DNA of 64,000 nt from Dimorphilus gyrociliatus (Eukaryota; Animalia; Annelida): contig CAJFCJ010000003.1 in assembly GCA_904063045.1 (NCBI GenBank), positions 372,001 through 436,000 on the forward strand. Direction: 5' to 3'. Shown here piece after piece: positions 1-64,000 of this stretch. The notes under the pieces were generated by a model. The model did no database searches, was not told the DNA's origin, and was given only the letters and a program-made list of their open reading frames with translations. Both the position numbers and the translations under genes were made by a program. Numbering within the stretch: position 1 is the stretch's first letter; each line of letters opens with the position of its first letter.

Positions 1-1
1 T

Positions 2-589
2 GTACCAACTGGAAATAGGACTGCCGAGTTCACAGTGACCGCTAGCGAACAAGATCACGTAATAGAACCGATGCCTGATTTATGGGTTAAACGTGAAGAC
101 AATGGAATTATTGATAAAAAAAAATACAAATATCACAGAATGTGTGTTCCTAGCGAATGTTTTGATATTAATGTTACAATATCTCATTGTACAGAAGGAC
201 GACATTGTACATCTTACGGATATCCCGAATTATTAGTATCAAAAAATAATCCAGAAGTTAAAGTGAAGGATGAAGCTTGGAAACTTGCTGAAGGAAAAAC
301 AAGAAGTGTTAGACTACGACCAAATGACGTTAATATGGACGCTGGACACTATTACATAGGTATTTATGGTTGGTGTACAGAAGATGAACTTTGCCCACAA
401 CCACCTAAGCCAAATTGCGGACCATGTAGTAAAGCAGGAAATGTATCGTATACAATAAAAGTAGCCAGATCATCAATATCGAAGAAGAAATGTGAAAAAA
501 TTCTTAAAGAAAGAAAAAATAGCTCAAATGTAAGCGAAATATCTGCTGTATTCATTTTACTAGGATTAATAGCTAAGATGATTGTATAA
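2..589 (+). CDS. 3' end of a Cys-rich, probably GPI-anchored surface protein (5'-truncated by the window edge)
   Basis: The frame is open from base 2 (VPTGNRTAEFTV...) through the 35..589 ORF to TAA. It has many cysteines, a PPC-like beta signature (ELLVSKNNP...GHYYIGIYG) and a polar spacer followed by a hydrophobic C-terminus (NSSNVSEISAVFILLGLIAKMIV*). Confidence 0.6.
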   Translation, partial: VPTGNRTAEFTVTASEQDHVIEPMPDLWVKREDNGIIDKKKYKYHRMCVPSECFDINVTISHCTEGRHCTSYGYPELLVSKNNPEVKVKDEAWKLAEGKTRSVRLRPNDVNMDAGHYYIGIYGWCTEDELCPQPPKPNCGPCSKAGNVSYTIKVARSSISKKKCEKILKERKNSSNVSEISAVFILLGLIAKMIV

Positions 590-859
590 CTTTTTATTAT
601 AAATACAGTATTTTCATATTATTTAAGCTTTGATTCTTATGGGATAAATAGACATAAAATAGGACATTTCTAATTACTAAAAGTATAAAAAAAGAAAGCC
701 AGGAATAGTCATATTTAAATATTTATGACTTGATGATCAGACAGAGAGAAAGATGAGGCGTAGGTGGCGAGGGAGGATAAGTCAGGAAGGATAATACTGT
801 GGAAAGTGAAAATACTGATACTGTATTATCTTTATCGATTTTTATTATATGAAACTGTC

Positions 860-2762
860 TCAATCATATTCTATTATCATTATTTCCTCTTCGTGTCCAA
901 TTTCTAGGCGTCTGGCTATCCTATTAAAAGAGAAATATAAGCCAAGTTATAATTTATACTTAATAGATTGAAACAAAAGTTAATGATATACATAAGAATT
1001 GTTATACTTACACTGCTATACCGATAGCTATGAGTACTATTACACCGGCTATTAGAAACGTCAATCCTGGAAATATAAATGCAGTATGGGCAAATATTTG
1101 ATTAAGCACAAGCCCGCCAAGTAATTCTGCACATGTATCTAATATTGAAGCTCCCGAAAATAAGGCTCCTATTAAAATAAAAAATAAATAAATCCATCTT
1201 ACGTAAACTCTATTATCTTATTTCTTATTCTAACCTTGTTGCTTGTTGGTGACTAATATTGATAGATAACCCCTCATTACGGAAAATCCTATGAGACTCC
1301 CACTCCCTATAAAAATACCTGAAAAGATAAGATGAAAAACATTTCATTATCGATTCTTTAATAGGAAATATTAAAAATAATTGTAAAGAAAAACACATAC
1401 TTAAATAGATGACCCAATCATATAATACGAAAGATTGGACAAAATTCGATAAGCAGCAGCTAGTCATTCCAACTATAGCCAATGATATCAAGCTCAATCG
1501 TCTTCCAAGAGTTATTAATAAAATGAGAGCACTTACTGTATAAAGTGCTGAAGAGACTCCCGAAAATACTCCTATTCGAACAGCTTTCCATTTAAGAGGC
1601 GGAGATTGAATTCTAAGTAACAATGGCATTAATTTACCACTAAAGGCAGCAAAGTAGAGAAAGAAAGAAGCTGAGCATATTCGAAGGATTTTCCCCCGCA
1701 AACCACTTTGAAAGAAGACATCGTAGACGGTACGAAAATGTTCTTTTCTAAAGAAAGACTTTGCTTTTGTTACATCGGGTGAAACGACAAGAGATTCAGG
1801 TATAATAAATGTGTAGATGAGAGAGAAGGTATAAATTGCTAACATTCCAAAACAAGGCTGCAGGAATCCCGTTTTATCAATCCAAACACCGACTAGAATA
1901 GAATACATTGATGACACAAGAATCATTATCACTTCGGCAACAACAATCCTGGGAATGCGCTCTTCTAATGGAACTCTATCAGCAATGTAGGAAAATGATC
2001 CGAATAGAAAACTCTATTTTTTATTTTTAAGTATTATTATTAAAATCTTCAGGAAACTTATTAAGCCTATATAGTTTTGATATTTACTTGTAATTAATGA
2101 AAGCTCAAATGGAAAATATGAATATTAAATGTCTTATATAATACTGTTAATACTTGTAATAATAATAACAACAGTAGTGGTAATCGTAGTGGTAGTACTA
2201 GTCGTAGTGAAAATAGCATTAATATTAATAATAATACTTTTGCTCCTCCACATAGCCCTCCAATCAGCTTACTTAAGTATAATAGATAAATGTTTAATTT
2301 AAAATAGACAATGAATACTAGTAAGACAGTTTCTGCAAATTGTCCTATTAATCCAGCATACATTACTGGCTTTCTTCCTATCACATCACTCCAAGGACCA
2401 AATAATGTTATAGTAAATAATATTGGCACACTTTGAAAGATGTTTAAATAGAATAAAAAAAATGCAGCATTTTTTATGTCTAGTATATGCATGGCAGCTT
2501 TTTGACTCACATTTCCATGAATAACTTTCATAACATTGATTGGATGGGAAGTATTCAAGTGTTCTAATCGAATATCTTTGTAATAATTCGAAACAAATTG
2601 AGCTAATATAGCTGGTTTTGTTGTTACAGCAGCAAACACGAGAAATATAATCGGCTCTAAAAGATATTTGCAATCAAAGAAAGTCTTTTTCTTCTTCTCA
2701 ATTAGACTAGTCTCTTCCTTTCCATCTGTACTCTCATCCGATGTCGTTTTATCGTCAGCCAT
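860..2762 (-). CDS. SLC46-family MFS transporter (PCFT/TSCOT-like), 5 exons
   Basis: Exons are approx. 2762-2238, 2013-1401, 1308-1236, 1172-1011 and 920-860, with GT-AG junctions in frame. Family motifs: LLEPIIFL, GPWSDVIGRKP, FSYIADRVPLEERIPR, MRVYLSILVTNKQQG/ALFSG. There are about 12 hydrophobic segments. Confidence 0.88.
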
Positions 2763-4352
2763 CGCTTTTAAATATTGTTTTTGATATTCATTGAATAAGT
2801 CTTGCTTTCTCTTTTAATTTATTAATAAAATAAACTCATTACCTTTCTCTATCTTTCTTTTCTCTTCCGTATTTATTTTTCTCTCACAGTTTTTATATTT
2901 TCATTTTCCTTATTTAATCACATCAATACGGAATACGGACTAATGAATCAAGCCTTACTAATTTTTTTGTTAATAAATTCTACCAACATATGTGAATTTA
3001 TCTTTTTTTAGATTGTTTATTCCTTTTCAAATAGAGAGATTTTCGTGGATGATAAAAATTATATGAAAATAGATTATTGATTTTAAATTCCAAGCGCTAA
3101 CTGTTAATGAGGTAATATGAGAGAGAGAGAGAGAGGAAGAGGGAGTAATCTAATAGTTTCCTAGTCTTCTTTCTAAATGAATATATTAGATAAATGGGGG
3201 ATGGTTAGGTAAAGTTTTCTTTCATTTTTCAGGTTTAGCCCCTTGATAAATTGTTGAAAAGTGTTGATAAATATTAGACAATAGTTGTATACTTGTATTC
3301 ATTTCGCGCATTCCGCTTAGCGTTCATAAGTGGATTTATCTTATTCATAATGAAATATTAATTATTATGGCTAAGAGCGAATATACAAATATGAATCTAT
3401 TATAATAAAAACATTTCTCATAAATAATGTTACTTTAGTAAACAAAGCTTACTATTTAAAGCGTTAGGTCAGTAGGACACTACGAACAGTTGAGTTACTG
3501 AATACTTGTACAGTTTCCTTTACTTTTGATATTTAATAAGCGTAATTTAATGTTAAAAGCCACCAGTCTCTCACACTATATGCGTTATATATATGCTAGA
3601 TGCTCTCTATACAACATAGATACGTGTATACAAGTGAAGTATACAGGATATGCAAACTCGTATACAGAATAATACAATAAGAACATTTTATCAATTTTAT
3701 TGATCCTGTCTGACTATATACAGTATATAAATATTGCTGTTGTTTGGTAGAATATCATCATAATTACATTAATTCCTTTATAATCAATAGAGTCCCTGGA
3801 AAAACTAACAAAGGTTTCCTAAGACAGTAGTCCAATTATTCAAAAGAGAATGATAATAAAAGATAATTTTTCTTATTTATTTGTTACTTTATTATAAAGA
3901 GTTTTTAGAATTATCAATAGTGTAAAATTCATAGGTAAAATTTGTTGCAATTTTCCTTCTATCAAAGAATATATGATTATATATATATACTGTTATATGC
4001 GTAGTCTCTCTCTCTCTCTCTCTCTATCTCCCTCTTCAACGGTCCCTTCCTTCTATTCATCTCCTATCTCTCATTTTGTCAGGTTTTATTCGTTACATGT
4101 CATTTAATAATTTAGTATAGTTATTTTTTACTTGAAAAGACACATCAATATATCAATTAACCTTTTAACATAGAAGTAATAAAAGTCCTTTTTTTCACAG
4201 ACGAGTGTAATTTACATAAAATTCAATTAATTGTTAGTCTTATATTCAAATATAACAATAGGGAATTTCAATATATTTTTTGGGTATCAAATAACCAAAT
4301 TAAAATATAAGGTAGAGAAAATACAACAATAAGCATATTTTTAACATTCAGA

Positions 4353-6426
4353 ATGAACCTTTTGCACTGGTATATTACCGCCGTATTTCTCTTTACCTAC
4401 ACTAAAAGTCAAAGTATACCCTTTTGATTAATTCTTAATTGAAAGAAGATTAATAATTTATGATTTTTAATCCTTTCTTTTTATTATCAATTACAATTTA
4501 TATATATATATATATATATAAATACTGTATGTATTCTCTTTCTACTATTTAGTAAGATGTCCTGCAATAAGGTGTGCTGCTAGTTGCCCTCATGGTTTTG
4601 CTAAAGATGAAGCAGGTTGTAACACATGTAACTGCGTGAAAGTTGAACCAAAAAGTAAGTCAATATTTTACCTTGATCTATACATTAATAAATAGTCCGG
4701 TAGTTAATTTCCTCTGTAATAATAATATTGATAATTATTTTACTATTATTATTGAAAGTAGCTATAGTTCCATCATTTTATTTTTTTCGTTATGCCTAAT
4801 GAACTTGTACGGTTTATTAGAGAAATTGTGCTCACCTATTGCTTGTCTGTTACGGTGCGAAAAAGGCTTGGCAAAGGACGAAAATGGCTGTCCGATGTGT
4901 AAATGCATTGGACCTTGTGATAATAAAGAGTGCGGGAAGGATGAATTATGCGTGGAAAAGGAAGTAGCTTGTCTCAGCCCACCGTGCAACCCAGTAGGAG
5001 AATGTTTAAAAACGAAAGGTTATTAAGACACATTTGTAATATTAGAATATGTAATATCACCATTTCAGAGAAATATATTTCCTTTTCTATCAATGAGTTC
5101 TTTTTTTAGTTTTGTCCTTTTTTTTAATAAGTAAAAACACTAAACTTTTTTCCTTTCATCGGGAAAAGCAGACTCTGGAACACATAATAGACGTCCTTGC
5201 CCTATACAAGAATGTGTCATGGCATGCCGGTATGGACAAAAACTCGATGAGAACAATTGCACAATTTGCGAATGTGCCAATATTTGTACTGATCATCAGT
5301 GTCCATCAGACGCGAACTGCACTGAAGACAAAAGTCATTGCGGAGAGGGTGAAGCTTGTTACCCTATTCCAAAGTGTATACAATCGGAAGGTTATTTTCT
5401 TTTATTCTATTTACATCTTTGAATAAATAAGTTTTCTTTTTATAAAGAAACCCAAACTACTTTTATTCCTTCATTAACTACAAGTTTAATTAAGAACGGA
5501 GAGGAAATAGTTGAAGAGTGCGAGCCAGAAAATTGTCAAAAACCCTGCCCACACGGCTACAAATTGGATTCTAAGGGTTGTAGAACGTGCGAATGTATAG
5601 ATATCTGCAAGGTAAGATGAGTAATGATTCTTGTTAGAAATATATATTGTGATATTATAATATGATATTTCAATGTAAAACAAAGAAAGCCAATATCTTT
5701 ATAAACTGTACTTGGAATTTTTATACTCTATAATTCTATAGGATGTTGTTTGCGAAGGGGAGAGTTATTGCAAAGTTGAAAAGGACTGTGCTGACGGCCA
5801 TTGTATATACTATCCAGAGTGTAAAGGTCAATTATAGCTCTTTTAATTAAACTATATATATATATATATACTAATATGTATTTCTTTCATAAGATATATT
5901 CAATTATTAATTTTAGAACCCGTCGTTTGTCCACAAATAATATGCGATTCCAGTCAATGCGCATATGGATTAAAGGAAGTGGACGGTTGCGCAATATGTG
6001 ATTGCGCGTCTGATCCTTGCCAGGTAATGATGATCCCTTTGACTTATATAATTATAGTTAAATTACTAATTAGTATACAAATAGGTTTAAATATTAAATT
6101 TTTGAACTGTTAACGATGTTTACTCATTCTTTCTCTATCTGTCAATGCTTTTTCAGAATGTCGTTTGCGCAGACAGGAGTGTAAATTGTTCTACCGATTG
6201 CTCTCAAGAACACACCTGCAAACCAATTTGTAAAGTAATTAGTAATATAGCTGATCACAGGCCAAGGTTTTTGATATCAATAAAAGCCATAATCGTTATT
6301 TGTTCTGGCTGTATTGCATTGATTTTAATGTCAATTCTCTTTGTAATTTTCTTGTGTGTTAAAAGAAGAGATAGTCATCAATCGAAATTTGTGATTCAAA
6401 ATGAAAGTCAAAGTACAAAAGTTTAA
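4353..6426 (+). CDS. Type I membrane protein with multiple antistasin repeats and intervening Cys-rich (FOLN-like) modules, 8 exons
   Basis: A signal-peptide exon MNLLHWYITAVFLFTYTKSQ (ATG 4353) splices in phase 1 to 4553. Repeats of the form CPAIRCAASCPHGFAKDEAGCNTCNC, CSPIACLLRCEKGLAKDENGCPMCKC, CPIQECVMACRYGQKLDENNCTICEC, CQKPCPHGYKLDSKGCRTCEC and CPQIICDSSQCAYGLKEVDGCAICDC follow. The TM segment AIIVICSGCIALILMSILFVIFLCV precedes KRR and a short tail. Confidence 0.88.
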
Positions 6427-7895
6427 AATATATAATGAAGAATATTTTTATTTGTTAATAAATTAACAATAAATTGCATTTATTCGAATTTACTGTACAT
6501 CATTTACTTGTATTATTATCATTTTGAACAATTAATTTTTATATGTCTCTCTCTTTCATTCGTATTATCAAACTAATTCATAGTTGAATGATAAATAAGT
6601 TTACTGGAAATCAGTAAAAAAAACAATTTATGTAAATTATGAAATCAGGACATAACAAATAGCGTACTATGTTCCCTTTTCAAAAGTAGTTCAATACAGA
6701 TGTTCAAAATCACACAAGACTTTGCATTGGAGGGTTTTTTTTGTCATAATTTCTAACATATAACTGAATACCGTTGTTATTTTCAAAAAAGAGGTCAGAA
6801 GATAAGTCAAAAACATTGTCTATATCGAAGTAGACATTTATACATTTTCATAGAGTTCTAGAGTCTCCATCTGCAGGCTAAAGAATAATTTTCAGTGATT
6901 ATTTCACTACGTTACCATAATACAATAGATAATTAACAATAAAAACATTGCAGAATATTAACATTACATGAAATTTTAACTTTAATAGAATTTAAACGAA
7001 AATTTCTACAAGAGATATATAGAAAGTGATAGAAGAAGGATTTTATAGGATTCGCATCAACACAATTCCTCTTTGGAATACAGCAGACAGAAATATAATT
7101 AATAAGGCTGAAAGCAACAGAAAAAATGAACATGATAAAACTACATGACATTTATTATGATATAAATAAAAGCCTTTTAATAACAATCCAAGTATCTATA
7201 TAAAATAAAAACCTACTTGAGTATCAAGTTTAATTACTAAATATGACTTGAAACAAGGTTTCTTATACAATATAAAAAAGTAAATTACATTCGAGATATA
7301 CATTGCTATTTGTACATTATTCCTTGTTTTTTATATATAATTCTTCAAGTTTTAAAACATTGTCTCTTCATAAAAACAGCGGAATACAAAAAATAAAGAT
7401 AATCATAACTAAAACAGCATATTCAATAATTTAATTAAAAGATAATATTGAAATAAATCACGAATAAATGCTTCTTCTTCTTTTCTTTTTTTATTATTAT
7501 TATAGATTTCTTTTTATATTAAATCCACAAAATACTAAATATCTTAGGCGTTCTCTAAAGTTGTATTTTTCTTTCTCTTTAACCTCTTCATTTCTAGGTA
7601 CAACAGTCCTTGACTTGTAAAACGAAAAAGAACTCAAAAGTTATTTCGTAATCATTCTCCCCTACATGATTAATATATAAATCATAATGTCCTTTTCATC
7701 CTATAATCTTCTAAGAAAATCACCTAGTTTTTAAATCTTAATTATCAGTCATTCAAAGAGTTGGATAAAGTAAAAAGAAAAAAAGATTATTAAAATTAGA
7801 AATTAATAAATGACTCTTATCTTTAATGATGTTCAACAAAATGAATGAAAATCGACATACGTTGTAAGAATCGTCGAAACAATTTCGACACAAGA

Positions 7896-8483
7896 TTATA
7901 TATAAGAATTCCTATTGTTCCAATTTAAGTCATTTAATGTAGTATTTTTTCGTGTACATCTGACAACTAAAAGAATGAAACTTATTATAAACAAGAGTGG
8001 AATCATCACAAGAACAACTATGAGGGCTATGTTGCTAGAGTTACCATCCTCAGCTTCTCCATCATCGCTATAAAGTTTTATATAACGTAGAGGGGTTAGT
8101 AGCTTCTTTTGATTTACTTCAACAGAGTAAAAAATTTTCTTTGTCAGAGAACAATATTCCCTTTCAGGTGTAAAACATTTAACTTGTTTAAAATCGAGAC
8201 ACTTTCTCGACTTTTCATCAAATATTAGCTGCTTCGAGCAAGATTTCTCCGACCAGAATAATCCTGATGATCCGTTCTCACAGATTAAATACTTGGTACA
8301 GTTACTCTTATGAGGTCTTCTAGAACCTTCTTTACATGGTAGAAATAGTTCTATACATTCCTGACCATTTTCCTTTGCTTTAATGTTGTCCGCTCTGGTA
8401 ACATTAGATGAAGTAGATATTCCACGAGATAAATTCATAATAGAAATGATTAAAACAATTGAATAATATAGTTTGTAGTACAT
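7896..8483 (-). CDS. Single chitin-binding type-2 (peritrophin-A/CBM14) domain protein with signal peptide and TM helix
   Basis: The 195-aa ORF has an N-terminal hydrophobic signal. It carries a six-Cys pattern C...PHKSNCTKYLIC...C...LIFDEKSRKC...C typical of ChtBD2, and TM IALIVVLVMIPLLFIISFILLVV followed by RCTRK. Confidence 0.8.
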   Translation of the reverse strand: MYYKLYYSIVLIISIMNLSRGISTSSNVTRADNIKAKENGQECIELFLPCKEGSRRPHKSNCTKYLICENGSSGLFWSEKSCSKQLIFDEKSRKCLDFKQVKCFTPEREYCSLTKKIFYSVEVNQKKLLTPLRYIKLYSDDGEAEDGNSSNIALIVVLVMIPLLFIISFILLVVRCTRKNTTLNDLNWNNRNSYI

Positions 8484-9491
8484 TTTGCAATTTTTTAGTT
8501 AACCAGGAAGATATCTATGCAGTTGCTAGAATAATCTGACTAAAACCTTGCATTGAATAGATTATATAGATTCTACTTTCTCTTCTTCCATTGTGTCTAT
8601 TGAAATATTTATTTTAATATATTTCCACTTAACTGATATCTAATAAAAAACAGAATTCAACATTTAAAGATGTGTTTAAGAGTATTCTGAAAGATCATTA
8701 TTGAAGAATGTATACAATTTATTTGAAGATTTTTATTTTCTCTTTCAAGCATACGTTAATATAGTTTTTTTTGATTCTTTCTTAGTAGGAGTCTTAAGCT
8801 CTTATGAGATCATAAACGACTGCTTTTGAGCATGTTATTTTAGCTTAATCTCTCTAAATGACCTGACTTTTTCAATATTCAATGAATTTTTTTATAATAG
8901 ATAATTTATCCTCACTGCAAGCGACGTAACTACGATAAAGAGGTTACATTGCGTAGTACATAGATATATAGAGGAATGAGGGGAAAAACCTTTAAGAGCA
9001 CTGCTAATATTCAAATTTTTGCTTCCTGCTTTAAAAGGATATTAGTCATTTGCTGAATAAGAAAAAGATTAAAAAAGGGTAGATTTTTTAAATATATCTG
9101 CTGAATATGAAAGAAATGAAATCGCCAACTATTCAAATTTTCATTCAAAATGATATTATTCATTGCTGAATGAAAAAAGGTAAAGAAGAGAAAAGGGAGG
9201 ATAGATTTTTAAAATATTCATTTGGGATCTCCCATTTTAAAGATATTTTCTATTCAAGATTGCACTTATAGTCCAGTTTTATAAAAGGAAAATGACTAAA
9301 GCGAAGATATACACCTGACATCTTCAATCTAACTCTATTCCTCATTTGATTCACTTTTTCCTTCATTTTAATTTCATTATTAGTAATCTTAATATAATCT
9401 TTATATAAATAATTCCAACAAAATTTATCAATGCATGTATTCAAAAAGACATTAAAGTAAAAAAAAAAAACAAGGGAAGAATGAAAACCGC

Positions 9492-9500
9492 AAGATGGCG
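9492..9500 (+). promoter_or_regulatory. YY1-type motif AAGATGGCG between divergent genes
   Basis: Exact AANATGGCG match between the chitin-binding gene (ATG 8483, -) and the EB-like gene (ATG 9942, +). Confidence 0.35.
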
Positions 9501-9941
9501 ATTATCGTAAATTTTAGTATTCATACGCAATAAAAGAAAGTTCTGTAAAGATATAGAATTTATTATTATAATACGTTGAGAAGGTTCGACAAATTTTATA
9601 TTTATTAATTATATAAAGAAAAAATATACAATTTCCTTTGTAATTAACACGAAAATCATTTCATTTAAATAGGCCTATATTTAAATAAATATATAAACTC
9701 TGCAACAAAACCGCCGTCATTGAGTAATTTTCGGAAAATTCTTTTTCGACGAATCATAAGCGCCTTCTGAATAATTACAGAATAGAGTATAAATTGCTCG
9801 GCCAAAGTAATCTGTATTATTCCGCGGATCAATACGCGACCCTTTGAAAGAGTATCGCAACTTGACGACAGTGTCAACACATACTGGTTAAATATTCTCG
9901 ATCATTTTGAATTCTGAAGCCGTCAAGAACGTTCGAATATC

Positions 9942-11934
9942 ATGAAACTTTTCGTTTGCGCTGTTGCTTTATGCTTAGTTGCAGTTTCTTTTTGTGCTGA
10001 TAAAAAACCAGGAGAATCATGTACAAAGGATGATAAATGCACTTTAGAATCGGAATGTAAGAGAACAGATTCATACTGTCCAGAGATGAAATGTCACTGT
10101 AAGGAAAATAAGGTTGCAGAGAATAAAAAATGCGTAGATGCAGAGAAACCGAGTTAGTTTTTTTATTTCATGTACATTGCTATGTGTATATTTAAAAAGT
10201 TCTTTTTCCCATCAACAGAAGTTATGTATGACGGCATATGTGCAAAAACAGAAGACTGTTACACTGGTTTGGAATGTACTGACAAAAAATGCAAATGTCC
10301 GGCAGCTAAAAAGAATTACATTGAGATAACAATGACGTGCACAGATAAAATTCTTTTTGGCAAAAATTGTAAGGACACAGCATGTGAAGGTAACAACATG
10401 GAATGTAAAGACACGAAGTGCGTATGTAAAGTTGGATTCAAGGCTAAGAACGATAAAGATAAAATATGCAGTGAGATAGATTGTAAGTATTATCATATTT
10501 TAAAAAACAGGGAAAAACTCCATAACGAATGAATAAGCTAAAAAAATTTGTACTTAACTTGAAATGTAGTACTATAAGTATTTTTCCTAATAAAATAATG
10601 AGAGAAGGAAAGAAATGATAGAAGAAGGGGAAGGAGAATATTTGAAATCTATTTGATTTAATTTTTAAAAGGAGGAAAGAGACTGAAATAATAATAAAAA
10701 GAAGATATTAAAAAGTTTACATCAGTCTATTCTTAAAAGAGCGAAAGTTGAGTTAACACTGGTTAATTTAAAAAGAAATATTTATAATGGTAACTTTTTA
10801 GGGAAATTTTTAACTTATCTAACATTTTTTATATTAGTTTTATAGGAGAATTAACTTTTAATAAGGTTCTCTTATGGAATATAAGATAGGGCGTTGCCAT
10901 TTCAAATATGGCGTCCGAGAATGTGTCGACCACGTCGGCGCGCATTTTTAGGGTTTGGCCTACGGTCTGTAAACACAAAGGGGGAAAGTTGTATTCTTTA
11001 TGAGTAAGGTAAAGGAAATAATGTGTCAGTCGGTTAAGGTGTCTTTTGAATAGAGGAATATGAACATGAGTCATATTATTCACTCAGCGGAACGCCTTGA
11101 TACTTCCTTTATTTTAAAGAGAGCAGTGTTAACAATGCTAGTTAAATAAATTGTAAGGACATTAACTAAAGACAATAAGTTAAATATCAGTATATTTTTT
11201 AAGGTTAAAACTTATTTAAAATAACATTAAATCAATATTTAGGCTTAATATCTCTTTTTTTATTAATGCCATTATTAGCAGTATTATTCTTTTTACTTAT
11301 TCAGCAAGATTTTTCTTAGGCACATTATTGCCAGAGTTTGTTATCTTAGACTAGATTTGCTATAGCTCTAACATGTAATTCTAATTAACCATCTATTTCA
11401 TTTTATTTAACTTCCTTAGACGCAGGACTAGACGGTGACTGTGACAAGAAGACGTGTAATCCCATGATGGGTTTGGAGTGTACAGGTACAGGTACTCCAA
11501 AAAAATGTACCTGTCCTAAAGATACAGAGGCCAAGGAAGTTTACTATATGTCAGATAAAGTAAAAAAATGCTTGACGGCAAACGGTATATTTTTTTCTTA
11601 CTTGTGTTAATAATTGTGCAACGCTAACTCTTAAACTCTTTCCTTTAATCGTTTAGCCACCGTTAATGTTGGAAAAGACGAAGAATGTATGGCTACGTAT
11701 GATAAAGACGGTAAATATTGCAAAAAAGATCTAAAGTGTCAAAAATGCCCAGGAAGTGATGATTTGAAATGTCGGGAAGGAGAAAAAGATACATGTAAGA
11801 TAACATATAGTTTAAAAAAAGACAACATATATTAATGAATTGATTAAAACGTTTTTATAGCTGGCGTTGGACAAATGACATTTAGCATGTCTGTGGTACT
11901 CGGATGCGTCGCTTTAAGAAAATTTTTTATGTAA
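9942..11934 (+). CDS. Secreted/GPI-anchored Cys-rich protein with EB-like (EGF-related) modules, 5 exons
   Basis: Signal peptide MKLFVCAVALCLVAVSFCA. Exons are approx. 9942-10153, 10219-10482, 11420-11584, 11657-11795 and 11861-11934, all joined by phase-1 GT-AG introns. Repeated C-x-C-x-G-(F/Y)-type modules occur, and the C-terminus is hydrophobic (SGVGQMTFSMSVVLGCVALRKFFM*). Confidence 0.8.
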
Positions 11935-12359
11935 TTTTTAAGTGAAAAACTTTTGTGATCCAAGTTTTTTGCAGTGTTTCTTTCTCTCATATTTGATACT
12001 TTTTTTCTCTTCCTTTAAACATTAATATTCTAAAAACTTAGATAAAATTTAATATTCTTTCAAATTAGATAACAATTATATGAATATATTAACTTTAATA
12101 AGCGATCAGTGTTATCACATATTTCATATGTATCGTATACAATCATAGTCTTCTATGTGTCTGTGCATGTGCTTTTAGAATATATGTAACTTTTTTTTTA
12201 AAAAATACATGTAAAATATTGTGATTTCATAAAATCATTTTATAAAGATTTTTCCAGTGTTTTTCTTCTTTAGTTCATTTATTGTAAGTTCAAAATTATG
12301 GATACTTTTATCGAAAATCCTCTCTTTTTGATCAATAAATGAGAATATAAATATATAAA

Positions 12360-12366
12360 TATACAG

Positions 12367-12404
<38 letters not shown>

Positions 12405-12428
12405 CAGTATATACAGTATATATATATG
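12360..12428. repeat. (TA)n microsatellite interrupted by three TACAGTA units
   Basis: Directly visible: TATACAGTATA at 12360, 12401 and 12410 within a TA run. Confidence 0.9.
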
Positions 12429-13403
12429 TAACACGGTATGAAAAAACTGCTAAGGAATAATAATGAATTGCTTTTTTTTCATAATTTATGTTTTATTATA
12501 AATTTAACTATAGTATTACTTTTTCATACTTCAATTCAGTTTCCCAAAGCGTTTGAGGCCTAAACCAGTTTTTTGAATTGTTATTCTAAAAATAACGTCT
12601 CTTTTTTACCTAGATTTTGTGGCCTATAGTTAATTTGAAATTTGAAGGCAACTGTAAAAGTTGAATGATACCTTTGTGAATAATAAAGTAAATTTGACAA
12701 TCAGCATTTGAACTCTATTTAAATATTTACCTTTTTACTTGAAAATCGATAGCAGACTATTATTTCTTATGACGTTCAACTCATTATAACTTTGATGAGT
12801 AAATGTATGTGGAAATAGTTTTAATATAAATCAACAAGAAATTAAGCGAAATCTAATATTAATTCTTTTTCGGCCTTTCTAGAGGATACTAATACGAATG
12901 TATAACTTACTTTTAGTAGCCACTCCTTTTATGGCCCATTATCTCTTTCAAAAAAAGAGAGGGCCGTGTTCTCTCCCCCCGTCCCATTTTTTTAAAAATA
13001 ACCTCTTTCGAATAATGTTTGACTATGAATAATGTAATATTTTAACACGACTGTTTGAATATATATAGAAGTTTTTCCCAGTATATTATCCTAATCCAAC
13101 ATCATTTTTTACAGAGGAATATAATGGTACTGCACTTAAACAATATTATATTTATGATAGGCTTGAAGCATATATATATATGTATGTATATCATACAGAG
13201 AAAAATGATTGAATAGCTATTTAAACAGCAAAAATAAGAAACAGCGTTAAGGAAAAGATTTCAACTAAAAACAAAAAATAAGTCAATATTTTATTAAATA
13301 ATAAAAGCATACACTATAAGAGAGAAAGAGATAAAATATGAAAATAACAAACTTATGCTATTTTTAGTTAATAGGGATTTATCACTTCTATTTTCCACCT
13401 GAA

Positions 13404-13407
13404 TATA

Positions 13408-13442
<35 letters not shown>
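13404..13442. repeat. (TA)n microsatellite starting with TATACTGTA
   Basis: Directly visible. Confidence 0.9.
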
Positions 13443-13444
<2 letters not shown>

Positions 13445-15785
13445 TATATTCATAACTACGAGTCTGCAAGTCTACGCAAGTCGTGTATTTAAAAAAATGT
13501 ATTTCTCAATCTATACATTTTTCCTTCGAATAAACAAGTAAACAGATCGGATCAGATAATTTACGCACATATAAATGTATGCTGTATACAGACTCTTCAA
13601 CCTCTCTACTTTAAGGTAGAAATCGTGCAAGAATTCTAGTCATCGAATGAATAATCAAATAAGGGGAATTGAGAATAAGAATAAAAAAGAGACGAGTTCG
13701 CTATTCTGAACAAAGTTAAGGCTATTGACCGAAAAAACTTTTCGAGTATATCAGCAAAAATAACTCAAAAGGGTTGGGAAGAGTAGGCGACAAGAATAAA
13801 GATATGATTTTTCTTATGATTCATACTTTCCAATTTAATATTTTCAATTCAGGTTTGCAGAATGAATTTTTATGAATTATACCTTTGGTAAAAATGCAAT
13901 ACCCTTCTAACTAACTAGGAATATTGCGAAAAAAAAAATAACTTGGTTATTATCATAGTATTCGACTTACCAAACAATAAATCGTTGCAAGTTTCAATAA
14001 GTTTTTTAAGGTAAGCTATTGATCGAATTTTCTCTCTCTCTCTCTCTCTCTCTCGCCCCCCTCCCTACCCACCCCCATACTGCTTTCTAATAGGTAATAT
14101 ATATTAATCTACAATATCTTTAAAAAGGTTCAAATCCTCAACCTTGAGAGATTAATATTAGACACAAAAAAATACGAGCTTATATCCGCCGATACTAAGC
14201 TACGTTTTATATTGTCTAATATCACTCTACAACGCAAACACGAAATGGAGGGAGGACATTGGCATGTCATGGATAAAATATATGTTACTATTCATAGGGA
14301 AATAGAATGAGAGGTTGTTTAAGGGCAAGCAATAATGTTATAAAAGTACAAAGACATAATTTCGACCTAAAGAATATGATAATAAATTAAAAAATCATTT
14401 AAAAACCGCAGTGTTCAAGAGCTTATAAATGTTAAAACATGCGAATATTATATTAGATAATCATAAGAATATTTAACGATTTTTTTCTTTTTACCTGTGC
14501 TGAATACATTGACCTTGCAAAGCAGTTGGTTTATTGATAGACAAGGGTTTGGATACATGTACGGTATAATTAGAAAGGATATGTATATATTAGAAATATA
14601 ATGATAACAAAAAGTAACGACTAGTTTTCCTTTATCAATTGATAAGAAGATAAATTGAATAAAGTAATGTCGAGTTTTTTTTAGAAAATGGATGACTTAA
14701 TTATCATTTTTGGCGTTTAAATGTAATTTTATATTTGATTATAAAAGATATCGTATTTTATAATTCATTTTTAAAATAAAGATATTTTTACACTGTTAAT
14801 GGAAAAAAAATGCCACTTAATGATAGAAGGGGAGAATAGTTGAAAAACATAATCATAAAGAGCATACAAGGGGAGAGAATACTGCAACGATCGTTACGGA
14901 TAGAAGCCAGTACAGTAAACAGAGAAAATTGATTCCTTATAATCGATTACATTCCATATACTACAACCAGACACTTAATCAATTCTTTCTTAATTTACAA
15001 CTTTTCAGCAGTTTTGCCAATAAAAATTTTAAATTAATTTGCTTTAAATCGATTTTCTCAATTAGAGAAAACTAGTCTTCCTTTTGTGTTCGATTTTGCT
15101 ATCATTTTCAAGTAGAAGACTCTTATTTCTCTCATTTTTTCTCTTGTATGTAACATGTTCAAACGTATAGAATATACATACAATTAAACACGCCCAGTTT
15201 GATGTCAAATAAATACCCCTGTGCAGATGTAATATAGATATATGCGTACATATTAGTATATACAGCATACACATATATATAGATGTAAAAGTATTTATGT
15301 ATGTATTATACTTCGTATTACTTTACACGTTCATGTTTAAGAACTGATAGATATTTGTAAATCTCCCCCTGTCTCTCTATTCTTATCTCTCTTTATATAT
15401 ATTATTATCTTTACTTTACTCTTTCATATATATATAATTATATTTGTCTTACTTTAATAGTTAACATATTATTTTCCTATTTGAAAAGTAAAACGGAAGA
15501 GAAGAAAGAGAATGAAGGAGACAAAAAAATGAAGATCATAAAGAAGAAAAAGAAGATATGATTATATGGTTGTTTTCTTTTTTATGTCTAATACTTCAAC
15601 AGTAAAATTGCATAAATTTTTTATCATTTTTCCTTCTTTTGTTTTGTTTTTTTTTATTCGGATAGAAAAAAGACTATTCTTTTCTCTAACAAGTAATTAC
15701 TTTCTTTCTCCTTTTTATGATTAAATTTTCTTGTTGCTACTATAAAGAAAAGTTGAAATGAATATAAAAAAAATTTTTCCTTTTT

Positions 15786-15821
<36 letters not shown>

Positions 15822-15842
15822 TCTCTCTCTCTCTCTCTGTCT
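15786..15842. repeat. Imperfect (CT)n microsatellite
   Basis: Directly visible. Similar CT/GA tracts lie at about 3119-3134, 4005-4025, 14030-14054, 16447-16466 and 54618-54655. Confidence 0.9.
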
Positions 15843-17842
15843 CTACCTAACTACCTACCTTTAATTTATCGCATTTATATTACAATTTTATTTTTAATAT
15901 ATGAAAAAAACTTCAATTGCATATAAAATTTTTACATTCCTTTTCTGAAGCTACGTTTTCATTGACTTTACTAAATTCACACGAGGAATTTAACGTACTT
16001 GAAATTTTTTTCCAATCTATTTTTAAAATTAAAAAAATATAAAAAAAAGCCATTGAATGCTTTCAATATTATGCTTCTTTACAAAGAGTATGAGAGGTGA
16101 AATCAATATTATCCATCGACCTTTTCTAAAGACAGAATAAAGGTAAATCAGATTAATTGAACGTTGATAATGATAGAAGAAAAAACTAATTAGTAAAGAA
16201 TTAATGTGGGTCCATAGTCTGGGTAGATTTATGAATATTACAAATCTATATAAACTAGTACAGCGTCTAGTTTGTATAACATTCTCTAGTTAAAAGGGAC
16301 GTAAAACCAACAATAGAGCAGACGTATTTACGCAAACAAAAGGTAAATCGTTCAGAATTTATGAATAATTAATAATAATACAAGTTTTATGTTATAAAAA
16401 AATGCATCCCTAAAAAGAGATTATAACCTGCCTGGATGAAATAAAGAAAGAGAGAGAGAGAGAGAGTTCTTGTCCTTTTATTTTTCATCAGGTAAAGTAA
16501 AATTTAAAAAAAAAAAGAAGACAAACAGAATGGAAAAGAATTTCTGTGAAAAGTTAATTGAAAAGTCGATTCTTCTCTTTTTGCATGAAGCAAAAGAGTG
16601 AACAAAGGATATAAAGAAGTATTACTATCGTACATTATATTATAAGCAACATATAGATATACAATACAAACTTGTTATATATTAATATGATGTGTAAATG
16701 TAAAATCTAAAGAGGGATTGTACGCCTAACGACCAGTTTACTACAAGAGTCTACTGTTGTTTTGAACAGCTAAATTTTAATAATGTCTAAAGTTGTGCGT
16801 CATCTGTTCTTAAATAACCTAATTCATATTGATAATAAGTTGAGACAAGACGATTAAATGTGTATATGCTATACTAATTTTGTTCATTATTAAAAAGCCT
16901 TTACATTATAGGCTAATTCTTTGAAAATATCTCTTACATCTATAAACCATTACAAACAAATACATCGATAATTTACCCTTCTTTAGCATTACGTCTTATT
17001 CGTAGCTAAGATACTTGTTTTCATAAGAGCTATTTGTTATACAATAGCACCATCTAGAGGAAAATTTTCTTGTCTCTTTTTCCATTTTATGCTACGTCTA
17101 TTTTCTACGGTTATATATACCGATTAAGAGATGATTTAAAGTGAAATTTAGGTAATTAATTTGCTATTATTGCACAAGATAGTTTCCAATTTAGGCCAGG
17201 TAAAAAGAGAAACAAGAAACAAGAGAGGAAATATCACTAATATAAACGGTTCAACGTTTTAAGACTGTAATAAACCCACAATACTGTATATATTAATATC
17301 TATATATATATATATATATGTAATGTATTGTTTACAATTCAAAAAAAAACATGTCCGTATTGGATATGATATTTTTTAATGTTTCTGGAAGCCAATATCT
17401 GATAGATTATATTTTTGCAATAAAACTTAATATCATGGACTTAGAAATAACAATCATGCTAATATAATAATAATGAAGAAATATAGAGACTCTAGAACCT
17501 TATGATATGTAATATGAGAGAAAAACAAGCACTAAATCAAACTTCATACGAAAATGATACATACACATATAATAAACGATATTAAATTTTCGTCCAAAAT
17601 CTATTTCGGTATAGATTTTAACTATAGACGAAAGTTAACTCGGCTAAAAAATGTGTTAAATATACTTTATGTCCAAAATTAATATCAACCACAATACAAT
17701 AAATTTTACGTTTATATGTACAATAACTTATACAATGGAGGATTAAACGTTCTTCTTTATATACATGTATACACAGTGCATATTTATATATGTAAACATT
17801 ACTTTCAAATGATAAAATAGGCTAAATAAATGAGAGGATTGA

Positions 17843-18832
17843 CTAAATATTTAGTTCTGATACATCCCTAAACTCTAGTCTTTCTTTCATTGTAAGAAAT
17901 CCTTTAAAAGCAGCCCTTAGCGTTCGATTCTTCGCAGCATAAATAATCGGATTAACAACACTATTAAGCGTTCCCAAAATCAACGCCATCACGCTACAGG
18001 TGTGTAAAGTGGGCGAATTGTAGAAGACATTCTGATAAAAAGTTAAACCAATGTAGGGAACCCAACAAATAAGGAAAAAGCCAAGAACTGTAGCAAATAA
18101 TTTTGCAGATTTTGTATCATTTTGCAGACTTTTTTTTTTATTAATAGCTACCGATAAAGATGAAATCTTTTTGAGCTGAGCTCTGGCAATTAAGAAGATT
18201 TTAGTATAAATCAAAATAATAAAGAAACATATAAAAAAGAATTCAATCGCAAAGATTGAAATATAGACATCGTTTATAACGTGTTCAAAAACGCATATTG
18301 GTAATTTATACCAATTGTTTAAAAAGAATGGTAATACTGATAGCGAAATACTATTTACATATGCAAATATCATCATAATTGTTATTGTTCTTTTATTCAT
18401 GTACATTTCGTAATGGAGAGGATAAATTATGGCTATATATCTATCTACCGAAATCATTAATATTGTTACCATTGAATCGGAGCAGGCAAACAGCATAAAA
18501 ACATATCTAAGGAAACACGTAAACTTTTCAAAAATTAACTCTTTCCTAACATTATAGACAATTAGGCAAGGTAAAGCTAAACCGACAAGAAAGTCTGCCA
18601 GAGCTAATTTTGCGGTAAAGAAATTAGTTTTAGTTTGTAATCTCTTATAGCGAAGTATAGAACCTATCACCAATATCGAACCAAATAGAATTGATAAAGA
18701 TACGATTAGTTGAAAAGCAATTGTTATCTTATCCAAAACGGATAATTCCAAGTTATCGCAATTAACCAAATCCAACAACCATTGAAGATTCTCTTCTATT
18801 GTCCAGTTACTTTTGCATGTGTTGAGGCTCAT
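17843..18832 (-). CDS. Class A (rhodopsin-like) GPCR, coding region essentially one exon
   Basis: 329 aa with 7 hydrophobic segments. Motifs: GSILV (TM1), LALADFLVG (TM2), ISVDRYIAI (DRY), FLICWVPY (CWxP) and NPIIY (NPxxY). The ligand class cannot be assigned from sequence. Confidence 0.95.
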   Translation of the reverse strand: MSLNTCKSNWTIEENLQWLLDLVNCDNLELSVLDKITIAFQLIVSLSILFGSILVIGSILRYKRLQTKTNFFTAKLALADFLVGLALPCLIVYNVRKELIFEKFTCFLRYVFMLFACSDSMVTILMISVDRYIAIIYPLHYEMYMNKRTITIMMIFAYVNSISLSVLPFFLNNWYKLPICVFEHVINDVYISIFAIEFFFICFFIILIYTKIFLIARAQLKKISSLSVAINKKKSLQNDTKSAKLFATVLGFFLICWVPYIGLTFYQNVFYNSPTLHTCSVMALILGTLNSVVNPIIYAAKNRTLRAAFKGFLTMKERLEFRDVSELNI

Positions 18833-19983
18833 AGCTCCGACTAGAATGACTCACAAGTAACAACTTTCGATTGTTTTAAATAAAAGGATGCTTTAATGGA
18901 ATATAATTCATCATTTGATAATTCGTAGAACAAGTGTATTAACAGAATCAATGAAGAGATACAATATTCCAAAAAAGGAAATAGATACTCTATTCATTAA
19001 ATTCTCACAGTATACATATTTCAATCGGATGATTATGTTTATGTTTAAGGTACTATGTAAAATTTCCTTTCAAATGATTAGACTAACTACAATAAACGCC
19101 TTACCATATTCCATTATTTACAAGATAATTTAATATTTATTCTATTATCTTTATCATCCCACCCACACCTTTCCATCTCCTCAACCTAACACTTTCGCCT
19201 TTTAAGTCGAATTCACTCTACTTTTCTCCTAGTCCATTTTATAAAATGGCAAAGCTATAAAAAGAATAAACATGTATATGTACGTATGTATATATTTATA
19301 CGCATCACAATCAAACGCTGTCTATTGTTATAATAAAATATGAATAATGGCGAAGAGAATTTTTTTCCCAGTCTAATAGTTGCCAATTATCTGTAGGTAT
19401 TCCACTAGCTGCAAAAAACAATTACGTTTATTCACGTTGATTTAGATCGATAACTGTTTCCAATTGAAATAATAGACAAAAGAAAATGTAACATTATGAT
19501 TAGAATGGCTACTTTGATAAAGACGCCTGTATACATGTATACAGGTAAAAGTATAATAAATAGTACAATATTATATGTAATATTTGCAAAAATATGCATA
19601 TTATTTCCATTTATAACACTAATAAATACTGTGTTATTATTTCTATCTTTGTTTTTAAACATTTCCTTCACGTATTCTTATTAAACTGTTATTTTTATTA
19701 TTATCATTTATTTAGGCTTTACACTAGTTGTAATTAAAAAAACAATAGCTAATTCAATAATTTAAAGCATATAGAAAGTTATATTCAACGTTTTAACACG
19801 TTTCTAAAGACGAAAACCAATGAATATATAATTATTTTAATAATAATCCATTATTTGTTTGTGTATTTTCTAATAGAAATAGTGTCATTGTCTTTCTATC
19901 ATAAACTAAACTAGAAAAAGGATAAAATATAATAGTTCTTGATATTGCTTTACTTCATGAAGAAAAATTAACTGTATTGTATA

Positions 19984-19992
19984 TCACGTGAC
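19984..19992. promoter_or_regulatory. E-box/CLEAR-like TCACGTGAC upstream of the GPCR ORF
   Basis: 9/10 match to GTCACGTGAC in otherwise CpG-poor DNA. Confidence 0.25.
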
Positions 19993-22900
19993 ATTGTACA
20001 GTGTTCTGTTAAAAGAAGAGAAAGAAACTATTTAAACAATATTATGAAATATTTACGACGAATAGATTATCTTGTGTAAATCTATAAACATCAGTTGAGA
20101 AATCTCTCTCTCTCTCTCTCCCATATACAGTATATGTATGTACAAAAAAGGTTTGCGGGTTGGCGTTAAATTGCAGATTTTCTGTCTGTTTATCTATTCT
20201 TTTTCCTCTTCTTCCACGGTAGAAAAATAGGAAAATTAAACGATTTTCTCCTAAAAACCACCTAGTTTGAACAGCTGCTAGTAAAATATATAAAAGAACA
20301 CATAATGTATAAAGTAAAGATAAAGGATAATCCGGAAGCATATGCAATAATCGATATTAACACTGATGTTAATAATTTTAATTAGTTATTACATTCTTTT
20401 TGTGTAGAATTCACTATTAAAAAGACTAATCAACGAAGCAAGATAGAAACCAGAATGCAACCTAAATAAATGAACACTTAAAAAATAGTATATGCTTTTG
20501 CCTTTACTTTTTTGAAAGGTTTTCTTTTCATTTAATCCGTTTTGTTCTATTTACTTATTAATTAATTATTTATTAATAAAGCACTTTATGCTGGTTATGA
20601 CCATATTAGGTATATATACTATATACTGTATATACAATTAAATAATATTAGAAATATATTAAACACTCAAACATACAACTAAATAAAATATTTAAACTAT
20701 GAACAGCAAATTGTATACTGTACATGTTGTTTACAAGTAGTCATAATGATATTAATAAGTTCTATTGAGTAAGTTTATGGTAAATATTAAAGTGTTTTTT
20801 GGATCAATTGCCTCATTAGGAAAAGGAGAGAGAGTGAGAGTGAGAGCGAGAGAGGGAGGGAGCGAGAGCGAAAAAAGAATAAAATCATTAGATTAATTAA
20901 TTAATATTATGCGTCAGAAAAGTAAAAAGAGACATTAGTCAGCTAATTTCTCATTACTTTTCCCATTTTATAAGTTTCTAGTATCCATTTCGTTATTAAT
21001 AATTCGGAAACGAAAACGGGTTTGTATGGATATTTTACGGTATATTGATTATATTTGATAATCAGTAATTTTCCTTTCTTTTTCCACAGTCGTAAGTGTC
21101 GAAACTTTGATAAATTTTAAACTTTAATTGACTAGTTTTTTTTGTTTAACATGTAAGTTTAAATTAGAGATAATCCACAAAAATTACCTATAAAAAGCAT
21201 ACAAAATACATAATTCTATTATTAGAATCTCTTTTTCTATTTATTCTATAAATTAGCGATCTGTAAATGGCAATTACGCATTTAAAAGCCACCAGAGTGA
21301 AGTAAAAACTTTTGTTCTCTCTCAAAGTCTTTAAAGTATAAATACAGAACAAATTAAACCACGTAATAAAAAGGTGATTCTAGACAAATCTATATAATTT
21401 CATGAAGTATAAATAATCAAACATGTTTATATAAAAATATAGTCAAGGTAAAAAATAATTTAAAAATATCATTCAAGGAAACAATCTTCAAACAGCCAGT
21501 GCCAAGGCAATTACTCATTATCCATCTCTTCGCTCTTACGTAATATTATGATTAATCTTTTCTTAGTACTTGTCTGAAATATGTTTACACATAAAAAAAA
21601 ACAAGAGAAAAGAAATACAATAATAAATATTTATAATTAATCGATATGTTAATGAGGTTACATTAATTATTCAAAAGAAGCATTTAAATATTTGATTTCT
21701 TACGCAGTAAGCTTGACCTTATTCTACAAAATGATCCTTCTTCTCTATCTATTCTACCTGTTCATGTTTGAAACAGCTCCGAGCTGTCTGTTTATCATAT
21801 TAATAAAAAGACTAGATATATTATATACTGTATATACAGTATGTAATATACAGTATATGCAACTACTATATATTAGGATGATGGCGTATTTAATGAAATT
21901 TTTATGCTAATATTGTATACAGGAATATAAATTAAACCAAGCTGAAATAATCAAATCGATTCCTCTTTTACATAGATTCAAGTATAAATAGCATTAAAAA
22001 CATATTGCAGTATCAAGCTAATTAAACTGATACTCTGCCTCCTTGCGTTCTTCCTTTTCGTTTCTATGTAAAATATGATTATGAATAACGATTAGTTGTT
22101 AGAATTGAGAAAACATCATATGCGTATTAATGGTATATTAAATAGAAAATAGAAAAAACTTACCAGTAGATGTCATCATCTATACGTTAAATTGCATTTA
22201 ATTATTGCTGAACGTATAATAAGAGTTATGAAATTAAGGAGGTTATAGGATAAGAAATTATACTTTAATAATAGTAACGTTTAAACTCTTAATCCTTATC
22301 TTTATTCATGTTTTGTATACAGAAAAAATGTACTGTGACTACACGAGCCAAACATATATCGTTTATAAAAATGAAGTATTAGTAATTTGTTTTTTTTTAA
22401 AAAAACAAAAGAACTAAATATACCCACACTTTGTAAATTAAGAATATTGTTAAAACGTTTATATTTCCTAAAGGTTAGCTTTTTAATTGAAATCTTTATG
22501 ATGATAAAAGTTGTCATGATAGTTTTTTTTTCTTTCCGTTTTTTTTAACAGTGACTCTTTAGTTTGCTCAAGTTATTTATCTAAGCCGATTAGCTCATAA
22601 CGCCTGTTCAATATGAAGGATTAAGAGTCCGTATTGAATAGTACAAATTACAAAATGCCTAGTGCTTCTAATATAAGTATATGCACTTTTTATTCATTTA
22701 ATAAATATTGAAAAAAAAAATAACAATTATCTTTTCCATAGAAAAACAAAGAAAAGAGTTGTTTTGCTTCGCTAAGCGCATGTTAATTTATGCTACAACT
22801 CTTAGAAACTTCTTTTTCTTATTCTTCTTCTTCTTTTGTCTTTATAAAATGCATTTAGATGGAAAGAGGGCGTAGATTAATAACTTTTTTATAATTTAGA

Positions 22901-23215
22901 AAGTAACAAAACCAATAACGGATGGAGAAAATGTGGATAAGAAAATTTCCTCTGTCGAAATGGAAGTTGATTAAAGAATAGAAATAAAAGAGTAAGAAAG
23001 AACTCTTATACGTATAAATTACAATTACAATGACGTGAAATACCTTTCTTTGTTCGTAGAAATGATCAATAAAATCAACAAAGCAAGCTAACCGTTTATT
23101 GCCGCAGTAGTGGAGTAAACTTAACAACAACACCAATTGGATATTTCTCAACATATATCTTTCTCAAATGAATTAACCATTCTGAAAATAAGTTTTAATT
23201 AATGTTTTATAAATT

Positions 23216-26200
23216 ATGGTGCACTTGAAGATAATTTTGGTTCTCTTTATTAATTTAAATCAACTTTACTTGATAAATTCCCAGTGGTCAGGATCAAACT
23301 ATTGGAATAGTAGATATTCAGAAGACGGTTTAACAGCCTACGATGGAAGTTAGATTTTTATTTATTACTATTACCCTTCTTTTAAACCGTTTTCAAATTT
23401 CCTATCATTCATCCACCTTTTAGACGACGATGATAATCATGGTCTTTGGTCGGATAATTCCAATAAATATAATAATTATGGATTAACTTCGACAACTTAT
23501 AATGCGTATAGTTGCGGAGGTTGCGTATGCGATCCACCTGAAGCAAAAATCACTTGTTCAGGTCCAACTGTGTGAGTATTCGTGTTCAAGATTTTTAAAG
23601 AGTAAACCTAGAATACGATGAGTTAAGATGACATAAATTCAATCTTAAAGATTTAAACGAAAAACTCCATCTAATACACCTTTTTTCGTTGGTTAATCAA
23701 AAATTATAAGGATATTTATTAAGTTATTCAGATGATTGAACACTTTCTTCTTTCTCTCTCTTCGTTCTATAATCCTTTACAAATATTTTTCTCTCAACGA
23801 CTAAGAAATATTATCATAGGATTTACAAACCCTCCTAGTTTCTATTCAATTATTTTGATATATAACATATATATTTATATAAATACAGTGTGTATATATA
23901 AATATTAAAGTATTTCTGTTTAAACATTGAAATTGCCTAATCTAATTAAAAAATGTCATATTTACTACTTTCTTCTCAATTTTCATCTACATATTGTCAG
24001 CTCCCTGGTTCAAGTAACTACTTTGCTGAATATTACTGAAGAAACATTCCCGAATCCATCAAATATACGCACAATACGAATATTAAATTGCAATAATTTT
24101 GACACTATTGGCAATGCTACTTTTTGGAGGCTTACTAACTTGGAAACACTGTTAGTTTTATTCATTTTATATATATAATATATATATATTACTCTATATC
24201 CTTATATCATTCCAAAGCATTATTCAAAGAACAAAACTTGCAAGAATTCCAGATTTACAGTATAGTACTAGCCTTAAAATAGTGTAAGCATTTTCTACAA
24301 TTAAGAATAATTGTAGTAACTCTTTTTAAGATATTTCTCTACAATTCTATTCATTTGATATCCCCTTTTAAGAAATTTAGCATTTAATGAATTATCAATG
24401 GATACTGGTAACGCAATTTCTTTTGATTGGCCATCATCCGTTACTCATGTGTAAGAAATTAAAATTTCTATTATAAATTACTTTAATGTCGTTATTTCTA
24501 AAGTAAATATAAATACATCTTTCATTAATATAGAGCTTTAATGAAAAATAAGTTACATTGGTTGCCGCCAAACTTCTTTAACACACCTGCAAACAACATA
24601 CGAATTGTGTAATTATTTAAATATCAAAACAATAAACTAAACTCTGTTTTTTATTTATCTTTCTTGCATAAATTATATAGAGCTTTGGGCGATAATGAAT
24701 TCTTACAATTTCCTAAAGTATTTGGATCAAATATGAAACAATTATTATACGCGTAAATTATCCATTAACCAGTAGCTATTGTTATTATTCTCACCTATTC
24801 TGTCTCTATAGGGGTGTCAACGGAAATAAAATAAGATCTATATCTAAAGACAACCTTGCTACTTTAAAGGATATTCCAACATTTCAACATCTGTAAGGAA
24901 CTCTTATAAGATATATGAGATTTTAATTAAAATCTATTACATCGACTTTCTTCGATAGGAATATAAGCAATAATGAATTGGAATTTATTGAACAAGGAGC
25001 CGTAGCTCAGTTGAAAACTTTGAAAATACTGTAATATTCCTAATACGTTCTACTATCTAATTTATAATATATTCATGCTATTTTAATTCAACTACTACTA
25101 CTACTACTACTACTCCTTTACCTTTTCTCCCCTCTCCTCTTCCTCCTCTATAAAAGGGAACTACATCAAAACAAATTTGTAAACTTTCTCGAAGATATGA
25201 TTTCGGATTTGCCAGAACTTTTACATTTGTTAGTTTTGATCTATTGAATCAATTGATTCTAATTCAACTACTTACTATAACAATATTATTTTTCTCCAAT
25301 TTAGAGATTTTAATAATAATTTAATAGTTGAATTAACTTCGAAAGCCCTACAAAATCTACCAAAATTGATTACTCTTAGAGCTCATTCTCAGCAAGGTGT
25401 TGAAAATGGAATTACTGGATTACAAAGAATTTTTTATGACTCTTGGGTAAATATTGGAGCATCGATGAGAAATTTGTTAGTCTTTTACCTTACATTCTAA
25501 AAACGCAAAGAGAAAATGAATATGTTCTTTTTGTTTATTAGGTGGATTAGTGATAATGCTTTGGAGACTTTTCCTCATCAAGTTCTAGGGGAAGGCAGCT
25601 ATCCTGTAATGAATATGATGTGAGACACAATCTCTTCTTACCTTTAAAATACTATCCTTATGATTCTATAGTTACTTATTTATTCTATAGACGTGCAGAT
25701 ACGAATAGGATTACATCGGTTACCGCATTTGGCAACGAAGCATTTCCATTAAATGTACGACCCTATTATAATCTAAGACTGTTATCTCATAAGCCATTCA
25801 ACACAGTTTCAACGACAAGAGTTCTGTAAGGATTTCACATATCATTTTCAATTAATTTCTTATTTTTATGTATAAAAATCAAAAACAAAGATATTTAAGC
25901 AACAACTTAATTCCAAGTTTTGACGAAGAAACATTTTGCAATATGCCAAATTTAAGAGAATTATACCTTAACAATAATCAATTGAGAGAAACTACAATAC
26001 CAGAAACTTTGTGGTCTTGCAATGGAGATCTGGAAACATTGTTAGTGAGGCTTGTTTTTTATTCATCAACTCATTTAATTATTATTTTTTTTACGAATTA
26101 TTATAGAGAAATGAATAATAATTTAATTGAATTAGTTCCGGTAGCTGTTCAAAACGCAACCAATTTGCCGTCTATTAACACTTTGAGAATGGCAAGCAAT

Positions 26201-29200
26201 TACTTAAGATTCTTGAGGAAAGACGCTTTTGCACTATTACCAACTTTAAGAACTCTGTTAGTTTCTTTATATAAAAAAGAGTAATTGATTTGTAAAATTC
26301 TCTCTTTATCTTTTCCTTTAAAAAGAGATTTAGAATCGAATCTTATTTTAACGATTGAAAATGATACTTTTCCATCTGGATTGACAAGCTTGTAAGCTAT
26401 TTTTTCTTGATTTTTATTGGTATACTATGTATTATATAGTGAAAATTCCTACTTTCTTACAGAGGATTATCTAATAATCGATTCCGATTTCAACACAAGT
26501 ACCCCTTTACAAATTTGAGAGACTTACAAGCGTTAGATTTGAGTTCAAATCAAATTACAGTAATACCTGATGAAGCTTTTCATAATATGACTAGCTTAGT
26601 CACGCTGTAAGTAATAGAAATTAAAAGATGAATATATGCAGTATATATAAATATATATATATATATATATAAACTTGAATAATTTATTTAGGTCATTAGA
26701 CTCAAATAAAATTGCACGTCTTTTAAAAGTTCATATAAAAGATTTACCTCTTACCGATTCACTTCTTCTACAAAACAACGATTTGGCCTATATTGAAAAT
26801 GATACTCTATCACATCTTACAACAATGGGAGGTTTATTGTAAGTTACCTATTGTATATTTCAAAAAATTGATAATTATTATTTATTAATTATTTTGTTTA
26901 ATTAAAGATCATTTGCCAACAATAAACTTACGCAAATACCAATTCCTGACTTTCATGATTTATCTATCGGCGATAGTCTTCAGCTTCAAAATAATAGATT
27001 AACCAAGATACCAACTGATGCATTTAAATCTCTAACTACTGGTAGAAAGTTAGTATATTTTAATTAATAATAGATTATGTATTTATATACTGTTTTTCTT
27101 TTTATATCAACACAGCATCGATCTGAGCAGTAATAGAATATCTCGAATAGAAACGAATGCATTTCAAACAGTTACAGCTCAAACTTTAACAATAACCAAT
27201 AATCCATTGAGATATTTGGAAATTTCTTCATTCAACGGATTAACAATAGGGTAAAATAGATTTGAACAAATAGGCTATTTGTTTATTATTAATTTATTAT
27301 TTCTCTTAATAGAAACTTAAACCTAAATTCTATGTTGATTGAGAAAATTATTAATCATACATTTATCGATGTTAGAGCAACCAACACATTTGATTTAAGT
27401 GCAAATAAGATAAATGAAGTTGAAAGTAACGCATTCGTTAATTTCGTTTCTGATACTAATTTGTAAGTTTTGTTTATTTCATTGAATTGTTCATTCATTA
27501 TTATTTATTCATATATTCCATTTAATTTTCTAGTGATATGAGCTCTAATTTACTTAAAACTCTACCGCAATACATGTTTACTGGAACGTCTTCGGCAAGA
27601 GGAATCTTTAATTTAGAAAATCAAATATTAGACGTTTTACAACCAACGACATTCGATGGTATCGATTTAAGAGCTGAACTGAACTTGAATTCAAATAAAT
27701 TCCTTATCTTTCCTCAACCGGCTTTGAAGAATGAACGTCTTAGTGGATTGTGAGTACATCATTCACATAGCCATTAATAAAGTAATTTAACAAATCATTC
27801 TCAAATCAAAAATTAAGACTTATCGAGAATAATCTAATGACTGAACTTCCGGTTGGATCGTTCTCCGCCAACCATAATGGAATTCAAACTTTATCCTTAT
27901 CCAATAACAAAATATCTGTCCTAGCCGACGGGGCTTTAGACGCTCTTACAGGACTACAAACTTTGTAAGTAGGACAAAGTGTTAAAACTAATAATAGACT
28001 ATACTTTTTTCTTATGTTTATCTTCAATAGTTCAATGGCAAATAACGGTTTGCTCCGGGTTGGAAAGTCAGCATTCGACAGTCTTTCAAATTTACAGACA
28101 ATTAACCTACAAACGAATAAATTAGAAACATGGCATAAATTTAAACAAATGAACAATCTGGCTAATATTGACTTGTCTGCAAATAAAATAAAGTCTATTG
28201 CTGCCTTGGCGTTTCATGACTTACCTAATTTGAATTCATTGTAAGCATTTTTTTATAGCCATTCATTTAATTGATATTGAATGACAATAACTATTTACAA
28301 TTACTTACCGAACAATTCAGGATAATTATAATTTTTAATAAATGTTTTAGAAAATTAACTGGAAATCCTTTAGGGTGTGATTGTGCTCTATATCATTCTT
28401 TGCACAACGTATCATCAACAATAGTTGGTGGATTATGTGCAGAAAATGCTTACGCTGCGGGTGCTGTATTTTCCAACGATCCTACTGATACAAATCACTA
28501 TACATTATTCAATCCAGAAGTATTTCAATGCTGTAAGTTATTAATAGTATTATAATGTTTTGTTTAATCCTATTCGTATCCTAGCCGTTTATGGAATCAG
28601 TACTTCGGAACCTCAAACTGGTCATCTTAGGGTTTGGTGGTTGCCACCACCAAATATAACATTACCGACCACCGACAATTATACCTATATAATTACTTGT
28701 ATTGATCAAGATGCTACAGTAACATTAACCCAATCTGTTGACCTACCTCCTGAGAACACAACTGGAGAATTCACATTTACTTCTGGCGTTGTCAGAGCCA
28801 AAACCTATGGATGTTCAATTAAATTGGATAAATCAGGAAACATAAGCGCTTCCAGTGAAATTGATTATATAACAATATCTGCTGACCTAAGTAAAATGTT
28901 TAATATAATTTTAATTCAAGTAATTATTTTCAAGTGATTACATTCTTCTCTCTTCTTATCATATAGGTGGCGTTACCGGTGCAGGACCTGACGATTATAT
29001 TGTACCCATCAGTTACTATGATTTTTCTTTGGCTCATCCGGATTTTGCGGGAACAAGTCCTAAAGAGTTTAGTAAACCAACTCTGGTTCCCAGCCCATAT
29101 GGAGCATGGCCTAGAATAAGCGATACTCCCACAGCCGATATATTCTCCATCTATTTTAGGGAAACCTCCGATGATACAAATCGTAAACTTAATGGAAATC

Positions 29201-32200
29201 TTACATTAAAATATCAGAATACAACTGGAAAACATTTATTCTCAACCGATCTCTACTTTCCAGTTGACGCAACTGGATTTGATAATCAAGGACAGGTCGA
29301 CTGTGCTGGAGCATCCCATAATTTTGGTTTTACATCAGCCATTAGATCAGGCTTTACTTTCTTGGGAAATGGTACCTTAACTTTTGGAGGTGGAGATGAA
29401 CTATGGGTGTATATAAATAATGTAAGAGTATTAGAAGTAATTACTGATTCACTTGGAGCAGATATTCCCTGTAAATTCATCGATATAACAGCCGCGGCTG
29501 GAAATGGTAAAATTATACCGCAGACTGGAAAAATTTCAGGATCTGAATGCCAAAGCTTAACACCGACCCCATCGGAAGAATTTCAATTAAAGCTTGAGAT
29601 TGGTGAAACTTATCATATCGACATATTTCACATAGAAAGGAGGCCGTGTAAATCTCATTTATTAATAGAAACTGAAAGTATTCGTTGGGCAGTTAGACCA
29701 GGAGACCCATTACCAGTTGACTACATAGTTGAAATAAGTGAAGATTCGCATGTTGGTGCTATTGGCTTCGATTTTTCCCTAATTGATCCATTTTCAATTG
29801 GTCCTACTTACACGCTTGTTTTAACAAATGGAAACGAAGCTAGACACTTTTCATTTCAATCCGATACCCCTGCAGCTCGAACTGCTGGTATACCTCCTCC
29901 TCCAAGTGCCTACTCGTATACAAATCTACCTGGTTTGGGTATACCTTTTATTGAATGCCCAGTTGGGCCAACAACTATAGCAGATCCTAATGTAGCTGGA
30001 ACACAAACTTTTGTGATACTAACAAACAACTGTTTGTTAACTGTCGCTACAGCATTAGATTACGAAGTTTCTACCGGATATAGATTAATTACAACTGTTT
30101 CCGATCCTGGCCAACCAAATTTTCCAGGATTACTGGTTTTCACAATCAAGATAGTGGATGTTAATGACAACTGTCCAGTTCTTGAAGACGATACATTTTC
30201 ATTTGAACCTAGGCCAAGCTTGAGTCCGAATCCACTTCTAAGGCTTAATGCTACTGATAGGGACAATTCGAATAATAGCTTAATCACATACCTAACTTCA
30301 TATCCAACTTTAAGCCCACCCCTCTCAAGATATAATGATTCCCTCGATCTTTATAAATTTGTGTTTCCTGAAAAGACAACTGTAATGGTTTCTATAGCAG
30401 CATTGGACAATGGAAATCCAAGGAGAGGAGCCATCGCTACGGTTAACGTAACAGTTGTTAATAAGTGTTTGATTAGTATCCTCCGAAGGAATTTAGAATA
30501 CAAATTCGTTGTGAATGCAACTAGCGGAGAAGTTTACTTTAGAATACCGAAATATTACATAAGAGACTTTTGTAAGAATATACACATTAATCTTAATAAT
30601 CGTCTCATTCCTTATATTTAAATTTATATTATCTATAATTATCTCTAGCATGCAATAAAGTTGCTGGTATGGAAACCGGTTACGTTCTAGAAGAACAAAT
30701 TTCAGCATCAAGCCACGATCCATTAGGATATCCAGGAAGAGGGAGAATCAATACGACATACGGTATAGTATATTATTGACGAAAAGAATACTATTATCAA
30801 CAATATTATAATACGAATAATAGATGCAACTGGCTTCTTATACGGAGGTTGGGTTCCTCTTGTTTCCGATCTTAATCAATGGTTTCAAATCGATATGAAA
30901 CAGAGATACGTATTTAATAAACTACTTTTTCAAGTAACTACTACATTTGTTTAAAACTTACATACATAATATATACTTTATATTTTAAAGGGTCAGCAAG
31001 ATGATGATGCTTGGGTTCAAACCTACGAAATCTCTTACAGAGATAGCAGTACTGCATTCCAAACGTATTTTGACAAGGCTTCTACCAGCGTCTTTACAGC
31101 CAACACAGATAGAAATAGCATAGTTGAACATACATTAAATCCAAGATTTACGGCCCAATTTATTAGAATTATACCAAAAACTTGGACTAAGCACATCGCC
31201 CTTCGAATGGAAATAATTGGATGTCTAGAATCAGATCAAGAACAATACGATCTTTGGTGTGATAGATGCGACGCTGGCTATTATTGTCTTGGCGACGGGA
31301 ACAAAATACTCTGCGGTCAAGGAGGAAGACCTCTTGCTGAACATTCTTTCGGAGGATCTGATCAGTGTTCTGACTGTCCGAAAGGATGGGTAAGAAACAA
31401 TACAATTAGTACAAATTTATTCTATAAAATGCATAATCTGTTTCCTGATTAGATATGCAAAGAAGGTCTAGCAAAGCCTTGTCCAAAATATCATTTCATA
31501 AATTGCACTGGTTCAACTTGGTGCCCAGATAGTTGTGCTAAGTGTCCTTCCGGTTATGCTTGTAGGGGTGGTGTTAAATATCCGTGCAACGTTGGAACGA
31601 TATCTGATGGAACCCTTGGTAATATATTTCTATTAGTAGGGTAGTTGTTTTTAAAAATATTTCTACTCTAAACAGAGTATTGCGACATGTGCAAACCGGG
31701 AACATTTCAAAATGAAACTCTACAAACTACTTGTATAGATTGCCCAATAGGTTACACTTCGTCAAAACAAAAGGATAGATGTAGCCCTTGCCCACTATCG
31801 ACATACTCTGTTAAAGGTGAAATATGTAAATCTTGCCCACCTGGCGATTGTAAATGTGATGAATCTATAAAGCCTTGCGCAGAAGGAGTTACCTGTATTA
31901 ACCTTGAGGTTTAATAGATTGTTTAGATAGCGAAATTACTATTAAAGAATACTATTTTATTATATTCCAGTTGATTAGTTCTGGAATAACTCCAAATTTT
32001 AGATGTTTGGAATGTCCTAAAGGGTACACTGGAGATGGCGTAACTTGTACAGATATCGACGAGGTAATTAATAATTCTTATTTATAATTAATTAGTTCTA
32101 TAGTTTGTCTTATTTTTCAAATTTAAGTGTACTCTTTATAAACCTTGCTTTAATGAGACATGCATCAATACTATTCCTGGTTATCAATGTAAAAATTGCC

Positions 32201-35111
32201 CTTGGGGATACTCGGGTAGTTTTGAAGATAGTCACGCTCAAGCCTTCAAGCATAGAGTCTACGAATCATGTAATACAAAGTTCGCAGATATCCAACAACA
32301 ACAATGCGGCGATGTAAATGAATGTTTAACAAACAACGGTGGATGTGATCCAAATGCAAAGTGTATTAATACAATAGGAAGTTTCGAATGTGGATTTTGT
32401 AATCCTGGCTTCCTTGGACACGGGAAATACGGATGCTATTCAGACGACTATTGCGGAAGTGGAAAAAACGATTGTGACGTAAACGCTATCTGTATTTACA
32501 CTGGTCCAGCCCAGTATCGATGCGAGGTAATAATCGATCTATACAATATCTTTTAGGATTGAGTATTCTATTAGTAACGTACAAGAAAAATCATTATTTT
32601 CTTATTTCCAAGTGCAAGGATGGATATGCTGGAACTGGACAGATGTGCGCTGTTGATACTGATTTAGACGGTAGACCAAATAAAAGATTACCTTGCGATT
32701 TCGATTTCTGTTTTTATGTAAGTAAAATACTATTCTGTTAAATGTTGTTTACCTTTAATATCTCTACTTTTTGCAGGATAATTGCCCGACTATTCCAAAT
32801 AGTGGACAAGAGGATGCAGGTTACTATAACTTCCCATACTTTTCCTTTTTTTGCATCACTAACAAAGAAGGTATTTAAATTTAATAATAGATGGGGACTT
32901 TATTGGAAATTTTTGCGATTACGATGATGATAATGACGTCACTCCGGATGAAACTGATAATTGCCAATTTAAAGTTAACTTTGATAAAGCTGACAGTGAT
33001 GGTGATGGTGTTGGTGATGCTTGCGATAATTGTCCAAATGATGCTAATCCCGATCAATTAGATTCAGATTCCGATGGTATTGGTGATGCCTGTGATACTG
33101 ATGACGATAACGATGGAGTTCTCGACGGTGCTGACAATTGCGCTACAGTCGCAAATCCTGGCCAAGAGAACGCAGATGGAGATAATTTTGGCGACGCTTG
33201 CGATAATTGCGTAAACGTTGCAAATAATAATCAGGCCGACAGCGATCAAAATGGTTATGGTGACGCGTGTGACACTATCGGAAGTCCCAACCAAGATCCG
33301 GATGGTGATGGAGTTCTAATAGGTGATAATTGTGGGGAAATACCAAATCCCAGCCAATCAGACATAGATAACGACGGTCTAGGGGATGTTTGTGATAGTG
33401 ATGTGGACGGAGATGGTTTATCAAACGAAATTGATAATTGTCCATTTGTTAGTAATGCTGATCAATCAGATATAAATGGAAACACTATCGGAGATGCTTG
33501 CGAAACAGATACTGATGGAGACGGTATAGCAGATAACAAAGATTTATGTCCCGAAAATCCTAAAATTAATGTTCTTAGCATGCAAACCTATACCAGTGTT
33601 AATTTAGATCCAACAATTACTGACACTCCCGTTTGGAAATTGACCCATTCAGGAAGAGAAATAAGGCAAACAGCAACCAGCACAGCTCCATTTATGCTAG
33701 TTGGATCCCAGAAATACTACGATGTTGTTTATTCGGGTACCTTTTTCTCTCGAGATCAGGATTCAATAGGGTATATGGCGGCGGTGTTTGGATGGCAAAG
33801 TAATAGAAAATTCTATGCATTACTTTGGCTAAGAGACCACAAAAATTATGGAGGAACAGCCTACCAAGGTGGTTTAAGAGGTATTCAAGTAAAGAAAATA
33901 GACTCTTCCACGGGTCCAGGAACAGTACTTGGTAATGCAATTTGGCATAGCGCAGACACCGCAAACGAAGCAACATTACTATGGCACGATCCGAAAATGA
34001 TTGGGTGGGAACCGTTCAAGTCGTATAGATTTTACATAACTCACAGACCGTCTGTCGGTACAATAGCAGTAAAAGCATATAATAGCGAAGGAACAGAGAT
34101 AGTTAACTCTGGCGAATTATTCGATACCCAATATCAAGGTGGAAGATTAGGAGTTATATTATTCGATCAAAAGTCAGCGATCATATCTAATTTGAACACG
34201 AAATGCCTAGACAGATCGAATAAGGCAATGAAATTTGACGGAGTTGACGACTACATAATCCTAGAAAACGTTTACGAATTCGATATTGAGTTGAGTTTTA
34301 CATTCGAAGTCTGGATAAAACCATCAGGCGTATCGGGCAATCAACCAATATTAAGCTCAAGAGACGAGATGCTACTATTACAATTGAGTGACGATAAACT
34401 AAACATTACTTTTGGATCGTATAACGCACTTGGTAGCACATCATTGACAGCTAATGTTTGGAATCATATTGTTTTACGATACGATGGTCAAAGTAAGTAA
34501 AAATTAATAGAGATTATCAATGAATAAACAAAAGCTTTTTACAGATCATGTTTTGGCAATGTATCTCAATGGAATAGCCGGCGGTACTGAAGCTGAAATT
34601 ACCGATTTAAAACCATTGAGCTGGGTAATTATTATCCTATATTTAGTATTGAAAAAACATGCTAATTTTCTTATTATAATCATAATGGTAAAGTGATAAA
34701 TATAACACAATCGTTTTTTCAATAGGTTTACAGTAATTCTTCTGACCTTTTTATTGCAACCGACTTTGAAAATCAATATGCTGGTTTAATGGATCTAATT
34801 CGATTCTATAGCATTTTTGTACCAGATACAGAAATTGATGATCACTTACAGTTGGTCAAACCAGTTTTACAATTACATAAACAATATTTACAAGTTAATA
34901 TTGACTTTGACGATGATTCTACGGGTATTGTTAAAAGTATTGGAGTAAAAAACAACCAATTCGTAACCAATGGAGATCCAAAATACGTTCTGGTTAGTGT
35001 TATAATTAGTGTTATACATTATACACTTTATAATTTTCAATATAACTCTTTCTACAGAGCCAAAGTGGAAATGCAAAATTCGTTTTAACTTATCCGAATA
35101 ATAAACGTTAA
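23216..35111 (+). CDS. Mega-thrombospondin-like giant ECM protein: signal peptide - LRR array - FN3 - fibro-slime/PA14-like - cadherin - F5/8C - Cys-rich TNFR/ephrin-like repeats - EGF/EGF-Ca - TSP type-3 repeats - TSP C-terminal L-lectin - LamG/pentraxin-like
   Basis: ATG 23216 begins MVHLKIILVLFINLNQLYLINS. Many LRR exons follow (LxxLxLxxNxL) with an LRRCT GNPLGCDC, then HPDF...HNFGFT...GGGDELWVYIN, LDYE...DVNDNCP...DRD (cadherin), NQWFQID...RIIPKTWTKHIALRMEIIGC (F5/8C), DIDEC/DVNEC EGFs, DxDxDGxGDACD repeats, and GRLGVILFDQ (TSP-C) followed by FTFEVWIKP...WNHIVLRYDG. The last exon is 35058-35111 (SQSGNAKFVLTYPNNKR*). Confidence 0.88.
25091..25114 (+). repeat. (ACT)n trinucleotide repeat in a mega-TSP intron
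   Basis: About eight ACT units, directly visible. Confidence 0.85.
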
Positions 35112-36366
35112 TCCGTTGTTGTAAACAAGGAAAAGAAGTTAACACAATACAGAGTCTTCCAAAATAATTTATACAGTATTTTTTCTTCCTCTTCTTCTCC
35201 TTTTTCCTCTTCTTCTTCTTCTTTTCTTGAGATATATTACGAATAAAGAGGGAAAACTCTCTATATATATTATATTATATCTTGCGTTGTATAAACATAA
35301 TTTCAATAAACTGATAACAACAAAACATGTTTAAAGTTTTATTACTCTCTTCAAATTGAACCAAGAGTAAATATACTATATATATGCTATAGTATCATAA
35401 AAGATGAAAATTATTGATAGAAGTAACGCTCAATTGATCAATATTTCATTTAAAAATGAGGTTACGACATCAGAAACCAAACTATAGTTAATTAGGGTAC
35501 ATATTTAATTTTAATCACGTTCTTTTGCTTCTTTAGATTACTTTTCTATCAGAAAAGAAGAGAAATCTAAGAATATTAGTTTCTGTTCAATTTCTATTTT
35601 TCTTTTCTCCCCTAATGAAAAGAAATTATTATTCGTCATTTTCTCTTTTATTTCTCAAACAATGGCTTTTTATATTGATTATTCAAAATAAAGTTTACCA
35701 ATGACAAGCCCTTTCTTATTCCTTCTTTCTGTATGTCTGTCTGTCCTCTCTCTCTCTCTGTCTTTAATTGTTCTTTTTACTGACACTTATAAAGTTACAA
35801 TAATAAAAACTAGGCCAAAATTTGAAGTTTTTATTTACTTAAAGATAAATTAAAATAAATGATTTTTGCAAATATAAAGACAAGTGAAAGCATTTATTGT
35901 TATATTTATAGTAAAATATAAAAACAACATCTTATACGATAGAGTATACACCGTATAAATGGTTTATAATAGATTTAGAACAATACATATATATATACTG
36001 TATAAATTGTAAAGGTTTCATTATAGTTTTTATTTGAGACTGAAAAAACATCCCATCAACTAAAATGAAGCAGGAAGGAGAGATAAAGGCTAAATACCAA
36101 CTTATTGATGAATGTATACAATATATATTGTCCACTTATTTCTATGTGTATCTTGTAATTATAATATGTAATGAATTCGACATCAGAATCGTAAGATACA
36201 ATTTACAATTCGTCTTTTGAATTACTTTCACTTGAAATTACTACTAAATCACAAACATTCAAAACAACATCATTTATTCTTTAATTCATTGAAATAAATA
36301 ACTTAGATTTCATCTTAATTTTTGTGGTAGAAACTATAAATATTTCTTCTCTTCTTCTTCTTCTGC

Positions 36367-37456
36367 TCATTGATTGATTATCATTCCTAAAATAATGATA
36401 CTTACTCCAAAGAGTATCGAATTTATTCTTGGATATGATGCACTACCTATAAAAAATTATTAAACAAATAGGTAGAGATTGATGGTTATTGATTAAGTAT
36501 CGAGAACTTACTTGGTTGGCATTTTTGTTGAGTCTCTCCCGGACAAGTTACGCACACGAGACCACTTGAACAATACTTACCATTGCTATTGTTATTTTCG
36601 GTGCATGAGTTACCTTTCTCTAGTCCAACTTTAGCTGGATAAATAGATAAGATATTTAGACTATCAACGTATAACTACTAATTGAATCAATTAACGTTAT
36701 TTACCATCTTTATGTAAGCATACAGTTCTAGTTTCTCCGAAACTTTGAACAGATTTCCAAACATAATTTGTTGCACATTCGCATTTGCTCTTTATGCATG
36801 ACAAGTTAGATTCATTACTACAATCGCCACTCGAAGAACAACTTTCTCCTTTGGATTTTGCTTAAAAAAGGATATTTGATCATAAGTATTTGTATAATCT
36901 ACATTTTCGGAAAGTATATTTAACGTACCAAGAGGAATGCATTCCTCTTTCGGATAACTACTCGAAGTTTTCATTCCAGCGGGACAAGTACACTTTGAAC
37001 TAGAGCAAATTGAATTACCCACACAATGAAGATTTGGCGTGCAACTTTCTCCTATCAGTTTATAACTGTCAGGAAAACATCTCTTTTTTGAAGGTGATAG
37101 TTTATGGCCACTTTTACATTTACATTTTCCAGATGAACATTCCGAACCTATTGTGGAACAGATATCATTCGAAGAGCAACTTTCATCTATTTTCCTCTCT
37201 GTTAAGAATAGCAGTTTTCATTAAAAGTGATAAATTATGAAGCAATTTTCAAAAACAATTAAGCATTACCCCTTTTACATGATGAACTTGTTTTGCTGTA
37301 TCCTGATTTACAAGTACAGAACCCTTTAGAGCATGAGCTAGAAACTTTTCTGCACTGCTCCCCTGATGAGCAGTCTCCATCACCTCCACAACTTGTTAAA
37401 GAAAGTACCGTACCAAATGCAAAATATACGAAAAGGAAAACTATAAAGGTTCTCAT
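36367..37456 (-). CDS. Second secreted/GPI-anchored EB-like Cys-rich protein, 5 exons, paralog of the 9942-11934 gene
   Basis: Signal peptide MRTFIVFLFVYFAFGTVLS (ATG at 37456). The introns are phase 1. Exon 4 encodes GKYCSSGLVCVTCPGETQQKC, and the last exon encodes SASYPRINSILFGVSIIILGMIINQ* (GPI-type tail). Confidence 0.82.
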
Positions 37457-38298
37457 CTTGTCAGCTCTTGGAGACAAACTGCAAACTGCTAATTTAAAAT
37501 TTTGTTTGGTCGGTTGCTTAGAGCGTGATGTCAATAAACGATTATTCCTAGCAAAGAGAACATTTATAACAATCTAGAGAATACATCGATTAACCATATT
37601 ATGTCGCTCATTTGAATATTCAGTTGTAGGTACAAGAATTGCATATATGCATAGTCGATATTATAGAGGATGGGGAAATTTTTTCCAGACTGACGATATT
37701 CGATTTTGTTGCCTAACAATTTAATAGGGTGTTAAACTATTATGAAATAAAATTCGACCTATTTTCCATTGTTTTATAAAGAATAAAATCTGAGAATAAA
37801 AACAATAAAGCCTATTATTCATCTATTAGCGACAATATCAAAAGTAATAAATTAGTTAATTAGGTCTTGCTATAGAAATCCCGTTCTTTCCTGGTATAAT
37901 ATTGTAAAATAGATACTCTGTACAATGTCTATTAAATATCTTTATAGCTGTGATTTATTTGTTAGGTAAAAGGGTAACAGAATGGAATATTGAGAAAAGA
38001 GATGATTAAGTAACTATGTACTTAGTGCAGCAAGGTATAATGATTTGGAAAAGACGATCAATTCAAGTTTACCTAATAAAAGGGCTGAAATAATTCTTAT
38101 CAATGGTGTTGAAATCTTTTAATCATTGTTTTTTTTTTAAAAAAAACAAAAGTCTTTTTAGTGTATTTTTCATTTTTGTATTGATTTTCAAAATACACAA
38201 AATAACAATTAGAAAAAAGAGAGCTTTCTTTCAATATTCTTATTCATACAGTATATACTGTATTTGTTAGAGATGCCAAGTGGGAGAGTATAAATCAT

Positions 38299-39951
38299 TT
38301 AATAGCGTCTTGCTCCTGCTCCTCCATATCTTCCTGAGTTATATCTGTCTTGATGTCTATTTCTATCATTATACCTTCCCTGATCTCTTCTAGCAGAATT
38401 ATTGAAATAATAACCCTGTGTTTCTCCAGCATATTTAACAGATTTCTTTAATAAAGAGAAAACGGTGTCCTTAGACGGTGGTTTCATGTTTAATACATTG
38501 AACCAATCACCGTAGTTTTTTATTTCTTCTAGACCTTTGAATCTTGCTTTAATTTCCTTCATCATGCTTTCAGAAGGAAATCCATTGTTTTCGTCATATC
38601 TTTGTATAACATTATTTATTGGCATGTTGCCTGGCATTGCAACATCCAAGAAAATTACTTGAAATGCAATCAACTTTTGGCTAACCTGGGTAGCTTGGAA
38701 AGTGGTAGATAATCTGTAATCTCGATCAACAGAAGGGTCACCTAATTTAGAATGATCTTTTAAGTACCACATTACATTTCTCTTCCAGCATTCCTCAATT
38801 ACATGAGTGTTTACATTTCCCCACCTATACTTTTCACTTCCAGCCAACATTATCAACCATTCGCCAATATTTGGACACATACTCTTATGTCTATGATCAG
38901 GTTTTCCAATAAAATTTTCAATTCTTTGCTCCATCATGGGTCGAAGCTTTGGATAGGTGTCGCAAGCCCATAATAGTAATCTATGCAGAGCAAAGTAGCC
39001 GTTCAAATGGTGTTCACTAGCGACTTTTGACTTTGAGAATTGAACAACAGTTGAATTCATAAGATTCGATAGGAGCTTTATAATAGCTTTGTGTATGTCA
39101 TCTTCCATTTGCAGCTTAGTTGATAAAGCTTTAACTGTTTTTTCAAAGGTTGGCTTTAAATTCTGTCCATGTATTGGATTTATAAACAGTGGGAGAAAGT
39201 ACTGTAATTTTTCCTTCATCATGGATGTAACCGAGCCAGTATCTTTCAGCATCGAATAATATGAATCGGCTAACAAGTATTCGCATGGAGATGTCAGTTG
39301 AATATTACGATTTTGTCCTTCTATAATTATGCCATAACCAAACAATTCGCTCTCATTCCTAGGTCTTTCTTTCGGGTTCAATTTGATCTTTGATATATAA
39401 TCGACAACCACGGTTCTCGAAGCTGAAGCTGACTTACTCGAGGCTTCTTCTGGTAGAGGGGGAAATGGTTTTGCGTAGCTGTGCCCACAATCAGAACATT
39501 TAAAACCCTTTGTCAAGCGAACATTTGCATTTGAGGAACCATCTCGTTCATTATCAATTATAAAAGCCAATAAATTTAGTAAAACAGTTTGAACAGTATA
39601 ACTGGGTGACCATCCAACTGACTTTTCATCGGCCCATTCTGTGTGGATATATTCGAAATCGGAAAAGATCGACAAACAAACCTTAGTGCCTTTCTTTCCC
39701 TGACTGGCAGCACCACCAGTGAATTGATAGCCCATAGGCATAAATTCAGCTGAAGGTGATTTGAATGGATAGCATTCAGGAAAGTAGAGTATTATATGAT
39801 AAACGTCTCCATTGTGTACAAAATTACAATGCCATTCAAGGAAATTTTCATCTAGTGGTTCAGCAGAGATGTTTGAAATAGGATTCTCTCTCAACTCTTC
39901 CAAATCCTTCATAAGACGTTTAATAACTCTTTTTTGTCCAATTGATGACAT
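38299..39951 (-). CDS. Intronless atypical ubiquitin-conjugating (E2/UBC) domain protein with ~400-aa C-terminal extension
   Basis: The 550-aa uninterrupted ORF has a UBC fold: KRLMKDLEEL...LEWHC...FPECYPFKSP...KVCLSIF (catalytic Cys)...GWSPSYTVQTVLL. The HPN motif is absent, and there is an R/Y/D/G-rich tail. Confidence 0.9.
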   Translation of the reverse strand: MSSIGQKRVIKRLMKDLEELRENPISNISAEPLDENFLEWHCNFVHNGDVYHIILYFPECYPFKSPSAEFMPMGYQFTGGAASQGKKGTKVCLSIFSDFEYIHTEWADEKSVGWSPSYTVQTVLLNLLAFIIDNERDGSSNANVRLTKGFKCSDCGHSYAKPFPPLPEEASSKSASASRTVVVDYISKIKLNPKERPRNESELFGYGIIIEGQNRNIQLTSPCEYLLADSYYSMLKDTGSVTSMMKEKLQYFLPLFINPIHGQNLKPTFEKTVKALSTKLQMEDDIHKAIIKLLSNLMNSTVVQFSKSKVASEHHLNGYFALHRLLLWACDTYPKLRPMMEQRIENFIGKPDHRHKSMCPNIGEWLIMLAGSEKYRWGNVNTHVIEECWKRNVMWYLKDHSKLGDPSVDRDYRLSTTFQATQVSQKLIAFQVIFLDVAMPGNMPINNVIQRYDENNGFPSESMMKEIKARFKGLEEIKNYGDWFNVLNMKPPSKDTVFSLLKKSVKYAGETQGYYFNNSARRDQGRYNDRNRHQDRYNSGRYGGAGARRY

Positions 39952-40530
39952 GATTTCAAAGTAATTTTAACGATTCCAAACAATTTAAATCTTAAAATTC
40001 AAACCGTACTGAATTTCTCGACTGAAACCGTCTGGTATGAAGATCTATGTCCCTCTTTTTTCACTTTTATACTATTATAATTTTATATTGCGAAATATAT
40101 AAAAGAATAGCTTCGTTTAAAAGAAAGTCTTTTCTATGAATGTTTTGCTAATAACCATTTCCTATTAGCGATCCTAGTGAGAATTTCAGTATTACTAATA
40201 AAATTTTATAGAGAATCTTCTACAATGTCTATACAGAATATAGATGTCATTAGTAGTTACACACCTTTATTAGCACTAATACGATACTCTTTGAGTTGCA
40301 CCAGATTACGAAAGTTTTCGAAATTGTTATTGAATAATACATCGATTAACCGAGATACCAAGAAAACAAAACCAATGAACACATAGCAACGTTTAAGTAA
40401 CGAAAATAGAAAATGTACGAATTTGACAATGAAAAGCCTCCTCTTAAGTACATGCATAACAAATAGTGCAGCATACTTCTCCTTTTCGAATGTTAACTAT
40501 GCCTCCTTCCTTTAGATGATGTAATTTCAA

Positions 40531-42694
40531 TTATCTTACAAATTTTCTGCAACCTGGACATTTTTTCTTTGATTTTCTATTATAAAGAAATTGCATAAGA
40601 AAAAGGAAAGGGAACTATTTGATCTTAAAGAACGGGGGAAGAGAAAGAGAGAAGGGCGTACTTTAATTGAATTTTGTAGCATTTCGAACAGAATGTATGT
40701 CGGCATGGATTTAAAATTTCGTATGAAAATACTTTACTAAAACAACCAACGCATTGTTGAGTAAAACTTCTTGATGATTTGATTACAACAGTATCTTCAG
40801 CCTAATTGTCTTTTGTTTAATTATTCTTTATTATAAATTATACACTTACCTTATATTCCCATTTTTGTAGGCCTAGACTAATTTCGAAATATTGCAAAAT
40901 AACAGATAAAACTTCCATTTTCTCATGACTAATTATTACTTGTCCAATACGTCTTTTACCATTTGCATCAGCGAGTAATTTAAATAAGCAAAAGTAGAGT
41001 AGAGAACAATGTATAATATTTCCGAAGCACCCATTATAAGTTTAGAAATAATTAATGAATAAATTATGCAAATATATGTATATATTAATATTTCTTACTA
41101 TTTCCAATAGGAGTAAGTGTAATAGTTGAAAATGAACAAGAGATTTTTTCCAAATATTCCCCTATAATAGTGATGAAATAATCTAATAATTTAGGCGAAC
41201 ATCCAGAAACTGTCTTCATTCCAAAAATAATAAAGAGATTCTTATATTGCAAAGGAGAGTTGCTTTTAAGAGGACACCAAAGTCCGCCCATTTGATCCAA
41301 AATTATATTATTCTTTATTTCGTCGAAAACACTGATATTTACACTTTTCTCTAATAACTCCATTATAATTGGACACTCGTGAGGTTCAATGTCATCCCAA
41401 GAAAAGATAAGAACATCCGATTCGCTTTTTAGTATCGATTTCCATCCAACAGTCAATAAACAATTAAGGAAATTATAATTAAACTCTTTTCTTAACAGAA
41501 TAGAATGTCTATAGTTTTTATCAAAGGAATAATAAAAGTTTGCTAAATTATCATGTTCTTGGTATAAATGAATTTGACTAATTGGAATTATTTCTTTCCT
41601 TATCTCTAAAGCTTCGGCTAACATCCACAATTTCTTTACCTTCTCTAAGTCAGTATCCACTAAATGAATGCAATTTAAAGTAGAAGGAACACTGGAATGG
41701 TATTGACTTAGTCCTAATCCTTTCAATATAGCGTAGAGAAGCTCTTGAAAGGATTTCTCACTGGAAAAGGCTGAAAATAAATCCGAAACTATAGCAAAGG
41801 ATTATCAATTGTTCAAGTTATGATTAAATTATGCAATTATAATTTAAGATGAAAATATGGCAGACGAAGCCTGAACTTACTTGTTCCACCCAAAATGGGA
41901 AGTACTAAGGATTCAGAATTCGTTTCTATCGTCTTATTGATCGTATTGTTAACGCATAAGGTAACGTCGTTTGGATTTGATGGTAGGCACGTAATAATTA
42001 GAGTTTTCCACTTGAAATTTGAATGATGTCTCAATCTTTCATAATATGCTCTTCCATTTGTGATATTTCTCAAAGTCATTCCTTTAACTAGACGCTTCTT
42101 TGATACTCGTACACTGTTAATAACGTCATTCGCCACACCATTGTCCATATTATATTTAGCATCTACAGAAAAGGCGACGGCATCAGAGGACACTTTACAA
42201 ATATTTGTACGATAGATAAATATCTTTCTTCCATTCGATAGTTTTATTGCTAAGCACTTTTCCGAAGGATCTGATAATTCTAATTGTCGAATTCTATACT
42301 GATTTCTTTGTTGGATAAAATTTGTCCATAAATCGTTGCTCGTTATCTCCGTTAATAATTGATTATTAGAAGATTGAGTAGAGTTTTCGTTACTTGATTG
42401 TTGTAAATCCGTTAAACATCTATTGGTAATATTATGAATTAATCCATTTGAAGATGAATCAATTAAAGTATAGAAATCATTTAATTCAATTGTTATGAGT
42501 TTTTTTGCCAAGAAGAATTTTTCGCTATTATTTCCATGAATTTTTAATGAATTTTCACTTTTAATCCATGTATAATTTATATTTGTCCTATTTCGAACCG
42601 ATTCCATAAATGAATTTATGGTAGAGCTAGTCTCGAATAGTTCATAAGTATTATTTAGGAATTTGTATTCCCATTTATTCTTGTAATCAGTCAT
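40531..42694 (-). CDS. KH-like + two divergent macrodomains + C-terminal C3HC4 RING protein, 5 exons
   Basis: Exons are 42694-41881, 41770-41099, 41040-40850, 40801-40662 and 40576-40531. Macro-like segment: IFIYRTNICKVSSDAVAFSVD...GVANDV...LVLPILGG. The RING (CVGC...PCRHTFCSKC...CPGC) is assembled from the last two exons. One acceptor (41041-41042) reads AA rather than AG. Confidence 0.72.
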
Positions 42695-43804
42695 TGATGA
42701 ATTTTCCTTCAGTTAATTAAAAATAAAACCAATTACACAGTATAAAATAATTTACTGTCTATTGAATTAAGACTATTTATAGTTATACACTGCATTTATA
42801 TACATGTATATATAAACAGTATATATCTGCTTCTATCTTTATCTTTATCACTCTATCTGTCTCTCTTCTTCCTTTCTGTATCTATGACTATATACCACAA
42901 TTAATGCTGCTTCTTATCCGTTGATTTTGCTGCAATTCATAGACTTTTTATACACAACATATATATATACATATATATATATATACAATGTATATATATT
43001 AATATAGAACCTGAAAAGATATACATATGTATTCGCCTTAATATTTTACTTCTCCATAGAGAAATAGTCGTAAAGCGTCAACAATTGACACTTTCCAGAT
43101 ACCATCTAATAAAGTACGAAGGTTATAAGGAATATAAGAACCTATGTAAAACAAACTACATTTACTCCACCTAGCGGTATAGCAAAATTGTCAAAGAATA
43201 TGCAATGGCATCCATAAACTTGGGGCATCAAAAAGACACGGCAACTGGTGTTATTTTTCTTTTATACACCCTTAAGTAATATTGCAAAATTTCAAAGTTA
43301 TCTAAGAAGAAGAAGAAGAAGAAACGGAAGAGAAGGATAAGATAATTTACGAATAATTTTAAGAAATGTGAAAATAGTATTAGAGTAAAGAAGCAATATT
43401 AAGATAGATAGTGGGGAGGAGAGAGTGAGCGCGACTAATAAGGATATATTTTCTAAATAAAGTATATAGACAATGTTTCAAACTGTGTGATACATTGTTA
43501 AACTAAAGCAATGATAATAACAACTAATTAAATAATCTTATTTGCAAATGAAAATATTAATCCTCAATTTCTAATTAATTAATTAATTAACTTTTTAAGC
43601 TATATATTCAATTATATATGGAATATTATCAGTATTTCGAGTTAAAACTATACTTAAAATTAGAGATATTAGCAAGCGTCTATAAATAGAGTACAGTACT
43701 AAACAACTAAACTATAATTCAATAAACTTTATATATCGTATAACAATAAACAATACCAATTATAAATAAAAACAAATTCATATTTACATTTAGAACAAAT
43801 ACAA

Positions 43805-43813
43805 TCACGTGAC
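43805..43813. promoter_or_regulatory. E-box/CLEAR-like TCACGTGAC between the head-to-head macrodomain genes
   Basis: 9/10 match to GTCACGTGAC, about 500 bp upstream of the + strand macro gene ATG. Confidence 0.35.
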
Positions 43814-44305
43814 AAGGAAGCTTTCTATTTTATAATATACAATATTATCGGTATTATAAATAATAGAACTTAGTTCGTTAGAAAAGAAACGATGATCAGA
43901 TTATTAATTAATTAATTAATTCTAACAATTACTAATATCTATTAATTACAAATTGATAATTTAAACTGAAAGACGTACGAATGGGGAGATGATATATACG
44001 TACAAGTATTTAGTTGATAAGAGATGCGAATATTTTCAATACGATTATTGTCATATTTAAAAGGGGAAGAGCAGCTATATCTGTATTATGTATTTAAAAC
44101 AAAAATAGTAATTCAATACGTTAATAAGTTTTCCTTTTTTTATGAAATTTCTTATCCTCTCTTCCAAAGAAGGTTCCAAAGTTCATCTCTTTTTGTTAAA
44201 ATACAAAAGTTTCTCTTCAACTTATGCGTAGTTTAATCGTTTTATTAATAGAATATTGTCATTTTGTCAAGAGAAAACAACCAGTTTAACAAGAAAATAG
44301 TAAAA

Positions 44306-46901
44306 ATGGACGATAAAGAAAATAAACTAAGTATTCGTATCAATTCATCAACTTTTTACGGTTATTTTAAGAATAGACTATCTGTAAATATTCGTAAAAT
44401 ATGCGATAAACATTGCGTTGGTCTACGTTGGATATTTGATTCGAACTTATTAGAAATATATGGAAAAAAGGATAATATTGATAAAGTAGAGCAGATGATT
44501 CTTGATGAATTAAAAAATCATGCTTGCATTGAATTGAAATTATCGTCGAATATAAAATTACCAAAGTTTGATCATTTAGCATTAACGCCTATAGTTACGG
44601 ATGATTTCTATAATCGAAATACTATGTATATTGGCCCTAAGGATAATCTTATCCAATTAGCGGACGATCTCTGGTCTAAATCCTACTTGGACAATTTCAC
44701 TTTGATTACGTTCAATAATACAGATTTTAGAAATCTGGATGACGACAATGACTATTTAAAGCTATTGAATGATCAAGATGATGTATTTGGAGAATATGAA
44801 AGTGAAAATAGTTTCTTTGAATATTTAACTGAAAGTGAAAAAAACGAGATTTCCGAACAGAAGAAAGAAGAGGAGAAAATGAAATCTCTTTTACAAAAAT
44901 CAAACGAAAATCATTCAAGGAAGACAAGCCTTCAAGATGACGTTCATAACGATGAATCTTTTTATTATAAATCGAAATTTAAAAGAAATTTTATTGGTAA
45001 AAAGATTAATGATTATTATTTTTTTATATAAAGAACTATTAATTCTTTTTCTTTAGTGGCAGCTTGTTGCTTTGATATAAAATATTCAAAGTCCGATGCT
45101 ATAGCTATGTCAGTCTTATTAGGAAATAATAATCAATTTAAATACGGAGCACAGAAATCAGTATGGGATTGTCTAGACGAAGAAGACAGAAAGAAAATTG
45201 ATAATACAATAACCAAGTGTAATTTTAAACATGGACAAATTCTTTATCAGAATCTTCTTAAATCAAAATGGAAAGCTATAATTTTAGTATTACTTTCGCC
45301 CAATAGTGTTGATGACTTGTATACTCAATTAAGAAAATCGACAATGAATCTATTAAAGGCCGCCGATGAATCTGGTAATAAAAATCTTGCAATGACAATT
45401 ATAGGAAATTCATTAAGTATTATTAATTAACTTGTATGGATTATACTAAGTAATCTTGGTGCATATTCTTTCCAGATAAACAACGGATTAGTTTCTTAGA
45501 GAGAGTTCAAATTGTTCTAAACACTATTAAAAGTTTAAACTTTAAAAATTTAATATTTATTAAACTAATTACGAATGATAAGCGTAAAATGAAAATTTTA
45601 AAGGAATGCTTAAACGAATACTTTGAAAAATCATCCCAAGCTCAATTATTAAACTGTTCATCTAAGAAAAAGAAGAGTTTCTTTCCAACAAAAAAATTAA
45701 GTACAAAAAGTTATTCGAGTCCTTCAACACCAAGTTACGAAAGCGTTAAAAGTTCTTTTAACAATATAAATATTCATAAGAGATTTCTATTCCCATTTAC
45801 ATTCTTAAAGGAAAACGAGAACACTTATTTCTACTATAGCATAATTAATAATCAAATAATTAAATTTCATTCAAAGTTAATATTTATCTTTATTAAAGAG
45901 TTCTTTGTAAAGTTGGATTTAAATCAAGAAGATTTAAAGATTATCTTATCAATTAATAATAAAGAAAATAAAATTAATATTAATACTGATAACGATAGTA
46001 TTGCTAACATAAAATATCAATTAGATAAATATTTAGAAAATATTATAATAAGGAAGATACATATTAAGGAAAACGAACAAGAGAGTATTAAATTATTAAT
46101 AGATAAGGAAATTAAGTTAAACAGTAATCAAAGATTATATTACGAGTTGAATAACAATGACCTTTCGCTCATTGGAAATGAATATTTTATATCTAAATTT
46201 ATCAATAGGCATTTAAACTTGTGGAAGAAGTTTAATATTTTCGGTAAGTAGATGAATATGTATACAAAATCTAATTTATATTCTTTCTCTCTCGCTCTCT
46301 CTCTCTCCTCATTCATTAGTAAAAGCTACAAGTGAAGATATAACTAAAGTTACAGCAGATACAATTATCGTTCCAATAAGTGTAAAACTAAGTGGACAAG
46401 TCTTCAAAGCAATCCTCAATCATCTTCAAAAAGATGATAAGAGAAATTTTCTTCAATTTCTTGACCACTTAACTTTGAAAGCCGGAGATGTCTATTATTT
46501 TGAATTGAAATATTCCAAATGGAAGAGTATTGGCGTTATAATTATTTCTCCAGAAAATTTCTATTCTTATATAAAACTGTCCGTAGTCAATCTATTGTAT
46601 AAGATTGATGAATTCATGAATGCTTCTGCTATTATGCCTGTTGTTGGCGGTTCAATAAGTTAATTTTCATTTCCTTCAATGAAAGTTATTAATTATTAAT
46701 TTTTACTTTTTTCTTTTACCTTTCATTTGACATTTAGACGTCAACGGAATTGATTTCGATAAAACTTTAATGGAAATTGCTCATGCTGTAAAACAAGTTC
46801 AAGTTGAATATTTAATTCATTTGCACATTGTTGCTTTAAAGAAGAAGACTGTTGAAAAAATTTACAAACTTCTCTACGAAGATAAACAAGAGACATTTTA
46901 A
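44306..46901 (+). CDS. KH-like + acidic linker + macrodomain + KH-like + macrodomain protein, 5 exons, no catalytic PARP domain
   Basis: Exons are approx. 44306-44997, 45057-45415, 45476-46244, 46320-46658 and 46739-46901, in frame. Macro-like starts are CFDIKYSKSDAIAMSV and SEDITKVTADTIIV, with ends LAMTIIG and IMPVVGG. A KWK-hydrophobic motif is shared with the 40531-42694 gene. Confidence 0.72.
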
Positions 46902-47816
46902 ATGATATTTCATATTCATATCGTTCAACATTAATACTAGATGTCGTTGTTATACATACGTTACCACCAATGTTCAAGTAATTCTAATGAATAATATAAT
47001 AAATGGAGAACTTTGCACATTTTTCAGCTACAGAGTCATACTAGGAGTTTCATGAAATGAAAGCGATATAAATAATATATAAATATTTGTATTGTGTCTT
47101 TAATGATAGAAAATGTTATAGACTTTTCAATTCTATGTATACTTATCATAAAATTATTTTATAGTTCATAGACTACACACGAAATGTACTTTGTTACATC
47201 CGCTTATATTATTTTCTGTTTTTATGTTTCAAGCAGATAAACAATAATTACAATAAAGTTTATACTGTATATAAATCCTACAAAATTTCTCTCTCTCTCT
47301 CTCTCTCTAACTGCTATAAAATAAGAATAACAATACAATTAGAATGTAGTATTATTATTATTTTTTTAATAAAAAAAGAGGAAAGATCGATATTTAAATA
47401 AATTTTAAAAAAATCTATTAAAAAAATTCTCCCTTTTCTTTAATAAATCAATTTTTATTTCACTGTCTGTTTTATATGTTCAAAAGCTTACAAATTAGTC
47501 TATATACTAGTTTAAATAGAAATATACATATATATATATATACAAGTATATATAATCTACTAAATATATCTAATTTGTATTTTAATTAGCGAACAGCTTT
47601 CATTAACTTATAGGCAATATATCCAGTAATACAGTATATATTAATATTGAGTATGGCATCATACTTTATCTTTACCATTAAACAACGAAATTTTATAAAA
47701 CTATACTTCTCGATACGATATATAAACAGAATTATTGATAGCAATGTAAACAAATGAATGAATGAATAAATAAATTAAAGGGATAGAGGAGGAAAATAAA
47801 AAAAAAACAAATCTTT

Positions 47817-49935
47817 CTATAGCATACTCTTTAATTCTGCCCCATCCTCATTTTCTTGTTCGTCATCTGTTGTCCAATTTTGTAGCCTCCCACTACCAAA
47901 TATAATAAAAAATACTGAACCGAATACGAGTACTCCCGATGATATAAAAAGTACTACCATCCACTGATCTTTCCTTTGCTATTAAATTACAAGGAAATAA
48001 ATCAAACTAATTTTCCTTTTTGTACTGGTTTGACTTACATTCTTTGTCAAATAGCCGACCAATGGAGGAGCAACAAAACCTGCTACTGAACCAAGCATAT
48101 TTGATATACCAAAAAGCGTTCCAGCGTACTTTGGGGCAATATCTATATGGTTAACGAGGAAACCGGAATATTGGGACCCACTTAAGGTTACACCAAGGGT
48201 TAGTAGGCCTATTGTAATTGGGTAAGCTCTACAATCCGTGAATGCTAGACCAACTAAGCAAGCAGAGGCTCCAATGCCACCTACAGAAATAGATTCTTAA
48301 CAGAGTACTTGAATCTTTCCTTGTTTAATTTATTATGAGTAAAACAATTTATTATAACGTACCGATAGCAGTCATAAGTTTTCTCGTTTTTGTGATTGAT
48401 AAATAATGAGAAGAGATAAGCTTATCGGCAATAAGGGGAGATATGCTCATATTCGCCCACAAGCCTATCCAGGGAAGAGCTGAGAAGTAGCCGTTCTAAA
48501 AATCAAAATTTTGAGACGAGGAAACATATTTATAAAACGTAAAAATAGTATAAATAATTAACAAGCTAAATCCTTACAGATTGTATATCGAAATGAAGAA
48601 CTTCGTAAATAAAAGTAGGTGTATTTGTCAGAAATATATACAATCCCCAGTCTGAAGTTACATTGGCTATTAAAATTGCCCAAACAGGCGGAGATTTTAT
48701 AAACTTTACCCAAGGAATTTCCGTCTAAAAGAATATAAATATAAATTTATATATATATACCATATATATTCAGCACAATACAAGTTCAGTGCATGCTACA
48801 ATGTATGTACATATTGTTACATAATATAATAGACTTTTATACATACATTTTTAGGATTCTTTAACAATTGCCCTTGTAAACTATTAATAATATATAGTTT
48901 TTCTTTTTCATTTATCATGCTATGACTTGAGGGATTATCACTGACAAATATGAGCCAAAACACGAGCCAAAAGGCTGTCGATAATCCTTGATTGAAAAGA
49001 GGATTAAGAGCCATTTCGAAAGAGAATTATGAGAATTAAATTGCAAATAAATTACCTGTAATGTAAAAAATTGACGGCCAACCCCCTGCAAAGCCGAATT
49101 CACAAAGAGCACCCGAAAGAGGCATTCCAGCAACACTTCCCATCATTGCTCCTGCAATTTTACATTAGGAAACTCTTTATATTTCATATATGAGCATGTT
49201 TACGTATGTATATTATTAAAGAATTCCTTTTTAGAAAAACATTACTGTTCTACCTGCGTACGATAATGACACCAATTTAGATCTTTCTAAAGGTGGTGCC
49301 CATTGACTCCAAATGGAATGTAAAATTGGGAATGCTGCACCCTGGTCAAGTTTAAAATATCACAAGCTTTACGAAGAAACAATTAGTTTTAAAAAGAAAA
49401 CACCTACCGACCCTAAACCAACCAAAACTCTTAAAAATAAGAGAATTCCCAATCCCATTTTTGCTCCGGAAGGTGTTAAAAGTGTTGCTGCTGTCGAGAT
49501 TGCTGTAAATATTCCAAAAATCTTTTTTCCTCCAAATCTTTCAGCCAAAATTCCTCCAGGGATTTGACTTATCAAATATCCGTAAAAGAATGCTCCCAGA
49601 ATATGACCTTGTTGTACCTTATCGTATTCTAATTTACCATCTTCCATAATATACTCTGTTCTGTTAATAGATTTTATACAATTCGGGTCTACCGTTCTAT
49701 TATCGAATTGCAGGCTGTTTGAGGAGGCAACGGCCGTATGATTGATCATACAAACTATTGCAACACTCATTCCAACTCTCTGTAAATAGATGTTAAGAAG
49801 TCCAAAAAACATAATAACTGCTAAGAACATTCGACAGGAGAATAGCAGAGGTTGTCTTTTACCAGCTGCAATTTTCTTTGAGTAAGCTATAAATGGCGAT
49901 TTCGAAAAAAAAAATTCCATGCCAGGCACATCCAT
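47817..49935 (-). CDS. SLC17-family anion transporter, sialin (SLC17A5)-like
   Basis: Motifs [11 protein letters not shown]...[52 protein letters not shown] and [17 protein letters not shown], plus a C-terminal GSGRLQNW. It is multi-exon with GT-AG junctions. The exact SLC17 subfamily is not provable from motifs. Confidence 0.9.
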
Positions 49936-50690
49936 ATCTGTTTTTAGATTGTTTTATAGTCTAAAATAAAAACAATAGGAATTTATCTCTATCTCTGGTT
50001 CACTCTCCCTTTGCTTCTTTTTTTTCTCTATCTACATCACAAAGCGACAAATTACAATATGCTTGTAACGTGTAACGAACCGCGCGAGTCTATATGTAGA
50101 TACTTATAATGCACTAAATGACAAGTCACACCATTGTCTTGAAAAATCAATATTCTAGGGTTTGTTAAATGGGCTAGAAAAAAGGGGAAAGATATACTTC
50201 AAACTTTAAAAAAAAGAAACAAATAAAACAAGATTATTATTTTTTTGTTGATGGAAAATCTCTCCCCTCTCCCATCTCTCTCTTTTCGCCTGCCTATGTT
50301 TGTTCCCCAGTCAATTTTTATAACAATTCGTAGAAAGAAAAATGTATTCAACTGCCTGGGTAAGCTGTAAGCTCATGTATTTGTGAAATAGCTTGCAAAA
50401 ATCAGCAAAAAATTAATTACATTTGTCGGGAAATCATAATTGCGTCCTTGTATTATGTCTGTAGAAAAATACTAAAGAATGGAAGGGATCTCTTCTTCGT
50501 CTTAGTTGTGAGTACGAGTACTGACTAACTATTCTATTTAAAGGTAAAGGAACAATTTCTGTCTTTGAAGAAGCTAAATGCCATATTCTAATAATCACCA
50601 AATCTGAACCATGTATTAATCGTCTGTGCTCTAATTAGTTAGGCTTAAATATTTCAATCATTTATTAAGCTCCTAACTTTTGTTTTTTGC

Positions 50691-53121
50691 TTATTGAAGT
50701 TTTTCCATATACCACTCAAAAAAACCAATCTCTTTTAGAAACTCTTTTAAGAGGTTTTCTTCTGACTCCGTCATAGGAGCTACTGGCAACCTTGGCTGAC
50801 CGACAGCTAAGCCTAAGCATCTTAATATAGCTTTCGAACCACCGGGAACAGTTAGCTCCATTTGCCTCCTTACTGTCATTAAATCTAATGCCCTCTTTTG
50901 GCATGCTCTTGCTCGACCTACATCACCCTTATCAAACGCCTCCTTTGTATTACTTAGAACGTGACCTAGGAAACTATCACAGATGGTAGTTTTGCACCCA
51001 AGTACTAAACCCTCGAGGAAAAGCTGAATAGGAACAAAGTTAATCGTCTAAATATAAAAGTGGTTCAAAAGGGAAAAACTTACGTCATTAGTGCCCATCA
51101 TCATTATCATATCTGGATGATCAGTTAGTACTCTGTGGATGCTATCTAGTTGGGGAGAAGTGTGCTTAAGTCCTTTTAAAGTTGGAATTTGCGATTTAGC
51201 CTTTTTAAAGAATTCCGTTACTGAAACTGAAATTACCTAAAGATTTTTAATTCACTGTATATAACATAATTATGTTAATTTACGGTTAATTCCTGTCAAG
51301 AAATTGATATCATATAGGAAAAACGCCGTATTAGGAGCGGCTGAAGCGACTTTAGCTATATAGTTAACGTAATCTTCCATCCTCAAAGGGATCAAATAAC
51401 TAGGAGCTACACAAGCGATTCCATCCGCTCCAATAGATTCAGCGTGCTTCGCCTAAGGATATTTATATAAATTCATGCATAAAATCTATTTGAACTGTAT
51501 ATCTAGTATAAAAGTATTTTTAGAAAATGGTAATAATATCCTATACCAATTGCATCGATTCCATATAATTACCAGTTCCAACGTGAACAATAATTTTCTC
51601 GAATCTAATTTTAATAAAAATAAAAAATCAATAACTAATACATTTTTTAAAAATGAAAGCAAGAGACTGCTAGTTTCTTTCTTTCTCTATTTGCCCTTAT
51701 AGAGATTTATTATTATAAACAATAAATTACCTAGACTTTCCAACTTCCATCCACTTCTCGGCTACACTCTTTCTTTCATCAACAGTCATTGATAAAGCTT
51801 CTCCGGTTGTTCCATTAACTAATAAAAGCCAGAGAAGAAAAGAAATTATAGTTATACAATTTATTTCTAATGATAAAAGAAAAGTTATTTTACCAAATAG
51901 ATTCTTTATACCATGATCTTTTATTTGTCCGGCATAAGAGTCGAACAAATCAAAATTAACATTTCTGTATTATTACAAATGAATATTAAAAACTTAATAC
52001 AATACGAGTATTCTTATTCTTTTTACCCATTTTCGTTAAATGGCGTAACCGGTGCAGTAACAAGACCATTAATCGTCCAGGACGCAATATTCTATTGTTG
52101 GAAAGGAATAAAATTTATAATCAATCCTATATAGATATACTGTATATGCTATACACGTATAGCAAATATACAGTATTATAGGTACAAGTATTTCCCTTCC
52201 CTCAAAATCTATTTTATTAATCTTTCTAATATTTTGTATTAGTTATACAATTAAGGAGCCTCTCCATTCCAGCCTACGCAGAGAGAGTTAGCTATTTTCA
52301 ACTGTCTTCATTATAGACCAAAAACACCTACCACCTTTAATTTTTTTCCCTTCTGTATATATATTATGAATTAATATAAAAATAGTAAAATATAAGATAA
52401 ATAACCAAATTATTTATTGACAAGAATCAATTTTTTTTATATTACTTTTGTGATAAAATACATTTACCTAAAAAAAAGAGAATGAATGGTTTCCAGTTGT
52501 TATAATAGTATTAATTATTAATAAATTAGTTTTAACATGTTAAAACTATAAATAGTAGAATATATAAATTCATTAGAAATATTATTGTTTATTATTATTA
52601 AAGAAACCAAATGAGATAGAGAGAGAAGGAAAAGTTACAATTGAAATATATTAATGAAAGTGGGCGTATATGTTGATGGTATAAAGACTATTACAGGGAA
52701 AGTAATTTGTAAATAGTGTATATATAAATAAAAAGAGTACAAATACAACAAAAAAACTAAATTAAATCTTTAGATTAGATTAATCTACTTATAAAAAGTT
52801 GCAATCTTCTTCTATTTTTGTTTTTTCCTCTACTCTATTGGACATTTAGCATTAATTTTTGCTGCTAGTATTATTTTATTATACATTAACTATAGACTTT
52901 TATCGCTGTTAGGCTTTTTTTATTATTATCTATTTGGAATATGATAGGAAAACAAAAGAATTCTTTAAAAATTAACCAATTCAAGCTGGGTTTTCTTGTA
53001 AACTGTATGTTAAATTTAATGATGAAATTAATATTCAATTTTCATTCATAATTTATAATGCAAATAGTTTACATCATCTAAATTTTTTAACATATTTGCT
53101 AAAACTTACCGGACTAGTCAT
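50691..53121 (-). CDS. NPL: N-acetylneuraminate lyase (NPL/NanA)-like class I aldolase of the DHDPS family
   Basis: A 12-nt first exon (ATG ACT AGT CCG|gtaagt, 53121-53110) is followed by GLVTAPVTPF, NGTTGEALSMTVDERK, IIVHVG, HAESIGADGIACVAP, FFLYDI (Tyr), GLKHTS (Schiff-base Lys) and GQPRLP. Confidence 0.85.
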
Positions 53122-53144
53122 CTTCGTTCTTTGGTCATATGATT

Positions 53145-53154
53145 GTCACGTGAC
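53145..53154. promoter_or_regulatory. Perfect CLEAR/E-box palindrome GTCACGTGAC in the NPL/FERM divergent promoter
   Basis: Exact 10-bp palindrome 24 bp upstream of the NPL-like ATG. It matches the established TFEB/MITF CLEAR consensus. Function is not shown. Confidence 0.6.
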
Positions 53155-53314
53155 CATTAAAAGATTTCAATAATATTATTTACCGGTTTATAGAGGATAT
53201 ATTCTGTTAAATAAAATATTACTAATAAAACCAACATTATATGTGCACGTTTTAGTAATTTCGAAAAGTTGAATAATAATGAAATGATTAAATAGCAGAA
53301 TAGACTGGTTCGCC

Positions 53315-53323
53315 CGCCATATT
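53315..53323. promoter_or_regulatory. YY1-type motif CGCCATATT in the same divergent promoter
   Basis: Exact match to CGCCATNTT, lying in the most GC-rich patch between the two ATGs. Confidence 0.45.
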
Positions 53324-53403
53324 GAGGAGCATCTTTTCATTCGAAATTTTGCAATGCTGCTGTCATTTTCCAGATTTTCGATATTTCTATAAATTGTTCC
53401 GGA

Positions 53404-61916
<8,513 letters not shown>

Positions 61917-62167
61917 ATGTTCAAATATAGGCTTATTTAAAAACATGCAAAAAAGAAACATAAAGGCATCATTCCATGGGCTCTTTTTAGTCATATTTTT
62001 CAATTTCACTTTTGATGCTTTTAAAAAAGGAAACCCCCCCTTAAGTGCCTCCTCCTCTTTTACTTATCAGCATTATACTCTTGGCTGGTCCTAATTTGGT
62101 TATCGTGTGTAGTTATGTTTAGTTTTCTTTATAATTTTTACTTTAAATATTCTTTTAAATTTCTTTA

Positions 62168-62178
62168 TATATATATAA

Positions 62179-62211
<33 letters not shown>
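62168..62211. repeat. (TA)n microsatellite downstream of the FERM gene
   Basis: Directly visible. Confidence 0.9.
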
Positions 62212-62213
<2 letters not shown>

Positions 62214-63539
62214 GTGTTGGTGCTATTTGTGTATGATTACGCTATTTACCTCGCCTCGCTATGCGATTTGGACAAAATTTTTCAGAACATAAACACTATT
62301 AAATTCTTGCACAAAATCCAGTTATTTAATACTGATATTGCTTCTTTTGCATGGCTACTCATACTTAAGATTTCTGCAAGCGGTTTGTATTTCCCAATAG
62401 ACTGCTTTCGTTTTCTTAGGTTGATGAAAGAATATGGTTTTGCATCATTTTAGCAAAGAATTTAAAAGAGCTCTTAATTAGAGAAAAAGAAAATTTTCAC
62501 ACGGTATTTCGAGGTTCTTTCGAAAAGAGGAAAAAAATTTATTTCGTATAACGAGGAGAGGGCGAGTAGGGAGGGAATGTTTTTTTTTTCAATTCGTTTT
62601 TATTGTGAATTTGATTATTTATAATCTATGAAAAAAAATCAGTCTTTCGAATTTTTCCAGATAAAATATCTAATATCACCTTTTACATAACATATATTTT
62701 TATCTTGATTTCAATTTCTTGTTTTCGTTTTTTTCCTTTTTTTGCATTTAAAAAAAAGGAAAGGAAACAAAAAAAATGTTCTCTTTTATCTTTTTCAAAT
62801 TATATTTTTAGGGAAAGAGATCCAGAGAAATAGAGGGAGAAGGCCAATATAGAATTATAAAAAAAAGAGAATGGAATTATCTTCTATTCCTTCTCTAACT
62901 TTTATTCCCATATCACTCTCCCAAGCTATCTATCTATCCATCTCTCTCTCTCACATACACACACACTGTCTATCTCTCTCCAGAGAGAGAAATATATATT
63001 TATATAATTTTTAATATTTTGATCTTTGATTCTTTGGTAAAAGAAAAAATAATTGATTATGTTCGTCAATGTCTCCTTATTTTTTCTAGTTACTCCTAGT
63101 CCAAAAGTTTTAATAAATTACATGTTTGTTTGTTTCCTACACTATTCTTTGTATAGGTGATTGGTATTTAAAAAAATATGAAAAAAAAACAACAACAACA
63201 AACAAAATTACTAAACGCAGATTAAATGTTTTTCAAGTCTAATAAAATTTCTATAAATAACATTATAAAAACTTATATTTTATGATAAATCTATACAAAT
63301 GTTTATAAATCCGTATGTAATACAGAAAATACCTGTATTCTAAAGCTATTCCTTTAATAATTGATAATTCAAGTTTACATTAAAGCGAGAAAACTATATA
63401 CAGATTACAATATTATTAACTTAATTAGCAGACGAAATAAATATATATTCCGAGAAGAAATAATAGAAAGGAAAGAAACGTATAACATATACTTAAATAT
63501 AAATACAAAATACAATATATAAATTTGTTTAGACATTTG

Positions 63540-64000
63540 TTAGACGTGGTCCTCTAATTGTTTTTTAACCTTCTCCAATAAAAGTCGATTCAACTTATTC
63601 TCTTTCATATGAACTATGACAAATGATATAATTCCTAAAATGGCAATTGATCCATCAAATAGCCAAAAATGCTTTTCTTCTTCGCTTGGAAGCTTTGGGC
63701 AGCTAGAATGTAGATTTAAAGACAGTTTAGAATTTTCATTATGCCATCATGTTGAATTTTTGTTTGTTTTTTCCGTACTTATTATCGTTTTAAATTAATA
63801 ACAAACCTTAGTCTAATTTGCCTAGTTTGCTTTGTTGCATTCATTGTACATGTTATTTCTTCAAAGTAACCAGTTTTCCCGCATTCTTTTAATGCTTTCT
63901 GTAATATGTAATAGCAATTAGACTTGAAAATGAGTCAAACAGTTGACATTAATTAAACGACAATACCTTGTCAAAATTTGAACACTTTTTACACTTTGCA
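63540..64000 (-). CDS. JTB: Jumping translocation breakpoint protein, 3' three exons (5'-truncated by window edge)
   Basis: Spliced translation: ...KCKKCSNFDK|KALKECGKTGYFEEITC...|CPKLPSEEEKHFWLFDGSIAILGIISFVIVHMKENKLNRLLLEKVKKQLEDHV*. This matches the JTB pattern C..CSNF...ECG.TGY.E.ITC...FW.F.G...L.R..LEKV.KQ.E. It is absent from the ORF track. Confidence 0.88.

Follow-up and report, generated by a model that had tools for sequence, protein, structure and literature searches.

A divergent KH–macrodomain–RING gene pair with a probable bystander E2 gene in the annelid Dimorphilus gyrociliatus

Two head-to-head genes of the miniature annelid Dimorphilus gyrociliatus, referred to here as g2 and g3, form a divergent KH–macrodomain–RING gene pair, and the E2 gene beside them is most likely a bystander. 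The pair appears to be a variant of the known reader-ligase kind that lacks both the Deltex C-terminal (DTC) domain and the ADP-ribosyltransferase (ART) domain. The window, a stretch of 64,000 nucleotides of contig CAJFCJ010000003.1, had been the subject of a preliminary description which proposed that three neighbouring genes constitute an ADP-ribose/ubiquitin defence module. All three genes are present with essentially unchanged coordinates, and the gene models agree with the described head-to-head order of g2 (42694–40531, minus strand) and g3 (44306–46901, plus strand), whose ATGs are separated by 1.6 kb; g2 lies upstream of the E2 gene on the same minus strand, with 579 bp between its stop codon and the E2 ATG. 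The reported absence of ART/PARP, WWE and Deltex C-terminal domains likewise agrees with our Pfam search, which found no ART, WWE or DTC domain in the genes of the locus. A three-gene module of E2, g2 and g3 is not supported. The genes g2 and g3 are distantly paralogous to each other, stand in inverted orientation and are known so far only from D. gyrociliatus and a relative, L002.

Domain structure of g2 and g3

The features of the two genes are as follows.

40531–42694, minus: g2 coding region (gene model, RNA joints, all four intron positions shared with the L002 orthologue)
42694–41881, 41770–41099, 41031/41030–40850, 40801–40662 and 40576–40531, minus: g2 exons
43011–43178 (upstream end approximate), minus: g2 5'UTR exon (RNA joint 42929|43011, run X1)
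42461–42685, minus: g2 KH-like domain, aa 4–78 (AF2, VIA)
41607–42256, minus: g2 macrodomain 1, aa 147–326 (AF2, VIA, Foldseek)
41031–41098, minus: g2 intron 2, 68 nt removed in RNA, non-canonical GT..GG
40871–41483, minus: g2 second macro-like region, putative and degenerate, aa 368–549 of the in-frame model (motif positions)
40936–40938, minus: TAA stop of the g2 ORF in the observed transcript, upstream of the RING exons
40549–40753, minus: g2 C3HC4 RING finger, aa 573–612 (translation, Pfam on exon 4, L002)
44306–46901, plus: g3 coding region (gene model, introns 1 and 2 seen as RNA joints)
44306–44996, 45057–45416, 45476–46243, 46320–46658 and 46738–46901, plus: g3 exons, 773 aa
44324–44542, plus: g3 KH-like domain 1, aa 7–79 (AF2, VIA, Foldseek)
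44990–45630, plus: g3 macrodomain 1, aa 229–402 (VIA, Foldseek E 4e-4)
45784–46242, plus: g3 middle region, aa 454–606, putative, first read as a second KH-like domain
46243–46886, plus: g3 macrodomain 2, aa 607–769 (hhalign)

Both proteins begin with a KH-like domain devoid of a GXXG loop. The g2 region, modelled by AF2 with a pLDDT of 72–89, adopts a KH type I fold over aa 4–80 that VIA matches to the KH domain of ASCC1 (Z 8.9, with an rmsd of 2.2 across 72 residues) and to KH4 of Vigilin (Z 8.8); for KH-like domain 1 of g3, with its fold at aa 4–72, VIA gives Z 7.4–8.4 to the KH domains of MEX-3C, FBP, hnRNP K and PCBP2, and Foldseek finds the KH domains of 3n89. Macrodomain 1 of g2, split by intron 1 just after its P-I-L-G-G-T loop, shows the macro fold at aa 145–271 and reaches VIA Z scores of 9–10.7 and Foldseek E-values of 8e-6 to 6e-4 to the macrodomains of DarG, macroH2A, PARP14 and PARP9. 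Its counterpart in g3, with the fold at aa 223–369, scores Z 10.4 and 10.3 to PARP14 MD1-2 and MD2, and 9.9 and 9.8 to PARP9 MD2 and MD1. These fold models match macrodomains although Pfam Macro stays below threshold, with no macrodomain called in either gene (best E 0.14).

The second half of each protein accords only partly with the domain orders first proposed. In g3, described as KH-like/macro/KH-like/macro, macrodomain 2 aligns to the macro-1 profile with a hhalign probability of 96.5% (E 8.9e-10, 103 columns), and the first KH-like domain and macrodomain 1 are confirmed by their folds; the second KH-like domain is unsupported, hhalign aligning the middle region to the KH-like profile with E 0.13 over only 28 columns. 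In g2, described as KH-like/macro/macro/RING, the KH-like domain, macrodomain 1 and the RING ligands are confirmed, but the second macro is not recovered by hhalign (E 0.08–0.22), the PDB profile search or the Atlas; in favour of a macro origin are the region's motif positions, and after P-I-G-N it has the same phase-1 intron.

Transcription and the RING finger

Both genes are transcribed and spliced, at similar depths in the RNA contigs. Contigs of run X1 confirm introns 1 and 3 of g2 together with its 5'UTR intron, an 81-nt GT..AG intron (42930–43010) linking the 5'UTR exon to exon 1, as well as introns 1 and 2 of g3, whose introns 3 and 4 are predictions of the gene model. GenBank annotates no gene at the place of g2, and its DgyrCDS2028 (376 aa) corresponds to the first half of g3 only, with a differing 3' end.

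The g2 RING, C-x2-C-x11-C-x-H-x2-C-x2-C-x11-C-x2-C, retains all eight ligands, is conserved in L002 and, as had been proposed, is split over two small exons, here by the 85-nt intron 4 (40577–40661). Exon 4, the first of the two, by itself matches zf-C3HC4_3 in Pfam (E 8.5e-5) and is present in an RNA contig; the listed joints do not cover intron 4. Past the last RING cysteine the ORF continues for just 5 aa, leaving no DTC domain. In the sole assembled g2 transcript, however, the RING is out of frame with the macro ORF: the observed 68-nt intron 2 junction shifts the frame and yields a 526-aa protein, whereas removal of 67 nt (GT..TG) would preserve it and give 617 aa. In L002, the homologous acceptor has a canonical AG. 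The coupling of macrodomains and RING may be compromised in the sequenced D. gyrociliatus strain, where the ancestral AG of intron 2 has been lost and the one transcript assembled carries its frameshift upstream of the RING; minor isoforms are dropped from Logan contigs, in which an in-frame junction could be missed.

Paralogy and sequence divergence

The paralogy of g2 and g3 is seen by blastp (1e-8) and hhalign (9e-10) and in a phase-1 intron that both carry after the macro loop-2 glycine(s). A HMMER search against 1.84 billion representatives returned the L002 orthologue as the only sequence relative, and sequence searches linked neither gene to any DTX or PARP protein. In L002, the g2 orthologue is an intact KH-macro-macro-RING ORF of 639 aa with four canonical introns. 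Since g2 and g3 are about 50–55% identical to their L002 orthologues, compared with 72–79% for unrelated neighbours, the pair is fast-evolving.

When all seven macro-like segments were combined in a profile, the macrodomains of PARP9 and PARP14 made up the top five PDB matches (E 7e-4 to 5e-3); this affinity is weak and alignment-dependent, with E about 1e-3 for seven segments and 0.11 for four. The ADP-ribose-contacting motifs are partly kept: the adenine-binding Asp of G-D-I-T is present in the g3 copies and replaced by N or S in g2, and the Gly-rich loop 1 is reduced.

Comparison with DTX3L, PARP9 and PARP14

The analogy to PARP9/DTX3L drawn in the preliminary description is a reasonable one, given the GXXG-less KH-like domains, the macro folds, the single RING and the head-to-head order. 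The vertebrate DTX3L–PARP9 (BBAP–BAL1) and PARP14 system likewise comprises head-to-head genes and KH-like domains without nucleic-acid-binding loops, with tandem macrodomains in one partner and a RING E3 in the other, and its PARP9 and PARP14 macrodomains are the top PDB profile matches of the g2/g3 macro segments. In contrast to DTX3L–PARP9, neither g2 nor g3 has an ART domain, macrodomains and RING reside in the same protein (g2), and the two genes are paralogues of each other, whereas DTX3L and PARP9 belong to separate families; beyond the macro profile, no sequence similarity to DTX3L or PARP9 is detectable. Nor is the g2 RING followed by a DTC domain, the part of Deltex proteins that binds ADP-ribose and holds it in place to be ubiquitinated. 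KH-like domains of the GXXG-less kind make the contacts among PARP9, DTX3L and PARP14 (PMC11080071).

The pair had further been proposed to be independently assembled. Against this stand mollusc protein clusters with Macro+RING+DTC architecture (ESM-Atlas) and a 2026 preprint according to which DTX3L had a macrodomain until PARP9 emerged (10.64898/2026.04.23.720386); because of these, it is more likely that the macro-RING fusion was inherited and later stripped down. Like g2, such DTX3L-like proteins combine a macrodomain and a C3HC4 RING in one polypeptide, and the mollusc ones are lophotrochozoan too; g2 differs from the latter in lacking the DTC domain and being about 300 aa shorter, and the structural match between them is confined to the macrodomain (TM 0.39 over 125 residues).

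The neighbouring E2 belongs to an ancient family

Two features describe the E2.

38299–39951, minus: E2 gene, single-exon ORF, 550 aa (Pfam UQ_con, 78 homologues, alignment)
39529–39918, minus: E2 UBC core, aa 12–141 (Pfam, nearest PDB chains, alignment)

The match of the E2 to Pfam UQ_con (51.4 bits, 1.1e-13, aa 12–141) exceeds the cut-off of 27 bits, the catalytic Cys92 (codon 39676–39678) is invariant, and the HPN motif is absent, with M-P-M at its position. The nearest solved UBC cores in a PDB profile search are those of UBE2J2 (E 4e-10) and Ubc6 (1.6e-9), so that, judged by sequence, the protein is by family a genuine UBC enzyme closest to Ubc6/UBE2J2. Those enzymes also lack HPN, for which a G-aromatic-R/Q-aromatic loop substitutes, and share the conserved His after C-L-S-I-x-S-D-F; the G-Y-Q-F loop of the E2 resembles the GRF loop of J-family E2s, a family that can ubiquitinate hydroxyl groups (PMC11649903). 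Unlike Ubc6/UBE2J2, the E2 has no C-terminal membrane anchor; in its place are a CxDCGH motif, some 350 aa of conserved C-terminal domain and an RG-rich tail.

Full-length orthologues among the 78 homologues occur in Lophotrochozoa and Amoebozoa, namely in the brachiopod Lingula, many molluscs, Physarum and Pelomyxa, at 45–49% identity, and the C-terminal domain is common to rotifer and fungal UBC proteins. The Ubc6/UBE2J-like family to which the E2 belongs is ancient and widely conserved and has a large C-terminal domain of its own. Within 10 kb of the orthologues in Lingula, Mizuhopecten and Physella, neither macro nor RING genes were found.

Proposed function and alternative explanations

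We give about an even chance to the view that g2/g3 is a stripped-down, fast-evolving offshoot of the DTX3L/macro-PARP (PARP9/14) reader-ligase kind. Accordingly worded as a model, g2 would be a macro-bearing RING E3 without the Deltex C-terminal domain and g3 a PARP9-like partner without the ADP-ribosyltransferase domain; their KH-like domains would pair the two proteins, as in PARP9–DTX3L, at least some of the macrodomains would dock on targets ADP-ribosylated by PARPs encoded elsewhere, and the g2 RING would recruit a charged E2, so that nearby substrates become ubiquitinated, possibly in an immune role. The partner E2 could be the adjacent one, all three genes then forming a single ADP-ribose/ubiquitin defence module. 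The E2 shares the strand of g2 and starts 579 bp beyond its stop codon, has kept its catalytic Cys along with the Y-P-F and W-S-P-S loops, which we take to be RING-contacting, and is J-family-like, with the chemistry noted above. L002 retains the order of E2, g2 and g3 as well, but its collinearity with the window spans the whole 18.6-kb contig, unrelated thrombospondin/cadherin-type genes included, and the E2–g2 adjacency therefore carries no special signal. A dedicated E2 is further contradicted by the age and spread of its family and by the other genes adjoining its orthologues. A rough estimate from the gene counts usual in animals puts chance E2–RING adjacencies at about one in a genome this dense. 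The genome is very compact, at 209 genes per Mb and without operons (PMC7854359), and the position of the E2 most likely reflects ordinary gene packing; we consider the single module very unlikely.

The pair could also consist of decaying relics, remnants of macro-PARP or Deltex-type immune genes being lost in genome streamlining, with g2 a RING-less 526-aa protein and macrodomains that no longer bind ADP-ribose and act as a scaffold at most. The lost intron 2 acceptor and the frameshift to the stop at 40938–40936 point this way, as do the eroded ligand-contact motifs, a second g2 macro beyond recognition, the fast divergence without detectable sequence relatives, and the missing or halved GenBank annotation. 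We nevertheless hold this to be rather unlikely, since no exon contains a stop, including both RING exons and exon 3 in the RING frame, the eight zinc ligands are kept, L002 retains the full intact g2 ORF, both genes are transcribed at similar depths, and an in-frame junction may have dropped out of the contigs as a minor isoform. Finally, macro folds bind varied ligands, and those of g2 and g3, with canonical binding motifs only partly kept and no PARP domain at the locus, might serve a role apart from protein ADP-ribosylation (binding nucleotide metabolites or RNA ends, or serving purely as protein scaffolds), making the pair a KH-like/RING regulator unconnected to PARP signalling. This, too, seems very unlikely, as the sequence profile comes closest to PARP9 and PARP14 macrodomains, which bind ADP-ribose, and KH-like, macro and RING domains in combination are characteristic of the DTX3L/PARP9/PARP14 group.

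Gene models and transcripts

The genome of the dinophilid annelid D. gyrociliatus measures 73.8 Mb, with 208.86 genes per Mb and introns whose median length is 66 bp, and contains neither operons nor trans-splicing (PMC7854359). The GC content of the window is 26-38%. Three adjacent genes are considered here:

38299-39951 (-): ubiquitin-conjugating enzyme (E2) gene, a single ORF
42694-40531 (-): g2, a KH-like/macro/macro-like/RING gene, upstream of the E2
44306-46901 (+): g3, a KH-like/macro/middle region/macro gene, head-to-head with g2

Two annotation gaps are revealed in GCA_904063045.1: GenBank calls no gene at g2 (40531-43178, -), and at the g3 locus it holds only DgyrCDS2028, truncated to 376 aa, which quits exon 3 early and whose last seven residues (R-M-L-K-R-I-L) are absent from our hand-built model. 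That model has five exons, 773 aa and GT..AG introns of 59-79 nt; our first hand model of g2 likewise had five exons and encoded 586 aa. The only public run that covers the stretch (X1, available as Logan contigs) yielded contigs that skip introns and are therefore RNA-derived. A 2,209-nt contig splices a 5'UTR exon to g2 exon 1 (42929|43011), supports introns 1 and 3 (110 and 48 nt) and stops precisely where the first RING exon ends (40662), and a 1,506-nt contig supports g3 introns 1 and 2; the listed joints leave out g2 intron 4 and g3 introns 3 and 4. No RNA covers ~0.8 kb (43450-44250) of the interval from the g2 5'UTR exon to 44274, where the g3 contig begins, so that the two promoters are separate and divergent, ~1 kb apart, with no common UTR. 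Two RNA contigs exit g2, at 40822 (inside intron 3) and 41033 (the end of intron 2), into sequence that the window does not contain; they may represent a further haplotype, isoforms not known so far or chimeric contigs.

KH-like domains and macrodomains

The preliminary description had assigned eight domains to g2 and g3 and proposed profile searches and structure prediction. Six of the eight are confirmed, namely the KH-like domain and macro 1 of both genes, g3 macro 2 and the RING, with g2 macro 2 and the second KH-like domain of g3 as candidates. Pfam recognized UQ_con in the E2 but did not detect macro, KH, PARP, WWE or DTC, whereas structure prediction, applied to exon-bounded pieces and the annotated g3 fragment P0080, returned KH-like and macro 1 folds for both g2 and g3.

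The AF2 model of the g2 N-terminus contains the elements of a type I KH domain (E8-13, H17-21, H24-37, E40-44, E49-54, H57-81). With VIA-align, the KH-like regions of both genes superimpose on many KH domains at Z about 7.4-8.9: that of g2 (aa 4-80) reaches Z 8.9 to the ASCC1 KH domain (rmsd 2.2, 72 residues) and 8.8 to Vigilin KH4, and residues 4-72 of g3 reach Z 7.4-8.4 to the KH domains of MEX-3C, FBP, hnRNP K and PCBP2. The model of the N-terminal half of g3 (P0080:1-369) has a mean pLDDT of 55.7, greater inside the domains. Pfam gave no KH match on any exon ORF, and as neither protein has a GXXG loop within its first 90-100 residues, we term these domains KH-like. The KH-like domains of DTX3L, PARP9 and PARP14 mediate protein-protein contacts (PMC11080071). 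For the middle region of g3, comparison with the KH-like profile gave an hhalign E of 0.13.

The macro fold (Pfam PF01661) is a three-layer alpha/beta/alpha structure. By VIA-align, g2 macro 1 (residues 143-271) matches the macrodomains of Af1521, DarG, PARP14, macroH2A and PARP9 at Z 9-10.7. A Foldseek search with the g2 model returned 72 matches at E<=1e-3; among the matches listed, the best 50 of the 72, the best plain macrodomain is DarG (8.4e-6), and the titles without a macrodomain belong to SPX fusions, designed hydrolases and an unnamed Thermus protein. Macro 1 of g3 (residues 223-369; Foldseek E 4e-4) aligns to PARP14 macrodomains at Z 10.4 and 10.3 and to MD2 and MD1 of PARP9 at Z 9.9 and 9.8 (VIA-align). 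Macro 2 of g3 is macro by homology only (hhalign against the macro-1 group, 96.5%, E 8.9e-10). For g2 macro 2, hhalign, run on exon-only and on fully spliced domains, gave no support (E values of 0.08 and 0.22), and neither the PDB profile search nor Atlas features returned anything; its support is positional, consisting of a shared segment (S-D-V-L-I-F-S vs S-D-A-V-A-F-S), a P-I-G-N loop, a similar length and an identical phase-1 intron. Pfam Macro stayed below threshold: its best hit, on g3 exon 2, reached 12.5 bits (E 0.14) where 22 are required, and the other exons gave none.

Macrodomains contact ADP-ribose through an adenine-binding Asp, a Gly-rich loop 1 and a loop 2 of the form G-x-aromatic-G. 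The Asp is retained in both g3 copies (D-I-K and D-I-T) and replaced by N or S in g2. In g2 macro 1, loop 1 is reduced to N-G-V-A and loop 2 has the sequence G-G-T-T-F; loop 2 of g2 macro 2 is G-N-R-C-F-G. As judged from sequence, the ligand-contacting motifs thus appear only partly retained. An HMM of seven macro-like exon segments searched against the PDB had PARP9 and PARP14 macrodomains as its top five matches (E 7e-4 to 5e-3), covering almost the whole profile; with a four-segment profile, PARP14 MD3 falls to E 0.11. A family-level affinity of these segments to PARP9/14 is accordingly suggestive, not firm.

The two genes are distant paralogues (blastp 1e-8 and 1e-7) that share a phase-1 intron directly after the macro loop-2 glycines. 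Word-index searches with exon 1 of each found only the window's own annotated protein and an ORF of L002, a collinear Logan contig of one relative (run SRR23372228), and from 1.84 billion representatives HMMER with a two-sequence profile of g2 exon 1 retrieved the L002 orthologue alone. Identity to the L002 orthologues is about 50-55% for g2 and g3, 62% for the E2 and 72-79% for unrelated neighbours, and the g2/g3 pair is the fastest-evolving part of the region.

The RING and its reading frame

A RING had been predicted to emerge from g2 after splicing. All eight zinc ligands are indeed present (C-x2-C-x11-C-x-H-x2-C-x2-C-x11-C-x2-C, the same pattern as in L002), but in the only assembled transcript the RING lies out of frame. 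Exon 4 alone, with 6/8 ligands, scores 20.9 bits against a cut-off of 21 for zf-C3HC4 and E 8.5e-5 for zf-C3HC4_3 in Pfam, and against the PDB the RING exon gave generic RING matches only, with no Deltex preference. A 22-aa tblastx match between the RING exon and the g2-E2 spacer of L002 was taken as noise, since the spacer has no ORF there.

The frame depends on intron 2. In an X1 contig, 41097 is followed directly by 41028, so that 68 nt are skipped, with a 2-nt ambiguity, and none of the three possible placements of the junction is canonical, the best being GT..GG. With this junction the ORF runs for 526 aa from the ATG to a TAA at 40938-40936, upstream of the RING. In-frame translation of the RING, which fails in this sole assembled transcript, holds in L002, where the homologous acceptor is a canonical AG, the four introns lie at the same positions, each with GT..AG ends, and the ORF is intact (639 aa). 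Within exon 3 the RING-frame reading is conserved with L002, and the other frame meets a stop there. From the intact L002 ORF and the conserved frame it follows that the ancestral gene encoded one KH-like/macro/macro-like/RING protein. Removal of a 67-nt intron 2 (GT..TG) would yield a 617-aa g2 protein in which the long, conserved exon 3 contributes a loop (G-N-R-C-F-G-N), helix, strand and helix, as in the C-terminal part of a macrodomain, ahead of the RING; it thereby provides the helix-strand-helix that macro 2 otherwise misses. A short exon 3 (40938-40850, acceptor GACAAG) was rejected, as the RNA contig starts exon 3 at ~41030. Because Logan contigs lose rare variants and the summed X1 depths suggest more, unlisted contigs over 40450-41049, a minor in-frame isoform may exist in the sequenced D. 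gyrociliatus strain.

The E2 and its family

The E2 ORF encodes 550 aa. Its UBC fold is detected by Pfam UQ_con (PF00179) at aa 12-141 (1.1e-13; 51.4 bits, cut-off 27), and the nearest solved chains in a PDB search are UBE2J2 (4.2e-10) and yeast Ubc6 (1.6e-9). Ten aligned family members all retain the catalytic Cys92. The canonical HPN motif is absent (M-P-M in this E2, V-P-V/H in orthologues), and a G-aromatic-R/Q-aromatic loop occupies the position of the J-family GRF loop; beyond the UBC core come a CxDCGH motif, then a conserved domain of ~350 aa, and finally a tail that is basic or RG-rich. The missing HPN, the CxDCGH motif and the C-terminal domain bear out the earlier view of this E2 as atypical. 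It shares the lack of HPN with the J-family E2s (Ubc6/UBE2J), which are able to modify hydroxyl groups (PMC11649903); unlike them, it appears to have no C-terminal transmembrane anchor, the alignment being read as a conserved globular region with an RG-rich hydrophilic tail.

A word search found 78 relatives, none of them a vertebrate or insect protein. Lingula and many molluscs have full-length orthologues of 45-49% identity, Physarum and Pelomyxa further members, and the family as a whole ranges over Lophotrochozoa, Amoebozoa, rotifers and ascomycetes; the C-terminal domain, in the model provided by the Atlas itself, matches UBC proteins of rotifers and ascomycetes at TM 0.8, and ascomycete members are fused to F-box and TerD domains. 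Besides being atypical, the E2 is an old and conserved gene rather than a lineage-specific companion. We found no name or characterization of this widespread UBC family, which with its ~350-aa C-terminal domain merits study by itself.

Conservation of gene order

A microsynteny check, also proposed in the preliminary description, found the order kept in L002 (g3-like, g2-like, E2). No macro or RING gene lies within 10 kb of the E2 orthologues in Lingula, Mizuhopecten and Physella, and at the Lingula locus tblastn gave no match to g2 or g3. The whole 18.6-kb L002 contig is collinear with the window at 28.5-45.65 kb, including a small Cys-rich gene and genes of thrombospondin/cadherin type, and the adjacency of E2, g2 and g3 therefore reflects general collinearity. 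Given a gene density of one per 4.8 kb and the E2 and RING gene numbers typical of animals, we roughly estimate about one chance E2-RING adjacency per genome; at ~209 genes per Mb, adjacency by itself is no evidence of a module.

The slow-evolving synteny control was a large gene at window 28500-35100, whose exons are 70-80% identical to L002 11860-18640. The latter matches TSP_3, TSP_C, Laminin_G_3 and, faintly, cadherin, and the gene is therefore thrombospondin-type.

Comparison with DTX3L, PARP9 and PARP14

A set of KH-like, macro and RING domains typifies the DTX3L/PARP9/PARP14 group. In Deltex/DTX3L, the DTC domain directly follows the RING; the g2 ORF ends 5 aa past the last Cys (18 aa in L002), Pfam detects no DTC, and no conserved ORF lies between the g2 RING and the E2. 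Of the N-terminal RRM or KH-like domains of these ligases, g2 matches the latter by its fold at aa 4-80, with no RRM seen. The macro-PARPs (PARP9/14/15) have at least two macrodomains of the PARP9/14 type; g3 has two macrodomains, for which an affinity to that type is suggestive (profile E 7e-4 with seven segments vs 0.11 with four). It ends in macro 2 and lacks the C-terminal ART domain of macro-PARPs; PARP and WWE gave no Pfam match on any exon ORF. The preliminary statement that no ART/PARP, WWE or DTC is visible is thus upheld.

The locus had been interpreted as a possible independently assembled analogue of PARP9/DTX3L with a dedicated E2. Half of this stands: g2 and g3 are best read as a PARP9/DTX3L-like reader-ligase pair, one in whose architecture we have more confidence than in its function, for which we see an even chance. 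Independent assembly is unsupported, since an ESM Atlas shape search with the g2 model leads to a mollusc cluster with Macro (100%), DTC (99%) and zf-C3HC4 (93%), and a lophotrochozoan macro-RING fusion was therefore already known; the DTX3L-PARP9 locus itself is reported to have arisen only after lungfish diversified (10.64898/2026.04.23.720386). Novel in g2/g3 are that DTC has been lost, that the paralogous partner is ART-less and that divergence is extreme. A dedicated E2 finds no support in the age of its family, its orthologues without macro or RING neighbours, or the collinearity behind its adjacency in L002.

In Deltex ligases the DTC domain provides the ester-forming chemistry. The locus might form a minimal system for ADP-ribose-directed ubiquitination, without PARP or DTC, in which g2 and g3 would bind ADP-ribosylated targets through their macrodomains, the g2 RING would recruit the neighbouring HPN-less J-type E2, and this hydroxyl-reactive class of E2 would provide the ester-forming chemistry in place of DTC; we consider this very improbable. 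The reader-ligase pair, if true, would be a lophotrochozoan, sequence-orphan example of the reader and ligase logic of vertebrate DTX3L/PARP9/PARP14, pared to KH-like, macro and RING parts only; as such it would offer a natural test of what components must be present for ADP-ribose reading to be coupled to ubiquitination.

A Cys-rich neighbour

Directly downstream of the E2, small Cys-rich ORFs with a signal-peptide-like start lie at window 36500-37540 (-), for example 37259-37534, and are ~35-48% conserved in L002 9570-10500; they probably represent a gene for a secreted Cys-rich peptide.
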